This document shows, in pieces, positions 1-64,000 of a DNA stretch of 64,000 nucleotides. Source of the stretch: Candidatus Sericytochromatia bacterium (GTDB lineage: Bacteria; Cyanobacteriota; Sericytochromatia; S15B-MN24; UBA4093). Every line of letters starts with the position of its first letter. The first letter of the stretch is position 1. The stretch is taken from positions 64,001-128,000 of the forward strand of contig JAKFCT010000080.1 of assembly GCA_036676495.1 (NCBI GenBank), in the 5' to 3' direction. The notes beneath the pieces are model-generated. The model was not told where the DNA came from. It made no database searches and saw only the letters and a list, made by a program, of their open reading frames with translations. Made by a program: the position numbers and the translations under genes.

Positions 1-594
1 GGTCTTCTGGCCGCCGGGAATGTCGACCTGGAGCTTGTAGGGGCCTTCCTGGATGATGACGGCTTCGGGAGGCGCGTCGCCCCAGAGCACGCCCCGGCGC
101 TCCTCCAGGCCTTCCAGGCGGCGGACGGAGACGTCCGAGCGCTCGTAGATGCCCTTGGGCTTCAGGAGGTCGACCAGGGTCTGGACGATCAGGTCCTTGC
201 GGACCTCGATGCCCATGGCCAGGATCTGCACCGAGAGGTAATCGCCGTAGCGGTCGACCACGAGGCCCGGCAGGCCGTCGGCCTCGGAGTGGACGAGGCG
301 GCAGGCGTTGGTGCCGGTGAGGTAGTCTTGGCGGATGGCGATCGCCTCTTCCAGGCGGGCGCGCCAGAAGGCGTCGTCAATGGTTTCCTCCTGGCGGGTC
401 AAGAGGCGGACCAAAATGTTGGAGTTGGGGTTGACGGTGCCCAGGCCGACGAACTTGCCCTTGGCGTCCTTGACCTGGACGATTTCGCCGGGCTGCTCCT
501 CGCCGGAGATCTTCTGGACTTCGCCGGCGAAGACCCAGGGGTGGCCGGAACGGATGCGCTGCGTGCGCTGGGGCTTCAGGACGAGCGTCTTCAT
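1..594 (-). CDS. rlmI: RlmI-family class I SAM-dependent rRNA methyltransferase (5' part; runs off the window)
   Basis: Not in the ORF track (truncated); translated by hand: MKTLVLKPQRTQRIRSGHPWVF...RLVHSEADGLPGLVVDRYGD...GGQKT. HPWVF and ADGLPGLVVDRY are typical of RlmI. ATG overlaps the TGA of the upstream gene (ATGA 591-594). Confidence 0.85.
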   Translation of the reverse strand, partial: MKTLVLKPQRTQRIRSGHPWVFAGEVQKISGEEQPGEIVQVKDAKGKFVGLGTVNPNSNILVRLLTRQEETIDDAFWRARLEEAIAIRQDYLTGTNACRLVHSEADGLPGLVVDRYGDYLSVQILAMGIEVRKDLIVQTLVDLLKPKGIYERSDVSVRRLEGLEERRGVLWGDAPPEAVIIQEGPYKLQVDIPGGQKT

Positions 595-1907
595 AGCGTG
601 CCTTCCAGGGAGTTGAACACGATTCCCACGGGAACCTTGGGGGTGAAGTCGACGGAGCCGGCGGGCAGGCGATCGCCGGCCATGGCAACCTCCCAGATCT
701 GCTCCGGGGGCGTGGGGTTGAGGAAGAAGGCCAGCGGATAGCGCCCCGAGCCCAGCCCCACGAGGATTTCGCGGAAGTCCGGGGTTTTGGCGATGGTTTC
801 CGTGCGGGTCCAGTCCGCGTCCGTCATGCCGAGCATGCGCTCGAGGATGACCGCGCGCAGCCGGGAGAGGTCGAGCCGCTTCCAGGCGTCCGAGTGCTTG
901 CCGGGGACCGGCACGCCGTCGTGCATGGTGAGGATGAAGAAATGGGGCTCTCCGGCGACGAGCATGCCGATCCGGGTCTTGCGCTCGGCAGCCTCGGAGA
1001 GGTCGTAGAGGCCTTCCTCGATCTGGGCGACCTCGGGGATGGGGCCCTCGAGCGCTTTTTCGCCCACGATGAAGGAGGCCTCCAGGCGGCTCAGGAAGTC
1101 CTTGTCGAGCTTTTCGGGGTTGACCAGGAGGTGCTGGGGCTGGATCCGCAGGCCGGGATCCTCGACGTCCACCAGGAGCATGAGCGCGTAGTTCCAGGCT
1201 TCGTCTCCGGTCCAGCCGGGGGTCTGGGCGCGCATCGCGTCGCGGTAGGCGAGGGCGGCGGCGTAGCGGTCATGACCGTCGGCGAGGACCAGCGGGCTTT
1301 CGGCCAGCTCTTCCTGGATGGTTTCCAGGGCCATGGGGTCGTTGACGTACCAGAGGTGGATGGCCGCGCCGGATTCGTCATGGACGTCGACCAGGGGAAG
1401 GGCCTCGCTGGTGAGGTCGAAGAAGAGCTCGGCGACAATCTGGTGCGGGTCCTGGTAGAGGGCCATGATCGGGCTGATGTTGGCCTTGGTGGCCTCCAAG
1501 AGCGCGAGGCGGTCCGCGACGGCGGCCTGCGACGTCTCTTGATGCGGCCGGATCACCTGGGTTTCCGTGTCTTCGAGCTTGACGACGGCGAAGATGCCGC
1601 GGCGGATGCCGGCGGGGTGGGCCTGCTCGAAGAGGTAGACTCCGGGCACCGAGTCGCGCCGCAACACGCCCTGGTCGCGCCAGCCGCGCCAGAAGTCTCC
1701 CGCGCGGACGTTGCGGTTCTCGACGGCGTCGTCCTCGGGCTGTTCCTGGCCGAACTCAAGGCGCACGGCGTTGAGGGGGTTCCTCAAGTGGAGCCGGAGC
1801 TGGTCCTCGGTGGACAGGGCATCGAAGGGGGGGCTGAGCACCTCGTTGAGGCGCGGGGCGCGGGAGTGAACGTAGCGAAGGGCGCGAAACGGTTTGACGA
1901 CTGCCAT
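591..1907 (-). CDS. DUF1015 family protein
   Basis: 438-aa ORF: VKPFRALRY, SPPFD, IRPHQET, ANISPI, LADGHDRY, DFTPKVP. These match my recollection of the DUF1015 pattern. Confidence 0.8.
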   Translation of the reverse strand: MAVVKPFRALRYVHSRAPRLNEVLSPPFDALSTEDQLRLHLRNPLNAVRLEFGQEQPEDDAVENRNVRAGDFWRGWRDQGVLRRDSVPGVYLFEQAHPAGIRRGIFAVVKLEDTETQVIRPHQETSQAAVADRLALLEATKANISPIMALYQDPHQIVAELFFDLTSEALPLVDVHDESGAAIHLWYVNDPMALETIQEELAESPLVLADGHDRYAAALAYRDAMRAQTPGWTGDEAWNYALMLLVDVEDPGLRIQPQHLLVNPEKLDKDFLSRLEASFIVGEKALEGPIPEVAQIEEGLYDLSEAAERKTRIGMLVAGEPHFFILTMHDGVPVPGKHSDAWKRLDLSRLRAVILERMLGMTDADWTRTETIAKTPDFREILVGLGSGRYPLAFFLNPTPPEQIWEVAMAGDRLPAGSVDFTPKVPVGIVFNSLEGTL

Positions 1908-1997
1908 GGAAGCCTCTCTAGATGGGACGCCCTATCTTACCATGCCGCTTCCGGCGGCTGCTTTCGGGGCGGGCGCCCGATCATGGGAGAAGCAAAC

Positions 1998-2027
1998 AGG
2001 GCCGGGCTCCAGCGGCCCGGCCCTTTT
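1998..2027. terminator. Intrinsic terminator hairpin, possibly bidirectional
   Basis: AGGGCCGGGC-tccagcg-GCCCGGCCCT followed by TTTC on +, and by GTTTGCTT on -. Confidence 0.6.
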
Positions 2028-2161
2028 CGATTTCTGATCGCTCAGAACTCCCTGATGATACCCCTTTGAGGCTGCTCGCGCTTCGGGCATCCTGCACAGG
2101 GTCTCTGCGGGATCCCTTGGCCAGTTCCGCGCTTGACCCGGGGGGCGTGACGCCCGAGGGG

Positions 2162-3415
2162 CTAGAGCCCGCGCCGGATGATCCGCTCGGCTCCCAGGGG
2201 AATCGGGGTGGCCTGGGACTTGGCGGCCAGCAACCTGAGGATCTCCGCTTCCATCTGCTGGCTGCGGGCTTCCCAGCAGTGGGCCTGGGCCCGTTTGACG
2301 CGCTCGACGGACTCGCGCACGGACGGTGCGAGGGCCTGGTCCAGGGCCGCGAGGAAGGCATGGCGATCGGAGGCGGCCAGGGCCATGCCCGCGAGATCCG
2401 CCAGGGGCGCGAAGTCGGTCATGACCACGGGCTTGCCCGCCGCCAGGTACTCGTTGACCTTGAGCGGGTAGATGTGCCGGGTCTGCTCGCTGTAGACGAA
2501 GGGGATGGTGGCCACGTCGAAGGCCTTGAGGTAGCCCGGCATGGCCGCGCGTGGCCGCAAGCCCAGGAAGTGGCAGTTGGGCAGGCGGATGGCGTCGATT
2601 TCGGCCTGGCGGCTGGGTGCGATGGGCCCGAGGGCCACGAACGACCAGTGGGGGCGCGCCTGGGCGAGCCAGGCCCAGAGCTCGGCGTCGAAGCGCTCCT
2701 CGAGGTTTCCCGCGAAGCCGATGATCGGGCGCGGCAAGTCCGCGATGTCCGGAGGGATGGCCGTCTGCGGGTGCACCGCCTGATTGAAGAGCGCGAAGTC
2801 CACTCCGTTGGGCACCATCAGGCAGCGCTTCGAGTAGGGAGCCTTGCCCTCGAAGAGCGCGGGGCTGGACGTGAACGTGAGATCCGCCTTGGCCAGCAAG
2901 CGGCGCTCGATCCGCCCCGCATGCGGGGAGATGCCCGGAAGCGCCGTGACCTCGTCCGTGCAGTGGTAGACCAAGAGCCGCTCGTCCAGCGCTCCGATGG
3001 CTCCTTCGCTCATCATGACGTCGAAGGAGATCCAGAGGATCGGCTCGCGGATCGCGAGCGCCCGCGAGACCCGCCGCAGCCCGTGCCGCAGGGCGGCGTG
3101 GTTGAAGCGGTAGACCGCCTCGAAGAGCGAAGGGGAGCGGATCTGCCCCATGGGCAGCACCGGAGGCGGCGTCCAGACCCAGAGGTTGGCCTCCACCTGC
3201 CGCGGGTTGTCCCGGCCGCGCCATGCCTGCCATTTGCGCCGGAAGCGCTCCTCCGTGCGCCCCCGCCACGCGTCCACGGGATTGGCGGACGCATCCACGA
3301 AGAGCACCCGGTTGCGGGACGAAAGCTCCCGCATCAGGTGGTGACGACTCGACTGGAACGGGTGGTCCCAGTCCATGACCGAGAGGCATACCACGTCATG
3401 GCCAACCAAGCGCAT
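2162..3415 (-). CDS. GT-B glycosyltransferase (TuaH-like, family 4 type)
   Basis: Start MRLVGHD after AGGAGG. Motifs SRHHLM, VYHCTDE, VPNGVD, FDVATIPF, YPLKVNEYLAAGKPVV. Confidence 0.85.
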   Translation of the reverse strand: MRLVGHDVVCLSVMDWDHPFQSSRHHLMRELSSRNRVLFVDASANPVDAWRGRTEERFRRKWQAWRGRDNPRQVEANLWVWTPPPVLPMGQIRSPSLFEAVYRFNHAALRHGLRRVSRALAIREPILWISFDVMMSEGAIGALDERLLVYHCTDEVTALPGISPHAGRIERRLLAKADLTFTSSPALFEGKAPYSKRCLMVPNGVDFALFNQAVHPQTAIPPDIADLPRPIIGFAGNLEERFDAELWAWLAQARPHWSFVALGPIAPSRQAEIDAIRLPNCHFLGLRPRAAMPGYLKAFDVATIPFVYSEQTRHIYPLKVNEYLAAGKPVVMTDFAPLADLAGMALAASDRHAFLAALDQALAPSVRESVERVKRAQAHCWEARSQQMEAEILRLLAAKSQATPIPLGAERIIRRGL

Positions 3416-3560
3416 CGCCGACACCTCCTGTGCTTTCAGTCTAGCCAGGGGAGCACGGGGTGGCTTGACCACTTTGACCAAGGAGCGTCGTCGGGTCGCC
3501 AAGCGTCCGGCCGTCTGCTAGCATGGAAACCCGCCCCGCTTCCCCTCGAACGAATGGACC

Positions 3561-4763
3561 ATGATGCTCGATTTCGCTCCGCCCCCAGCGCCCTGGCGAA
3601 CCTGCTTCTCCCTTCTTCCCAAGGTCTCCCGAACCTTCGCCCTCTCGATCACCCTGCTCAAGCCCCCCATGCGCCATTCGGTCTGCCTGGGCTACCTGCT
3701 CTGCCGCCTGATCGACACCTTCGAGGACGCCGAGACCCTCGACACCCCCCGCAAGGCCCATTACATCCAGGCCCTGCAAGCCTTCGTCGCAGGAGAGGCC
3801 ATTCCCGAGCCCGACTGGGCCCGCCGCGCCGCCCATGCCCTCGGCGACGGCGCCAGCCCCGCCGACCGCGAGCTGCTCGAAAGCCTGGAAGCGGTCCTCG
3901 CGGCCCTATCCAGCCTCCCGCTTCACGATCGCCAGGCCCTCGTTCGCTGCTTCCAGGAAATGGCCACCGGCATGATCGAGATGCAAACCCTGCTCGATCA
4001 GCCGCCAATCCAGCCCGACCCGCCGCAGGCGCTGCTCGACCCGTCGCCAACGCCGCAGCCGCCGCCCGCACGAGCGCTGCGCATCCTCCCGACCATGCCC
4101 AGTCTCGGCCGCTACTGCCATTACGTCGCGGGAGTCGTGGGCCAATTGCTCACCGAGCTGCTCTTCCTGAACTCCGAGGCCCTGTCCAAGGAACGCTACT
4201 TCGACCTGCTCGAGCGCTCGGAGGCCTTCGGCCAGTTCCTCCAGAAGATCAACATCCTCAAGGACCTCCCGGTCGATCACGCCAAGGGCTGGTGCTTCAT
4301 CCCCCGAGACGCCATCCTGGACGCGGGCGTGCAGCCCGAGCGCCTGCTCATGGCCGATCCCGCGCGCCGCGTCGGGGCGATCGCCCCGATCATGCGCGAC
4401 GTACTCGACCACCTCGCGCACGCCTGGCAATACTTGCAGCGGGTGCCGGTTGCCGAGCGGGAGTACCGGCTCTTCCTCGGGTATAGCTTGTTCTTCGGGG
4501 TGAAAACCCTGGAGCTGGGCCTGAAAGAGCCCGATCGGTCCTTCGAGGGCGATCGCCCCCTCAAGATTGGCCGGCTCGACGTCGCCGCTCTCATCGAAAA
4601 GGTCAACCGCCTGATCGACGACCCGGGCCGCCTCGACGCCGCCCTCGCGGCCTTGCTCGCCGCCGCGCGCCAGGGGCTCGACTCCCGCTGGCCCGCGGCC
4701 ATCGACTCCGCCCTGGCCAGCCTGCTCGGAACCCTGGAGCGACCTGCCCCGGCCGCCCGCTAA
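3561..4763 (+). CDS. Squalene/phytoene synthase family protein (squalene synthase-like)
   Basis: VSRTFALSI, YLLCRLIDTFED, RYCHYVAGVVG, LQKINILKDLPVD. Confidence 0.8.
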   Translation: MMLDFAPPPAPWRTCFSLLPKVSRTFALSITLLKPPMRHSVCLGYLLCRLIDTFEDAETLDTPRKAHYIQALQAFVAGEAIPEPDWARRAAHALGDGASPADRELLESLEAVLAALSSLPLHDRQALVRCFQEMATGMIEMQTLLDQPPIQPDPPQALLDPSPTPQPPPARALRILPTMPSLGRYCHYVAGVVGQLLTELLFLNSEALSKERYFDLLERSEAFGQFLQKINILKDLPVDHAKGWCFIPRDAILDAGVQPERLLMADPARRVGAIAPIMRDVLDHLAHAWQYLQRVPVAEREYRLFLGYSLFFGVKTLELGLKEPDRSFEGDRPLKIGRLDVAALIEKVNRLIDDPGRLDAALAALLAAARQGLDSRWPAAIDSALASLLGTLERPAPAAR

Positions 4764-4774
4764 GCGGATGCCCC

Positions 4775-6679
4775 CTAGGCGGGGTTGGCGGGTTGCCGCC
4801 GCCGGACCTCCAGGTGCACCAGCAGCAAGGAGACGTCCGCCGGCGTGACGCCGCCGATCCGCGAGGCCTGGCCGATCGTGCGCGGCCGGATCCGGCTCAG
4901 CTTGTCCTGGGACTCCCGCGAGAGCCCCTTGATCGTGCTGTAGTCGAGATCATCGGGGAGCGCCTTCTCATCGAAGCGCCGCAAGCGGTCGATCTGATCC
5001 TGCTGGCGCGCGATGTACCCCGCGTACTTCACCCCGATCGCGACTTGCTCCATCACCTCGGCGTCCTCGTCGCGCCCGCCCAGCCGCCAGACCAGCTCCG
5101 CGGGCACCGGCGGGCGACGCAAGAGGTCGATCAGGAAGACGGTCCGATCGATCGGATCGCAGCCCCCCTCCGCCAGGATCCGGTTCGTCTCCGCGCTGGG
5201 AGCGACCTTGGTCGCTTCCAGCCAGCGCGTGGCGGCTTCCATGGCTTCGCGCTTGCGGCAGAACGTCTCCCAGCGGGCATCGTCGACCAGACCCAGCTCG
5301 CGGCCCAAGGGCGTGAGGCGCTGGTCGGCGTTGCCATGGCGCAACGTGAGCCGGTGCTCGGAGCGCGAGGTCAGCATCCGGTACGGCTCCTGGATTTCCT
5401 TGGTGACCAGGTCGTCGATAAGGACCCCGATGTAGGAATCCTGGCGCGGGAAGACCACCATCTCCTGGCCCTTGGCGTAGCGAGCCGCGTTGAGCCCAGC
5501 GACCAGCCCTTGAGCGGCGGCTTCCTCGTAGCCCGAGGTGCCGTTGATCTGGCCCGCGGTGAAGAGCCCCGGGACGCGCTTGGATTGAAGGGTGGGATGC
5601 AGCTGGGTGGCCGGCAGGTAATCGTACTCGACGGCGTAGCCGGGGCGGATCATCTGGACGTCGCGCAGGCCCGGCAGGGTCCGCAGCATCGCCAGCTGCA
5701 CGTCCTCGGGTAGGCTGCTCGACATGCCCTGGACGTACCATTGGTGGGTGTCGAGCCCCTCGGGCTCCAGGAAGACCGGGTGCGAGTCCTTGTCCGGGAA
5801 GCGGAAGACCTTGTCCTCGATGCTCGGGCAGTAGCGGGGACCCACGCCCTCGATCATGCCCGTGAACATCGGGGAGCGATCGAGCCCGCCGCGGATCACG
5901 GCGTGGGTCTCGGGCGTGGTCTGCGTCAGGTAGCACGGCACCTGGGGAATCGGCTGCGCGGGAGGCATGAACGAGAAGTGCAGGCCCCGATCTTCGCCCG
6001 GCGCGAGCGCGACCTCGTCGAAGGCGATGCTCCGGGCGTCGATGCGCGCCGGGGTGCCGGTCTTGAGGCGGCCCGTCGTGAAGCCCATCGCCAGGAGGCT
6101 GTCGGTCAGGGTCATCGCGGGTGCCTCCCCGGCCCTTCCCCCCGGCTGGCTCTCCAGGCCCGTGAAGAGCTTGCCGCGCAGGAAGGTCCCGGTGGTGAGC
6201 ACGGCGGCGGCCGTCCGGATCGTGGATCCGTCGGCACAGCGCAGGAGCATGCCGCCGTCCTCGGTGGGCTCCATGCCCTCCACCAGGGCCTCATGCACCG
6301 TGAGGTTCGCCTGGGCCTCCAGGACCTCCTGCATGGCGCGGGCGTACTGCGTCTTGTCGGACTGCGCGCGCAGGGCCTGGACGGCGGGACCCTTCGAGGA
6401 GTTGAGGACCTTGATCTGGATGGCGGTCCGGTCGGTGACCTTGGCCATTTCGCCGCCCAGGGCGTCGATCTCGCGGACGAGATTGCCTTTGGCGGGGCCG
6501 CCGATGGCGGGGTTGCAAGGCATCGAGGCGATGGTCTCGCGCGAGCCCGTGACCATGAGCGTGCGGCAGCCGAGGCGCGCCGCCGCCAGCGCCGCCTCGC
6601 AGCCCGCATGGCCTCCGCCGATCACCGCAACGTCCCAGCGATCCGATCCCGTTACCCTCTCCACGAGCCCTCCTCCCAT
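4775..6679 (-). CDS. mnmG: tRNA U34 carboxymethylaminomethyl modification enzyme MnmG/GidA
   Basis: [53 protein letters not shown]. Confidence 0.97.
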
Positions 6680-6784
6680 TCAGCGTTTCGCGCGCGTGAA
6701 GAGCATTATATCTCCCGCAAGTTTCCCCTCCCAGGCGCCGATACGAGTCATGATCCGATCGAGTCCTCCAAGGAGCGTGAAACG

Positions 6785-7732
6785 ATGCCGAATTCCATCT
6801 CGGGCAAGAAGATTTCCGTCCCCGCGGCGCCGCCCGCTCCGCGGACCTACAAGGTCCAGGCCGGGGACACCCTTTTCAGCATCGCCAAGAAGACCCTCGG
6901 AGACGGCAAGCGCTGGCCCGAGATCCAGGCCCTCAACCAGGATATCCTTCCCGACGCGAACAAGCTCAAGGTCGGCATGGTGCTCAAGCTGCCTGCCGGT
7001 GCCACGGCCCAGCCGCCGGTCGCCGAGCCGGCAAAGCCCGCTCCGCAGCCCGCCAAGCCGGATCCCAAGCCCGCCCCCAAGCCTTCTCCCAAGCCCGCCG
7101 AATCGGTGAAGGGCCTGTTCTTCAACGACCGCTTCGAAAAGCAGGTCGCCCTGACCTTCGACGACGGGCCTCACCCCGTGAATACCCCCAAGGTCCTCGA
7201 CATCCTCAAGGAGTACGGCGTCAAGGGCACCTTCTTCGTGACGGGCGCCAACGCCGAGCGCTACCCCGAACTCATCAAGCGGATCGCCGCCGAAGGCCAT
7301 ACTCTGGGCAACCACACCTTCGCGCATCCCGACCTCGCCAAGCTGAGCGAGGCGGACGTCCTCAACGAGCTCGCCCGCACCCAGCGCGCCGTCGACAAGG
7401 CGCTGGGCAAGCACTACGAGCTGGCTCAGGTGCGCCCGCCGTACGGCTCGATGGACTCCGAGGTCAAGTCCGCCATCACCAAGGGCGACGACACCGCCAT
7501 CCTCTGGAACGTCGATTCCAACGACTGGCGCCATCGCGACGACGACGCCAAGATCCTGGACAACATCTTCGCCGGATCCAGCTCGGTCTACGTCCGGGGC
7601 GGCGTGATCCTCTTCCATGACATCCATCCCCAGACGGTCCGCGTCCTCGATGACGTGATCGCGCGCCTCCAGAAGGAGAAGTTCACGATCACCAAGACCG
7701 ACGACTTCCTCGATCGGAAGTACTCCAAGTAA
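6785..7732 (+). CDS. LysM domain + Pro/Lys linker + polysaccharide deacetylase (CE4/NodB)
   Basis: ATG at 6785 after AAGGAG. YKVQAGDTLFSIA (LysM); LTFDDGP, GNHTFAHPDL, RPPYG, WNVDSNDW, ILFHD (CE4 motifs). Confidence 0.9.
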   Translation: MPNSISGKKISVPAAPPAPRTYKVQAGDTLFSIAKKTLGDGKRWPEIQALNQDILPDANKLKVGMVLKLPAGATAQPPVAEPAKPAPQPAKPDPKPAPKPSPKPAESVKGLFFNDRFEKQVALTFDDGPHPVNTPKVLDILKEYGVKGTFFVTGANAERYPELIKRIAAEGHTLGNHTFAHPDLAKLSEADVLNELARTQRAVDKALGKHYELAQVRPPYGSMDSEVKSAITKGDDTAILWNVDSNDWRHRDDDAKILDNIFAGSSSVYVRGGVILFHDIHPQTVRVLDDVIARLQKEKFTITKTDDFLDRKYSK

Positions 7733-7751
7733 GCGCGCCCCGCGCCCCCCT

Positions 7752-7785
7752 AAAAAGGAACAGGCCCCTCGGCAAGAGGGGCCTG
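7752..7785 (-). terminator. Intrinsic terminator, U-tract on the minus strand
   Basis: CAGGCCCCTC-ggcaa-GAGGGGCCTG (7761-7785) preceded on + by AAAAAGGAA, so followed by TTCCTTTTT on -. Confidence 0.75.
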
Positions 7786-8068
7786 CAATGCTACCGGATG
7801 TTGGACTATCGGATGAAAGAGCCAGAGATCGCTTGCTCTCGGCAATTTTAATTAAGTCCTCACCAAGTAGGCTTACCTTTGACCGTCAGTACACCATTTC
7901 CTTCTTAAGAACCACCTTTCTATTCAAACGAACTGAAAGCTGTCTTAGAAAGGTCCTCCTTTCGGGTGCAGAACGGATCGACACTTGTTGGGGCGGAAAC
8001 CTCTACCGAAGGGCCGGCTCATCATTAGTTGAGCACGCAATTGGCGCGCATCGGGTGGTTTCGCTCCA
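7752..8068 (-). ncRNA. Candidate structured non-coding RNA, ~300 nt, family not recognised
   Basis: Visibly AT-richer intergenic block without a credible CDS, ending in a minus-strand terminator. Several hairpins (ACCTTTCTA 7914-7922 / TAGAAAGGT 7946-7954) and a possible -10 TATATC at 8074-8079 (-). Confidence 0.4.
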
Positions 8069-8166
8069 AGATGGATATACCCACTGAAACGGGTTTTTCT
8101 TGTGATCTGCACCACCAATTTGAAAGTTTTTTTGGGTCGCCTCGCGAAGCCCGGGCGCTAGCCGCG

Positions 8167-8195
8167 TTGACAAGCGGAGGGGGATCCCTTAGAGT
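8167..8195 (+). promoter_or_regulatory. Sigma70-type promoter for iscS-ygfZ
   Basis: TTGACA-N17-TAGAGT. Confidence 0.7.
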
Positions 8196-8288
8196 GAAGG
8201 CGGCAAATCAGACCATTTTGGTCGGGTTTTGTCGCCGGAGCGCCCGGCCTCGGCGCCGTCCCCCGTTTCGATCGATCTTCGGCCGGCC

Positions 8289-9452
8289 ATGATCTACCTC
8301 GACCATCACGCCACCACTCCCGTGGACCCCCGGGTCCTCGAGGCGATGCTTCCCACCTTCACCACGCTGTACGGCAACGCCGCCAGCCGCAACCACGCCT
8401 TCGGCTGGGCTGCCGAGGAAGCCGTGGAGCAGGCCCGCAGCCAGGTGGCGCGGATCCTCGGGGCCACGGCCAAGGAAATCGTCTTCACGTCCGGGGCCAC
8501 GGAGTCCATCAACCTCGCCCTCAAGGGCGCCGCCGAGATCTACGCCCCCAAGGGCAAGCACCTGATCACCACCGCCGTCGAGCACAAGGCCACCCTGGAC
8601 ACCTGCGCCTACCTCGAGACCCAGGGCTTCCGCGTGACCGTCCTGGGCGTCGACCGCTACGGGCGCGTCCGCCCCGAGGAGCTCGAAGCGGCCCTGACCC
8701 CCGAGACCCTCCTCTTCTCCGTGATCCACGGCAACAACGAGGTCGGCACCCTTCACGACCTGGCCGAGCTCGGCGCGATCTGCCGCGCGCGGGGCGTGCT
8801 TTTCCATGTGGACGCCGCGCAGACCGTGGGCAAGGTGCCGATCGACGTCGACGCCATGCGTATCGACCTGCTCTCACTCTCCGGCCACAAGCTCTATGCC
8901 CCCAAGGGCGTCGGCGCCCTCTACGTCCGGCGCAAGAGCCCCCGCGTCCGCCTGGCCCCCCAGATGCACGGCGGCGGCCACGAGCGGGGCCTGCGCTCGG
9001 GAACCCTCAACGTGCCGGGTATCGTCGGCCTCGGGAAGGCCTGCGCGCTCGCCATGGCCGAGATGAGCGAGGAAGCCGCCCGCGTCGGAGCCCTGCGCGA
9101 TCGCCTCTACCAGGGCCTCCTGGCCGCCCTGCCGGGCGTCGCCCTTAACGGCCACCCGATCGACCGCCTGCCCGGAAACCTCAACGTCTCCTTCGAGGGA
9201 GTCGCCGGCGAGAACCTCATGAGCGGCCTCGCGGGGATCGCCGTCTCCTCGGGCTCGGCCTGCACCTCGGCCAGCCTCGAGCCCTCCCACGTGCTTTCGG
9301 CGATGGGAGTGCCCGATGCCTTGATCCATGGGTCGATTCGCTTCGGCCTCGGCCGCGGCACGACCGAAGCCGAGATCGACCGGACGCTGGAGATCGTCGT
9401 CGGCCAGGTTCGCAAGGTCCAAGAGGCGTCCCCTCTCAAGCTCGCGCCTTAG
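8289..9452 (+). CDS. iscS: Cysteine desulfurase, IscS type
   Basis: [50 protein letters not shown]. Confidence 0.93.
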
Positions 9453-9464
9453 AAAGGATTCCCC

Positions 9465-10577
9465 ATGCCAAGCACCCCCTTCCACGATGCTGAAACGATC
9501 ATCGGGGCGACCTTCGGTGAGTTCTCGGGCTGGCAACTGCCCCGTCACTTCGCGTCCCTCGAGGACGAGGTGGCCCGGGCCCGCCGGGCCGGCGGGATCG
9601 TCGACCTCTCGAACTGGAGCAAGCTCAAGATCTCGGGAGCGGACGCCGCGACCTTCCTTCACAACTACACCTCCCAGAACATCAAGGCCCTCGCCGAGAA
9701 GGAGGGCCTCCAGACGGCCGTCACCACCTGGAAGGGCACGATGCTCGACCATGTCTTCGTCTACCGCCTCGAAGACGGCCTGCGCGTGATCGGACACCCC
9801 GAGACGGCCCCGCTGATCCGCAAGGCGCTGGAGAAGTACCTCTTCGGCGTGGACGTGGAGATCGAGGACGTCACCGAGGCGCGCGGCTTGCTCTACGTCT
9901 TCGGCCCCCATGCCGCCGCGATCCTGGACGCGGCCGGAGACGAGAAGGTCTCGGAGCTGCCCATGCACGCCTTCCACCTGGTGGACCTCGACGGCTCCGA
10001 CTCCCTGATTGCCCGCACCTGGCCCCTGGGCGGAGACGGCTTCCTCGTCCTGATCCCCGCAGAGCAGGCGGTCGAGGCCTTCGAGGCCATCCGCAAGGCC
10101 GCCGAACCCTTCGAGACCCCCTTCATCGGGATGGAAGCCTACGAGATCCTGCGCATCGAGGAAGGAATCCCCTCCTTCCCCCAGGAGATCAACGAGGATC
10201 GCAACCCCTGGGAGGTGCGGCTCGCCGACTCGGTCTCGATGAACAAGGGCTGCTACCTCGGCCAGGAAGTCATCGCGCGGCTGGCCAACTACCAGAAGGT
10301 CCAGCGCCACCTGGTCGGCCTGCGCCTGAGCCGGCCCGTGGAGGCGGGCCTCTCCCTCCTGGACGAGAACGGCAAGGCCGTCGGCCAACTCACCAGCGTG
10401 GCGTTCGCTCCGGATGCCGACCATCCCGTGGCCCTGGGCTTCGTCAAGACGACCTGGGCCGCGCCGGGCCAAACCCTGAAGGTCGCTTCCGGCGAGATCG
10501 CCGTGGAGGCCGAGGTGCGCGACTTGCCGTTCTGGCGCGACGCGGCGGGCGGAGGCGTCACGCCGCGCCACTCCTGA
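9465..10577 (+). CDS. ygfZ: Folate-binding YgfZ/GcvT family protein (Fe-S cluster maturation)
   Basis: GcvT-like N-terminus plus the YgfZ/Iba57 signature KGCYLGQE. Confidence 0.85.
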   Translation: MPSTPFHDAETIIGATFGEFSGWQLPRHFASLEDEVARARRAGGIVDLSNWSKLKISGADAATFLHNYTSQNIKALAEKEGLQTAVTTWKGTMLDHVFVYRLEDGLRVIGHPETAPLIRKALEKYLFGVDVEIEDVTEARGLLYVFGPHAAAILDAAGDEKVSELPMHAFHLVDLDGSDSLIARTWPLGGDGFLVLIPAEQAVEAFEAIRKAAEPFETPFIGMEAYEILRIEEGIPSFPQEINEDRNPWEVRLADSVSMNKGCYLGQEVIARLANYQKVQRHLVGLRLSRPVEAGLSLLDENGKAVGQLTSVAFAPDADHPVALGFVKTTWAAPGQTLKVASGEIAVEAEVRDLPFWRDAAGGGVTPRHS

Positions 10578-10617
10578 CGCCAGGCCCCGGGCCCGCGCTA
10601 TTTGCCTTGCTCTCACC

Positions 10618-10646
10618 TTGATCCGGGCCCCGGCCGGGGCTAAGAT
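10618..10646 (+). promoter_or_regulatory. Sigma70-type promoter for the YHS gene
   Basis: TTGATC-N17-TAAGAT. The spacer contains the palindrome GCCCCGGCCGGGGC. Confidence 0.55.
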
Positions 10647-10675
10647 CTTTTCAAAGTGTAGAGAGGGGGCTGCTC

Positions 10676-10870
10676 ATGGCGGATGTCTTCTGCGAAGTCT
10701 GTGAACAACGGCTGCCGATCGAGACGACGCACCGAGCGTCGGACTTCATGGGGCATACGTACTTCTTCTGTTCGCTCGAAGATCAGGAGAAGTTCCTGGC
10801 CAACCCGGATACGTACATCAAGCGGGACAAGGAAACGCAGCAGCAAGTCTCAGGCAATCTCGAACGTTAG
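10676..10870 (+). CDS. Small YHS/TRASH-domain protein (putative metal binding)
   Basis: CEVC...FMGHTYFFCSLEDQEKFLANPDTY; purine-rich RBS. Confidence 0.8.
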   Translation: MADVFCEVCEQRLPIETTHRASDFMGHTYFFCSLEDQEKFLANPDTYIKRDKETQQQVSGNLER

Positions 10871-10881
10871 TCGCAAGCAAT

Positions 10882-10923
10882 CTCGGAGGCCCCCGCCGAG
10901 AGGCCGGGGCCTCCGAGTCTTTC
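10882..10923 (+). terminator. Probable intrinsic terminator
   Basis: CTCGGAGGCCCC...GGGGCCTCCGAG followed by TCTTT. Confidence 0.55.
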
Positions 10924-10944
10924 CGGAAGGATTCCAAGGATTCC

Positions 10945-11319
10945 ATGAAACACCGTATCATCTGGTTCACCGAGTTGATGGAAGGCGTTCCCGTCGTCAG
11001 GGGGCAGCGCGAGGAAGATACCCTCGCCGCCTGGGATCTCGCCGAGGCCTTCCGCCTCGAGTTCGGGATCAACCTCGAGGCCTTCGTGCCGGTCGTGGAC
11101 GCTCCCGACGAGATCGCGCCCGAGGACCTGCCCCAGCCCGAGCGCGCCCTGGAGGTCGTTTCCGCCGAGAGCCTGGAGGCGATGCGTCCGGAGACCTACA
11201 AGATCAAGGACCGCCACGGCATGCCGCGCGAGGTCAAGGGCGCCGATCTCGCGTCCTGGCTGGAGGGCTACCGGGAACTCTGGCAGCAGGGCTTCATGGT
11301 GGTGAGGACGGGCAGCTAG
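10945..11319 (+). CDS. Hypothetical acidic protein (124 aa)
   Basis: AAGGA RBS and GC3-rich codons; no family recognised. Confidence 0.7.
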   Translation: MKHRIIWFTELMEGVPVVRGQREEDTLAAWDLAEAFRLEFGINLEAFVPVVDAPDEIAPEDLPQPERALEVVSAESLEAMRPETYKIKDRHGMPREVKGADLASWLEGYRELWQQGFMVVRTGS

Positions 11320-11320
11320 A

Positions 11321-12766
11321 TCAACCGTCCGTGCGGAGCGCGCCCAAGTGGCGCGCCAGCTCTCGCTTCGCCGTCGGGCTCAGGGGCAAGAACCGGACTC
11401 CGAGCCGCAGGTGATCCGGCGCGGCTTTCGCGCATGACGCCACGACTCCGGGAAGCCAGACCGGGCCGCTTTCCGCCGACTCGAGCGACAGCAGGATCGG
11501 CGTGCCGACGGCGAGAGCACGGCGGGTCGCCACGCTCGCGCCCCCGAGGCTCAGGTCGGCGATCTGTGCCGCCTGCGTCTCCTCGGTGCCGACCCGGGCA
11601 ATCTGGGCGGGGATCTGGACGGGCAGCCGCGGGTGCAGCCGGGGCATGAGCTGCTTGACGATCTCCGGGCTTCCCGGCTGGCCGAGGTCGAGGAAGCCCT
11701 CGCCGCTGCCGAGGTGGACGATCGGGTGCTCGGGATCGCTTCCTTGCCGGATGACATGCCCGATCTTTCCGGAGGCCAACAGCAGCAGGCTCTGGTTGGG
11801 GTAGGGGACGATCACGCGCCGGAACGCGTCGATCACCTGGGGATCGAAGGCCTCTCCCGAGAGGGAGAGGATTTCCCGGTACGCTTCTCCCGACAGGCGG
11901 CGGGCCCGATAGGGCCGGTCCGTCGTCATGGTCTCGTAGGCGTCCGCGACCGCCAGGATGCGCGCCGCCAGCGGGATCTTGTGCTTTTTCAGGCCACGGG
12001 GGTAGCCCGTGCCGTCCCAGCGCTCATGGTGACATTGAACGGCGGCGATCACCTCGCCTCCCAGCCCCAGCGCGCTGGCCCGATGCCCCAGCAGGGCGTC
12101 GACCCCGAACTCGACATGGCGTTCGAGGACGCGCCGCTCGGCGGACGTCAGCTGATCCGACTTGTTCACCAGCCGCGGATCCAGGCTGTGCTTGCCGATG
12201 TCGTGAAGCATGGCCGCTTGCCCCAGCCGCACCAGTTGCTCGTGGGAACGGTTCATGGCCATGCCGATCCGGATGGAGAACATGGCGACATTGAGGGGAT
12301 GGGCGGATTCCCCTCCGCCGTAGACCCGCAGTGCCTGGTAGGAGGGAAGATCCAGCTGCCGCAGGCGCTGGATGATCGTCTTGACGGCGGCCAGGACCAT
12401 GGCCAGCGACGGGGTGCCGCCTCCGTCCGAGGTCAGGAAGGTTTGGATACTCTTGTCGAACGTCGGCTCAAGGTCGCGCCGGGGGGTGGGGATGGCGTGC
12501 GGCAGCGCCGGGACGGGGGGCGGCGGCGCCGCGGCCGGACGGGGAGCCGCCTTCAGGCATTCGAGCGTCTCCGCTTCCAGACCGAGCTTCCGGATCCGGT
12601 TGACCAGCTGGTCGGTGAGGACGGCTCCGGCCGGCAGGAAGGTCTGGCCCGAGGTCGGGTGCAGGAGCGGGCGATTCAGGGTCTGTCCGCTTTCCAGGCT
12701 GAAGATGAGCGGAGTGCTCTCCTCGGTGTCGAAGGGAGCCTCGAGCGGGGATCCGGCGCGCGTCAT
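11321..12766 (-). CDS. HD-GYP phosphodiesterase with C-terminal PilZ domain
   Basis: LHDIGK, HHERWDGTGYP, AVADAY..DRPYR. PilZ motifs RLHPR and DLSLGG. Confidence 0.88.
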   Translation of the reverse strand: MTRAGSPLEAPFDTEESTPLIFSLESGQTLNRPLLHPTSGQTFLPAGAVLTDQLVNRIRKLGLEAETLECLKAAPRPAAAPPPPVPALPHAIPTPRRDLEPTFDKSIQTFLTSDGGGTPSLAMVLAAVKTIIQRLRQLDLPSYQALRVYGGGESAHPLNVAMFSIRIGMAMNRSHEQLVRLGQAAMLHDIGKHSLDPRLVNKSDQLTSAERRVLERHVEFGVDALLGHRASALGLGGEVIAAVQCHHERWDGTGYPRGLKKHKIPLAARILAVADAYETMTTDRPYRARRLSGEAYREILSLSGEAFDPQVIDAFRRVIVPYPNQSLLLLASGKIGHVIRQGSDPEHPIVHLGSGEGFLDLGQPGSPEIVKQLMPRLHPRLPVQIPAQIARVGTEETQAAQIADLSLGGASVATRRALAVGTPILLSLESAESGPVWLPGVVASCAKAAPDHLRLGVRFLPLSPTAKRELARHLGALRTDG

Positions 12767-13599
12767 CGGGAGGTCGGCCCCTGCGAGAGCCAGCGCTGGG
12801 TGAAAACGTCGGCCGGGACGGGATGACCGATCCAGTGGCCCTGGAGCGTGTCGAAGCCCGCTTCAACCAGCTTCTCGAGGGTCTCTGCACTCTCCACCCC
12901 GGTGGCGATCGCCTGGCAGCCCAGGGCATGGGCCATGGTGCGGAGGGCTTCCGCGATGGCGCGGTCGACCGGGTTCGTCACGAAGCCTCTCACGTAGGAA
13001 CCATCGATTTTCAGGCTGTCGATCGGAAGCGCCCTCAGTCGGCGCAGGGTGGAGTGGCCGTGCCCGAAGCTGTCGAGGCCGATGCGGATGCCCATGTCGC
13101 GCAAGGCCTGGAGCATCCGGGCGGCGTGATTGAGATCCTCGAGAATCTCGCTTTCGGTCAGCTCGAGTTCGAGGCACTCCGGGGGCATGGCCCATGCCTT
13201 GAGCAGGGCGGCGACGCGCTGGGGGAACTTGGGGTCCTGGAGGCAGACGGGTGAGAGGTTGACCGAGATCCGCAAGGGGCGGCTCGTTCGGTGCCATTGC
13301 TGGCCTTGCCGTAGCGCCTGGTTGAGGACCTCGAGGGTGAGCGCGTGAATCAAGCCGCTTTGTTCGGCCAGCGGGATCAGGGACGCCGGAGGAATCGGTC
13401 CGATTTCGGGGGCGTGCCAGCGCAGCAGGGCCTCGGTGCCGATCAGGCGCATGGTCGTGGCATCGACGAGGGGTTGAAAGTGAAGGGTGAGCTCCTCGCG
13501 GACGATGGCGCGGCGCAGACGCGCCGCGAGCGGGTCGTTGCGCAGCATGTCGAAGGAGCCTTCACTAGCGAGGAGGCGCTCCGAGAGAGGGGCGGCCAT
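12763..13599 (-). CDS. Stand-alone EAL-domain protein with degenerate motifs; start uncertain (13548, 13599 or 13755)
   Basis: HFQPLV, TEALLRW, SVNLSP, LELTES, LDSFGHGHST, LKIDGS, ATGVE, LQGHW. ATGA overlap with the HD-GYP gene. Confidence 0.85.
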   Translation of the reverse strand: MAAPLSERLLASEGSFDMLRNDPLAARLRRAIVREELTLHFQPLVDATTMRLIGTEALLRWHAPEIGPIPPASLIPLAEQSGLIHALTLEVLNQALRQGQQWHRTSRPLRISVNLSPVCLQDPKFPQRVAALLKAWAMPPECLELELTESEILEDLNHAARMLQALRDMGIRIGLDSFGHGHSTLRRLRALPIDSLKIDGSYVRGFVTNPVDRAIAEALRTMAHALGCQAIATGVESAETLEKLVEAGFDTLQGHWIGHPVPADVFTQRWLSQGPTSR

Positions 13600-13804
13600 C
13601 GGGCGCTGGGGGCGGTGCCGACGGCCATGCGTCCGACTGAACGGGCCGGGGCCTGCTACCACGCTGTCGATACGGGGCGGGGGATCCCCGGCAGAGCCTC
13701 GGTTTGACACGGGCGCACTCCTTGCGGGTGTGACGTTCGGGCGTTCCGCCCCCATGGTAGGCGCCAGGGCTTGCGGTTGAGGAGGGGGCTTTTCCCTGTT
13801 CGGG

Positions 13805-13822
13805 TTAGGGGGAATTACCTAA
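13805..13822. promoter_or_regulatory. Inverted repeat TTAGG-N8-CCTAA, candidate regulator site upstream of the EAL/HD-GYP operon
   Basis: TTAGGgggaattaCCTAA in an AT-richer intergenic patch. Confidence 0.3.
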
Positions 13823-13915
13823 ACATGGGAATGAACGGGTGCTATTGGGTTGAAGATAGCGTGAGCATGCCCCACCCCCTCCGTGAGGAGGCGGGGCGTC
13901 CGCGGGATGCGCAGG

Positions 13916-14527
13916 CTAGAGCAGGCCGAGGGCTTGGCAGACGTTGACGGCCTGGATGCGGTTGTTGACCTTGAGCTTCTCGTAGATGCGCGTGAGGTGG
14001 TTCTGCACGGTCTTCTCGCTCAGGACGAGGCGGGAGGCGATTTCGCGGTTCTCGAGGCCCAGGGCCACCAGCCCCATGATTTCGGTTTCACGAGGGGAGA
14101 GGGCCTCGACACTCGGGGAGGCGGCGACTCTCGGCGCGTTCGTCGCGGCGCGGCGCGCCAGAGCCCGCTCGAGGACCTGGTTGAGATGCTCGAGGTCGTG
14201 AAGGGGCTTCTCGAGGAAGTCGAAGGCTCGGCCTTCGCGCAAGGTGGCGATCGCGTCCTGCATGGTGCCTTGACCGGTCAGGATGATGACCATGATCGTC
14301 GGATCCAGGGCCTTCAACATGGCGAGCAGCTGCAGGCCGGTGACTCCCGGCATGTGGAGGTCCGAGATCGCGAGGTCGAAGCGGTGCTCCTTCGCCAGGG
14401 CGATCGCCTCCATCCCGCTCGTGGCCGTCCGGACCTGGTAGCCGGAAAGGGTGAGCCACTCGCTCAAGACGTCGAGCACGTCCGTTTCATCATCTACGAG
14501 CAGGACCTTGGCGCTCGTGGGCTGCAA
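13916..14527 (-). CDS. NarL/LuxR-family response regulator
   Basis: REC domain (LLVDDE, SDLHMPG, EKP) plus LuxR HTH LSPRETEI...LSEKTVQNHLTRIYEKL. Confidence 0.92.
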   Translation of the reverse strand: MQPTSAKVLLVDDETDVLDVLSEWLTLSGYQVRTATSGMEAIALAKEHRFDLAISDLHMPGVTGLQLLAMLKALDPTIMVIILTGQGTMQDAIATLREGRAFDFLEKPLHDLEHLNQVLERALARRAATNAPRVAASPSVEALSPRETEIMGLVALGLENREIASRLVLSEKTVQNHLTRIYEKLKVNNRIQAVNVCQALGLL

Positions 14528-14661
14528 TGGGGGCGTCTCCTGTGTGAAGGGCTCCCGGCCCCGTGCCGGGAATGGTTGTCGAAATCTAAAGAATTAGTGA
14601 ATTTCTGCTTGGGAGTCAAGTATAACTGATTCATGGTAAGAAAGAACCATGGGAGTGGCAG

Positions 14662-15039
14662 ATGACGCGCAAGCTGGTCTTGATAATCGATGACGATCCG
14701 GATATCCGCGACCTGGTGCGGATGAGCCTCGAGACCGTGACAGGCTGGACGGTCCTGGTGGCCGCATCGGGCGCGCAGGGAGTCCAGACGGCGCGGGAGC
14801 GGAGCCCCGATGCCATCCTGCTCGACGTGAGGATGCCGGGCCTGGATGGGCCTTCCACTTTCCAGGCGCTCCGAGAGCATGCCGTCACGCGGGACATCCC
14901 CGTGGTCCTGCTGACCGCCAATCCGCAGGCCGACGAGCGCTACCGGGCCTCGCTGAGGCTTTCGGGCATGATCGTGAAGCCGTTCGACCCCTTTGCGCTC
15001 CCCCACCGCATGGCCGACCTCTTGGACTGGACCATATGA
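14662..15039 (+). CDS. Single-domain response regulator
   Basis: LIIDDD, LLDVRMPGLDG, LTA, VKPF; 125 aa. Confidence 0.9.
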   Translation: MTRKLVLIIDDDPDIRDLVRMSLETVTGWTVLVAASGAQGVQTARERSPDAILLDVRMPGLDGPSTFQALREHAVTRDIPVVLLTANPQADERYRASLRLSGMIVKPFDPFALPHRMADLLDWTI

Positions 15040-17078
15040 TGCCCTGGGCGCTGGTCTCTGGGTTACTGGGAGTCACCGCCGCGGTGCCGCTCGTCATCTT
15101 GCTCAGCGAGCGCAAGCGGGTCCGGCGGGAGCTGGCCGAGAACCAGCAGATCATCGAGAGCGCCTTCGCCTCCTCGGCGAGCGGCATGGCCTTGCTGGAT
15201 CTCTCGGGCCGCTGGCATCGGGTCAACCGGGCGCTTTGCGAGATGACGGGGTATCCCGAGCAGGAGTTGCGAAAGCAGAGCTACCTGGACCTCACCTATC
15301 CGGACGACCTGAACGTCTCGCAGGCGCAGTTCCAGCGCCTGGTCGCCGGGGAGATCGACAGCTACCAGCTTCAGAAGCGCTACGTTCACCGCAGCGGCCA
15401 TTTGTTCTGGGCCTTGCTGACCAATTCGCTGGTCCGGGACGAGCGGGGAGTCCCGCGCTACTGCGTGGTGCATGTCCAGGAGATCACGGCCCTCAAGGAA
15501 GAGCACGACGCGCTCGCGCTGCGGGAGCGTCAGATGGCGAAGGCGCAGGAGCTGGCCCGCCTGGTGAGCTGGGACTGGGATCTGCGTTCGGGAGTGATCA
15601 CCTGGTCCGAGGCGCTCTTCCGGATCTTCGGCGTGGATCCCGCGGACTTCGTGCCGCGATTCGAGACGTACCTGGAGTTCGTGCATCCCGAGGACCGGGA
15701 GCTGATCCAGGGGGCGGTCGAGCGGGCCCAGCGCGATCACCGGTCGTTTTCCATCGAGCAGCGGATCCGGCGCCGGAACGGCGAGCAGCGGATCCTGCAC
15801 GTCCGCGGCGAGGCGGTGGTCGGGCCGCAGGGCCAGGCCGTGCGCTTGCGGGGCTCGGCGCAGGACGTCACCGAGAGCCGGCGGGAGATGGATGCGATCT
15901 TCCGGCAGGCCGAGGAGTTCCGCGAGGCCAGCGCGGTCCTGCAGCGGAGGATGGCGGAGCGCGACCGGGAGCTTGCGGCGCGCGACCAGATGTTCCAGCG
16001 GATCGTCCATCATGTGCCGGCGGCGATCGTCTACTTCGACCGGACGTTCTCCTGCCAGTGGATGAGTCCGGAGGCCCTGGCGCGCTTCGGGATCGCCCCC
16101 GAGGCCGTGAGCCGCCTGGAGGCCGAGGAGGTTCCGCTCTTCGGCCAGAGCGCCTCCCGCTTCGCGGCCGTGATGGCCGGAGCCGAGCCCTACCGCGAGA
16201 CGGGCGTCCCCCTGATGCTGGTGCAGGAGGGCCAAGAGCATCTCACGCACTGGGATATCACGCTGATTCCGTGCCGCGATCCCGAGGGAGAGCCCGAAGG
16301 CCTGCTGGCGTTCGCCCGCGACGTCACCGATCGCCTCGAGAGCCTGAAGTGGCAGGAGCAGCAGATCAAGACCCTCGAGCTCTCCGAGGCCTTCAAGGAC
16401 CACTTCCTCAACTCCCTCTCCCATGAGATCCGCTCTCCCTTGACGGTCATCCTGGGAGTCGCGCTCTTGTTCCAGGGAGAGTCGCTGGGCCCGCTCACCG
16501 ACAAGCAGCGCAGCTTCATCGGGAAGCTGCTCCGGAGCGGGCGGGAGCTGCTGAGGCTCGTCAACAACGTGCTCGAGACCAATCTCGTGCGGTCGGGCCG
16601 GCTCGAACTCCTGACGGAGCCTGTCGCCATGGAGGCGCTGATCCGCGAGGCGATCGCCGAGTTCGGGGAAGCCGTGAGCCAGAAGGGCCAGCAGGTCTCC
16701 GTCGAGGTGGAGGGCGATCTGCCGCGGGTGATGGCCGATCGGAGGCGCCTCGCGCAGGTCTGGCTCAACCTCGTCGCCAACGCCGTCCAGTATGCTCCCG
16801 AGGGGGCGCGCATCATCGTGCGGGCCTGGAGGGACGCGGATCGGCTCTGCTGCGAGGTTTTCAACACGGAGAGCGAGATCCCGCCGTCGAAGCTTCCGGA
16901 CTTGTTCTCGGCCCTCGACCATCCGGTGAGGGAGCTGCAGGGACTGGGCCTCGGTCTTGGGCTCAGCAAGGCGCTGGTCGAGGCGCACGGGGGCCGCATC
17001 GGGGCCGAGAGCGGGGCCGAGGGGGTCACGCTCAGGTTCTCCCTGCCGATGGACTCCGCGATCCCCGAAACCGTCTAG
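15036..17078 (+). CDS. Multi-PAS sensor histidine kinase with N-terminal TM helix
   Basis: Three PAS-like segments. H-box SHEIRSPL, N-box NLVANAVQY, G2 GLGLGLS. G1 is degenerate (NTESE). Confidence 0.88.
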   Translation: MMPWALVSGLLGVTAAVPLVILLSERKRVRRELAENQQIIESAFASSASGMALLDLSGRWHRVNRALCEMTGYPEQELRKQSYLDLTYPDDLNVSQAQFQRLVAGEIDSYQLQKRYVHRSGHLFWALLTNSLVRDERGVPRYCVVHVQEITALKEEHDALALRERQMAKAQELARLVSWDWDLRSGVITWSEALFRIFGVDPADFVPRFETYLEFVHPEDRELIQGAVERAQRDHRSFSIEQRIRRRNGEQRILHVRGEAVVGPQGQAVRLRGSAQDVTESRREMDAIFRQAEEFREASAVLQRRMAERDRELAARDQMFQRIVHHVPAAIVYFDRTFSCQWMSPEALARFGIAPEAVSRLEAEEVPLFGQSASRFAAVMAGAEPYRETGVPLMLVQEGQEHLTHWDITLIPCRDPEGEPEGLLAFARDVTDRLESLKWQEQQIKTLELSEAFKDHFLNSLSHEIRSPLTVILGVALLFQGESLGPLTDKQRSFIGKLLRSGRELLRLVNNVLETNLVRSGRLELLTEPVAMEALIREAIAEFGEAVSQKGQQVSVEVEGDLPRVMADRRRLAQVWLNLVANAVQYAPEGARIIVRAWRDADRLCCEVFNTESEIPPSKLPDLFSALDHPVRELQGLGLGLGLSKALVEAHGGRIGAESGAEGVTLRFSLPMDSAIPETV

Positions 17079-17425
17079 GTCGCTTCGAGGGCTTCGAGGG
17101 CCTCGGCCAGCCGTGCCTCGAGCTCGGCGAGGAGGAGGGCGATCGTTTCGCGCTCCCCATGCTGGGCGGCGGCTTCGAGGGAGCTTCCGATCCGGCTCAG
17201 CTCCGGAAAGCCGTAGGCGCCCCCGGATCCTGCCAGGCGATGCCCGAGATCCTGGATCGTTTCGAGCGCGTCGCGCCGGAGGGCGTCGCGCAGCGTCTCG
17301 AGGTCTTGCCGGCGCTTGAGAAGGTAGCCGGGGATCAGCTTCGTGACGGCCTCCTCGAAGGCCTGTTCAGCGTCGTCCTCGGGTCGCGGGAGCTGGCGGC
17401 GGGCGGGCGGGTGATGGGGGGTCAT
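17075..17425 (-). CDS. Stand-alone Hpt (histidine phosphotransfer) protein
   Basis: GHRLAGSGGAYGFPELSRIGSSLE; GAGGAGG RBS. Confidence 0.85.
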   Translation of the reverse strand: MTPHHPPARRQLPRPEDDAEQAFEEAVTKLIPGYLLKRRQDLETLRDALRRDALETIQDLGHRLAGSGGAYGFPELSRIGSSLEAAAQHGERETIALLLAELEARLAEALEALEAT

Positions 17426-17703
17426 GGCGCCTCCTCGTCAGGATGGGCCGGAGGTTCTCCGGAGTCGCTGAGTCGATGCCCTGCTCGGCAGGCATATGCT
17501 TGTACCCGCCCCCGCGGCCGCGAAACGGCGGGCGGCGGCCGGGACCATGATCCCCCCTCACGAGGCGATCGAGTAATACGTTCTCCGCGTCCCGAGGTCA
17601 AACCTTGCTTGGCCCGATCGAGGCCGCGCGGGGCGCCGTTCTCGCTTGCCGTTCGAGCGTGCGTCAGGGCGTCCGAGCGAGGCTTGGAGCAATGAAGCGA
17701 CGA

Positions 17704-17732
17704 TTGCAGCCCCCCGTTCGCATGACTAGACT
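17704..17732 (+). promoter_or_regulatory. Sigma70-type promoter of the Tyr-rich lipoprotein gene
   Basis: TTGCAG-N17-TAGACT. Confidence 0.5.
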
Positions 17733-17819
17733 CCTCTCAGCAGAGCAAGAGCGAGCCCTTGAAATGCTGGCCGAGCGCCCGCAATTGTCGCCGGGCTCCC
17801 CTGCTGAGGAGGAAAGAAC

Positions 17820-19121
17820 ATGCGAAACGTGCTGCGCTACGGGTCACTCGGACTGGCCGCGACGCTGCTGATATCGGCATGCACCCCAGCGATGACCGCA
17901 CCTCCGGCCGAGGGTCCTGCCGCTCCCACTCCCCTGGCGCCGGCTGCCGGGGAGTTCCCCGAGGATCTCGCCCCGGAGTTCCCGAGCGACGTGCAGCCGC
18001 TGCAACTGGCTCCCGAAGCCCCGCAGCCTCCCCTCACCGTCAATGATCAAAGGCTGGTCCTTCCGACTGGCGGAAACGTCTCGCTGGATCAGCTTTACCA
18101 GGATCTTCCGGCCTCCATTCCCCAGGACGAAGCCTCCGAGTGGCTCGGCCCCATGCCCGGAGCGATTCCTCAGGGGTTCGGCCAGCCCGGCGCGATTGGC
18201 CCGGGCGCCCTGGGGCCCGGCGGTTACGGGGCTTTTCCCGGCGCCATTCCCGAACTCTTGACCTACAACGCCCTGGCGCGATGCCTCTACTTCCGCTACC
18301 TCAACTTCTACATCCCGTACTACCTGGTGGGGAACGCCTATTACCCTTATGCCTACTCGCCCTACTACAATCCGGGCCTGAGGGGCCTCTACGCCTACCC
18401 GATCTTCTACGGCTACGGAGATTACTGTTATCCCTACACCTTCCTGTCGTCGAGCTACCGCTACGGCTACCCGGATTGGGAGTACTACTGGCCCCTTTAC
18501 CGCTCGCGTTTCACCCACCATTACGATGACGACTTCCGTTCCTACCGGCGCCACTGGGGCCGCCGGGAGTTCCATGGCTGGCTGGATAACCGCCGGCGCG
18601 ACCGCAACCATGAGAACTGGCGCGAGCGGGCCCGCGAGCATCGGCGGGGCGATCGCCCCGGCAACCATGGCAACCGCCCGGGGCCGGACTGGAACGACCG
18701 GCCCGGCAACCATGGCAACCGCCCGGGGCCGGACTGGAACGACCGTCCCGGCAACCATGGCAACCGCCCGGGCCCGGACTGGAACGATCGCCCCGGCAAC
18801 CACGGCAACCGCCCGGGCCCGGACGGGAACGACCGGCCGGGAAAGCATGATCGTCCGGATCGCGACGGCGGCAAGCGCGACGGCGATCGCCCGAACCGGG
18901 GCGGGGAGTCGCATAAGCAGCGGGGCGATGAGCACCGCGGCAAGGGTTCGGATGGCGAACGCAAGTACTCCCGCGGCGAGGGCCAGCAGGTCCGGAGAGG
19001 TGGCGAGCAGCAGGCCAGGCAGCATGAGCGCCGGGATCGCGAGCCGCGGGTCGCGCGGGGCAACCATGAGTCCCGCAAGGGCGGGGATCGCGGGGGGCGC
19101 GGGGATCGCCGCCGGGGCTAG
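17820..19121 (+). CDS. Lipoprotein with Tyr-Pro-rich module and repetitive charged tail; paralog of the 33-36 kb triplet
   Basis: GAGGAGG RBS; lipobox ISAC. VSLDQLYQDLPASIPQDEA resembles MSFDEIRKQLPARISEADA. Tyr-rich block, then DRPGNHGNRPGPDWN repeats. Confidence 0.75.
   Translation: MRNVLRYGSLGLAATLLISACTPAMTAPPAEGPAAPTPLAPAAGEFPEDLAPEFPSDVQPLQLAPEAPQPPLTVNDQRLVLPTGGNVSLDQLYQDLPASIPQDEASEWLGPMPGAIPQGFGQPGAIGPGALGPGGYGAFPGAIPELLTYNALARCLYFRYLNFYIPYYLVGNAYYPYAYSPYYNPGLRGLYAYPIFYGYGDYCYPYTFLSSSYRYGYPDWEYYWPLYRSRFTHHYDDDFRSYRRHWGRREFHGWLDNRRRDRNHENWRERAREHRRGDRPGNHGNRPGPDWNDRPGNHGNRPGPDWNDRPGNHGNRPGPDWNDRPGNHGNRPGPDGNDRPGKHDRPDRDGGKRDGDRPNRGGESHKQRGDEHRGKGSDGERKYSRGEGQQVRRGGEQQARQHERRDREPRVARGNHESRKGGDRGGRGDRRRG
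18651..18842 (+). repeat. Coding tandem repeat, 45 bp x 4 plus a partial copy
   Basis: Units start at 18651, 18696, 18741 and 18786 and encode DRPGNHGNRPGPD(W/G)N, with synonymous variation. Confidence 0.95.
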
Positions 19122-19486
19122 CTTCCCGTGTCCAAGGCCTTGAGCATCCGCTTCAAGGCGACGTTACGGTAACTCAGGGTGACCATGCGCTCGATTTCTT
19201 CCCAGGCGAAGCCTCGGTCGAGTTGCAGGGTCACCCAGCCGTGCTGGCCGACGTAGGCCGTCCGCGAGATGCGTGGGTCCTCCAGGTAAAGCGGCTGGTC
19301 ATGCAGGGGCATCTTCACCGACAAGCTCGGATCCCGGGGCTCGGTCCCCACGATCAGGAAGGGCTTCTTGCCTGCTCGGTACGCCGGGTGCGGCGGGTCG
19401 AAGTTCATGGTGTAGGCCTCGACTTCCGGCAGCTTCCGGCAGAAGGAGTCGAGCTTTTCGGCGAACGCCGCGAGATCGAAGGACAT
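19118..19486 (-). CDS. MmcQ/YjbR family protein
   Basis: FCRKLPEV, YRAGKKPF, YVGQHGWVTL, SYRNVALKR. ATG lies 10 nt after the FNR stop, with GAGG. Confidence 0.8.
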   Translation of the reverse strand: MSFDLAAFAEKLDSFCRKLPEVEAYTMNFDPPHPAYRAGKKPFLIVGTEPRDPSLSVKMPLHDQPLYLEDPRISRTAYVGQHGWVTLQLDRGFAWEEIERMVTLSYRNVALKRMLKALDTGS

Positions 19487-19496
19487 GGGCGCCGCC

Positions 19497-20387
19497 TCAG
19501 TAGGTCTCGGCATGCCAGCGGTGGGCCTTTTTGAGTTGCGGCAGCAGCATCTCCCAGTCGGCGCCATGCTTGGCGGCCATGGCGGCGAAGGCTTCCTCGA
19601 CGCCCTTTTCCATGCCCTTGATGCCGCACATGTAGACGATGGCTTGCCGTTCGGCCAGGAGCGGCCAGAGGGCGTCGGCATGCTCGGCCAGGCGGTGCTG
19701 CACGTAGACCCGCTTGCCGTCGGCGGTCTGCTGCTCGCGGCTGATGGCGAGGCTCAGTTTGAGGGCACCGGACTCGGCCAGGGGGCGGATCTCCTCATGG
19801 TAGAGTATCTCGGGGCTGGTCGGGACCCCGAAGAAGAGCCATGCTTCCGTCACGTCCTGGTGGGCGGCCAGCTGCTCCCAGAAGGCGCGGAAGGGGGCGA
19901 TGCCCGTCCCCGTGGCGATCATGATGAGCGGGATCGTGGGATCTTCCGGCAGCAGGAAGGTTCGGCCCACCGGTCCGGTGGTCTGGACCTGCGCGCCGGG
20001 CTGCAGGTCGCAGAGATAGTTCGTGGCGACTCCCAGGCGCTCGACGCCGGTCTCGGGATCCGTGTAGCGAACCCGCTTGACGCAGAGCGAGACGGTATCG
20101 CCCTTGCCGTCGTCGCCCGCCCGCTTCGAGGCCACCGAGTAAAGCCGGAGCTTGTGCGGCTTTCCGGCGTCATCCGTGCCGGGGGGCAGGACGCCGATGC
20201 TCTGGCCTTCCAGGTAGCGGAAAGCGCCCTCGGGATACTGGAGGACCAGGTGCTGGACGTCGCTGGGATGGCCCTCGGGGGTGAGCCGCGTCTTCGAGAC
20301 GAGGGTCATGGGCAGGGGCTCCTGCGGCTTGAAGAGGTTGATGGGGATGTCGCGCTTGGCCGGCGTGGGGTTCGTCGTGGTATCCAT
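19497..20387 (-). CDS. petH: Ferredoxin-NADP+ reductase, plant/cyanobacterial (PetH) type
   Basis: YLEGQSIGVLPPG, PHKLRLYSVAS, MIATGTGIAPFR, ISREQ, YMCGIKGME, C-terminal WHAETY. Confidence 0.88.
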   Translation of the reverse strand: MDTTTNPTPAKRDIPINLFKPQEPLPMTLVSKTRLTPEGHPSDVQHLVLQYPEGAFRYLEGQSIGVLPPGTDDAGKPHKLRLYSVASKRAGDDGKGDTVSLCVKRVRYTDPETGVERLGVATNYLCDLQPGAQVQTTGPVGRTFLLPEDPTIPLIMIATGTGIAPFRAFWEQLAAHQDVTEAWLFFGVPTSPEILYHEEIRPLAESGALKLSLAISREQQTADGKRVYVQHRLAEHADALWPLLAERQAIVYMCGIKGMEKGVEEAFAAMAAKHGADWEMLLPQLKKAHRWHAETY

Positions 20388-20553
20388 CGGGCACCTCCAA
20401 ATATCCTAGAGCGAACGTCGGATCTTCCGGGCGGCGAGTGCTGGAGTCTCCTCCTCCCGTTAAGCCTGAGGGGCGCGCGGGGTTTTGTCAAACCCTCGCG
20501 GCTTGCGTCGGCGCCGCGCTCCTGCGAGCATGGATCCAGAAAGGTAGGAATGC

Positions 20554-21072
20554 ATGCCGAACGCGATTCAATCCCCCCTCCGGGTCCGCTACGCCGAGAC
20601 CGACGCCCAGCAGGTGGTCTATCACTCGAACTACCTGGTCTACTTCGAGGTCGGCCGCGGCGACTTCCTGCGCGCCGTGGGCGTGGACTACAACGCGATG
20701 GAGGCGTCCGGGGCCTTCGTGGTGGTGGTCGAGGCCAACGTGCGCTACCATGCGCCGGCCCGCTACGATGACGAGCTGGTCGTTCATACCTGGTTGGACG
20801 AGGTCCGGACCCGCAGCATGCGCTTCGCGTACCGGGTGACCCGCGGCTCCGGGGCCGAGGAGACGACGATCGCGTCCGGCTGGACGGCGCATGTGGTGGT
20901 CAATCGGGAGGGCCGGCCGGTGCCGATTCCACAGGCGCTGCGTCAGGCGATCGCCGAGGCGGGACTCGCCCCTGTGGGGATCGCCCCTGTGGGGATCGCC
21001 CCTGTGGGGATCGCCCCTGAGGCCCCGGAAGCCGAGTTCAAGGGCGACGCCGTCATCTCCCCGCAGGCCTAG
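20554..21072 (+). CDS. YbgC/FadM-family acyl-CoA thioesterase
   Basis: RVRYAETDAQQVVYHSNYLVYFEVGR, PARYDDEL. Confidence 0.9.
   Translation: MPNAIQSPLRVRYAETDAQQVVYHSNYLVYFEVGRGDFLRAVGVDYNAMEASGAFVVVVEANVRYHAPARYDDELVVHTWLDEVRTRSMRFAYRVTRGSGAEETTIASGWTAHVVVNREGRPVPIPQALRQAIAEAGLAPVGIAPVGIAPVGIAPEAPEAEFKGDAVISPQA
20966..21019 (+). repeat. 15-bp tandem repeat, 3 copies plus partial (TCGCCCCTGTGGGGA; APVGI)
   Basis: Exact copies at 20966, 20981 and 20996; partial at 21011. Confidence 0.95.
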
Positions 21073-21776
21073 CCGCGCCGGGGTTTTCCCCCTTTGGGAG
21101 CCCGTCCCTTGGGCCCAGGTCCTTTGGGGCGTGGCCCCTTGGCATGCGGGCTCTTGGCGGCGGAGCGCTGGGAAGTGCCCCGGCTTTCCGCCTGCTCGGC
21201 CGCCGTTCGAGACAGTTGCTTCAGGGCGACGACCTCGTCGGGGCTCAGTTCCCGCCAGTCTCCCGGGGCGAGATCTCTCAGGGAGACCGGCCCCAGGGCG
21301 ACGCGGTAGATGCGCAGGGTGGGGAAGCCCACCGCCGCGGTCATGCGCCGGATCTGGCGGTTGCGTCCCTCGCGGAGCCGGATTTCCAGCCACGCGGTGG
21401 GCACGTTCTTGCGGAAGCGCACCGGCACGGGACGCTCAGGAAGCTCGGGCGCATCCGCGAGCAGCCTCACCTCCGCGGGGCGGGTCCGCTCACCCTGGAT
21501 CACGACGCCATGGCGCAGGTGTTCGAGCGCGGCCTCGTCGGGAACGCGCTCGACCTGGACCCAGTAGGTCTTGGGATGCTCGTAGCGGGGATCCGTGAGG
21601 CGATGCGCCAGGGGGCCGTCATCGGTCAGGAGCAGCAAGCCCTCCGAGTCCATGTCGAGCCTTCCCACCGGGTAGACCCCGGGGACGGGGACGTAGCCCT
21701 TGAGGGTCTTGGCGGGATCGTCTCCGGAGAACTGGGAGAGGACGTCGTAGGGCTTGTTCAGCATCAGGTAGCGCAT
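21069..21776 (-). CDS. rluE: Pseudouridine synthase, RluE-like (RsuA family, no S4 domain)
   Basis: LNKPYDVLSQF, VGRLDMDSEGLLLLT, EGRNRQIRRMTAAVGFPTLR. Confidence 0.85.
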   Translation of the reverse strand: MRYLMLNKPYDVLSQFSGDDPAKTLKGYVPVPGVYPVGRLDMDSEGLLLLTDDGPLAHRLTDPRYEHPKTYWVQVERVPDEAALEHLRHGVVIQGERTRPAEVRLLADAPELPERPVPVRFRKNVPTAWLEIRLREGRNRQIRRMTAAVGFPTLRIYRVALGPVSLRDLAPGDWRELSPDEVVALKQLSRTAAEQAESRGTSQRSAAKSPHAKGPRPKGPGPKGRAPKGGKPRRG

Positions 21777-21878
21777 GGGGTTCCATGCTAGAGCATCACG
21801 GCGCGAGACGCCAGTGTTTTCGCCGTCGACGCCAGCGAAGAGGCCGTCCCCCGAGGGGGACGGCCTCTTGCGTTCCGG

Positions 21879-24800
21879 CTAGGCCGGGGTTTCGGCGGTA
21901 TCGACCACGGCGGTCCGGGTCTTGGGTCCCTCCAGGTGAAGGAACTTCTTCCGGTACCAGGTCTCGAAGTCATCCATGAGCGAGAACGCCACGGGGACGA
22001 CGATCAGGGTGAGCAGGGTCGAGGTGATGAGGCCGCCCACGACGACGACCGCCATGGGGTAGCGGAACTCGGCGCCCGCGCCGATGCCCGCCGCCATCGG
22101 GGCCATGCCCATGACCATCGCGGCGGTGGTCATGAGGATCGGCCGCAGCCGGACCGGGCCGGCCTCGAGGAGGGCTTCCAAGGTGCCGTAGCCCTTGTCC
22201 TTGAGCTGAAGGGTGAAGTCGACCACCAAGATGGCGTTCTTGGTGACGATGCCCATCAGCATGATCACGCCGATCATGGCCATCATGCCGAGCTCCGACT
22301 GGGTCAGCAGCAGGGCGAGGAACGCGCCCGCGATGGACAGCGGGAGGCTGAACATGATGGTGAAGGGGTGAACGAAGCTCTCGAACTGGACCGCCAGGAT
22401 GATGTAGATGAAGACGATGGCCAGGGCCAGGGCGCCCAGCAGGCCGGTGAAGGCCTCTTGCATCTGTTCGGCTTCACCACCCTGGACCAGCTCCACGCCC
22501 TCGGGCAGGTCGAGCTCCTTCTTGAGCTTCTCGACGACCTGGAAGGCTTCGCCGGTCGAGACGCCCGGCATGAGGTTGGCGAGCACGTTCACCACGCGCT
22601 CGCGGTCCTCGCGCCGGATCGACGAGACGCCGGAGCCGACCTGTTCGTTGACGACCGCCGAGACCGGGACCAGGCCGCGGGCGCCGGGGACGCTCAGGGC
22701 CTTGACGGCGGTCAGGCTTTGCCGGGACTCGGGAGCGACCTGGAGGCGGATGTCGAGCTCGTCGTCTCCCTGGATCAGGGTGCCCACGACATCGCCGGTG
22801 GTGGCGAGCCGCAGGGTGTTGGCGAGGTTGGCGGCGGAGACGCCCTCGGCGGCCGCGCGGGCGCGGTCGAACTGGAGCTGGATCTCCGGCCGGGTCAACG
22901 ACAGCGAGGTGTCGACGTCGGCGTAGAGGTCCGACCGGCTACGCAGCAGATCGGCCATCTTCTCGCCGTAGATGCGCAACTCGTCGAGGTTGGGGCCGCG
23001 CAGCGCGATGTTGATCGGGGTGTTCATCTCGCTGGCGCCGCCGACCATGCCGGCGATCATGATCTTGGCGCGGATGCCGGGGATGGCGGCAACCTCGTTG
23101 CGGATCTTCTCGGCGAGCACGGTGTCCTTGATGTTGCGCTTGCTCTTGTCGACCAGGAGGACGCCCAGGGTGGCGGAGTCGATCTCCTCGCGGCCGCCGA
23201 TGGTGGTGAAGACGTTCTCCACCTCGGGGTGCTTCTTGATGATCTCGACGACGCGCTTGGACATCTCGCCGGTCTCGGTGAGGGTCGCGCCCTTGGGCAA
23301 TTGGACCTTGAGGTTGAACTCGCCGCGGTCGGCCGAGGTCATGAAGGTCTTGGGGATGAAGGGCACGAGGGCCATGCCGAAGATGAAGGAGGCCGTGGCG
23401 AGGCCCATGACCTTCCAGCGGTTCTTCAGCGACCATGCGAGGATCCGGCGGTAGGGCTTGGCGAGCGGGAAGGACGTTTCGGCGTCCTCGCTCATGCCGC
23501 CCTTGCCGTGCGAGACCTTGAGGAAGCGCGCCGAGATCATCGGGGTGATGGTGCGCGCGACCAGGAGGGAGAAGAGCACGGCGAAGGCGACGGTGAGGCC
23601 GAATTCCTTGAAGAACTTGCCGATCATGCCCGTCATGAAGGCGACGGGCACGAAGACCGCCACGATCGTGAGGGTACATGCGGTGACGGCCAGCTGGATC
23701 TCGCCGGTGGCGTTGATGGCGGCGCGCAGGGGCGGCTCGCCCTTCTCCATGTGCCGGTAGATGTTCTCGAGGTCCACGACCGCGTCGTCGACCACGATGC
23801 CGACCACCAGGGTCAGGGCCAGGGTGGTGAGCATGTTGAACGAGAAGCCCATGAGATCCATCGCCCAGAAGGTGGAGACGATCGAGATGGGGATGGCCAT
23901 GCCGCCGATCAGGGTGGCGCGCCAGTTCCGCAGGAAGGCGAAGAGGATCACGACGGCCAGGAAGCCGCCGACGATCAGGTGCTCCCAGACGGACATGTTG
24001 GATTCTTTGATGTACTCCGAGGTGTCCTGGACGGTGGTGAACTTGGCGCCGGGAGGCAGGGTGGCTTCCAGCTTGTGGAACTGCTTCTCGACGTTCGAGA
24101 CCACCTGGACGGTGTTGGCGCCGGCCTGCTTGAAGAGCGTGAACATGACCGCGGGCTCGTTGTTGACGAAGCCCAGGGAGCGCGGCTCCTCGATGCTCTG
24201 CCAGACCTTGCCGAGGTCGCCGATGCGCACGCGGTTGCCGGTGGGGGTGGAGACCTGGAAGTTGCTGATGTCCTCGACCGACTGGAACTTGCCCATCGCG
24301 CGCAGCGAGAGCTCCTGGCCGTGCTCGGTGATGCGGCCGCCGGGTAGGTTCATGCTGTCGGCCTTGAGGGTCTGGAACAAGCCCGCGACGGAGAGCCCGT
24401 AGGTCTTGAGGCGGGTGGGATCCAGGTCGATGTGGATCTCGCGGACCCGGCCGCCGAGGATGTCCACCGAGCCGACGCCGCTGATGCGCTCGAGCCGGGG
24501 CTTGAGCACGTCCTCGACGTAGTCGGTGAGCTCCTGGGGCGACTGGGGACCGTTGATGGCGAAGCTGGCGATCGGAGCGCTGGAGGGGTCGAAGAGCAGG
24601 ATCGTCGGCTCGATGATGTCCTTGGGCAGGGTGCCGCGGATGAGCGACACCTTCTCCCGGACGTCCTGGGCGGCGACCTTGTTATCGATCTCGATCTTGA
24701 ACTGGGCGACGACCGTCGAAACGCCCTCGTTCGAGTAGGAGTGAAGCGTGTCGAGGCCGTTGATCGAGGAGATGGCCTCCTCGAGCGGCTTCGAGATCAG

Positions 24801-24983
24801 CTCCTCGATCTCGGCGGGAGCCGCCCCGGGGTAGACGGTGCTGACCACGACCACCGGGAACTCCACGTCGGGGAAGAGGTCCATGTTCAGCTTGCTGAAG
24901 CCCATCATCCCCAGGATGAGCAAGAGGGTCATCAGCATGGTGGTGGTGACGGGCCTGCGAATGAAGAGTTCGGAGAAGTTCAT
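21879..24983 (-). CDS. RND efflux transporter permease (AcrB/AcrD/AcrF family)
   Basis: FIRRPV, DLFPDVEFP, GIVVDDAVVDLENI, GIVTKNAIL, RLRPILMTT; 1034 aa. Confidence 0.95.
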   Translation of the reverse strand: MNFSELFIRRPVTTTMLMTLLLILGMMGFSKLNMDLFPDVEFPVVVVSTVYPGAAPAEIEELISKPLEEAISSINGLDTLHSYSNEGVSTVVAQFKIEIDNKVAAQDVREKVSLIRGTLPKDIIEPTILLFDPSSAPIASFAINGPQSPQELTDYVEDVLKPRLERISGVGSVDILGGRVREIHIDLDPTRLKTYGLSVAGLFQTLKADSMNLPGGRITEHGQELSLRAMGKFQSVEDISNFQVSTPTGNRVRIGDLGKVWQSIEEPRSLGFVNNEPAVMFTLFKQAGANTVQVVSNVEKQFHKLEATLPPGAKFTTVQDTSEYIKESNMSVWEHLIVGGFLAVVILFAFLRNWRATLIGGMAIPISIVSTFWAMDLMGFSFNMLTTLALTLVVGIVVDDAVVDLENIYRHMEKGEPPLRAAINATGEIQLAVTACTLTIVAVFVPVAFMTGMIGKFFKEFGLTVAFAVLFSLLVARTITPMISARFLKVSHGKGGMSEDAETSFPLAKPYRRILAWSLKNRWKVMGLATASFIFGMALVPFIPKTFMTSADRGEFNLKVQLPKGATLTETGEMSKRVVEIIKKHPEVENVFTTIGGREEIDSATLGVLLVDKSKRNIKDTVLAEKIRNEVAAIPGIRAKIMIAGMVGGASEMNTPINIALRGPNLDELRIYGEKMADLLRSRSDLYADVDTSLSLTRPEIQLQFDRARAAAEGVSAANLANTLRLATTGDVVGTLIQGDDELDIRLQVAPESRQSLTAVKALSVPGARGLVPVSAVVNEQVGSGVSSIRREDRERVVNVLANLMPGVSTGEAFQVVEKLKKELDLPEGVELVQGGEAEQMQEAFTGLLGALALAIVFIYIILAVQFESFVHPFTIMFSLPLSIAGAFLALLLTQSELGMMAMIGVIMLMGIVTKNAILVVDFTLQLKDKGYGTLEALLEAGPVRLRPILMTTAAMVMGMAPMAAGIGAGAEFRYPMAVVVVGGLITSTLLTLIVVPVAFSLMDDFETWYRKKFLHLEGPKTRTAVVDTAETPA

Positions 24984-24986
24984 CGG

Positions 24987-26060
24987 TTATCTCCGCGCGA
25001 TCTTGGAGCCGTCCTTGAGGAAGGCCCCCCCCTCGGAGACGACCGGCGCGCCGGCATCGAGGCCCGAGAGGATTTCGACCTGAGCGCCCTCGCGGATGCC
25101 GGTCTGGATGTTGACGCGCTTGGCCTTGCCTTCGTTTTCGAGGTAGACGAAGGCCTGGGATCCGTCGGTCTGGACCGCGCTGGCGGGAAGCACCAGGGCC
25201 TTGCGGCTCTGGGTCTGGATGGTGCCGCGGACGAACATGCCCACTTTGAGCTGGCCGCCCTTGCCGAGATCGATCTTGGCCTTGATCTGGCGGGTCTGTG
25301 GGTCGACCGAAGGGCTGACCTCGCGGATCTTGCCGGTGAAGATCTCCCCAGGGAAGGCGGCCGACTCGACCTGCACGGGAGCGCCGACCCTCAGGTGGGC
25401 CATCTCCTGCTCGGGCACGTTGACCTGCAGCTCCAGGGGGCCCGCCTCGGCGATGGTGAAGAGCGGGTTGCTGGGCATGGCCATGACGCCGATCTCGGCG
25501 GCCCGGTCGATCACGACGCCCGAGATGGGAGAGGTGACCGTGGCGTTCTCCCGCTGGGTTTCGAGCAGGCGAATGGCGGCCTTGATCTGCTTGGTCTGAG
25601 CTTCCGCGACCTTTAGCTGGGTGAGAGCGCCCTCGTACTGCTGCTGGCTCACCGCGCCCTGGTCCACCAGGGTCCGCATGCGATCCAGGTTGCTCTTGGC
25701 ATTCTCGAGGTTGGCCTGAGCCGTGAGAAGGGAGGCCTTCTGCTGCTGCATCTGCCATTCCATCTCGGGGCTCTCGATCTGGGCGAGGGTCTGACCCGCC
25801 TTCACGGCGGATCCTTCGTCCACCATTACCGCGAGGACCCGCCCGGAGAGCTTGGGCAGGATCTTGACCTCGGAGCGGGCGGCGATGTTGCCTTCGACCA
25901 CCAGCGGCCGGGAGATCTGGCCCTGCTCCGCGGAGACGACGGCGACCGAGACGGCCTGCTCCTGCACCTTATCGGCGTTCGAGTTTTTGGACTCCCCCTT
26001 TTGGCAACCGACGACGCCGATCACCAGCAGCGGGACGAGACCCCAAGCGATACGCTTCAC
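24987..26060 (-). CDS. RND periplasmic adaptor (MFP), lipoprotein
   Basis: GTG start; lipobox VVGC; VDEGSAVKAGQ, VTSPISGVV, LKVGMFV. Confidence 0.93.
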   Translation of the reverse strand: MKRIAWGLVPLLVIGVVGCQKGESKNSNADKVQEQAVSVAVVSAEQGQISRPLVVEGNIAARSEVKILPKLSGRVLAVMVDEGSAVKAGQTLAQIESPEMEWQMQQQKASLLTAQANLENAKSNLDRMRTLVDQGAVSQQQYEGALTQLKVAEAQTKQIKAAIRLLETQRENATVTSPISGVVIDRAAEIGVMAMPSNPLFTIAEAGPLELQVNVPEQEMAHLRVGAPVQVESAAFPGEIFTGKIREVSPSVDPQTRQIKAKIDLGKGGQLKVGMFVRGTIQTQSRKALVLPASAVQTDGSQAFVYLENEGKAKRVNIQTGIREGAQVEILSGLDAGAPVVSEGGAFLKDGSKIARR

Positions 26061-27541
26061 GACTCGCTTCCTTTCTTGGCTAACACGGTTTGGAGCTCCA
26101 GACCGAGGGCCTGAGTCACCCGCAATTCCGCGGCTTGGACATCATACTGAGCCTGCACCAGATTGCTTTGCGCCTGGGCAAGGGAGGTTTGGGCATCGAT
26201 CACTTCGAGACCGGTGCCCACTCCGGCCTGAAACCGGACCTGGGCGAGACGGTAGCCTTCGGCGGCGGCGGCGACCCCTTGCTGGGCGATCGCCACCCGA
26301 TCGACGGCCTCGGATCGCGCGGAGAGGGCGTTCTGGATGTCCAGCGCCACCTGCCGACGCACCGATTCCAGCTGCTGGCGATCCTTGGCGACTTCCGCCT
26401 CGGCCTGCGCGATCTTGGCCTGGGTCTGGTTGCCGTTGAGCAAGGTCCAGCTCATCGAGGCGCCCAGCAGGTAATAGCTGGACCCGCCGGGCTGGTACGA
26501 GTACTGCCCGATCCCCGCCACCGTGGGCAGGTAGGCCCGGCTCTGGAGGGTCACGTTGGTCTCGTCCATCTCCTGCTTGAGGCCCACCTGCTGGACTTCC
26601 AGGCGGCTGGCGATCGCCGTTTCATACGTCGCGGCGCTCACCTGAGCTCTTGGCAACGCCACGTTCCGCTCCAGCGGGACGTTCATGGCGGAGGTGCCCA
26701 GGGCCGTGCCCAGGGCGAGGCGCGCGAGCTCGACGCCGTTCTGGGCGCGCGAGAACTGGCCTTGCGTGTTGGCAAGCTGGGTCTGCGCCTGCAGGACCTC
26801 GAAACGGGTTCCGACGCCGCTGCGCTCCCGGATCTGCGCCTGCTCGACATGGGCGCGGGCCTGCTCCAGCGCCGCGCGCGAGACGTCCAGCAGGCTTTCG
26901 GCCCTGAGGACTCCGACGTAGGCGTTGGCGGCCTCGAACTGCGCCCGCCGGCGGGCGTTGACGATCTCGATGCGGGCCAGATCCAGGCTGACGTCGGCCA
27001 TCTGGAGGCCGTCGCGGGTCCGGAAGGCATCGAACAAGACCTGGTTGGCGCTCAGCTGGACCTGGGCCATGGTGCTGCCACCCCCGCCGAGGCCGCCCAG
27101 CCCGCCGAGGCCTCCCAGGCCACCGAGCCCGCCGAGGCCGCCCAGGCTGCTCATGCCGCCGAGGCCTCCCATGCTCAGCATGTTGGCGCTGCCGCCGCTG
27201 CCGAGCATCTGGAAGCTGAAAGCGCTGGTGCTGAGGCTGAGCTGGGGGAAGGCTCCGCCCGTGAGCTCTCCGATGCGGGCTTCCGCCCCTTGCAGGCCGG
27301 CTTCCGCGGAGCGGACGGAGGGAGCGTTGATCTCGGCGATCCGGATGGCGTCGGCGAGGCTCATGCGCTCCTGGGCCAGCGCCGCGTCTCCCAGGGAGAG
27401 GACGCCGAGCGGGCTCAAACACAGAGCATCTAACAAAACCAGGCATGTTACGACCAGTGGCCGCCGACGGCGGCTCGAAGGAACAGTTTTGTCAGACGCT
27501 CTGAGGGCCGTGAGGCCCGAGAGGAGGATCCGTCGGGTCAT
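26057..27541 (-). CDS. TolC-family outer-membrane channel with Gly-rich insertion
   Basis: Helical OEP repeats, AFPQLSL, RFQAGVGTGLEVIDAQ; adjacent to MFP and RND genes. Confidence 0.9.
   Translation of the reverse strand: MTRRILLSGLTALRASDKTVPSSRRRRPLVVTCLVLLDALCLSPLGVLSLGDAALAQERMSLADAIRIAEINAPSVRSAEAGLQGAEARIGELTGGAFPQLSLSTSAFSFQMLGSGGSANMLSMGGLGGMSSLGGLGGLGGLGGLGGLGGLGGGGSTMAQVQLSANQVLFDAFRTRDGLQMADVSLDLARIEIVNARRRAQFEAANAYVGVLRAESLLDVSRAALEQARAHVEQAQIRERSGVGTRFEVLQAQTQLANTQGQFSRAQNGVELARLALGTALGTSAMNVPLERNVALPRAQVSAATYETAIASRLEVQQVGLKQEMDETNVTLQSRAYLPTVAGIGQYSYQPGGSSYYLLGASMSWTLLNGNQTQAKIAQAEAEVAKDRQQLESVRRQVALDIQNALSARSEAVDRVAIAQQGVAAAAEGYRLAQVRFQAGVGTGLEVIDAQTSLAQAQSNLVQAQYDVQAAELRVTQALGLELQTVLAKKGSES
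27084..27170 (-). repeat. Coding (GGL)n 9-bp degenerate repeat within tolC
   Basis: MGGLGGMSSLGGLGGLGGLGGLGGLGGLGGGG with varied synonymous codons. Confidence 0.85.
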
Positions 27542-28566
27542 TTACCTTCCTCCGTGCGCTCGGGACGGTACGTGACGCCGAGGCCCCAGATGTCCGAGGT
27601 CTCCTGGAAGCCGCCGTTGCTCCAGCGCTGGGTGGCGTAGCTCAGCTCCGCCCGGACCACGGGGGTCACGCGGAAGCCGATTCCCGCCTTCAGATCGACG
27701 CGCTGGGGCGAGCCGACGCCGTAGGGCGCGTTCTGGAGGGTGGTGGTGGTCCAGGGGTACCATGCGCCCTCGCCCAGCAGCTCGAACCGGCCCAGGGAGA
27801 CGATCCCAGGGATGACGAGGCCGACGCCCCGGCGGGTGTGGGTGAAGTCGAGGACGGTCCCGGAGTAGGGGACGCCGGAGTTGCCGGCCGTGACGTTCTG
27901 CTGGAAGACCGAGAGGCTGGGTGCGATCTCCATGATCGGGTTGCTGAAGACGAGGCCGCCGCGCAGCTTCACGTCGGTCACCTCGGGGGTGGCGACCGAG
28001 GAGGAGGTCGTCGTGTTGGGCAGCGTCATCGGAACCTTGTAGCGGGAGGCTTCGAGGCCGATCAGGGCGTTGCCGGCGCGAAGCTGGCCATGGCCGAAGA
28101 GCGCATTGTCGATCCAGCCCTCGACGGCCTGGCTGCCCTGGCTCAGGCGCAGGTTCTGCAGCTGATAGGCGATGCCCACCTGGGTGTCCATGAGCGGGAT
28201 CCGGGGGGTGACGCGCTCGGGCACGACCGGGGTGTAGGTCGGCTGATAGGTGGGGATCAGCTCGAGCTGGACGGGGCGGTTGAGGGCGTCGACGGGGACG
28301 ATCTTGGACTGGTAGCCGACCGCGCTGAGCTCGACGGCGCGCCGGCCGTTGGCATCCAGCACGATCGTGAAGCGGCCCTGCTCATCGGTGAAGGCCGTGG
28401 CGAGCGAACCCTGCTGCTGGACGAAGACCTGCGAGAGGGGCTGGCCCTTCTCGCCGACGACGCGGCCGGCGGTCCGGGTCTGGGCGTCCGCGGGAGCCTG
28501 GAGCAGGATCGGGCTTGCGAGGGCCGACAGGAGGAGGGCGGCGGGGATGAAGCGATTTCCGTGCAT
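27538..28566 (-). CDS. Secreted protein: carboxypeptidase-regulatory-like N-domain plus probable outer-membrane beta-barrel
   Basis: Signal peptide (ADA-Q). GRVVGEKGQPL...TDEQGRF...SAVGY. C-terminal amphipathic strands ending WGLGVTYRP. Confidence 0.7.
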   Translation of the reverse strand: MHGNRFIPAALLLSALASPILLQAPADAQTRTAGRVVGEKGQPLSQVFVQQQGSLATAFTDEQGRFTIVLDANGRRAVELSAVGYQSKIVPVDALNRPVQLELIPTYQPTYTPVVPERVTPRIPLMDTQVGIAYQLQNLRLSQGSQAVEGWIDNALFGHGQLRAGNALIGLEASRYKVPMTLPNTTTSSSVATPEVTDVKLRGGLVFSNPIMEIAPSLSVFQQNVTAGNSGVPYSGTVLDFTHTRRGVGLVIPGIVSLGRFELLGEGAWYPWTTTTLQNAPYGVGSPQRVDLKAGIGFRVTPVVRAELSYATQRWSNGGFQETSDIWGLGVTYRPERTEEGK

Positions 28567-28592
28567 GCGTGTTTGTCCTTACTGCGTCCGCG

Positions 28593-28994
28593 CTAGGGGG
28601 CCGACGTGATAGCGACCTTGACCACCTGGCTCTTGGAGCGGTCGAGGATGAAGACGAAATTCTGCGTGCCATTCAGATCCGGATCCAGGCCCATGCCCTG
28701 GGGCACGGGGGCGGTGACGCCTTCGGCGGGAGCCGTGACCTTGGTCATGGGGACGGGGTTGCTGCCGAGGAGGATCTTCAGGCTGGAGGCCTGCTTCATC
28801 TCGTCCGTCAGGGTGGCCTGCGGGAAGAACAGGGTCATGGCCCCCGTCGGGGCGACGGTCAGCGTCGCGGGGACGGTGGAGATCTTGCTTTCCGTGGCCG
28901 GGTTGGCGATCAGCGAGGCCTGGGAGTCGCAGCCTGCCAGGAGCCCTGTAGAGACGAGGGCACCCGCGAGGAGGAGCGGTGCAATGCGTTTCAT
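28593..28994 (-). CDS. Hypothetical lipoprotein (133 aa)
   Basis: MKRIAPLLLAGALVSTGLLAGC lipobox. ATG overlaps the stop of the MerR gene (ATGA 28991-28994). Confidence 0.8.
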   Translation of the reverse strand: MKRIAPLLLAGALVSTGLLAGCDSQASLIANPATESKISTVPATLTVAPTGAMTLFFPQATLTDEMKQASSLKILLGSNPVPMTKVTAPAEGVTAPVPQGMGLDPDLNGTQNFVFILDRSKSQVVKVAITSAP

Positions 28995-29803
28995 GATTTC
29001 TTCGCTTTCTGGGTGTTCTTGGCTACTGCCGTTTGGAACTCGTGTTCCCGCGTGAGGCGTTCCCCCACGGCGAGATAGGCTTGATGGTAGATGATGCGCA
29101 TCAGCTCCTGGCCCAGCTCGTTGAGGACCTTGACCTTGGAGGCTTGCTGCTGGGGCGGGATCTGGGTGTAAAGCTTGTCGAAGTAGTAGCGGTACTGCAA
29201 TTCGACCAGTTGGTTGGTCAACTCGCAGGCTTCGCGGAAATCCTCGGGGGCGATCCCGTAGGGGGAGAGCTCCTGGAAAATTTCGGCGACCCGGAGGCCG
29301 TCCTCGTCGAAGCGGGGTTCGCCGCGCTGCGGCTCGCCGCTTTGCGGATCGCCGCCGTGCGACGCTTCGATGCAGGGGGGCGCGGGAGGGACGTGGACCG
29401 GGCGGAGGGCGCCGGCTTCCTGGAGGGCCGTCAGGGTCTGGGGGGAGAGGCCGGTCCGGGCGGCGAGCTCGTCCTGGGTCAGGGGCTCGAAGGTGGGGTC
29501 GTAGCGCAGCGGGCGGTAGAAGCTCTCGTTGAACTCGGCGATCGCCGCCAGCTCCTCGGTGGAGTGGACCGACTGGCAGAGCTTGCGAATCTTCTCCAGC
29601 GGCATGTAGCGCTGGGTCTGAAGCTGCTTGATGATCCGGATGCGGCTCAGGTCGTCCTCGGTGAAGACGCGATGTCCGCCGGGCGTTCGGCGCGAGGAAA
29701 TCAGCCCCATCTTCTCCCAGAAGCGCAGGGTGGATTCCGTCACGTCGCAATCCGGATGGAGGAGGCGCACGACTTCGCCGATGGAGTACGTAATCTCAGC
29801 CAT
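28991..29803 (-). CDS. MerR-family regulator with second HTH-like domain (FtsR/Rv1828-like)
   Basis: YSIGEV...TLRFWEKMGLI..RTPGGHRVF...RYMPLEKIR; second module LTQDELAARTGLS...LQEAGAL...FDED...YGIAPEDF. Confidence 0.85.
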   Translation of the reverse strand: MAEITYSIGEVVRLLHPDCDVTESTLRFWEKMGLISSRRTPGGHRVFTEDDLSRIRIIKQLQTQRYMPLEKIRKLCQSVHSTEELAAIAEFNESFYRPLRYDPTFEPLTQDELAARTGLSPQTLTALQEAGALRPVHVPPAPPCIEASHGGDPQSGEPQRGEPRFDEDGLRVAEIFQELSPYGIAPEDFREACELTNQLVELQYRYYFDKLYTQIPPQQQASKVKVLNELGQELMRIIYHQAYLAVGERLTREHEFQTAVAKNTQKAKKS

Positions 29804-29805
29804 GG

Positions 29806-29868
29806 AACCTAAAGTTGAAGTGGAAGTTCAGACTCATTAACGCTAGCACCGGGGGGCAAGAGCGTCAA
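29806..29868 (-). promoter_or_regulatory. Promoter and candidate operator of the merR-RND operon
   Basis: On -: TTGACG-N17-TAGCGT with extended TG (29868-29840), then AACTTC-CACTTC-AACTTT-AGGTT just before the ATG; no SD. Confidence 0.55.
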
Positions 29869-30048
29869 GCTCCCGAACCTGTCAGCATGCGGGGAGAGGG
29901 CGATCCGGAGTCCCGGGTCGGGGCGTCCGTCGCTTCAGCTTAGTTCGGGATTGTTTCGGTAGTTTTTCGGTAGCTTCCGCGGCGCGAAATCCGGCTCAAA
30001 CGACGCGCGCCCCCCGTGACGCATCACGGAGGGCCAGGCGGGGCCGGA

Positions 30049-31266
30049 TCAGGGCGTGGAGTCGGGGCCGGGGGTCTGGAGCGTGCCCGTCCGTCGTTTC
30101 GGGGCCGTCACCACCATGAGGACCACGCCGACGCCGGTGAAGAGCGCCAGGGCCGAGACGTAGAAGGGAAGGGAGACCTGCAGGGCGTAGAGGACGCCGG
30201 CGAGCATCGGTCCCAGCACGCGCGCCAGGCTGTCGAAGGAGCTCATCATCCCGAGCGCCGCCCCTTGGGCCGAACCGGCCCCCTTGGAGATGCCGCTGGA
30301 GATGGCGGGGCGCAGGACGCCGTGGGCGATGCCCATGATGGCGAGGATGCAGGCGAAGGCGAAGGCCGATGCGCTGGTCGCGCTGATCGAGAGCATGGTG
30401 AGGGCCATGAGCCCCAGGCCGAGGGCGAGGACCAGCCGTTCTCCCGACTGGGTGATCAGGCGTCCGACCAGGCCACCCTGGACGAGCGCCGAGACCAGCC
30501 CCATGACGGCCAGCAGCATGCCGACCGTGCGGGCGCTCGCCTGGGGATCGAGAAAGAGGCGATCCTGCACGAAGAGCGCGAAGACCGTCTCGAAGCCGGC
30601 GAAGGCGAAGGTGGAGAGGAAGGTGACGGTCAGCAGGCCCCAGGCGGCCTTCGGGGTTTCCCGGAGGTTCTGGAAGAAGCCGGCGCGGGCCGGAGCGGGG
30701 GCGTCGGAGTCGCGGCGGGGCAGCGACTCGGGAAGCATCACGAAGGCGAGGAGCGCCGCCAGGAGGGCGATGCCGGAAGCCGCGAAGAAGGGGACGGAGA
30801 GGCCGTAGTGGCCGAGCCACCCGCCAATCGCCGGCCCGAAGACCATGCCGAGTCCCATGGCGGCTCCGACCACGCCCATGCCCTTGGCCCGGTTCTCCTC
30901 GGTGGTCAGGTCGGAGACGGTCGCGAAGGCCGCCGGCAGGGCCGCCGCCGACAGCAGGCCGCCCAGCGCGCGGGACGCCATCAGGCCGACGAGGCTATTC
31001 GAGAGGCCGAACCAGAGGAAGGAGATGGCGAAGCCGAGCAGTCCGAGGATCAGGAACGGCTTGCGGCCGTAGCGATCCGAGAGCCGCCCCCAGAATGGAG
31101 CAATCAGGAACTGCGCGAGCGAGTAGGAGGCCATCATGGCCCCGATGAAGACGGCATCGCCATGAAGGGTGCGGGCGTAGTAGGGCATGGCGGGGATGAC
31201 CACGCCGAAGCCCATCATCACCGTGAAGATCGCGATGAAGAGGACGAAGAGCGGCTTACGTGACAC
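30049..31266 (-). CDS. MFS transporter, TetA/DHA1-like
   Basis: GTG start after AGGAG; motif A WGRLSDRYGRKP; motif C GMVFGPAIGG; about 12 TM segments. Confidence 0.92.
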   Translation of the reverse strand: MSRKPLFVLFIAIFTVMMGFGVVIPAMPYYARTLHGDAVFIGAMMASYSLAQFLIAPFWGRLSDRYGRKPFLILGLLGFAISFLWFGLSNSLVGLMASRALGGLLSAAALPAAFATVSDLTTEENRAKGMGVVGAAMGLGMVFGPAIGGWLGHYGLSVPFFAASGIALLAALLAFVMLPESLPRRDSDAPAPARAGFFQNLRETPKAAWGLLTVTFLSTFAFAGFETVFALFVQDRLFLDPQASARTVGMLLAVMGLVSALVQGGLVGRLITQSGERLVLALGLGLMALTMLSISATSASAFAFACILAIMGIAHGVLRPAISSGISKGAGSAQGAALGMMSSFDSLARVLGPMLAGVLYALQVSLPFYVSALALFTGVGVVLMVVTAPKRRTGTLQTPGPDSTP

Positions 31267-31488
31267 GGAAACTCCTGATGCATGGAGCCGCAGGCGCCAG
31301 GGGGCTGCGGGGGCTGGAAAAAAGGCGTCCTCACCCTAACAAAGATCCGGGGGGGCGTCAAATCCGGGCGTGGCTTCCGGCGCGCGCCCGGAGGCCCGGA
31401 TCGGCGAAAGCGATCGGGTCGGGGGGCCGAATTGGGGTGCTCGAATTCGCTGGGGGTGCTAAGATGGAAGAAGTAGAGTGGAGGCCCC

Positions 31489-31998
31489 GTGTCCAAGGTC
31501 AAGCATCAGGTTTCATCCGGTGGAGTCATCTTCCGCCAGCACAACGGCAAAGTCGAGATCGGTCTCATCGCCCTGCGGGGGGGACGCATCTGGGCCCTGC
31601 CCAAAGGCCGTCTCGAGGAGGGGGAAACCCTCGAGCAGGCGGCTTGCCGCGAAGTCATGGAAGAGACCGGCCTGATCGGCGAGGTGCTTCAGCGGATCGG
31701 CGAGATTTCCTACTGGTTCTACGCCAAGGAAGAAGGCGTCAAGATCCACAAGACCGTCCACTTCTACCTGATTCGCCACCTCCGGGGCGAAACCTCCAAC
31801 GATTCCTGGGAGGTGGACGAGGCCCGCTGGTGGCCGCTGGACGAGGCCCTCAAGGTCCTTACCTACAAGTCCGAGCGTGAAACCGTCGAGCGTGGCGCCG
31901 AGATGATTCGCGCGCTCGGGGAGATGCCCCCCGGGGCGTTGCCTCCTGAGGCCGCGCCTCCGGCCATGCCGCCGGCCAAGCCGGAAGCCTCCTTCTAG
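31489..31998 (+). CDS. NUDIX hydrolase
   Basis: Nudix box LPKGRLEEGETLEQAACREVMEETG. Confidence 0.92.
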   Translation: MSKVKHQVSSGGVIFRQHNGKVEIGLIALRGGRIWALPKGRLEEGETLEQAACREVMEETGLIGEVLQRIGEISYWFYAKEEGVKIHKTVHFYLIRHLRGETSNDSWEVDEARWWPLDEALKVLTYKSERETVERGAEMIRALGEMPPGALPPEAAPPAMPPAKPEASF

Positions 31999-32038
31999 AG
32001 CCGGGCCGCCGGTCCTCAGGCTCGCCGGCCCGCCGGTC

Positions 32039-33091
32039 CTACCCTACGAGAACTCCGCCCCCCAAGAGCAGGTCGCCCTGATAGAAGGCGGCGACCTGTC
32101 CCGGCGTGACCGCGAAGATCGGCTCCTCGAACTCCAAACGGACGCGATCCCCGTCCAGGGGCACGAGCTGGGCCGGCATCGCCGTGGAGCGGTAGCGCAC
32201 TTGCGCCGAGACCCGCAGCGGCTCGCTGGGGCGGGCGATCGAGACCCAGCGGACGTCCCGGACCGTGGCGGCCTGGTCATGCGCGGCGTCGATCGGGCCC
32301 ACGACCACGGTGTTGGTGGCGGCGTCGATGCGGACCACGTAGAGGGGATGCGGGTGCGCGATGCCGAGTCCGCGGCGCTGTCCGACGGTGTAGTAGGCGA
32401 TGCCCTGGTGCTGGCCGAGCGTCTTGCCGGAGACGTCGACGATGGGCCCCGGAGCGAGCTGGGAGCCGATGCGATCCTCGAGGAACTTGCGGGTATCCCC
32501 TGCGGCGAAGCAAATGTCCTGGCTATCGGGTTTGCGAGAGACCTCGAGGCCGATGTCGCGGGCGATCGCCCGGACCTCTTCCTTGGTCTTGTCGCCCAGG
32601 GGGAAGAGGCAGCGTTCGAGCTGCTCCTGGCGCAGGCGGTAGAGCATGTAGGACTGGTCCTTGGTGGGATCCAGGCCGCGCAGCAGCTGCCAGCGGTTCG
32701 ACTCGGGATCGAAACGGTTGCGGGCGTAGTGGCCCGAGGCGATGGCCTCCACGTCGTAGCGCCAGGCGGCTTCCTCGAAGAGCTCCTCGAAGCGGACCTC
32801 GGAGTTGCAGATGGTGCAGACGTTGGGGGTGATGCCTTGCTTGTAGCCTTCGGTGAAGGCGTCGATGACCTTTTCCTTGAAGGACTGCAGGACGTCGATG
32901 GTGTGGTAGGGGAAGCCGAGTTGCTTGGCGATGCGGGCGGCGTCGAAGACGGACTTCATGTCGCAGCAGCGCGATTCGGGGAAGTTGAGGGAGGTGACTC
33001 CCACCAGGTCGTACCCCTGGGATTGCAGTAGATAGGCGGCCACCCCGGAGTCGACTCCCCCGGAGAGGGCCATGGCCACGCGCTTTGGCAC
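32039..33091 (-). CDS. mnmA: tRNA 2-thiouridine(34) synthase MnmA
   Basis: GTG start at 33091; ALSGGVDS, SGHYAR, KDQSYML, DSQDICF, YTVGQRRG, VTPGQ. Confidence 0.95.
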   Translation of the reverse strand: MPKRVAMALSGGVDSGVAAYLLQSQGYDLVGVTSLNFPESRCCDMKSVFDAARIAKQLGFPYHTIDVLQSFKEKVIDAFTEGYKQGITPNVCTICNSEVRFEELFEEAAWRYDVEAIASGHYARNRFDPESNRWQLLRGLDPTKDQSYMLYRLRQEQLERCLFPLGDKTKEEVRAIARDIGLEVSRKPDSQDICFAAGDTRKFLEDRIGSQLAPGPIVDVSGKTLGQHQGIAYYTVGQRRGLGIAHPHPLYVVRIDAATNTVVVGPIDAAHDQAATVRDVRWVSIARPSEPLRVSAQVRYRSTAMPAQLVPLDGDRVRLEFEEPIFAVTPGQVAAFYQGDLLLGGGVLVG

Positions 33092-33147
33092 GGATCGTCC
33101 CTCCCTTTCACTGGAATGGTCCAGTTTACCGCGCATGGCCGCAACGC

Positions 33148-33177
33148 GAAAGGGCCGCCGGGAATTCCCGGCGGCCC
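33148..33177 (-). terminator. Intrinsic terminator after Tyr-rich lipoprotein A
   Basis: GGGCCGCCGGGAATTCCCGGCGGCCC followed by TTTC on -. Confidence 0.7.
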
Positions 33178-33190
33178 CAGCGCGTGGGAT

Positions 33191-33739
33191 CTAGTAGCCC
33201 CAACCGTAGGCGTACGGCCAGTAGTTGTAGCCGTAGCGGTAGAAGAACGGGTAGTAGGAGTACGAGTAGTAGGGATAGTAGTACGGGTAGTAGAAGCCGG
33301 TGTTGTAGTAGTACGGGAAGTAGAAGTTACGGAACGGGAAGAACGAGAAGCTGCGGAAGCGGCTGCGGAAGAACGGCGAGAAGCCTCTGCGGAAGAAGAA
33401 GCGGCTGCGACGCCACTGCTGAATATCGGAGTCGGATCCCTGGTCCATGACTTCATTGGGATTGAGCTTGACGAGCATCTTGGCGGCATCGGCTTCCGAG
33501 ATGCGCGCGGGCAACTGCTTGCGGATTTCGTCGAAGCTCATGGCCTTGCCATCGACCATGATCTGGCGTTCACCGGAGACAAGGCTATCCGGGGCAGCGT
33601 CTCCACCGGGGACGCTCTGAGCTTGCGGGATCACGGCAGGAGCCTGGGTCGAGGCAATGGGCATGCTGCTCGAGCAGCCAAGGGTCCCACCGATCAGCCC
33701 TGTGGTCAAAGCTAGACCGAGCCATCGCTTCGCGCTCAT
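33191..33739 (-). CDS. Tyr/Arg/Phe-rich lipoprotein precursor A (unrecognised family)
   Basis: GGAGG RBS; lipobox TLGC; shared domain QIMVDGKAMSFDEIRKQLPARISEADAAKML; tail begins after IQQ. Confidence 0.85.
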   Translation of the reverse strand: MSAKRWLGLALTTGLIGGTLGCSSSMPIASTQAPAVIPQAQSVPGGDAAPDSLVSGERQIMVDGKAMSFDEIRKQLPARISEADAAKMLVKLNPNEVMDQGSDSDIQQWRRSRFFFRRGFSPFFRSRFRSFSFFPFRNFYFPYYYNTGFYYPYYYPYYSYSYYPFFYRYGYNYWPYAYGWGY

Positions 33740-33827
33740 GCGATAAGTACCTCCCTTATCGGTCGCGGACGAGGTTTCGCCCGACTCCGGGCGCCGCCTT
33801 CGTGACGCGCCATCGACTACGCTTCAT

Positions 33828-33856
33828 AGGCTACCCTTGACCATGGATTCGGGCAA
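33828..33856 (-). promoter_or_regulatory. Promoter of lipoprotein A
   Basis: TTGCCC-N17-TAGCCT. Confidence 0.5.
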
Positions 33857-34038
33857 CGCTCCCTCAGCTGGCCTGAAGGGGGGTGGGGCGGTCGCGCCAA
33901 ACCCCTGCCGTTACGCCCCATGCTCCGATGACGCGGGGGCGTCGGCACGGGGGGCGGCCTTCCGTTCGGGCAGCGCCGACAAAAATCCTCGGCATCTTGG
34001 CCATGGGGGGGAGAGGCGCGCGGGAGGTGGAGAAACGG

Positions 34039-34071
34039 AAAAAGGGGTCGTCGGGATTTCCCGACGACCCC
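34039..34071 (-). terminator. Intrinsic terminator after lipoprotein B
   Basis: GGGGTCGTCGGG...CCCGACGACCCC followed by TTTTT on -. Confidence 0.85.
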
Positions 34072-34083
34072 AGGACGTTTGGA

Positions 34084-34743
34084 TTACCAGCAGCCGCCGT
34101 AGCCGCCGAAGCCGCCGTAGCCCAAGCCGTAGCCGCCGTAGCCGCCGTAGCCCAGGCCGCCCAGGCCGCAACCGTAGGTATAGGGGAAGTAGCTGCCGCC
34201 GTAGCCGTAGAGGTAGGGCGAGCAGAGGGTGTTGGCGAAGTTGTAGGAGTACGGGTAGTAGTAGCCCGCGTTGTAGTAGTACGGGAAGTAGTAGCTGGAA
34301 TAGGGGAAGAATCCGAGGCCGCCGAAGCCCAGACCGCGACCGAAGCCCAAGAAGCGACTGCGGAAGCCCAGGCCGCCGTGGAAGCCGCGCCCGATGAAGC
34401 CGCGACCGCCAAAGCGCCCGCGCCACTGCTGGGTATCGTAGTCACCGTCCTTGGCCACCTTATCCATGTCGAGCTTGACCAGCATCTTGGCGGCGTCGGC
34501 CGCGGAGATGCGGGCGGGCAACTGCTTGCGGATCTCTTCCATGGTCATCGCCTTGCCGTTGACCATGGTCTGGAAGTTATCGACCAAGAGCTGGTCGGGG
34601 GCGACATCGCCGTTCGCCACGGCTTGCACCTGCGGGATCTCGGGAGTTTGCGCGGCAGGGACGTTCGGAACGTTCTGCGCGCAACCGACCGTGCCCATGA
34701 GACTCGTTGCCAGGGCCAGGGTCAAAATCCGAGTCGCTTTCAT
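34084..34743 (-). CDS. Tyr/Gly/Arg-rich lipoprotein precursor B (unrecognised family, 219 aa)
   Basis: Likely start MKATRIL at 34743 after AGGAGG, inside the longer 34084..35487 ORF. Lipobox TVGC; QTMVNGKAMTMEEIRKQLPARISAADAAKML; TQQW. Confidence 0.85.
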   Translation of the reverse strand: MKATRILTLALATSLMGTVGCAQNVPNVPAAQTPEIPQVQAVANGDVAPDQLLVDNFQTMVNGKAMTMEEIRKQLPARISAADAAKMLVKLDMDKVAKDGDYDTQQWRGRFGGRGFIGRGFHGGLGFRSRFLGFGRGLGFGGLGFFPYSSYYFPYYYNAGYYYPYSYNFANTLCSPYLYGYGGSYFPYTYGCGLGGLGYGGYGGYGLGYGGFGGYGGCW

Positions 34744-34828
34744 GCGGAGTGACCTCCTATTCTCACCTGTCGTCACGGCGACCCCCCTATTGGTCTGTCG
34801 TCTTGACGAGCTGTCGCCTATGGGGCAT

Positions 34829-34858
34829 AAGGTAACGCCTCCCGTTGTCCTCCAGCAA
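34829..34858 (-). promoter_or_regulatory. Promoter of lipoprotein B
   Basis: TTGCTG-N18-TACCTT. Confidence 0.45.
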
Positions 34859-35153
34859 CGCCTACTCCGCTGGCTGGAACTCCCGGGGGACGGTCGGGCC
34901 CAACCCCTGCCGTCTCGCCACGAGGGGGCGCGCGCCGTGCGCTCTGGCGAGCCGCCTAGCGGCAGTTGCGGGAGGGCCCGCCGAAAACGTTGGTCCGAAA
35001 CGCCCCGGCGTCCAAGTAGTCGTCCTGCATCGAGGGCCCGTGGCCCTTTTGCTGGAAACTCGCGCCTGCCACGTGGCCGTCTTCCGAGCCCCCCCACGAA
35101 GGGCTGCGCCATGGCCACGGGGGCGACGCTCACGCGAAACGGCCCCCGAACGC

Positions 35154-35185
35154 AAAAGCACGGCGCCCCCGAAGGAGCGCCGTGC
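35154..35185 (-). terminator. Intrinsic terminator after lipoprotein C
   Basis: On -: GCACGGCGCTCC-TTCG-GGGGCGCCGTGC-TTTTG (cUUCGg loop). Confidence 0.8.
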
Positions 35186-35197
35186 GAAGGGAGCGCT

Positions 35198-35773
35198 TTA
35201 CCAGTAGTAGGAGTAGGGGTAGTAGTAGCCGCCGTAGCGGTACATGTACGGATAGTAGGAGTAGGAGTAGTAGGGATAGGTGTACGGGTAGTAATAGCCC
35301 GCGTAGCGATAGTACGGGTAGTAGTACCCGCGGTGGCCGTAGTAGCGGAAGCGGCCGTAGCCATAGCGGCCGTAACCATACCGGCCGTAGAAGCCCCGTC
35401 CGAAGCCCCGCGCGTAGCCCCGGCCGTAGAATCCGCGTCGGTAGCCCCGGCCGTATCTCTGCTGGACCTCGAGGCCCTTGTCTTCAACGATCTTCGAGGT
35501 GTCGATCTCGATCAGCAGCTTGGCGGCATCGGCTTCCGAGATGCGCGACGGCAACTCCTTTCGGATCTGCTCGACGTTCATCGGCTGTCCGTCCACCATG
35601 ATCTGGCGATCATTCTGAATGTGTTGGTCAGGGGCGATGCTGCCTTCGCTGAGGTTTTGAACCTGGGGAACGTCGGCCGGCGTCTGGGCGCCCGGGATCG
35701 CCGGCGCGCAGCCCAGGGCGGTGCCCACCAAGGCCGTGCTCATCGCGATCCCTAGAGTCCGATTCACTCTCAT
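35198..35773 (-). CDS. Tyr/Gly/Arg-rich lipoprotein precursor C (unrecognised family)
   Basis: AAGGAGG RBS; lipobox ALGC; QIMVDGQPMNVEQIRKELPSRISEADAAKLL; VQQR. Confidence 0.85.
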   Translation of the reverse strand: MRVNRTLGIAMSTALVGTALGCAPAIPGAQTPADVPQVQNLSEGSIAPDQHIQNDRQIMVDGQPMNVEQIRKELPSRISEADAAKLLIEIDTSKIVEDKGLEVQQRYGRGYRRGFYGRGYARGFGRGFYGRYGYGRYGYGRFRYYGHRGYYYPYYRYAGYYYPYTYPYYSYSYYPYMYRYGGYYYPYSYYW

Positions 35774-35838
35774 CAGGGGTTTCCCTCCTTAGATAAACCG
35801 CCAGCTGATGCGATGACGGTTGCGTGAACGCAGGGCAA

Positions 35839-35868
35839 AAGCTAACGCTTCTTCGGAGCCCAAGGCAA
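35839..35868 (-). promoter_or_regulatory. Promoter of lipoprotein C
   Basis: TTGCCT-N18-TAGCTT. Confidence 0.45.
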
Positions 35869-36050
35869 CACTCACTTCATCGGCTGTGATCCCCTGCCCA
35901 CGGGGAGTCGGAAGTCTCGCCCGGTCGCGCGCATGCCCCACGGCGCGGGGGCGGCCCGCCCATAGGGGCAAGAGGATGTCATGGCGAGGTGCCAAAAAAT
36001 CGGGTGGGCTTTCTCATGCGCTTGAGCGAACCCGCTGCTAGACTCTCGGT

Positions 36051-36755
36051 ATGAGCGACTTGCGTTGGAATCTCACGCCCGCGGAGGCAATCGCCATGCA
36101 GCGCGAGCTCGCGGGGCGCGTGCGCTGCGAGGACGATTTCCCACCCCCGCGAACGGTCGCCGGAGTGGACGTCTCGACCTCGCGCGGCTCCGAGGACGGC
36201 TTCGCGGCCATCGTCGTGCTGAGCTGGCCCGAGCTCGCCATCGTCGACAAGGCCCACGCCCGCATGCGCCTTCCCATGCCCTATGTCCCAGGCCTCCTGT
36301 CCTTCCGGGAGGTTCCTTTGGCCCTCGCCGCCTACGCGCGCCTCACGGTCGCGCCCGACCTGATCATGGTCGACGGACACGGTCGGGCTCACCCCCGCCG
36401 GGTCGGAGTTGCCTGCCACCTCGGCATTCTGCTGGACAAACCCACGCTCGGCTGCGCCAAGTCCATCCTGGTGGGCACGCACGCCGACCTGGGACCCGAA
36501 CGCGGAAACACGGCGCCCCTGCTCCACCGCTCCGAGGTGGTCGGGTACGCCGTGCGAACCAAAACCAAGGTCAATCCCGTTTTCGTCTCATGCGGGCACC
36601 GCCTCTCCCCGGAAACCGCCGTGCGCTGGGTCCTCGACTGTGCCCGCGGCTACCGCCTCCCCGAGCCGACCCGCCAGGCCCACCTCGCCTCCAACGCCTT
36701 TCGACTCAGCGAGGGGGAGTCGGAACCGGATTCCGGCCTGCCACCGACTCGATGA
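36051..36755 (+). CDS. nfi: Endonuclease V (deoxyinosine 3' endonuclease)
   Basis: VAGVDVS, PYVPGLLSFRE, MVDGHGRAHPRR, GCAKS, PVFVSCGH, RLPEPTRQAH. Confidence 0.95.
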   Translation: MSDLRWNLTPAEAIAMQRELAGRVRCEDDFPPPRTVAGVDVSTSRGSEDGFAAIVVLSWPELAIVDKAHARMRLPMPYVPGLLSFREVPLALAAYARLTVAPDLIMVDGHGRAHPRRVGVACHLGILLDKPTLGCAKSILVGTHADLGPERGNTAPLLHRSEVVGYAVRTKTKVNPVFVSCGHRLSPETAVRWVLDCARGYRLPEPTRQAHLASNAFRLSEGESEPDSGLPPTR

Positions 36756-37824
36756 GCAGCTTCATGCGGGCCAGGTCGTCATCCATCTCATGCTTGGGAT
36801 CCGCACCGAAGGCCGTCGCCACCGCATGGCCGACCATGCCCGCCGGCGGGTGGTAGCGCATCTGAACATGCAGGCGCGTGCTCCCGTCCGGGTTCTCCTG
36901 CAGGTGAAGCGTGCCCGTGTGAGCCACGGCCGAGCCCGGTACGCTCCGCCAGCTGATCAGCGCGTTGGGGATCGTCTGGATCGTCTCGGCATCCCACTCC
37001 ACCGCCACGCCCGCCGGCCCGCTCACCACCCAGTGCGACCTCCCCTCCCCGAGGTTCCGCACCTCCCGGATATGCCGCATGAAGCGCGGGAAGTTCTCCG
37101 GCCGGCTCCAGAACGCGTAGACCTCCGCGATCGGCGCGTTCACCGTCAGGGTCTTCTGGACGCTGAAGCCCCGGCCCTCCATGCTCAGCAGCTCGCGGAT
37201 CTCGCGGTTGGCGATCGCCCGGATCACGAGCCCCGTGCCCCAGAGCGCGAGCCCCGTCCCGGCGATCCCGCGCCGGCCCAGCCCCAAGAGCAGTAGCCCG
37301 CCGCCTCCGAGGCCTACCACCAGCCGATAGGCCGGCGACCAGAAGCGTCGAGACGGCCCGAGGGACGTCCCCCCCGAGAGCATGGGCAGGTCCGCCTGCT
37401 CATGCCGATCCAGCCGATCCGTGATCGCCACGACCCCCGGCACCCTTCGGATGGCGTCGAGCGCCGCCCCCGCCTCCGCCGCGAGAATCGGGCCGCTCAG
37501 CGTCACCGCTCCCTCGCGCGCCGTCACCGCGACCGCATGCGCATGCGAGCAATGACGTCCCAGCTTCGCCCGGACCCGGGCCACCAGGATGTCGTCGTCC
37601 ACCGCCTCGCTGCGCAGCCGGCTCATGGTCGCCGCCACGCGCCCCGAGACCCGATTGCTCAGATCCCGGCCCGCGACGTCGAGCCCTTCCCGGCTCACGC
37701 GCGTCAGCCGGATCGCCTTGCCGCGCAAGAGCGCCCTCCGGCGCCTCCCGCGATCCGGATCTCCCAGGTAGGTCAAGCCCGCTCCGAAAGCCAACCCTCC
37801 GAGCATGGCCCATGCCTTGTTCAT
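36706..37824 (-). CDS. BON domain + SRPBCC (cyclase/dehydrase) protein
   Basis: Start MNKAW after GGAGGAG. DPDRGRRRRA; BON DDILVARVRAKLG..GAVTLSG; SRPBCC VYAFW..ENFPRFM..SHWVVSGPAG..DDLARMKLLIE. Confidence 0.85.
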   Translation of the reverse strand: MNKAWAMLGGLAFGAGLTYLGDPDRGRRRRALLRGKAIRLTRVSREGLDVAGRDLSNRVSGRVAATMSRLRSEAVDDDILVARVRAKLGRHCSHAHAVAVTAREGAVTLSGPILAAEAGAALDAIRRVPGVVAITDRLDRHEQADLPMLSGGTSLGPSRRFWSPAYRLVVGLGGGGLLLLGLGRRGIAGTGLALWGTGLVIRAIANREIRELLSMEGRGFSVQKTLTVNAPIAEVYAFWSRPENFPRFMRHIREVRNLGEGRSHWVVSGPAGVAVEWDAETIQTIPNALISWRSVPGSAVAHTGTLHLQENPDGSTRLHVQMRYHPPAGMVGHAVATAFGADPKHEMDDDLARMKLLIESVAGRNPVPTPPR

Positions 37825-38003
37825 GGTGACTCCTCCCCCCTCATCGGCCGGTCCATCTGAGCGCCGTCCTCCGCCGCTCACGCCTCCTCCCGCGGGGCGC
37901 CCGCTAACCAACGAGCGTTCTCAGGCTCCCTTCACATGTGTTAATAAAGTAGGCGTCGGCGCAAGGGCGGCTTGCCTCGGGCGGGGAACGGGAGGAAGCA
38001 AGG

Positions 38004-40250
38004 ATGTTCAAGGATATCAACCGGTTCAAGATGTTCCCGGAAGCCTTGATCGCTTACCAGGGCCATGCCCTCTTGATCACCGGGGTCCACGGCCAGATCC
38101 TGCATGGCATCGAGGGCTTCTACCACCACCAGACCCGCTACCTCCAGCGCATGGACCTCGCCATCGACGGCCACCGCCCCGCCTTCGTCTCGGCGAACCC
38201 CGTCGACCCCTATTCCTTCATCTCCTATTACCTGGTTCCCACCCCGGCCGGAGCCCAGGCGGGGCCTCCGCCCGAGGGTGGAGGCGAGATCGTCGACAAG
38301 GGCATCGAGATCCAGATCAACGGCTTCGTCGGCAACGGCCTCCACCTGGACGTGCACCTCACCAACCATGCCTTGGCTCCCGCCGAGATCGACCTGCGCT
38401 GGGATTTCGGGGCGGATTTCGCGGATCTCACCGAAGCCATGGACGGCCGCCGCCTCCAGGAGGCCCCGGTCGCCCGCGAGTGGCGCGACGGGGGCAGCCC
38501 CCGCGAGCTGCGGATCCGCTACCTGCACTCCGATCTCCAGCACGAAGCCCTGCTGAGGTTTCCGGTGATCCAGGGCTCGCCGACCTGGGAAGATGAGAAG
38601 GTCCATTACCGCTTGCTTCTCGAGCCGCAGGTCCCCCTGCGCTTCTGCATGACCCTGCATCCGGTCTTCTGCGGAGAGCGTCATGATCCCATCTATGACT
38701 GCGACTCCTTCCGCTCGAAGGACACCGAATGGGATCGCGCCCGCCTGAGCTGGTTGGAGGAGGTGCCGCGCCTGCTCGTCCCGTCCTCCATGGTCCAGGA
38801 CGCCTGGGACCGGGCCGTCTCGGATCTCGGCTCGCTCCCGCTCCACGACGGCAAAGGCCCCGCCATCTACACTCCCGCTGCCGGCATTCCCATGTACCAG
38901 GCCCTCTTCGGGCGGGATACCCTCACCACCGTCTGGCAGGCGGGCCTCGTCAGCCGCCTCATGCTGCGCGGCACCCTGGAGACCATCGCCCACTGGCTCG
39001 GAACGAAAGTCGACGACCGCTATGACGAGCAGCCCGGCCGCGTCATCCACCAGCAGCAGTTCACCCCCCTCGCCCTCCTCGGCAAGACTCCTTTCCTTCA
39101 CTACTACGGCGACTACGCGGGTCCGGGCCTCTTCCTGATCGGCCTGGGCTGGGACTTCATGCTCACCGGCGATCGCGACTTCCAGCGCCGCATGAAGCCG
39201 TACGCCCTGCGCGTGCTCGACTGGATGGATCGCGACGGGGATCGCGACGGGGACGGCTTCTACGAGTACGACACCCGCGCCGGGGAATGGGGCACCAAGA
39301 ACCAGGGCTGGAAGGACTCCGGAGAAGCGATCCTCTACCCCGACGGAGCCTGCGTCCCCAACCCCATCGCTCCGGTCGAGATCCAGGGCTATTACTTCGT
39401 CGCCAAGCAACTCATCGGGCAGACCTTCCTCGCGCTCGGCGACGTCGCCCGCGGCCTCGACCTGCTGCGACAGGCCGAAGACCTCAAGAAACGCTTCAAC
39501 CAGGCCTTCTGGATGGAGGAGGGAGCCTTCGCGCTCGCCCTGGACCCCTCGAAGCGCCAGGTCGCCTCCATCGCCTCCAACATGGGCCACTGCCTCGCCT
39601 GCGGCATCGTCGACCAGGACAAGGCCGCCGCCGTCGCCGGCCGCCTGATGGCTCCGGACATGTTCTCCGGCTGGGGGATCCGCACCCTGTCCAGCTTGCA
39701 CCCCGCCTACAACCCCTTCGCCTACCACCTGGGCTCGGTCTGGCCCTCGGAGAATGGTTCGATTGCCTTTGGCTTCAAGCGATATGGCCTCAACGGGCTC
39801 GTCCATGACCTGGCCCGCGGCCTCTTCGAGGCGACCTTGATCTTCGACGAGAACCGGCTGCCCGAAGCGATCGGCGGAAATCCGCGCGATCGCCTCCATC
39901 CCCACCCCGGCATCTACCCGCAGTCCAACGCCCCCCAGGCCTGGTCGGCCAGCGCCGTTCCCTTGCTGATTCAGGCCTTCCTTGGAATCCGGGCCTACGC
40001 TCCGCTCAACGCCGTGCTGATCGACCCATGCCTTCCCGAGTGGCTACCCGAGCTGACGCTTTCGGACGTCTCCTTCGGATCCTCCCGCGTGAGCCTCCAC
40101 TTCCAGCGGGACGCCTCGGGCCAGACCGATTACCGGATCCTCGATTCCAAGGGCCATCCCCACGTGCTGCGCCAACCTCCCGCCAACCACCTCTCGGTGG
40201 GAGCTTACGACCGCCTGGGCGATCTGGTCGAATCCCTGCTTCCCCATTGA
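38004..40250 (+). CDS. Amylo-alpha-1,6-glucosidase / glycogen debranching family protein
   Basis: ALFGRD, DEQPGR, NQGWKDS, EIQGY, SGWGIRTL, YHLGSVWP, RLPE, PQAWS. Confidence 0.9.
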   Translation: MFKDINRFKMFPEALIAYQGHALLITGVHGQILHGIEGFYHHQTRYLQRMDLAIDGHRPAFVSANPVDPYSFISYYLVPTPAGAQAGPPPEGGGEIVDKGIEIQINGFVGNGLHLDVHLTNHALAPAEIDLRWDFGADFADLTEAMDGRRLQEAPVAREWRDGGSPRELRIRYLHSDLQHEALLRFPVIQGSPTWEDEKVHYRLLLEPQVPLRFCMTLHPVFCGERHDPIYDCDSFRSKDTEWDRARLSWLEEVPRLLVPSSMVQDAWDRAVSDLGSLPLHDGKGPAIYTPAAGIPMYQALFGRDTLTTVWQAGLVSRLMLRGTLETIAHWLGTKVDDRYDEQPGRVIHQQQFTPLALLGKTPFLHYYGDYAGPGLFLIGLGWDFMLTGDRDFQRRMKPYALRVLDWMDRDGDRDGDGFYEYDTRAGEWGTKNQGWKDSGEAILYPDGACVPNPIAPVEIQGYYFVAKQLIGQTFLALGDVARGLDLLRQAEDLKKRFNQAFWMEEGAFALALDPSKRQVASIASNMGHCLACGIVDQDKAAAVAGRLMAPDMFSGWGIRTLSSLHPAYNPFAYHLGSVWPSENGSIAFGFKRYGLNGLVHDLARGLFEATLIFDENRLPEAIGGNPRDRLHPHPGIYPQSNAPQAWSASAVPLLIQAFLGIRAYAPLNAVLIDPCLPEWLPELTLSDVSFGSSRVSLHFQRDASGQTDYRILDSKGHPHVLRQPPANHLSVGAYDRLGDLVESLLPH

Positions 40251-40308
40251 GCCCCCGTCACGGGAGCCCGCATCACGGGAGCCCGCATCACGGGAGCCCC
40301 CGTCGCGG
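40249..40308 (+). repeat. 15-bp tandem repeat x 4 (GAGCCCgcaTCACGG) starting at the GDE stop codon
   Basis: Units at 40249, 40264, 40279 and 40294. Confidence 0.9.
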
Positions 40309-40333
40309 AGAGCTTGCACGAAAGGAGTCCGCC

Positions 40334-41326
40334 ATGCCGCGTCCCCTCCAGGATCAGATCGTGGTGATCACGGGAGCGTCCAGCGGTATCGGCCGAGAGT
40401 CGGCCCTGCACTTCGCCCGCCAGGGGGCCCGGCTCGTGCTGGCCGCCCGCGGCTCTGCGGGCCTCGAGAGCCTCGCCGCCGAGATCCGGCGCGAAGGCGC
40501 GCGCGCGATCGCCGTTCCCACGGACGTCACCGATCCCCAGGCCGTTCAGCATCTGGCGGATCAGGCCATCGAGCAGTTCGGGCGAATCGACACCTGGGTG
40601 AACAACGCCGGCGTCGCCCTCTACTCCCGCTTCGAGGAGGCCCCCCTCGACGCGATGCACCAGATCATGAACGTGCACTACTGGGGGACCGTCCACGGCT
40701 TCCAGGCGGCCCTCCCGCGCATGACGGCGTCCGGGGGCGGCACGATCATCTGCGTCGGCTCCGCGCTTTCCGATGCGGCCGTTCCCCTCCAGAGCGCCTA
40801 CGTGGCCGCCAAGCATGCCGTCAAGGGTTTGGCCGCCTCGATTCGCCAGGAGCTGCTGGACGCCCAAATTCCGGTGCACGTCTCGCTCATCAAGCCGGCA
40901 TCCATTGACACGCCGCTCTTCGAGCACGCGCGGACCTATCTGGGCGTTCAGCCCAAGGGCATCCCGCCCCTTTACGATCCGGCGCTGGTGGCGCGCGCCA
41001 TCCTCCGTTGCGCCCTCAAACCCGAGCGCGAGCTGCTGGTCGGGGGAAGCGCCGAGCTCTTCTCGCGCCTCGAAACCCTGGCTCCCCGCCTCCTCGATTG
41101 GCAGCAGAGCCGCCAAGGCGTCTCGTCCCAGGAGACCGACATCCCCAAGTCCCCGGACGCTCCCTCCAACCTCTTCGAGCCTCTGGAGGAGCCCGCGCGC
41201 TCCCGGGCGACGGGCCGCGGCTGGAACGTCAGCGCCGTGACCTGGATCCGCGAGCATCCCCGGGCCAGCTTGGCCGGTGCGGCCCTCGCGACCCTCTCGA
41301 TCCTCGGAGTCCGCTCCCGGCGCTGA
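40334..41326 (+). CDS. SDR-family oxidoreductase
   Basis: AAGGAG RBS; ITGASSGIG, WVNNAG, YVAAK. Confidence 0.92.
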   Translation: MPRPLQDQIVVITGASSGIGRESALHFARQGARLVLAARGSAGLESLAAEIRREGARAIAVPTDVTDPQAVQHLADQAIEQFGRIDTWVNNAGVALYSRFEEAPLDAMHQIMNVHYWGTVHGFQAALPRMTASGGGTIICVGSALSDAAVPLQSAYVAAKHAVKGLAASIRQELLDAQIPVHVSLIKPASIDTPLFEHARTYLGVQPKGIPPLYDPALVARAILRCALKPERELLVGGSAELFSRLETLAPRLLDWQQSRQGVSSQETDIPKSPDAPSNLFEPLEEPARSRATGRGWNVSAVTWIREHPRASLAGAALATLSILGVRSRR

Positions 41327-41381
41327 TCGCCCAGCAGCTGACCGCCTAGCGGCTGACCGCCTAGCGGCTGACCGCCCGGAT
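41322..41381 (+). repeat. 15-bp tandem repeat x 4 (GCTGACCGCCTAGCG) starting at the SDR stop codon
   Basis: Units at 41322, 41337, 41352 and 41367. Confidence 0.9.
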
Positions 41382-41410
41382 GTCCCGGTGGATGATTGCC
41401 AGGAGGAAAG

Positions 41411-41411
41411 A
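41411..41411 (+). other. Preferred egtD start codon (ORF track begins at TTG 41396)
   Basis: AGGAGG at 41401-41406 precedes ATG 41411. Confidence 0.6.
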
Positions 41412-42466
41412 TGGCCGTTTCAGGAACGCCGGAGCCCGTGCTCCGTTCGGCGGTGCGAGACTTCCTCGCTTCCGACTCCCCCCGCGTCCGCGTGATCGAG
41501 GTCCCCGTGGGGGATCTGCGGGAGCGGATGCGCCAGGACGTCCTCGCGGGCCTCGACGACCCGGTCATGCCGTCGATTCCCCCGACGTACTTCTACGATG
41601 CCGAAGGCTCGACGCTCTACGAGCAGATCACCCGGTTGCCCGAGTACTATCCCACCCGCACCGAAGCACGCCTGCTCCGCCGGATCGTGCCCTGCCTGGC
41701 CGACATACTCGAGGTCAAGGAGCTGGTGGAGCTGGGGAGCGGTTCCTCGGCGAAGACCCGCGTGATCCTGGATGCCTTCCAGGCGAGCGATCGCCCCCTC
41801 ACCTACATCCCCATCGACATCAGCCGCACCATTCTCCGCCGAACCGCCAACACCCTCGCCCACGCCTATCCCGCCTTGCGGGTGCTGGGCCTGGCCGCCC
41901 CCTTCGAGGACGCCCTCTCCCTCCTCCCCCCGAAACCGGACCGCCTCCTCCTTTTCCTCGGAGGAACCCTCGGCAACTTCTCGGCGACGGCGCAAGACGC
42001 CTTTTTCACCGCGCTGAGCGGGGCCATGGTCCCCGGAAACCACCTGCTCCTGGGCTTCGACCGTCGGGCGCATGCGGGAAAACCCGTGAGCGTGATTGAA
42101 GCGGCTTATAACGATCGCCAAGGGGTCACCGCCCGCTTCAACGTGAACCTCCTGACGCGCCTGAACCGCGAGCTGGGAGCCGATTTTCGCGTGGAACGCT
42201 GGCGGCATCGGGCCCTCTACAACGTCTCGGAGCACCAGATCGAGATGTGGCTGGACAGCCAGGCCGATCAGACCGTCCACCTCGCCGGCCGGACCTATCG
42301 CTTCAGGGCCGGTGAGGGCATCCTCACCGAGATCTCCCGGAAGTTCGATCCCGAGGAGCTGGCCGCCTCGCTCGCGGGGCAGGGCCTCGTGATGCGGGCT
42401 TGCTGGATGGATGCGCGGGAAAGCTACGGGCTCTTGCTTTTGCGCCGGGAGGGCGCGGCGGCATGA
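41411..42466 (+). CDS. egtD: L-histidine N-alpha-methyltransferase EgtD
   Basis: YFYDAEGS, ITRLPEYYPTRTE, VELGSGSSAKT, FLGGTLGNF, AAYND, TEISRKF. Confidence 0.93.
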   Translation: MAVSGTPEPVLRSAVRDFLASDSPRVRVIEVPVGDLRERMRQDVLAGLDDPVMPSIPPTYFYDAEGSTLYEQITRLPEYYPTRTEARLLRRIVPCLADILEVKELVELGSGSSAKTRVILDAFQASDRPLTYIPIDISRTILRRTANTLAHAYPALRVLGLAAPFEDALSLLPPKPDRLLLFLGGTLGNFSATAQDAFFTALSGAMVPGNHLLLGFDRRAHAGKPVSVIEAAYNDRQGVTARFNVNLLTRLNRELGADFRVERWRHRALYNVSEHQIEMWLDSQADQTVHLAGRTYRFRAGEGILTEISRKFDPEELAASLAGQGLVMRACWMDARESYGLLLLRREGAAA

Positions 42467-42616
42467 ATCTCGCTTGACCCGCCGAGGATCGCGGGAAAAT
42501 ACGCTGGTTGCCATCCCGACTAGTCCCTTAAGGTAGGACCATGTCCGTACGCTTCCGAACGCGAATGATGTCCGGATGTGAAGGGGCCGTCGAGTGAACG
42601 TACAGGGAGCCACGCC

Positions 42617-45088
42617 ATGTCGCGACTGAAGATCCGTTACCTGCTCTTGCTCTTGTTTGGCATGATCACGGCCATCACCCTGGGTTCACTCCTCCAAGGG
42701 GTGCTCGTCACCACCCAGAGCTATCAGAAGGCCAGCTGGATCAAAGAGGCGAATGCCCTGGCGGATGCCGTTATCCGGGCGAACGCCTCGGAGGCCATCG
42801 AGCGCGGCGTGACCGCCACGGCGCTTTCCAACCCTGGCGCCATCACCTCCGAGACCCGGACGCGGATTGCCTCCTTGCGCGAAGCGGGCGATCGCCACTA
42901 CACCGAGGCGCTCCGTCTGGCCAAGCAGATCCAGGGTGATCGCGCGACGCATCCCTTGGCGCAGAGCCTCGAGGAGGTCGATCGCCAGCGGGCGGCCCTC
43001 GAACAAGCGCGCCAGGAAGCGGATCGCGTCCTGCAAACGGGCTCGGGCTCCTTGACGGCTCCGGTCTGGGTGGTCACCATGTCGACCTTCATCGACTCCC
43101 TGTCCCAGATGCGCCGGGACGCCTTCGTGGCCAACTCTCCGCTGGACGAGGCCTACCGCAACAATCTTCAGATCAAGGAGATCGTCTTCCAGGCGAGCGA
43201 GTACGCGGGCCGCGAGCGGGCGACCCTCGGCACCCTGGTGGCAGCCAAGAAGCCGATCGAGGGCCAGGTCGAGCTCACCCTGGGCGCTTACCGGGGGATC
43301 GTCGACCGGAACCTCGAGACCCTGATGGGCCTGACCCGTGACTTGCCTGCGGATTCTCCCACCCGTCAGGCGATCGAAGGCCTGAAGCGCGAGTTCCTGG
43401 GACATTTCCAGCAGGTCCGCACCTCGGTCTACGCCGCGGGCAGGGCCGGCGGCAACTACCCGATCGACGGCGCCACCTGGGTCTCGGAGGCCACCCGCGG
43501 CATCGACTCCATCCTGGCGATCGCCGACGCGGTCAGCGTCGAGACCGTTCAAACCGTGGAAACGGCCGAGCGCGAGGGCATCCGGGACATCGTGCTGGTC
43601 TTGCTCGGCGCCCTCGTCAGCGTCGCGATCGTGGGCTTCGCCGCCTTGACCATCCACCGGCGCGTCCTCGTGCCTCTCATGCGCCTGACCAAGGCGTCCC
43701 ACGTGATCGCGGAAGGCATCCTGGATCGGGAGATCGTCAGCGAGGTGGACGACGAGCTCGGCGAGCTGGCGCATTCCTTCGAGCAGATGCGCCGCTACCT
43801 CAAGGACGTGGCGGACGTGGCCGAGGCCATGAGCCGCGGGGATCTCTCACGAAACATCGTTCCTCAGAGCGACCGCGACCAGTTTGGCGTGGCGATCGCC
43901 GAGATGGCCCGAAAGCTGCGTGAGGTCATCGCCCAGGTGCGCCAGTCGGCCCAGACGCTGGCGGCGGCGGCACAGCAGGCCGATTCGGCCACCCAGTCCA
44001 CTTCGTCGAGCATCTCGGAGATGGCGGCGTCGATTGCCCAGGTCTCGGGCAATTCGCTGGCGCTGGCGGCCTCGGTGGATGAGACGTCGTCGAGCATCGA
44101 GGAGATGACGTCGAGCATTCAGCAGGTGGCCGGGAACGTCGGGGTGCTCTCCGATGCCGTGAGTCAGACCTCGGCTAGCATCGAGCAGATGGCCGCGTCG
44201 GTCCAGCAGGTGGCGCTCAACGTCACGGAGGCGAGCCGCGTTGCCGAGCAGGCGACACGGGTGGCCCAGGGCGGCCAGCAGGCGGTTGCACAGACGGTCG
44301 AGGGCATGGGGCAGATCACCGAGGCCATGACCGGCGTGGTTCAGGTCATGGCGAGCCTCGGCAAGTCCTCGGAGGAAATCGGGGAAATCATCGCGGTGAT
44401 CGACGACATCGCCGAACAGACCAACCTCTTGGCCCTGAACGCCGCCATCGAGGCGGCGCGGGCCGGAGAGCACGGCCGCGGCTTCGCGGTGGTCGCCGAC
44501 GAGGTCCGCAAGTTGGCCGAGCGCTCCGCCAAGGCCACCGGAGAGATCGCGACGCTCATCAAGGGAATCCAGAAGGAGACCGAGCAGGCGACCACTCGAA
44601 CCCACCAGGGGGAGGTTGCCATTCGGGAGGGCTCGGCTCTCGCCGGGAGCGCCGGAGAGGCCCTTCAGGAGATCGTCCGCGCCGTGGGCGAGGTCACCGT
44701 GCTCATGGCGCAGATCGCCCAGGCGACGAGCGAGCAGAGTGGGGTTGCCCAGCAGATCACAGGGGCGGTGGCGTCGATGAATCAGCTCACGCAGCAGGTG
44801 ACGCTGGCGACGCGCGAGCAAGCGCTGGGTTCGGCTCAGATCATGACGGCGGTCGCCTCGATGAACGGGATGACCCAGCAGGTTTCGACCGCCACCTCCG
44901 AGCAAAAGAAGGGCGCCGAGGTCGTCGTCGTCTCTGTCGACCAGCTGGGCCAGATGTCGCGAGATCTGAAGGCGCAAGCGCAGGGGCTGATCGAGGTGAT
45001 GAGCTTCTTCCAGGAGCAGGGAGCACGCGAAGGGCTTGCCGCTCCGGTGGCGGAGGCGTCCCGCGCGTTGATCGGCGCGGCGCGCTAG
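42617..45088 (+). CDS. Methyl-accepting chemotaxis protein with NIT-like sensor and HAMP domains
   Basis: Two TM segments; periplasmic ERG...SEYAGRERA; HAMP DELGELA; [38 protein letters not shown]. Confidence 0.93.
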
Positions 45089-45094
45089 CGTCGG

Positions 45095-46438
45095 TCAGGC
45101 CGGCGCGACGCAGCGGAAGGTGGCGTAGGCGTAGGGGTAGGTGGCGTAGAACCAGTTCCGGAAGGACGCCCTGAGGAGCTTGGCGTCGGTGGCCCAGGAT
45201 CCGCCTTTCAACACCATGTGCTTGCCGTCGAAGAAGTCGGCCGAATACCCGGGATAGCTCGGATCGGCCTGGAAGCCCTCGAACGGGCCGAAGGGCGTGC
45301 GGGTCCACTCCCAGCCGTTTCCGAGCAGGTCGTGGACTCCCAGCGCGCTGGCGCCAAGGGGGAAGGATCCGACCTTTGCCGGGTGGCATTGCAGGAAGTC
45401 GAAGTTGCCATGCTGCGCGGAGGGCCGATCCCAGCCCCATGGGTAAGGCCGGTCCGGATCGTCGCCGAAGGCGGCGCGGTGCCATTCGGCTTCCGTCGGC
45501 AGCCGTTTGCCCATGAAGCGGGCATAGGCCGAGGCCTCCGCCTGGGTGACCAGGACCGGCCAGTCGGGCGGGAGCGGGATCTCTGAGACGAGGTCTCGGT
45601 AGGTCCAGCCGGAGTCGCGGGGCTGCCAGAAGCGCGGATGGGTGATTCGCTCGCGGGAGAGCCATTCCCAGGCGGGGGCGACCCAGAACTCGGAGCGCTG
45701 GTAGCCGCCGGCTTCCAGGAAGGCCATGTACTGCTCGTTGGTGCAGAGCGTCGCGTCGATGCGGAAGGCCGGGACGCGGACGTCATGGCATGGGAGTTCG
45801 TTGTCCCATGCGAAGGGACCGTCGACCGGGCGGGCGCCGAGGCGGGCGACGCCGGCGGGCACCTCGACGGTTTCGAGGGCCGGGGCCTTCTCCGGGGCAG
45901 CGCCCGGATTCGGGGGGGCGGTTCCTGCGGATTTCGAGCCGCGGAGCTCTCGGGGTTGCTTGAAGGCGGCGGGAAGCTGGTGAATCATGTAGAGCAGCGT
46001 CTCGTGGTGCATCAGCTCGTGCTCGAGCATGATATGAAGCATGCGGCCGTTCTGCAGCCATGGATGCGGAGGCCGCTCCGGATCGAAGCGCTCCAGGAAG
46101 TCCGCAAGCCGCTGGCTGACCTCTTGTTTGTAGAGCTGAATGGTCTCGCGCGGCGGCCAGCAATCCTCTCGGGGAGACGGGGACCCGGGATCCGGGTCGA
46201 TGCCGCGCCCAAAGCGCGCGTCGAAATCCGGGTTGAAGCTCGCCTCCCCGAGCGTCTTGCGGAAGAGCTGGTTCCAGTTGAAAGCCGAGAGGTGCCCGTC
46301 GTAGAAGACGAACGGATGGCGCAGCCGGATTGGCCGCATCGTGTAGGCCTCCGGCCGCACCATGGCCAGGATCTCCTCGGTCCGCTGACGCGCCTGGAGA
46401 AAGGCCTGAGCAAAGGGATAGCGCTCGGAATTCCTCAT
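45095..46438 (-). CDS. egtB: Sulfoxide synthase EgtB/Egt1-like (DinB + FGE-sulfatase domains)
   Basis: Start MRNSER after GGAGG. FYDGH, EHELMHHETL (Fe-binding His), RLPTEAEW, GNGWEWT, YPGYSADFFDGKH, KGGSW, SFRNW. Confidence 0.85.
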   Translation of the reverse strand: MRNSERYPFAQAFLQARQRTEEILAMVRPEAYTMRPIRLRHPFVFYDGHLSAFNWNQLFRKTLGEASFNPDFDARFGRGIDPDPGSPSPREDCWPPRETIQLYKQEVSQRLADFLERFDPERPPHPWLQNGRMLHIMLEHELMHHETLLYMIHQLPAAFKQPRELRGSKSAGTAPPNPGAAPEKAPALETVEVPAGVARLGARPVDGPFAWDNELPCHDVRVPAFRIDATLCTNEQYMAFLEAGGYQRSEFWVAPAWEWLSRERITHPRFWQPRDSGWTYRDLVSEIPLPPDWPVLVTQAEASAYARFMGKRLPTEAEWHRAAFGDDPDRPYPWGWDRPSAQHGNFDFLQCHPAKVGSFPLGASALGVHDLLGNGWEWTRTPFGPFEGFQADPSYPGYSADFFDGKHMVLKGGSWATDAKLLRASFRNWFYATYPYAYATFRCVAPA

Positions 46439-46788
46439 GGGCACCTCCGAACTCACCCTATCGGCGGCAAGCCCCGGGAGCAATGGCCGGATAGGCGAAA
46501 AAGAGGGGCTAGCCCCCTGGCGCGATCCGTAGTTCACCCGGATGCTAAGACCGGGGTTTCCGGACACGATGGAGACGTGGGGATCTGCCGAGTCCTCCCC
46601 GGAATGCCGGGTCTCCGAGGCCTGGATGGCTCAAATGGACTAGCGCGGGCTGGTGAGTTCAGGCGGTAAGTGACTATCGACGCGCATTTGGGGTAAGTGA
46701 AATTGGGATATTTGTCCCTATTAGAGCCGAGTGGCCAGGCGTTATACTGGACTATCGGGCTCGACTCTCGTCGATGAGGGGAATCACC

Positions 46789-48684
46789 ATGCGGCATGGC
46801 TTCAGCGACTGGCTTTCGAACGTACCTCAGCAGATGAACGAGGCGCTCAAGAGTGCCTCGGAATGGTTGTCTGATGGCCAAACCGCCTCCAAGTCGGCTC
46901 CGCGCGGGGGCCGCAAGGAGGCCCCTGTCTTCCATGAACCCGCCAAGGCGACCGCCCCGGAATCCCTGGAGGCGGTGCTGAGCGACGCAAGCCAGCGCTC
47001 CGCGGCCCTGCGAGAGGTCATTCGCAAGGCCTTCGGCGACCGCATGCCCCGGGATCTCGAACTCGACCCCCTCTTGCCGCTGGCCGCCACGCCGAAGTCC
47101 TTCGGCGTCCTGACCGAGCTCTTCTCCCTCTTGAGCCGCAAGGGTTGTCCCTGCAGCGCCGAGATGCTCGCCGGCTGGGGCTCCATGGCCTCCTCGAACC
47201 GCCTGCTCGCCTCCCTCGAGTTGCTCCTCGACCTCGTCTCTCCCCGTGACGACGAGGCCTGGGGCCAGCTTTACACCCTCCTGCATGCCAGCTGGGGCCG
47301 GCCGGCCTTCGAGCGCATCTTCCAGCTCGCCGATGGCCTCGCCCCGATGAAGCGCACGATCTCCTTGCAGTCGCTCGAACTGCTGGCTCAGAGCCTTCGC
47401 GACGCGAGCGCCTGCGACTGCTTCCTGCAGGCCATCCGGGCCTTCCGGGCCAGCGACAAGCTCTCCTGGGACGATCTCGACGCCGTCGTGGTCAAGTTCG
47501 CCAAGGACGAGGAATCCTCCGCCACCATCGGCGAGATCGGCACGATCCTGGCCCAGCGGGGGCGCGAAGGCTACCGGAGCGGGGATCTGGACTTCCTCTT
47601 CAGCGAGCTCTCGACGCGGACTGCCGTCAAGCGCTACCTCCAGGCTTTCAAGATTCTCGACGAGTACCAGATCCGGTTCGACGAGTTCGACGCCTTCGTG
47701 ACCTCCTTCGCCCGTCATTCCGAGGACATCGAGTGGCTGAGCGAGGCCGTGCTCGGACTGCAGGAGGCCGGCCGCGTCGTTACGCGCCTGACTCTCGTCC
47801 AGCTGCGCGAGTGGGCTCCCACCACGGCCGCCCTGAAGCGCTACGTCCGGGGCGTCCGCGCCTTCGTCGACTCCGGCCTGAGCGGCGAGCAGATCGACCA
47901 GTTCCTGCTTCCCCACATGGAATCCGAGGCCGATGCCGCCTTGGCCTCGATGATCGGAGAGCTGGGCGGCCGCCTCTTCGACGGGACGTTCACCCTGCAG
48001 AAGGTTGAGGCCCTCATGGAGGCTCTGCCGGAGCGTGCCGCCGTGAAGCGCTACGAGCAGGCGGTCCTGCTCATGCGCGAGGCCGGCCTGCGCCCGTCCG
48101 ATATCGAGGTGCTCGCTCCGGAGTTCGCGAGGACCGCCGACGACGCCATCTGGCTGGAGGCCTTCGTGCGCAACAGCGCCGAGATGTCCCGCGCCGTCGA
48201 GCGCCTCGAGCTCTTCCACATCCGGGAGCGTTGCCCCGAGGTCACCCATATCTACCGCTACTTCCGCCTGCGCAAGCTCTTCGACGAGTTCAGCCAGATC
48301 TCCCAGGCGGAGTTCGAGGACCTCGCCTTCGACGCCCTGCTCGACGAGGAGCAGAGCCTGGGCTACCTGATGGAGACCCTGGCGGAGTGGGGGCGGCAGC
48401 ACGAATGCACGGCCGCCGACATCCGGAGGCTCATGGAGGCCTTCCCCGGCCGGGCGGGGGTGCAGCGCTACAAGAACGCCATCCAGAACTTCCAGGGATC
48501 CTGGGTGGGGCTGGATTACCTGGCGATCGCCATTGCCACCACGGATCACCGCGCGTCCATCATGGCCATGGTCGGCAAGAGCCTGGGAGCTAGGCAACTC
48601 AACGACGTCGACCGAAACCCGGCCCTCAACCAGATGATCGAGCAGGTCATCGCCAAGGCCGAGAAAGGGAGCGTCTCGGAGTAG
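46789..48684 (+). CDS. Hypothetical helical-repeat protein (~69/70-aa repeat)
   Basis: 631-aa GC3-rich ORF with a recurring (A/G/H)-(V/L/I)-x-R-Y motif at 207/210-nt spacing; no family recognised. Confidence 0.8.
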   Translation: MRHGFSDWLSNVPQQMNEALKSASEWLSDGQTASKSAPRGGRKEAPVFHEPAKATAPESLEAVLSDASQRSAALREVIRKAFGDRMPRDLELDPLLPLAATPKSFGVLTELFSLLSRKGCPCSAEMLAGWGSMASSNRLLASLELLLDLVSPRDDEAWGQLYTLLHASWGRPAFERIFQLADGLAPMKRTISLQSLELLAQSLRDASACDCFLQAIRAFRASDKLSWDDLDAVVVKFAKDEESSATIGEIGTILAQRGREGYRSGDLDFLFSELSTRTAVKRYLQAFKILDEYQIRFDEFDAFVTSFARHSEDIEWLSEAVLGLQEAGRVVTRLTLVQLREWAPTTAALKRYVRGVRAFVDSGLSGEQIDQFLLPHMESEADAALASMIGELGGRLFDGTFTLQKVEALMEALPERAAVKRYEQAVLLMREAGLRPSDIEVLAPEFARTADDAIWLEAFVRNSAEMSRAVERLELFHIRERCPEVTHIYRYFRLRKLFDEFSQISQAEFEDLAFDALLDEEQSLGYLMETLAEWGRQHECTAADIRRLMEAFPGRAGVQRYKNAIQNFQGSWVGLDYLAIAIATTDHRASIMAMVGKSLGARQLNDVDRNPALNQMIEQVIAKAEKGSVSE

Positions 48685-48869
48685 GGTCGGATCCCCGGAA
48701 CTCCGTCCAGCTGGCCTGTCCGAACGGTCGGCCAGCTGGGTATCATGCTAGTGGTCCAAGCCACGTCGCAACGGTCGGTGCCAAGCCGCACGGCGCCGAG
48801 GCGACATCGGGGCGGGTTACCGTCCGTTGGCCATCCGGGGCAGGGTGGCGAGGAATGAAAGGAAAGCCT

Positions 48870-49355
48870 ATGTCGACTTCCACCGGTCTCGATTTCGTCC
48901 GTGCCTTCGGGCAGGCCGCCGAGCAGGTCCTGCAGGAGGTGCTGAGCGAGACCCCCACCCGGGGAGCCCCGGTCTTCCAGATGGGGCCGACGATCCCCCT
49001 TCAGGAAGTCAACGTCCAGGTGGGCGTGACCGGTGAACTCACCGGCCACGTGAACTTCGGAATGAACATGTACACGGCCAAGGCGATCGCCGGCATCATG
49101 ATGATGGAGGAGGTCGAGGAACTCGACGAGATGGCCATCTCCGCCCTCTCGGAGCTGGCCAACATGATCGCTGGCAACGCCCGCACCTTCCTCAACCAGC
49201 TCGCCGGCTTCTCGGACATCACCCCTCCCTCGGTCCTGATGGGCGCCTCGATCAGCGGCACCTGGGCCCACGTCCGCGCCATGAGCGTCCCGCTGGCCCT
49301 GGGAGCGGGCACCATTCACCTGACCGTCGGCATTCGCGTAAAGGAGAGCAAGTAA
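48870..49355 (+). CDS. cheX: Chemotaxis phosphatase CheX
   Basis: VGVTGELTG, SALSELANMIAGN, ITPPSV. Confidence 0.92.
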   Translation: MSTSTGLDFVRAFGQAAEQVLQEVLSETPTRGAPVFQMGPTIPLQEVNVQVGVTGELTGHVNFGMNMYTAKAIAGIMMMEEVEELDEMAISALSELANMIAGNARTFLNQLAGFSDITPPSVLMGASISGTWAHVRAMSVPLALGAGTIHLTVGIRVKESK

Positions 49356-49720
49356 TGAGCATCCGGGTCCTCATCGTCGACGACGCGCCCTTCATGCGGA
49401 AGAACCTCGCCAAGATCATCGCCGAGAAGGGCTGGGAGGTTGCCGGCGAAGCGGGCAACGGCAAGGAAGCGATCGAGCAGTTCGCCGCCACCAAGCCCGA
49501 TGTCGTCACGATGGACATCACCATGCCCGAGATGGACGGCATCGCCGCCGTCAAGGCCATCGTCGGCTCCGACCCCAAGGCCCGGGTCGTGATGTGCTCG
49601 GCCGTCGGCCAGCAGGACATGATCGTCGAGGCCGTCCGCTCCGGAGCCAAGGACTTCATCGTCAAGCCCTTCCAGAAGGAGCGCGTCATCGCCGCGATCG
49701 AAGGAGCCATGGCCAAGTGA
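49355..49720 (+). CDS. cheY: Chemotaxis response regulator CheY
   Basis: VDDAPFMR, MDITMPEMDGI, CSAVGQQ, DFIVKPF. Confidence 0.93.
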   Translation: MSIRVLIVDDAPFMRKNLAKIIAEKGWEVAGEAGNGKEAIEQFAATKPDVVTMDITMPEMDGIAAVKAIVGSDPKARVVMCSAVGQQDMIVEAVRSGAKDFIVKPFQKERVIAAIEGAMAK

Positions 49721-51882
49721 GTCTCGAGTTCGACGCCGAAGATTTCCAGGCCTTCCTCGAGGAGGCCCGCAGCCACCTCGACACCCTCGAACAGGGCTTG
49801 CTCGCCCTCGAGGACATGGTCGGCCAGGCCCTGGACATCGAGCTTCTCAACGAGATGTTCCGCGGCGCCCACTCCATCAAGGGTGCGGCTGGCATGCTCG
49901 GTCTCAAGACCGTGGCCGCCCTCACCCACCAGATGGAGAACTTGCTCGGCGCCGTCAGGGCCGGCAAGCACACGCTGACCGCCCGCGGGGTCGAGGTCCT
50001 CTTCGAGGCCGTGGACGCGCTGGGAACTTTGCTGGTCGAACTCGGGGGCGGAACCGTCGGCAACGGCCTGGACATCACCCCGACCGTGAATGCCCTCAAG
50101 GAAATCCTCGAGGGCGAGCCTGCCGGCGACGCCCCGCGGGCCGCCGCCGCGGCCGAGGACCCTCCCTACTCCTTCGACCCCGCCTTCATGGAGCTGCTGA
50201 GCCCGAAGCACCGCTCCCTGCTCGGCAAGCTGGACGCCGAATCGCGCTACCTCTACGAGATCTCCCTGGATCTCGCGGACTGCCGCTGGGGCGACGAGAT
50301 GCTCGACCATGCCGTCATGGAGAAGCTTTATTCGCTTGGCGAGGTCCTGGGCATCCTCTCGGACCCCCCCATTCCCCCGCACGCGCCCGGCGCAGGCCCC
50401 TTCCCGGTCTCGGGCCCGGCCTTGTTCGTGACCACGGCGGAACCGGCCATCCTGGGCATCCTGCTGCCCTTCAGCAGCGATCAGATCATGGTCCTCCATG
50501 CGCCCGGAGCCACCCCCGCGCCGAAGCCCGCCGCCCCCGCGGCAGCGCCCGAGGCAGCGCCTGCGGCTGATGCGGCAGCGCCTGCGGCTAATGCCGCTAA
50601 GACTTCGGCCGTGCCTGCGGCCTCGAACGCCCCCAAGGAGGCCCCCGCGGCCAAGAAGCCGGCTGCCGTGGCCCAGAGCATCCGCGTCGACGTCGAGCGC
50701 CTCGACCTCCTCATGGACGTCGTCGGTGAGCTGGTCATCGGCAATACCCGCCTCGCCCAGCTGGGCACCGAGCTCGAGCACCGCTACGATCGCGAGCCCC
50801 TGGTCGGAACCCTCAACGAGACCCTCGCCCAGGTGGGACGTCTCATGAGCGAGCTTCAGCTCACCGTCATGCGCGTCCGGATGATCCCCGTCGAACGGGT
50901 CTTCAGCAAGTTCCCCCGCCTGATCCGCGACCTGGCCAAGACCATGGACAAGGAGATCAAGCTGGAGATCTTCGGCCAGGACACCGAGCTCGACAAGACG
51001 GTCGTCGAGGAGCTCGAGGATCCCTTGGTCCACCTCCTGCGCAACGCCGCCGATCACGGCATCGAGCGGCCCGACGTCCGTGAAGGCAGCGGCAAGTCCC
51101 GCGTCGGCGTCATCCGCCTTGGAGCGCACCGGGAGGGCAACCACATCGTCATCAGCATCGCGGACGACGGTGGCGGCATCAACCCCGAGAAGATCCTGGC
51201 CAAGGCCCGCAAGATGGGCATCGCCACCGTCGACGGCACCTACTCCGACATGGACGCCTTGCAGTTCATCTTCCATCCGGGCTTCAGCACGGCCGAGAAG
51301 GTGACGGACGTCTCGGGCCGCGGCGTCGGCATGGACGTGGTGAACCAGAACATCCGCAAGATCAAGGGCACCATCCAGGTGGTCTCCAAGGTCGGCGAGG
51401 GCTCCAAGTTCATCATCAAGCTGCCTCTGACCCTGGCCATCACCAAGGCGTTGCTCATCAAGGCCGGTGGTGACTTCTTCGCCATCCCGCTCGACGCGGT
51501 CAAGGAATCCATCCGGGTGGCCAACTCGGACATCAAGACCGTCAACCAGCGGGAGGTGATCCAGCTGCGCGACCGGGTGGTGCCCTTGTTCCGCCTGTCC
51601 CAGGCCTTCGGCCTCCGCCCGCAGCCCCGCGCGAGCCGCTACTCGCCGGTGGTGATCGTCGGAGGCGAATCCAAGCAAATCGGCCTGGTGGTCGATTCGC
51701 TCGAAGGCGAGCAGGACGTGGTCATCAAGTCCATGGGAGACTACCTGGGCGAGATCCGAGGCGTCGCCGGCGCGACGATCCTGGGAGACGGCCGAGTGGC
51801 CTTGATCTTGGACATCGCGACCCTGATCGACGAGGGAGAGGGTAAGGACCGCCATGAATCCGGGGCGTACCACGCCGTCTGA
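49717..51882 (+). CDS. cheA: Chemotaxis histidine kinase CheA
   Basis: GTG overlaps the cheY stop. FRGAHSIKG, IRVDVERLD, HLLRNAADHGIE, SGRGVGMDVV, C-terminal CheW domain. Confidence 0.95.
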   Translation: MSLEFDAEDFQAFLEEARSHLDTLEQGLLALEDMVGQALDIELLNEMFRGAHSIKGAAGMLGLKTVAALTHQMENLLGAVRAGKHTLTARGVEVLFEAVDALGTLLVELGGGTVGNGLDITPTVNALKEILEGEPAGDAPRAAAAAEDPPYSFDPAFMELLSPKHRSLLGKLDAESRYLYEISLDLADCRWGDEMLDHAVMEKLYSLGEVLGILSDPPIPPHAPGAGPFPVSGPALFVTTAEPAILGILLPFSSDQIMVLHAPGATPAPKPAAPAAAPEAAPAADAAAPAANAAKTSAVPAASNAPKEAPAAKKPAAVAQSIRVDVERLDLLMDVVGELVIGNTRLAQLGTELEHRYDREPLVGTLNETLAQVGRLMSELQLTVMRVRMIPVERVFSKFPRLIRDLAKTMDKEIKLEIFGQDTELDKTVVEELEDPLVHLLRNAADHGIERPDVREGSGKSRVGVIRLGAHREGNHIVISIADDGGGINPEKILAKARKMGIATVDGTYSDMDALQFIFHPGFSTAEKVTDVSGRGVGMDVVNQNIRKIKGTIQVVSKVGEGSKFIIKLPLTLAITKALLIKAGGDFFAIPLDAVKESIRVANSDIKTVNQREVIQLRDRVVPLFRLSQAFGLRPQPRASRYSPVVIVGGESKQIGLVVDSLEGEQDVVIKSMGDYLGEIRGVAGATILGDGRVALILDIATLIDEGEGKDRHESGAYHAV

Positions 51883-52690
51883 CGCCGTGGCGTTCCAGAC
51901 GATTCGTGACTGGCTTTACCAGGAGACGGCCCTGGCCTATCCCGATAGCAAGCGCACCTTCATGGAGCGCCGGCTCTGGGATGCGGCCCAGGAGTGGGGC
52001 GCTCGGGATCTGGCCGAGCTCTGGAGCAAGTGCCTGTCGTCGGAGACGGTGAAGGCCAGCGTCATCGACGCCCTGACCATCAACGAGACCAGCTTCTTCC
52101 GGATGCCGGCTCACTTCCAGGCCTTGGCCACCCTGCTTCCCGAGCTTGCGGCGCGTCGCCGGTCCGGCATCCTGGACCGGCCGCGCCTGCGCCTCTGGAG
52201 CGCGGCCTGCTCGACGGGCGAAGAGCCCTATTCCCTGGCGATGACCGTGCTGGCCCAGAACGACCGCAGCTACACGACGGAGATCCTGGCCACCGACCTC
52301 TGCCAGCAAGCCCTTGCCAAGGCCCGCGAGGGCCTCTACAGTGATTGGCGGCTGGAGAATCTTCCGGCGGGCTACCGCGGCGCGTACTTCGAGCCGGTGG
52401 AGCAGGGCCTCCGGGTCAAGCCCAGCGTCCGGGAGCTCTTGCGCTTTCAGCCGCACAACCTGAAGGCGCCGCCTCCGGCGGGCCCCTGGGACGTCATCTT
52501 CTGCCGCAACGTCATGATTTACTTCGACAACGACTTTCGCGAAGCGCTCCTGCAGCGCCTCTACGAGTCCCTGACCCCCGGGGGCGTCCTGTTCGTCGGA
52601 GAGGGCGAGACCCTTCACCTGGTCCCGCATGCGTTCGAAACCCATCCTCTCGCCGGTGCGGTGGTCTACCGGCGTCCGATAAAGGAGTGA
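51854..52690 (+). CDS. cheR: Chemotaxis methyltransferase CheR (copy 1)
   Basis: TINETSFFR, WSAACSTGEEPYS, DVIFCRNVMIYF. Confidence 0.92.
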   Translation: MNPGRTTPSDAVAFQTIRDWLYQETALAYPDSKRTFMERRLWDAAQEWGARDLAELWSKCLSSETVKASVIDALTINETSFFRMPAHFQALATLLPELAARRRSGILDRPRLRLWSAACSTGEEPYSLAMTVLAQNDRSYTTEILATDLCQQALAKAREGLYSDWRLENLPAGYRGAYFEPVEQGLRVKPSVRELLRFQPHNLKAPPPAGPWDVIFCRNVMIYFDNDFREALLQRLYESLTPGGVLFVGEGETLHLVPHAFETHPLAGAVVYRRPIKE

Positions 52691-52693
52691 TCC

Positions 52694-53548
52694 ATGGAAA
52701 TCTCGCGCGGCGAGTTGCTGCAGCTGAGGGATGTCATCCAAGGCTACTGCGGCATTCGTCTTGAGGAGAGCAAGCTCGAGTTCCTCAAGGACCGCTTGAT
52801 TCCCGTGGCCCGGGCGCACGGCGCCTCGACCTTGTCGGCGTTCAGCCAGACGCTTCTCAAGGAGATGGCCTTCGGCACCCTCAAGGCCTGGAACGACCTC
52901 CTGCCCCTGGTGACGATCAACGAGACCTACTTCTTCCGCGAGATGAACCAGCTCGAGTTGTTCAAGAACGAACTCTGGCCGGAGATTGCCAAGCGCAAGA
53001 CCAACCGGACCCTGCGGATCTTGAGCGCGCCCTGCTCGTCGGGCGAGGAGCCGTACACCATCGCCATGCTGCTGGACGAGGCGGCGGTCTCGCTGGCGGG
53101 ATGGAACGTGGAGATCTGGGGGGTCGACATCGACGGCCCGGTGATCCAGAAGGCCCAGGCGGGCCTCTACCCGCGCTCGGCGTTCCGGGCCACGGACGGC
53201 AAGTACCTGTCCAAGTACTTCACCCAGGAGGGGGATCTCTACCGGGTGGGAAGCCGCCTGGCGGGCCGGGTCAAGTTCCGGCAGGGCAATCTCTTCGAGA
53301 TGGCGAAGTGGCCGGGATTCTCGGCCTTCGACGTGATCTTTTGCCGGAACTTGCTGATCTACTTCGACAAGCCCACCCAGAAGCGCCTCGTCGAGGTCTT
53401 CCACCGGTCGATCGTGCCCGGCGGGTACCTCTTGATTGGCCATTCGGAGTCTCTCTTGTCCCTGGAGGTGGACTTCATGCTGCGATCCAACAAGCAGGCC
53501 ATCTACTACGAAGCCCTCGACACGTCGCGGACGGTCCGTCATGGGTAG
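52694..53548 (+). CDS. cheR: Chemotaxis methyltransferase CheR (copy 2)
   Basis: TINETYFFRE, SAPCSSGEEPYT, IFCRNLLIYF, GHSES. Confidence 0.92.
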   Translation: MEISRGELLQLRDVIQGYCGIRLEESKLEFLKDRLIPVARAHGASTLSAFSQTLLKEMAFGTLKAWNDLLPLVTINETYFFREMNQLELFKNELWPEIAKRKTNRTLRILSAPCSSGEEPYTIAMLLDEAAVSLAGWNVEIWGVDIDGPVIQKAQAGLYPRSAFRATDGKYLSKYFTQEGDLYRVGSRLAGRVKFRQGNLFEMAKWPGFSAFDVIFCRNLLIYFDKPTQKRLVEVFHRSIVPGGYLLIGHSESLLSLEVDFMLRSNKQAIYYEALDTSRTVRHG

Positions 53549-54599
53549 GCCGGTCAAGGTCCTGGTGGTGGACGACTCGCCCTTCATGCGGCGGGCCATC
53601 ACCCGGATGATCACGTCGGAGCCCGGCTTCGAGATTGTCGGGCAAGCCACCAACGGCGCGGAGGCGATCGCCCTCATTGCCGAGCTGCGCCCCGACGTCG
53701 TCACCATGGACATCGAGATGCCCGTCATGGACGGCTTGACCGCCCTGAAGCGCATCATGGCCGAGCGCCCCCTGCCCATCATCATGATGAGCACGCTCAC
53801 CCAGAGCGGCTCCTCGGAGACCCTGCAGGCCCTGGAGCTGGGCGCCTTCGACTTCGTCCCGAAGCCCGAGTCCTCCATGCTCGACGTCTTCACCGTCCAG
53901 CATGAGCTCACCTCCAAGATCAAGGAGGCGAGCCGTCCGCGCCGGACCGGCCCGCTGCCTCCGATGCCCCCCGTGCCCACCGCGATCCCGCCCAAGATCG
54001 GCGAGCCCCGCGGGACCCAGCGGATCGAGCTGGTGGCGATCGGGATCTCCACCGGAGGCCCCCCGGCCCTCCAGGCGGTCCTGCCCCAGCTGCCCTCGGA
54101 TTTCCCGGTGCCGGTCCTGGTGGTCCAGCACATGCCGCCCGGCTTCACGAAATCCCTGGCCGAGCGCCTCGACAAGCTCTCCTGCGTCCGGGTCAAGGAA
54201 GCCGAGCAAGGCGAGAAGTTGGAGGCGGGAACCGTCTACATCGCGCCGGCCGGCTGGCACCTGACCGTGAAGTCGGATTCGCGCGGCTCGTTCGTCCAGC
54301 TGATCGATTCCTCGGATTCCAAGACCTGGCACAAGCCCTCGGTGGACGTGATGATGGCCTCGGTGGCCATGACCTACGGCTCGCGGGCGCTCGGCCTGAT
54401 CATGACCGGCATGGGCAACGACGGCACGGCCGGAGCGGGCGCCATGAAGCGGGCCGGATCCCCAATCTGGGCCCAGGACGAGGAGACCTGCGTGGTCTAC
54501 GGCATGCCCCGGGCCGTCTTCGAGTCCGGAGTGGTCGACAAGGTCCTGCCGCTGCCGCGGATCGCCGCGGAACTCACGCGGATCTTCCGCCCCAACTAG
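53541..54599 (+). CDS. cheB: Chemotaxis methylesterase CheB
   Basis: REC domain plus GISTGGP, QHMPPGFT, KPSVD, MTGMGNDG, VYGMP. Confidence 0.95.
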   Translation: MGRPVKVLVVDDSPFMRRAITRMITSEPGFEIVGQATNGAEAIALIAELRPDVVTMDIEMPVMDGLTALKRIMAERPLPIIMMSTLTQSGSSETLQALELGAFDFVPKPESSMLDVFTVQHELTSKIKEASRPRRTGPLPPMPPVPTAIPPKIGEPRGTQRIELVAIGISTGGPPALQAVLPQLPSDFPVPVLVVQHMPPGFTKSLAERLDKLSCVRVKEAEQGEKLEAGTVYIAPAGWHLTVKSDSRGSFVQLIDSSDSKTWHKPSVDVMMASVAMTYGSRALGLIMTGMGNDGTAGAGAMKRAGSPIWAQDEETCVVYGMPRAVFESGVVDKVLPLPRIAAELTRIFRPN

Positions 54600-54640
54600 C
54601 CCCCGAATTGCCCTGCGCGGGCCTTCACGAGACGCCGACG

Positions 54641-54678
54641 ACGGACGCGCCCCCCGCTGCGGGGGACGCGTCCGTTTG
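54641..54678 (+). terminator. Hairpin after cheB (probable terminator)
   Basis: ACGGACGCGcCCCCCGC-t-GCGGGGGaCGCGTCCGT followed by TTG. Confidence 0.55.
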
Positions 54679-54721
54679 AGCTATACTAGAGCGATTCGGG
54701 CCCCATCACAGGAGGATCTTC

Positions 54722-55618
54722 ATGTCGATCATGCGTACGCTGGGCAAGACCGGCGAGCGAATCAGCGCCATCGGCCTCGGCGGCTTCCACCTGGGCCTGC
54801 CGCGCGATCCGCGCGAGACCATGCGCATGATCCAGACGGCTATCGAGGGGGGCATCACCTTCATGGACAACTCCTGGGACTACCATGAGGGCGAGTCCGA
54901 GCGCCTCATGGGAGAGGCCCTGCGCGGGGGCTACCGGGACCGGGTCTTCCTGATGAGCAAAATCGACGGACAGACCCGCAAGGCGGCGATCGCCCAGATG
55001 GACCAGAGCCTCAAGCGACTCCGCGCCGATCACCTCGATCTCCTGCAGCTTCACGAGATCATTCGCATGGACGATCCCGAGCGGGTCTTCGCTCCCGGCG
55101 GAGCCATGGACGCCCTGGTGGAGGCCAAGAAGGCCGGGAAGATCCGTTTCATCGGCTTCACCGGCCACAAGGATCCCGCCATTCACCTGAAGATGCTCTC
55201 CATGGGCTTCGAGTTCGATGCCGTGCAGATGCCCCTCAACCTGCTCGACGCCCAGTTCCAGTCCTTCGAGAAGCAGGTCCTGCCCGTCCTCGTCGAGCGG
55301 GGCATCGGCGTTCTCGGCATGAAGCCCCTGGCCTCCGGCAAGCTGCTGGAGACGGGCCGCATCAAGGCCTGGGACGCCCTGCGCTACGCCATGAGCCTGC
55401 CGACCGATACGGTCATCACCGGTTGCGAGACCATGGCCGACGTCCAGCAGGCCTTGCGCCTGCTCGAGGAGTTCTCGCCCATGGAGCCCGACGAGGCCGA
55501 GTTCTTCCTGAAGAAGGCCGCCGACCTCGCCAAGGACGGCCGCTACGAGGAGTACAAGACCACCCATGCGCATGATGGGACCCTCCAGCATCCCGAGTGG
55601 CTGACGGCGATCTCCTGA
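54722..55618 (+). CDS. Aldo/keto reductase
   Basis: RTLGKTG, DNSWDY, SLKRLRADHLD, GKIRFIGFTGHK. Confidence 0.92.
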   Translation: MSIMRTLGKTGERISAIGLGGFHLGLPRDPRETMRMIQTAIEGGITFMDNSWDYHEGESERLMGEALRGGYRDRVFLMSKIDGQTRKAAIAQMDQSLKRLRADHLDLLQLHEIIRMDDPERVFAPGGAMDALVEAKKAGKIRFIGFTGHKDPAIHLKMLSMGFEFDAVQMPLNLLDAQFQSFEKQVLPVLVERGIGVLGMKPLASGKLLETGRIKAWDALRYAMSLPTDTVITGCETMADVQQALRLLEEFSPMEPDEAEFFLKKAADLAKDGRYEEYKTTHAHDGTLQHPEWLTAIS

Positions 55619-55742
55619 GCCCCCGCCGGATTCCTTCCTGGCCCGCGGCGGACGAATACCGTCCGTTGCGTGGTGCTGCCGCGGCGCGGATGGGCTAGAC
55701 TCCGTCGCAACAGCCGCAGGAAGGCGCGAAAGGAGGCGGCGG

Positions 55743-56348
55743 ATGTTGGCGTTAGCGGATCGCTGGTGGGCCCCGACGGTGCGGGGTGGCTTGGCCATCG
55801 TTTTCGGGTTGCTGGCCATTCTCTGGCCGGGCCTGGTGCTGGCGACGATGGTGATCTTGTTCGGGGCCTTCGCGCTCATGGATGGCGTGGTCGCCCTGGT
55901 GGGCTTGTTCACGTCGCGGGGCCGGCCGGCGGCCGAGCGGATCATGCCATGGGGGATGCAGCTGCTGGTGGGCGTCGTGGGCGTCGCGGCGGGACTCGCG
56001 ACCCTCTTCTATCCGGGCATCACCAGCGTCGTGCTGCTCTCGTTCATCGCCGCCTATGCCCTGGTGGGCGGGGTGGCGCAGATCATCGCGGCCGTCCAGC
56101 AGCGCCGCCAGCCCGGAGCGGTGGCGCTGGGCGTCGGGGGCGCGCTCGCCGCGCTATTCGGTGTGCTGGTGGCCATGCGCCCGGCGATCGGGGTCGTGAC
56201 GATCGCATGGCTGATCGGGATCTTCGCCATCGCCATCGGGGCGTCCCTGGTGACGATGGGCCTGACGCTGCGGCGCATGAAGGCCGCAGGGCCGCGCCTG
56301 GCGGCGACGTTCATGCCCGAGGCGGAGCGGGCCAGGATCGAAAAGTGA
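55743..56348 (+). CDS. HdeD/DUF308 family membrane protein
   Basis: WW..RG..AIVFG..LWPG, FGAFALMDG; about 6 TM segments. Confidence 0.85.
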   Translation: MLALADRWWAPTVRGGLAIVFGLLAILWPGLVLATMVILFGAFALMDGVVALVGLFTSRGRPAAERIMPWGMQLLVGVVGVAAGLATLFYPGITSVVLLSFIAAYALVGGVAQIIAAVQQRRQPGAVALGVGGALAALFGVLVAMRPAIGVVTIAWLIGIFAIAIGASLVTMGLTLRRMKAAGPRLAATFMPEAERARIEK

Positions 56349-56385
56349 AAACGACGAGGCCCGGGCCAATCGGCCCGGGCCTCGT
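56347..56385 (-). terminator. Terminator between convergent hdeD-like gene and nuoN
   Basis: ACGAGGCCCGGGCC-aatc-GGCCCGGGCCTCGT; T-rich on the minus side. Confidence 0.7.
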
Positions 56386-56396
56386 GCTGCGGGACG

Positions 56397-57899
56397 CTAG
56401 AAGAGCGAACCCACCGAGCTGCGCGCGGCGCTCAACAGGGGCTCAGCCCCCGGGAAGACCGCCAGCAGGTTGAACGAGCCGATGCCTGCCCAGAGGATGG
56501 CGACCACGCAGATGGTGGCGGCAACCCGGGTCAAGCCGAGGCCGGAGATGCCCGCCCATTCGGTCTTGGGATCCTTCATGTACATCGTGACGACGACCCG
56601 GAGGTAGTAGTAGACGCTCAGGATCGAGTTGACGATACCGATGATGGCGAGCCAGGCGTAGCCCTGCTGGACGACTGCGGTGAAGAGGTAGTACTTCCCG
56701 AAGAATCCAGCGGTGGGCGGCAGACCGATCAGCGAGAACATGCAGACCATGATGGCCAGGGCGATCCAGGGGTACTTCTGGGCGACGCCCGCGTAGTCCT
56801 CGATGTTCACGAGCTTCTCGCCCTGCTTGGACAGGAAGGAGATGCAGGCGAAGAGGCCGAGGTTGGTGAGCGAGTAGGCGACCAGGTAGTAGAGGATCGC
56901 GGTGCCGGCGGCGTTCTCGGCGCTCGGCGACAGGGCGACCAGGCCCATGAGCATGTAGCCGGTATGGGCGATGCTCGAGTAGGCGAGCATGCGCTTGATG
57001 TTGGGCTGCACGAAGGCCAGGAGGTTCCCGGTGAACATGGTGACCACGGCGAGGGCCGCGAGCACCTGGACCCACTCCGCCTTGGCGGGCATGAAGCCCG
57101 TCTGCAGGATGCGCAGGAAGAAGGCGAAGGAGGCGGCCTTCACGGCGGTGGCCATGAAGCCGGTGACGGGAGCCGGGGCTCCCTCGTAGACGTCGGGCGT
57201 CCAGGAGTGGAAGGGGGCGGCGGCGACCTTGAAGCCCAGTCCGACCAGGGTCATGGCCATGCCGAGCACGAAGAGCGGGAACATCGGCTGACCGGTGGTG
57301 CCCAGCCACTGCGAGATGGCACCGAGCTCGAAGCTGCCCGTGGCGCCGTAGATCATGGCGATGCCGAAGAGCAGGATGCCCGAAGAGAACGAGCCGAGGA
57401 AGAAGTACTTGAGGACCGACTCGTTGGACTTGAGCGACCAGCGGCGGAAGCCCGCGAGGGCGTAGATCGCCATGGACATGATCTCGACTCCGAGGAAGAG
57501 CGTGACCATGTTGATGCCGCCCGCCAGCACGATCATGCCGGCGATGGAGAAGAACATCAGGGCGTAGAACTCTTCATGGCCCATCTGCTCGCGCGGGAGG
57601 TAGTAGGTGGTCACCAGGGTGGTGATCGCTCCGCACGCGAGGAACAGGAGGGTGAAGAAGAGGGCGTAGGAATCCATGGCGAAGTGGCCGTGGAAGATCG
57701 GTTCTCCCGAGGGCCCCGCGGCCAGCTGGGCGACCGCCACCCCGGCCGTGAGGACCAGGGCCACGAACGAGATCCAGCCCATGTAGAAGCCCTTCTTGTC
57801 TGCGGGAAGGACGGGGGCGATCAGGGGCAGGAAGAGCCCGAAGATCACCGTCATCAGCAGCGGAAGGATCTGGGTGAGTTGGTTGAGGTCAAATGACAT
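56397..57899 (-). CDS. nuoN: NADH-quinone oxidoreductase subunit N
   Basis: ESVLKYF, GFKVAAAPFHSWTPDVYEGAP, KRMLAYSSIAH, GLPPTAGF. Confidence 0.96.
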   Translation of the reverse strand: MSFDLNQLTQILPLLMTVIFGLFLPLIAPVLPADKKGFYMGWISFVALVLTAGVAVAQLAAGPSGEPIFHGHFAMDSYALFFTLLFLACGAITTLVTTYYLPREQMGHEEFYALMFFSIAGMIVLAGGINMVTLFLGVEIMSMAIYALAGFRRWSLKSNESVLKYFFLGSFSSGILLFGIAMIYGATGSFELGAISQWLGTTGQPMFPLFVLGMAMTLVGLGFKVAAAPFHSWTPDVYEGAPAPVTGFMATAVKAASFAFFLRILQTGFMPAKAEWVQVLAALAVVTMFTGNLLAFVQPNIKRMLAYSSIAHTGYMLMGLVALSPSAENAAGTAILYYLVAYSLTNLGLFACISFLSKQGEKLVNIEDYAGVAQKYPWIALAIMVCMFSLIGLPPTAGFFGKYYLFTAVVQQGYAWLAIIGIVNSILSVYYYLRVVVTMYMKDPKTEWAGISGLGLTRVAATICVVAILWAGIGSFNLLAVFPGAEPLLSAARSSVGSLF

Positions 57900-57911
57900 G
57901 GGGTCTCCTCC

Positions 57912-59480
57912 CTAGTGCCCGTCATGGGCCGCGGGCGTGGTGCCCTCGGTCTCATGCGCGGTCGCTGCGGGGGTATGGGCCGGCGCCTGGGCCTCCTGGG
58001 CCGCAGCGAAGCCGGTCTGCTGCAGGAAGGCCTGCACCGAGGGCTCGACCTTGGACAGCACCGTCTGGGGGTAGAAACCGGTCCAGAGGATGACCGCGGC
58101 CAAGGGCAGGATGACGGCGATTTCGCGGAGGGTGAGGTCCTTGAAACCCTGGTTCTCGGGGCGGGTGATCTCGCCGAAGAAGATCCGCGAGACCATCCAG
58201 AGCATGTAGCAGGCGCTCCAGATGACGCCGGTGGTGGCGATGATGCCGATGGCGTTGCTGGCCCCGTAGGTGCCGAGCAGCATCATGAACTCCCCGATGA
58301 AGCCGTTGAGGCCGGGCAGGCCCACCGACGCCATCGTCACGAAGATGAAGGCGACGGTCAGCCAGGGAGCGGCCTTCGCGATGCCGCCGAACTGGGCGAT
58401 CTCGCGGGTGCCGCGCCGTTCGGCGAGCATCATGACCATCAGGAACAGGGCGCCGGTCGCCAGGGCGTGCGCCATGAAGTAGAAGACCGAGCCCGTGACG
58501 CCGTAGACGTTGAGGGCGAAGATGCCCATGACGATGATCGACATGTGCGAGAGCGACGAGTAGGCGATGAGCCGCTTGGCGTCGGTCTGCACCAGGGCGA
58601 TCCACGCTCCGAAGATCAGGCCGAACATGGCCAGGATCATGATGAACGGAGCGGCCGTCTTGGTGGCCTCGGGGAACATCGGGATCAGGAAGCGCAGGAA
58701 GCCGTAGGCGCCGATCTTGGCCATGACCGCCGAGAGCATGAAGGTCGCGGGGGTCGGGGCCTGGGTGTAGGCGTCGGGCAGCCAGCTATGGAAGGGCCAG
58801 ACGGGCGTCTTGATGGCGAAGGCCAGGAAGAACGCGCCGAACAGCAGCCACATCTCGGTGGGGCTGTACGAAAGGGCGTACAGGGAGGGGATGTCGAAGG
58901 TCCAGGTTCCGTTCAGGGCGTGGTGCTTGAAGTAGACGTAGAGGATCGCCAGGAACATGAACAGGGAGCCGATGAGGGTGTAGACCACGAACTTGACCGT
59001 GGCGTAGACCCGCTTCTCGCCGCCCCAGATACCGATGAGGAAGAACATCGGCAGGAGCATGACTTCCCAGAAGACGTAGAAGAGGAAGAGGTCGCGGGCG
59101 ACCACGGCCCCGAGCATGCCGCTCGAGAGCAGCAGCAAGGAGGCGTAGTAGCCGCGCAGCTTGGTGTCGACCCGGTTCCAGGAGGCGAGGATCGCCACCG
59201 GGGTGAGGGCCAGCGTGAGCATGGCGATCAGGATCGACAACCCGTCGACGCCGACATGGTAGGAGATGCCGAGGGAGGGCAGCCAGTTGGCCTTTTCAGC
59301 GAACTGGAAGCCGACCTCGGGCTGGAAACCGAACCAGAGGCCGAGTCCCAGCGCCAGGTTGAGAAGGCTGGCGCCGAGGGCCCAGGTTTTGATCACCGGC
59401 TTCCGGTCGGCGGGAATGAGCAGCATGCCCAAGCTCGCCAGGACCGGAAGCAGGATGAGAATCGAGAGTAGGTGGCTCAT
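57912..59480 (-). CDS. nuoM: NADH-quinone oxidoreductase subunit M
   Basis: GVDGLS, FYVFWE, IKTPVWPFHSWLPDAY, GLPGLNGFIGE. Confidence 0.96.
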   Translation of the reverse strand: MSHLLSILILLPVLASLGMLLIPADRKPVIKTWALGASLLNLALGLGLWFGFQPEVGFQFAEKANWLPSLGISYHVGVDGLSILIAMLTLALTPVAILASWNRVDTKLRGYYASLLLLSSGMLGAVVARDLFLFYVFWEVMLLPMFFLIGIWGGEKRVYATVKFVVYTLIGSLFMFLAILYVYFKHHALNGTWTFDIPSLYALSYSPTEMWLLFGAFFLAFAIKTPVWPFHSWLPDAYTQAPTPATFMLSAVMAKIGAYGFLRFLIPMFPEATKTAAPFIMILAMFGLIFGAWIALVQTDAKRLIAYSSLSHMSIIVMGIFALNVYGVTGSVFYFMAHALATGALFLMVMMLAERRGTREIAQFGGIAKAAPWLTVAFIFVTMASVGLPGLNGFIGEFMMLLGTYGASNAIGIIATTGVIWSACYMLWMVSRIFFGEITRPENQGFKDLTLREIAVILPLAAVILWTGFYPQTVLSKVEPSVQAFLQQTGFAAAQEAQAPAHTPAATAHETEGTTPAAHDGH

Positions 59481-59490
59481 CGGTGCATCC

Positions 59491-61518
59491 TTACTTCGCG
59501 AGGTGGAGGAAGTAGTACAAGAGGATCGCGAACATGCCCAGGACCATCAGGTACGCGTAGGAGCGGACCATGCCGGTCTGGATAACGCGGACGGCGTTGG
59601 AGAGGCCCGCGTAGGCCTTGGGCGTGCCGTTCACCAGGGAATCGAAGCCTTCCTCCTCCACGGACTTCACGAGGATGCCGCGGGAGATCTTGAGAAGGGG
59701 TTCGATGAAAAGGGCCTGGATCATCTCGTCGACGTAGTACTTCTCCCGGAGGATCTCCCACCAGAGGGCCTTGGTCGGCTCGGTGGCAGGGGTCGGCTTG
59801 GCGTAACGCACGAAGGCGAGGGCGATGCCGACCAGGGCGATGCCGATGGCAACGGCCATCAGGAAGTAATCCGTGGTCGCCGAGGGGTGGAACAGGTGCG
59901 CGTCGTGCGCGGCGGGCAGGACGCCCTGCAGGGACGGCGCCAGCCAGGTGGAGAAGAGATCCGTGGGCAGGAAGCCGAGGCTGAGGACCTTGGGCACGCC
60001 CAGGAAGCCGACCACGACGGTGCCGAGCGCCAAGGCCATCAGGGGGAAGGTCATGACGAGCGGCGATTCGTGGGCGTGATCGTGGATGTGCTGGTCCCGC
60101 GGCTTGCCGTGGAACGTCAGGAAGAACATCCGGAACATGTAGAACGCGGTCAGCCCGGAGGTGACGAGGGCGATCGCGTAGATGCCGTAGAGCCAGGTCT
60201 GGTAGTGCCCGGCGATGAAGGCGTTGGTGAGGATGGCTTCCTTGGAGAAGAAGCCCGCCAAGGGGGGCAGACCGGCGATCGCGAGGGTGCCGATCCCCAT
60301 GGTGGCCCAGGTGATGGGCATCTTGGCCTTCAGGCCGCCCATCTTCCAGATGTCTTGCTCCTCATGGCAGGCGTGGATGACCGAGCCCGAGCCGAGGAAC
60401 AGGAGGGCCTTGAAGAAGGCGTGGGTGAGGACGTGGAACATGCCCGCGGCGAAGATCGCGGCGCCCGCGCCGGCGACGATGTTCTCGAAGTACGCGCCGA
60501 GGCCGACGCCGATGAACATGTAGCCGAGCTGGGAGACCGTCGAGTAGGCGAGCACCTTCTTGATGTCCGACTGGGTGAGGGCGATGGTGGCGGCGAAGAT
60601 CGCCGTCACGGCGCCGACCGAGGCGACCACCAGGCCCGCGGAGGGGCTGATGGCGAAGAGGAAGCCCATGCGGGCGACCATGTAGACGCCGGCCGTGACC
60701 ATCGTCGCGGCGTGGATCAGGGCCGAAACCGGGGTGGGACCCGCCATGGCGTCCGCGAGCCAGACGTGCAGCGGGAGCTGGGCCGATTTGCCCATGGCGC
60801 CGACGAAGAGCAGCAGCGCGGCGGCGGTGGCGGCGTACGGGGTGAAGGCGGCCGCCTGCTCCTTGATTCCGAGGAAGTCCAGGGTGGCGGTGCCGTGGTT
60901 CAGCAGGAAGAAGAAGATGAAGAACATGCCGAGCAGGAAGCCGAAGTCTCCCACGCGGTTGGCGATGAAGGCCTTGTTCCCGGCGTTCGCCTTGGCGATG
61001 TCCGAGAACCAGAAGCCGATCAGCAGATACGAGCAGAGGCCGACGCCTTCCCAGCCCACGAACATGAGGGGCAGCGAGCTGCCCAGCACGAGCACGAGCA
61101 TCGAGAACATGAAGAGGTTCAGGTAGGTGAAGTACCGGCTGAAGCCGCGATCATGGCTCATGTAGCCCACGGAGTAGACGTGGATCAGGGTCCCGATGCC
61201 GGTGACCATGAGGATCATCATGGCCGACAGGGGATCCAGGAGGAAGGCCGCGTCGATCTGGAGAGGACCGACGTGGATCCAGGGGAAGACGGTCTGGGTG
61301 AGCGCCCGCTCGGCCTCGGGCAGGGCCCGGAGCTGGACGAAGAGGACGCAGGAGACCAGGAACGAGGCGAGCGGACCGGCGACGGCGAGCGTCGTGACGA
61401 GTCCCTTGGGCGCGCCCTGGCCTTTATGGGCGAATGCGAGGGTCAAGAGCCCGATCAGCACTGCGGTGAGCAGCGGGAAGAGCGGGACGAGACCGATCAG
61501 TGGCGAGGTATGTTCCAT
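59491..61518 (-). CDS. nuoL: NADH-quinone oxidoreductase subunit L
   Basis: GKSAQLPLHVWLADAMAGPTPVSALIHAATMV, THAFFKALLFL. Confidence 0.97.
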   Translation of the reverse strand: MEHTSPLIGLVPLFPLLTAVLIGLLTLAFAHKGQGAPKGLVTTLAVAGPLASFLVSCVLFVQLRALPEAERALTQTVFPWIHVGPLQIDAAFLLDPLSAMMILMVTGIGTLIHVYSVGYMSHDRGFSRYFTYLNLFMFSMLVLVLGSSLPLMFVGWEGVGLCSYLLIGFWFSDIAKANAGNKAFIANRVGDFGFLLGMFFIFFFLLNHGTATLDFLGIKEQAAAFTPYAATAAALLLFVGAMGKSAQLPLHVWLADAMAGPTPVSALIHAATMVTAGVYMVARMGFLFAISPSAGLVVASVGAVTAIFAATIALTQSDIKKVLAYSTVSQLGYMFIGVGLGAYFENIVAGAGAAIFAAGMFHVLTHAFFKALLFLGSGSVIHACHEEQDIWKMGGLKAKMPITWATMGIGTLAIAGLPPLAGFFSKEAILTNAFIAGHYQTWLYGIYAIALVTSGLTAFYMFRMFFLTFHGKPRDQHIHDHAHESPLVMTFPLMALALGTVVVGFLGVPKVLSLGFLPTDLFSTWLAPSLQGVLPAAHDAHLFHPSATTDYFLMAVAIGIALVGIALAFVRYAKPTPATEPTKALWWEILREKYYVDEMIQALFIEPLLKISRGILVKSVEEEGFDSLVNGTPKAYAGLSNAVRVIQTGMVRSYAYLMVLGMFAILLYYFLHLAK

Positions 61519-61526
61519 GGCGCGGT

Positions 61527-61829
61527 CTATTCCTTCATCAGCTTGAAGTCGTCGACGTTCAACGACTCCTTGTTCTTGAACAGGAGGATCACGATGGCCA
61601 GGCCGATCGCGGCCTCAGCAGCGGCGACGGCCATCACCAGGAAGGTGACGATCTGGCCGTCGAGCTGCGTCAGGAAGCGCGCGAAGGTCACGAAGCTCAA
61701 GTTCACCGCGTTCAGGATCAGCTCGATGGAGAGGAACACGATGAAGATGTTCTTCCGGCTCATGACGCCTGCGGCGCCGATGGCGAACAGGATCGCGCTC
61801 ACGGTGAGGAAATGGGACATGGTGAGCAT
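61527..61829 (-). CDS. nuoK: NADH-quinone oxidoreductase subunit K
   Basis: SIELILNAVN, VAAAEAAIGLA. Confidence 0.96.
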   Translation of the reverse strand: MLTMSHFLTVSAILFAIGAAGVMSRKNIFIVFLSIELILNAVNLSFVTFARFLTQLDGQIVTFLVMAVAAAEAAIGLAIVILLFKNKESLNVDDFKLMKE

Positions 61830-61838
61830 GGGAGCCTC

Positions 61839-62372
61839 CTAGATCCGACGCTTCGCGAGGATCACCACTCCGACCAGCGCAGCGGTCAGGAGGACGGCGA
61901 CGGCCTCGAAAGCGAAGAGGTAATTGGTGTAGAGGTATTTGCCCATGACCTCGATGGTACCGAAGTCGGTCGCCACCGGGGTGTTGGCGAGCGTCGCGTC
62001 CCCAGGCAGCTGCCCGAAGACGTAAAGGACGATCAGCAGCACCGGGGTCACGGCGGCCAAGGCCAAGGAGACTGCCTTGCCGATGTTCTCGTTGACCGGC
62101 AGGTCGCTTTCCTGAACGTTCAGGAGCATCAGGACGAAGGTGACCAGGGCCATGATGGCGCCGGCGTAGACGAGAATCTGCAGGATCGCGAGCAAGGGCG
62201 CCGAGAGGAGGGCGTAGAGGCCCGCCAGGCCGATGAAGGTCACGATGAGCGAGAGGGCCGCCGGCAGGGGATGCCGGCGGGTGATGGTCACCAGAGCTCC
62301 GCCGACGGCAACCGCAGCAAGGATGCCGAAGAGGACGGTCTGGAGGCCGAGTTGAAAGGGGGTGGGTTCCAT
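61839..62372 (-). CDS. nuoJ: NADH-quinone oxidoreductase subunit J
   Basis: QILVYAGAIMAL, AFEAVAVLL. Confidence 0.95.
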   Translation of the reverse strand: MEPTPFQLGLQTVLFGILAAVAVGGALVTITRRHPLPAALSLIVTFIGLAGLYALLSAPLLAILQILVYAGAIMALVTFVLMLLNVQESDLPVNENIGKAVSLALAAVTPVLLIVLYVFGQLPGDATLANTPVATDFGTIEVMGKYLYTNYLFAFEAVAVLLTAALVGVVILAKRRI

Positions 62373-62385
62373 GTCGTCGGGGCTC

Positions 62386-62889
62386 CTACTTCTGCTGAGA
62401 CGGCCTGGGCATGGCCGGCTCGATGGCCATCAACTCTTCCTTGGTGATGACGAAGTCCTTGCGGTTCATGTCGGCGATCGTGTACTGGCCCGAGTCCATG
62501 CGGATCGCGTCCACGGGGCAGGCCTCGACGCACATGCCGCAGAAGACGCAGCGCAGGAGGTCGATGTCGAAGGACTTCGGCGCCTTCTCGACGTCCGGCT
62601 TGCCGACGTCTTCGGCGACGATGTGGATGCAGTCGGCGGGGCACGCGGTCGCGCACATGAAGCAGGCGACGCAGCGGACCGAGCCGTCCTCGCGCTTGGT
62701 GAGGCGGTGCTTGCCGCGGTAGCCCGCGGGCATGTCCTTGGTCTGCTCCGGATACTGAAGGGTCGGCATCCCGCTCGGATGCACGAGGTTCTTCAGGAAG
62801 TGGCGAATCGTAATCCCCAATCCCTTCACGATCCCCGGCAGGTAGAGCCGGGTGGCGAGATCGCGTTGAGGACGAGCAACAATTTTCAT
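62386..62889 (-). CDS. nuoI: NADH-quinone oxidoreductase subunit I
   Basis: TLQYPE; CVACFMCATACP and CVFCGMCVEACP (two 4Fe-4S sites). Confidence 0.96.
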   Translation of the reverse strand: MKIVARPQRDLATRLYLPGIVKGLGITIRHFLKNLVHPSGMPTLQYPEQTKDMPAGYRGKHRLTKREDGSVRCVACFMCATACPADCIHIVAEDVGKPDVEKAPKSFDIDLLRCVFCGMCVEACPVDAIRMDSGQYTIADMNRKDFVITKEELMAIEPAMPRPSQQK

Positions 62890-62898
62890 GAGGCCCCC

Positions 62899-64000
62899 TT
62901 ATAGGTGCTGCACGAGGACCAGGCCGATCCCGGTAACCAGGATGTTGGCCAGGGCCAGGGGCAGCAGCGTTTTCCAGCCCAGGTTCATCAGCTGGTCGTA
63001 GCGGAAGCGCGGGAGCGTCCAGCGGACCCAGATGAACGTGAAGGCGATGAACATGAGTTTGGCCATGAAGATGCCGAACTGCGCCAAGAGCGCGAAGACG
63101 GCTCCGCCCCACTCGGGCAGCGGCATGGCCATGAAGTAGCCGAGGCCCGCCGCCGAGAGGACAGCCAGGCCGCCGGTGATGACGGCGAGCCAGAGGCCTT
63201 CCTGGTCGCGGATGTCGCCGAACTGGCCCTGCATGTCGCGGTACCACTTGTAGAGGCGGAAGGTCGTCAGGGCCAGCACGACCGTGCCGATCGCCAGGGT
63301 GATCTGGATCAGCAGCGGGGCGTGGGCGATCAGGGCCGCGGTGTTCAGGTAAGGCACCTGCCAGCCACCCAGGAAGAGGGTGGTGACGAAGGCCGACGAG
63401 ACCACGATGGCCGCGTACTCCCCGAGGAAGATCAGGGCGAACTTCATCGAGCCGTACTCGGTGTGGAAGCCGGCGACCAGCGAGCCTTCATCCTCGACCA
63501 TGTCGAAGGGGTTGCGGTTGGCCTCGGCGAAACAGGCGATCAGGAAGATCAGGAAGCCGATGGGCTGCAGGAAGATGCCCCAGGCCGGGATCGGCAGGGT
63601 GACGCCGAGGACCTCGAGCATGCGGCCCTGCTGGAGCACCATCTCGTTGAGCTGGAGGGTCCCGAAGGTCATGAGGATGCCGATGAGGCTGAGGCCCAGG
63701 GGGATCTCGTAGGAGAGCATCTGGTTGGAGGCTCGGATGGCACCCAGGAGCGAGTACTTGGTGTTACTCGCCCAGCCGGCGAGGACCACGCCGTAGACCG
63801 AAAGCGCGGTCAGGGCGAGGAACCAGAGCAGGCCGGCGTTCAGCTCGAGCGCCTGCATGGCGATGTTGACGTCGCCGATGCGCAGGGTGTCGGCCCAGGG
63901 CACGACGGCCAGGGTCGAGAAGGCCACCGTGACCATGATGAAGGGCGCCAGGTAGAAGTAGAACTTGTTGGCGGTCCGGGGGGTGATGTCTTCCTTGAAG
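62899..64000 (-). CDS. nuoH: NADH-quinone oxidoreductase subunit H (5' end outside window)
   Basis: Frame continues to the window edge (FKEDITP). QMLSYE, AEANRNPFD, GFHTEY, WVRWTLPRFRYDQLM. Confidence 0.96.
   Translation of the reverse strand, partial: FKEDITPRTANKFYFYLAPFIMVTVAFSTLAVVPWADTLRIGDVNIAMQALELNAGLLWFLALTALSVYGVVLAGWASNTKYSLLGAIRASNQMLSYEIPLGLSLIGILMTFGTLQLNEMVLQQGRMLEVLGVTLPIPAWGIFLQPIGFLIFLIACFAEANRNPFDMVEDEGSLVAGFHTEYGSMKFALIFLGEYAAIVVSSAFVTTLFLGGWQVPYLNTAALIAHAPLLIQITLAIGTVVLALTTFRLYKWYRDMQGQFGDIRDQEGLWLAVITGGLAVLSAAGLGYFMAMPLPEWGGAVFALLAQFGIFMAKLMFIAFTFIWVRWTLPRFRYDQLMNLGWKTLLPLALANILVTGIGLVLVQHL

Follow-up and report, generated by a model that had tools for sequence, protein, structure and literature searches.

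Three adjacent genes on the minus strand of a Candidatus Sericytochromatia genome, here called A, B and C, encode small lipoprotein precursors whose C-terminal parts are 32-53% aromatic, and we asked whether these parts are low-complexity tails or belong to a new protein domain, and what such proteins may do in the cell envelope. The genes span positions 33191-35773 of the window, i.e. the whole stretch of 64,000 nucleotides that was analysed, with mnmA (PF03054, E 3.9e-63) on one side and nfi (PF04493, E 1.5e-75) on the other. Their GC3 values of 0.81-0.88 are comparable to that of mnmA (0.88). To our knowledge, Sericytochromatia are known only from metagenome-assembled genomes, and we know of nothing that has been established about their cell envelope.

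A triplet of lipoprotein precursors had been proposed at this span by a first-pass annotation, and genes, lipoboxes, core motif and Tyr module all read as described there. Gene A (P0001; 33191-33739) encodes a 182-aa precursor, in which the signal peptide and the lipobox Cys22 (33674-33739) are followed by a core (aa 49-109; 33413-33595), an Arg/Phe-rich loop (aa 110-138; 33326-33412) and an aromatic-Pro repeat block (aa 139-182; 33194-33325). The 219-aa precursor encoded by gene B (P0002; 34084-34743; lipobox Cys21) has the core at aa 48-107 (34423-34602), an Arg/Gly/Phe loop at aa 108-150 (34294-34422) and aromatic-Pro repeats with a GGY-type C-terminal extension at aa 151-219 (34087-34293). 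Since an SD site and the N-termini of orthologs agree on it, the start of B was set at MKATRIL, internal to a spuriously long ORF of 467 aa. Gene C (P0003; 35198-35773; lipobox Cys22) codes for 191 aa with core (aa 47-106; 35456-35635), Arg/Gly/Tyr loop (aa 107-149; 35327-35455) and aromatic-Pro repeat block (aa 150-191; 35201-35326). All these features are on the minus strand. In an alignment of the three window proteins, pairwise identity to A was 47-54%. The order of lipobox, core, loop and aromatic block recurs in all 24 homologous ORFs found in relatives, and the architecture shared by the three genes is far beyond chance.

Each gene carries its own ribosome-binding site and its own terminator, as had been proposed. 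SD sites are found on the minus strand 10 nt before the ATG of A (GGGAGG, 33750-33755), 9 nt before that of B (AGGAGG, 34753-34758) and 10 nt before that of C (AGGAGG, 35784-35789). Downstream of A lies a terminator-like hairpin (33151-33178) with a 12-bp stem and a 4-nt loop followed by UUU (z -5.27; -38 kcal/mol over a 51-nt stretch); those after B (34044-34071, z -5.21) and C (35158-35185, z -4.60) are followed by UUUUU and UUUU, respectively. All three hairpins, again on the minus strand, have GC-rich stems of 12 bp, and 0 of 200 shuffles were as good; those of B and C were also picked up by a consensus scan, that of A was not. Promoter-like elements precede A (TTGCCC-N17-TAGCCT, 33828-33856), B (TTGCTG...TACCTT, 34829-34858) and C (TTGCCT...TAGCTT, 35839-35868) on the same strand. 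They follow the consensus TTGcc-N17/18-TAgcTT, whose TTG and TA...T are invariant in six of six aligned upstream regions (those of the three genes and of three orthologs), and a consensus promoter scan of the locus gave 0 sites; the claim of one promoter-like element per gene is therefore borne out by conservation across these regions and not by a consensus score. The 5' UTR matched no Rfam family (best BjrC68, E 0.0084, 22.6 bits compared to a gathering score of 39), and its consensus fold is weak (-4.7 kcal/mol). The BjrC68 match sits on a terminator hairpin. A, B and C are best read as monocistronic paralogs of one uncharacterised family of small lipoproteins.

The signal peptides have a basic n-region and a hydrophobic h-region and end in ...GGTLGC (A), ...GTVGC (B) and ...TALGC (C), which confirms the lipoboxes TLGC, TVGC and ALGC in the translations. 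Scored with an in-house pattern modelled on the PROSITE lipobox rule, the lipobox Cys is present in 24/24 ORFs of relatives and in 82 of the 92 proteins matched by the core only. The genome encodes the prolipoprotein enzymes Lgt (PF01790, one match, E 2.2e-87) and LspA (PF01252, two matches, E about 1e-36). By these sequence features, A, B and C are predicted to be lipid-modified and thereby anchored in the envelope, in line with the anchoring first proposed. Purifying selection was found overall, with dN/dS values of 0.26-0.29 in four ortholog pairs (0.26 for the ortholog of A, at 80% identity). Region by region, the tail gave 0.25-0.94 with a depressed dS (0.13-0.25), a ratio that cannot serve alone as evidence of constraint, given that Tyr codon bias lowers dS there. 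The three proteins fall in three old clades, as expected of a paralog-diversified family, and we regard it as virtually certain that A, B and C are real lipoprotein genes.

Profile searches of Pfam and NCBIfam gave nothing significant for this family and sequence profiles of the PDB gave no match, and the core, which could not be assigned on first inspection either, belongs to a real family that has no counterpart in these three collections. A search of the ESM Atlas had a best score of 0.82 and returned no family, and no description of such a family was found by full-text searches of the literature; supplementary tables of genome papers on the lineage may list the genes as hypothetical proteins. 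With a core-only profile, 92 clusters were retrieved among 1.84 billion representative proteins, and no relative outside the order turned up in this set. The family is present in 22/26 genomes of the window's own order, whereas no member was found in 20 genomes from other orders of the class or in 115 genomes sampled from other classes of the phylum; it is confined to a single order of Sericytochromatia-type bacteria, non-photosynthetic relatives of cyanobacteria. Tandem multi-copy arrays recur in relatives, and a locus search with a 10-sequence alignment gave only two related loci. The neighbours vary between genera: synteny with mnmA and a NUDIX gene is confined to one tool-defined family, and elsewhere ABC transporters, patatin, aldehyde dehydrogenase and CAAX protease genes are found nearby. 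A cluster that adjoins two family genes ('cluster 15') is a generic ABC ATPase domain.

The core, which includes the motif LPxRISxADAAKxLV on two short helices, and the aromatic block invariably occur in combination. Of the 92 proteins retrieved by the core-only profile, 81 contain a stretch of 60 aa in which 30% or more of the residues are aromatic, compared to only one of 215 neighbouring ORFs, and 78 of the 92 have at least two aromatic-Pro-aromatic motifs. A search with the tail only retrieved nothing but family members (six matches among 483 candidates). The block consists of four position-specific aromatic-x-Pro-aromatic repeats, approximately 11 residues apart. In an alignment of 104 canonical members, the four Pro columns are occupied by Pro in 104, 94, 102 and 101 sequences and followed by Tyr or Phe in 104, 98, 99 and 95, and the median spacings between the columns are 10, 12 and 11 residues. 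These near-invariant columns, their fixed spacing and the sheet predicted below speak against the low-complexity Tyr tail of the first-pass annotation. Some relatives have FFFPFFF where others have YYFPYYY. Since Phe replaces Tyr there, the conserved property is aromatic packing and not the Tyr hydroxyl, and Tyr chemistry of the dityrosine or DOPA type does not hold as a mechanism shared by the family. Most members end directly after the fourth repeat, and the last residue is aromatic in 73/104 (W 44, Y 26, F 3). Many others continue beyond the repeats with a long extension, which is Pro/Thr/Gln-rich, acidic or a cupredoxin.

AlphaFold2 models of P0001 (23-sequence alignment) had pLDDT values of 77-94 in the core and 69-93 in the tail, those of P0003 (104-sequence alignment) 81-96 and 88-96, respectively. 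In the P0003 model the tail forms six strands joined by 2-residue turns and packed with the core. Its strands carry aromatic residues on either face. The aromatic block is thus predicted to be an antiparallel beta-meander on the core helices, giving one compact alpha+beta domain. AlphaFold2 is the single source of this fold, and its confidence may be inflated on repetitive aromatic sequence; the mean pLDDT of five P0003 models was 67.3-69.3 and the overall pTM of the models only 0.59-0.61. On these models, the Tyr block is probably a folded domain. With the domain modelled within the whole protein and not alone, Foldseek gave a best E of 3.9 for both models, and in a VIA-align search of 48,161 chains the highest Z scores for the two were 2.9 and 3.4. 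The closest rows were 8oxj_B (Z 3.4, rmsd 2.8 over 70 residues) and 5czf_C (Z 3.1, rmsd 4.5 over 75); a family that is absent from these lists is not thereby excluded. A three-copy prediction for P0003 residues 46-191 scored 0.00, which speaks neither for nor against self-association.

Core and aromatic block are separated by the Arg/Gly/aromatic block, which has a pLDDT below 50 in both models and may be regarded, on this prediction, as a disordered cationic loop that is very variable in length and dispensable. The distance from the LP motif to the first Pro is 48-122 residues, and the loop contains 29% Gly and 14% Arg; some relatives have a His/Gly-rich loop in its place and the short members P0045-P0053 are almost devoid of it. 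On the other side, a Pro/Ala/Thr/Gln-rich tether separates the lipobox Cys from LP by 27-63 residues (median 43). The proteins are split in charge, with -4 to -6 in the N-terminal and +7 to +13 in the C-terminal part.

As a whole, these features are best explained by a new family of lipid-anchored alpha+beta lipoproteins that present an aromatic binding platform, a reading to which we give a little less than an even chance. The signal peptide and the lipobox Cys would yield a lipid-anchored protein that stays in the cell envelope. Its domain would be made of two parts, an acidic core of a beta-hairpin and two short helices and the C-terminal four-repeat block, which would pack on the core helices as a beta-meander; the cationic loop, inserted between the two, would flank the surface of the aromatic sheet. 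This sheet may bind envelope polymers (glycans or polyanions), loops of neighbouring copies, or both. We tentatively suggest that the proteins have structural or binding tasks in the envelope; were these structural or adhesive, the paralogs A, B and C would differ mainly in loop valency and in their C-terminal extensions. We further consider, as a long shot, a lipid-anchored sticker system of two parts outside the cytoplasm, a folded and nearly all-aromatic beta-sheet of a new fold serving as 'landing pad' and a flexible, multivalent Arg/Gly (or His/Gly) loop, which would form a gel-like layer on the membrane surface. Loops would bind the pads of neighbours by cation-pi contacts and so knit the copies into a layer, with the paralogs setting valency and spacing, and the layer might hold occasional cargo such as cupredoxin.

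It is unlikely, in our view, that the Arg/Gly and Tyr blocks are instead disordered stickers that self-assemble into an envelope coat, fibre, amyloid or condensate, with or without dityrosine. Such assemblies would suit the aromatic content and the net charge of +7 to +13 of the C-terminal parts, the GGY-type extension of B, the tandem arrays in relatives and weak Pfam matches to structural proteins that self-aggregate, namely lamprin, glycine-rich protein and keratin head (each in one of 104 members), and PMC13339138 considers Arg-Tyr cation-pi contacts as a driving force of condensates. However, the Pro columns and their spacing are fixed and show no compositional drift, the Tyr block is predicted to be folded (pLDDT 88-96) and to touch the core, the Phe-for-Tyr members rule out Tyr cross-linking as shared mechanism, and P0045-P0053 do nearly without the Arg/Gly loop. 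Even less credible, and in our view barely conceivable, is that the tails are freed as cationic peptides with an antimicrobial or signalling function; the first-pass annotation had also offered cationic peptide precursors. Apart from the cationic and aromatic C-terminal halves nothing was found in their favour: no conserved processing (protease), export or immunity genes were seen around the family loci examined, the models have the tail folded together with the core, the old and stable paralog clades do not look like products of an arms race, and the conserved lipobox would keep the product anchored, not free.

Long variants raise the rather improbable alternative that the domain is a membrane-proximal periplasmic pedestal or docking module for electron transfer or metal handling, with the stand-alone forms acting as adaptors. 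A C-terminal cupredoxin (PF00127/PF13473) was present in three of ten long variants scanned (P0070, P0092 and P0111), which had been picked from the 92 core matches, and one of 27 genomes of the order (G021) has a full-length fusion (55% identity to P0092, E 2.6e-80), whose gene immediately follows a cytochrome c gene (PF00034, E 6e-13) and a second partial ORF that contains a CxxCH motif. The His/Gly-rich loops of some relatives would fit metal handling, and a LolA match is absent from the genome (91.9% complete). Yet the fusions are rare and may merely mean that the module tolerates cargo; cupredoxin is absent from A, B and C, most members stop right after the fourth repeat, and 0/13 stand-alone loci had a redox neighbour, counted with only some of the neighbours scanned against Pfam. 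We regard it as very improbable that the aromatic strands and the C-terminal Trp/Tyr/Phe are an outer-membrane beta-signal, with the protein either inserted into the outer membrane or the BAM machinery or acting on one of them. The aromatic last residue of 73/104 members and a tail of alternating aromatic strands resemble such a signal and Omp85 proteins are encoded in the genome, but only 51/92 core matches have an aromatic residue within the last two positions, many members continue with long extensions after the repeats, aromatics lie on both strand faces, and the models show a soluble alpha+beta domain instead of a barrel.

A domain that is 40-50% aromatic and yet predicted to form a well-ordered sheet, with prolines at invariant positions, would have an unusual fold and be a natural test of aromatic-proline packing, and it cautions against reading an extreme Tyr/Gly/Arg composition as a disordered sticker by default. 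As a multi-copy envelope component conserved throughout one order, the family marks a lineage and probably helps to determine how these cells make or use their surface. If the loop-to-pad idea is true, bacteria would have a counterpart of Arg-Tyr driven assemblies outside the cytoplasm.

Among known envelope proteins, SLH-domain proteins are the usual tether between outer membrane and cell wall in this phylum. No SLH match (PF00395) was found in the three proteins at E ≤ 10 or in the 104 members at E ≤ 0.01, and with SLH proteins in 47/47 genomes of the class there is no complementarity with the family, so that a replacement tether was rejected. The only trace of SLH was an 18-position match (E 1.5) to an S-layer protein that bears SLH. 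ExbD/TolR (PF02472) was likewise rejected: only P0003 matched (15.7 bits compared to a cut-off of 25.4, E 0.016), and a profile-profile comparison of the family core with 17 ExbD sequences of relatives gave a probability of 0.42%. With RelE/ParE and microbial RNase-like folds the predicted domain shares N-terminal helices on a C-terminal antiparallel sheet, but Z scores of 2.0-3.4 are far too low for a shared fold and the likeness is one of general shape only.

Small envelope lipoproteins such as Lpp resemble the family in having a signal peptide with lipobox, a small size, a strong SD site, an own promoter-like element and terminator and several copies. Lpp-type proteins form a coiled coil and are attached to the wall by a C-terminal Lys; here, the mature part is a new domain that has neither and ends mostly in Trp or Tyr. 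Choline-binding/YG repeats (PF01473) are also short aromatic strand-turn repeats that present aromatic surfaces in envelope proteins. They are about 20 residues long and bind wall polymers, whereas the repeat found here has about 11 residues and is joined to a helix-hairpin core; PF01473 had no match among the 104 members at E ≤ 0.01. The sulfur-globule proteins SgpA-C, plant glycine-rich proteins and lamprin are Gly/Tyr-rich and exported as well; the likeness to Sgp is one of composition, and the literature search on Sgp gave no paper. Glycine-rich protein (PF07172, E 0.0095) and lamprin (PF06403, E 0.0016) matched one of 104 members each and none of A, B and C. These proteins are polymers of repeats that lack both a conserved globular core and a lipid anchor, whereas the Tyr block of the family has fixed Pro positions and is predicted to be folded. 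The same Arg, Gly, Tyr and Trp chemistry, which gives cation-pi and pi-pi contacts and adhesion, is found in the disordered FUS-type RGG/Tyr-rich regions and mussel foot proteins. In contrast, only the Arg/Gly loop is predicted to be disordered in the Sericytochromatia proteins, the Tyr block is predicted to form a sheet, and a lipid anchor would hold the protein outside the cytoplasm.

The three minus-strand lipoprotein genes that the first-pass annotation had placed between mnmA and nfi were found at 33191-35773: gene A (33191-33739, 182 aa), gene B (34084-34743, 219 aa) and gene C (35198-35773, 191 aa). Their products P0001, P0002 and P0003 can be aligned end to end, with 54% (B) and 47% (C) identity to A in the protein alignment. 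The start of B was set at MKATRIL (34743), since an SD site is found there and the orthologs agree. In the ORF list the frame of B has 467 aa (34084-35487, minus strand), with 248 codons beyond this start on the upstream side; it spans the terminator of C and overlaps the 3' end of C in a different frame, and this upstream extension is spurious, of the sort common in high-GC sequence. On the plus strand, all of A, B and C are overlain by long antisense ORFs as well. The trio is flanked by mnmA and the endonuclease V gene and, beyond these, by genes encoding a NUDIX hydrolase, an MFS transporter and a protein with BON and SRPBCC (polyketide cyclase/lipid transport) domains (36706-37911, minus strand). 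The last of these adjoins the locus in the same genus too (neighbour cluster 17) and may encode an envelope- or stress-related protein. Synteny with mnmA and the NUDIX gene is confined to one family, as grouped by the tool, the neighbours elsewhere being unrelated, and gene neighbourhoods are uninformative on the function. GC3 of the trio was 0.81-0.88, and that of mnmA was alike.

The ribosome-binding site and terminator claimed for each gene were borne out: an SD site of the GGAGG type lies 9-10 nt 5' of A, B and C, and each stop codon is closely followed by a GC-rich hairpin of 12 bp and its U run (z -4.6 to -5.3; equally stable shuffles, 0 of 200). A TTGcc-N17/18-TAgcTT element was found ~90-115 nt upstream of each gene. 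Across the six aligned upstream regions (A, B, C and three orthologs), TTG and TA...T of this element do not vary, so the promoter-like element seen earlier is backed by conservation, but a consensus promoter scan found no site. Downstream of the element, the 5' leaders of A, B and their orthologs (33740-33835 and 34744-34838 in the window, minus strand) have the stretch ccGTAGnCGAc..CGTCAaGACGgC in common, which had no Rfam match and a weak consensus fold. The terminator scan also gave a weak hairpin (6 pairs) inside gene A (33400-33417, minus strand), which most likely arose by chance.

With a profile built from A, B and C, only these three copies were found in the own genome (4.1-Mb assembly, 106 contigs, 91.9% complete), and homologs were found in 21 of 40 relatives. 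Start codon, signal peptide and lipobox Cys are present in each of the 24 ORFs from the relatives' loci, and all share the order lipobox, tether, acidic core (LPxRISxADAAKxLVxID), Arg/Gly/aromatic block (the loop) and Tyr/Pro block (the tail). The closest named public records are from Candidatus Sericytochromatia bacterium; homologs in large collections are named 'hypothetical protein' only and have no Pfam domains. The search with the core alone that the first-pass annotation had suggested (57 positions, tail not in the query, 1,835,955,588 representative proteins) gave 92 matches at E <= 0.001, 19 of them at <= 1e-10; two of the 92 were unrelated repeat proteins. A lipobox was present in 82 of the 92, a 60-aa window that is at least 30% aromatic in 81 (control: 1 of 215 neighbouring ORFs) and at least two aromatic-Pro-aromatic motifs in 78, the tail being absent from the query. 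A tail-only search matched family members only. The core was found in 22 of 26 genomes of the window's own order, with 1-5 copies each, often in tandem, and in none of 20 from the remaining orders of the class. When the phylum was sampled evenly, the core was present in 19 of 22 genomes of the own order, 0 of 13 from the remaining orders of the class and 0 of 115 from other classes; failure to detect it in an incomplete genome does not prove its absence. Further tandem arrays at L059 (G008:C11:181000-184500) and L028 (G005:C21) hold more divergent members, in which the core is reduced, the Arg/Gly blocks are long and the C-terminal extensions are rich in Gln or Cys; in size and variability the family thus exceeds what the core profile captures. 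In the tree, A, B and C fall into three separate, supported clades (SH-aLRT 97, 95 and 99), each with orthologs from other assemblies; therefore, the triplication is old and all three copies were retained, in agreement with the paralog diversification proposed before. Overall dN/dS in ortholog pairs was 0.26-0.29, demonstrating the purifying selection whose absence the first-pass annotation would have counted against its proposal.

The Tyr block had been taken for a low-complexity tail. Among 104 aligned members it has four Pro columns, with Pro in 104, 94, 102 and 101 members and Tyr or Phe at the position after it in 95-104; the columns are spaced by medians of 10, 12 and 11 residues. These fixed columns and spacings indicate a four-fold repeat of ~11 residues rather than a drift in composition. 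Structures of two paralogs were predicted with AlphaFold2, each from a different alignment. For P0001 (23 sequences), pLDDT was 77-94 in the core and 69-93 in the tail (pTM 0.59); for P0003 (104 sequences), it was 81-96 in the core and 88-96 in the tail (pTM 0.61; mean pLDDT of the five models 67.3-69.3). In the P0003 model the core forms a beta-hairpin and two short helices, the tail six strands with two-residue turns between them, and the Arg/Gly block between core and tail has a pLDDT below 50. The Tyr tail is thus probably a folded domain, as judged from the models, and together with the fixed Pro columns its pLDDT in P0003 speaks against the low-complexity view. A disordered self-assembling coat, as first proposed, is accordingly unlikely.

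The loop is very variable in length (48-122 residues from LP to the first Pro) and contains 29% Gly and 14% Arg; some relatives have a loop rich in His and Gly, and in 150-residue members it is nearly missing. Charge divides the proteins into an acidic N-terminal part (-4 to -6) and a basic C-terminal part (+7 to +13). Peptide precursors, the other earlier suggestion, would match this basic part and are hardly credible next to a tail that is predicted to fold. In P0090, P0084 and P0095, the repeat block has Phe at almost all of its Tyr positions (FFFPFFF vs YYFPYYY), and the last 70 residues contain 0-1% Tyr and 27-46% Phe. The family thus shares no requirement for the Tyr hydroxyl or, with it, for dityrosine or DOPA chemistry, and dityrosine was abandoned as its common mechanism. 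This sub-group also has Asp-rich turns (FFFPFFFD...DDDFPFF). A role like that of an outer-membrane beta-signal would go with the C-terminal aromatic residue of 73 of 104 canonical members and 51 of 92 core matches. It is very improbable: past the fourth repeat many members extend with Pro/Thr/Gln-rich, acidic or GGY-type sequence, showing that a free C-terminal aromatic residue is not required. A periplasmic pedestal tied to electron carriers or metals was considered as well, since three long variants have a cupredoxin at the C-terminus. At the fusion locus L063 (G021:C634; 937-2052, 2147-2920 and 3080-3403, fusion and neighbours, all on the minus strand), the fusion gene is immediately preceded by a cytochrome c gene (PF00034, E 6e-13) and by another, partial ORF that contains CxxCH. 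The three may make up a small operon for electron transfer. The full-length fusion is encoded in 1 of 27 genomes of the order, and such a pedestal is a distinctly unlikely role for the family.

The own genome encodes Lgt, two LspA (signal peptidase II; G000:C47:48493-48906 and G000:C34:28644-29060, with nearly equal scores) and Omp85 proteins; LolA had no match in this 91.9% complete assembly. The products of A, B and C are predicted to be exported and lipid-anchored, and the mature protein would comprise a tether and one predicted alpha+beta domain into which a cationic disordered loop is inserted. The predicted aromatic sheet beside the Arg-rich loop could form a surface of the sugar- or polyanion-binding kind or, alternatively, a binding site for Arg loops from adjacent copies. 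Multi-copy tandem genes with strong signals would be in keeping with an abundant envelope component of a structural or adhesive kind. We therefore tentatively favour a structural or binding role in the envelope as one possible function. SLH proteins were found in 47 of 47 genomes of the class, so nothing points to the family as a replacement of the SLH tether.

The first-pass annotation could not assign the core to a known family, and comparison with Pfam, NCBIfam, PDB profiles and the ESM Atlas led to the same result. The three window proteins had no significant match in Pfam or NCBIfam, the 104 members had just four low-complexity Pfam matches, each in one member, the best E-value against PDB sequence profiles was 0.22 and the ESM Atlas gave no match of use. 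The sole lead, ExbD (E 0.016), was rejected at a profile-profile probability of 0.42%. A literature search, with supplements outside its scope, found no description of such a family. In fold searches neither the P0001 nor the P0003 model found a match: the lowest Foldseek E-value was 3.9, and the best VIA-align Z-scores of 2.9 and 3.4, to RelE/ParE-like and RNase-like alpha+beta proteins, are too low for a fold match; the predicted fold is thus unmatched within the reach of both searches. By kind, the products of A, B and C are bacterial lipoproteins, with a mature domain that lies outside any described family.
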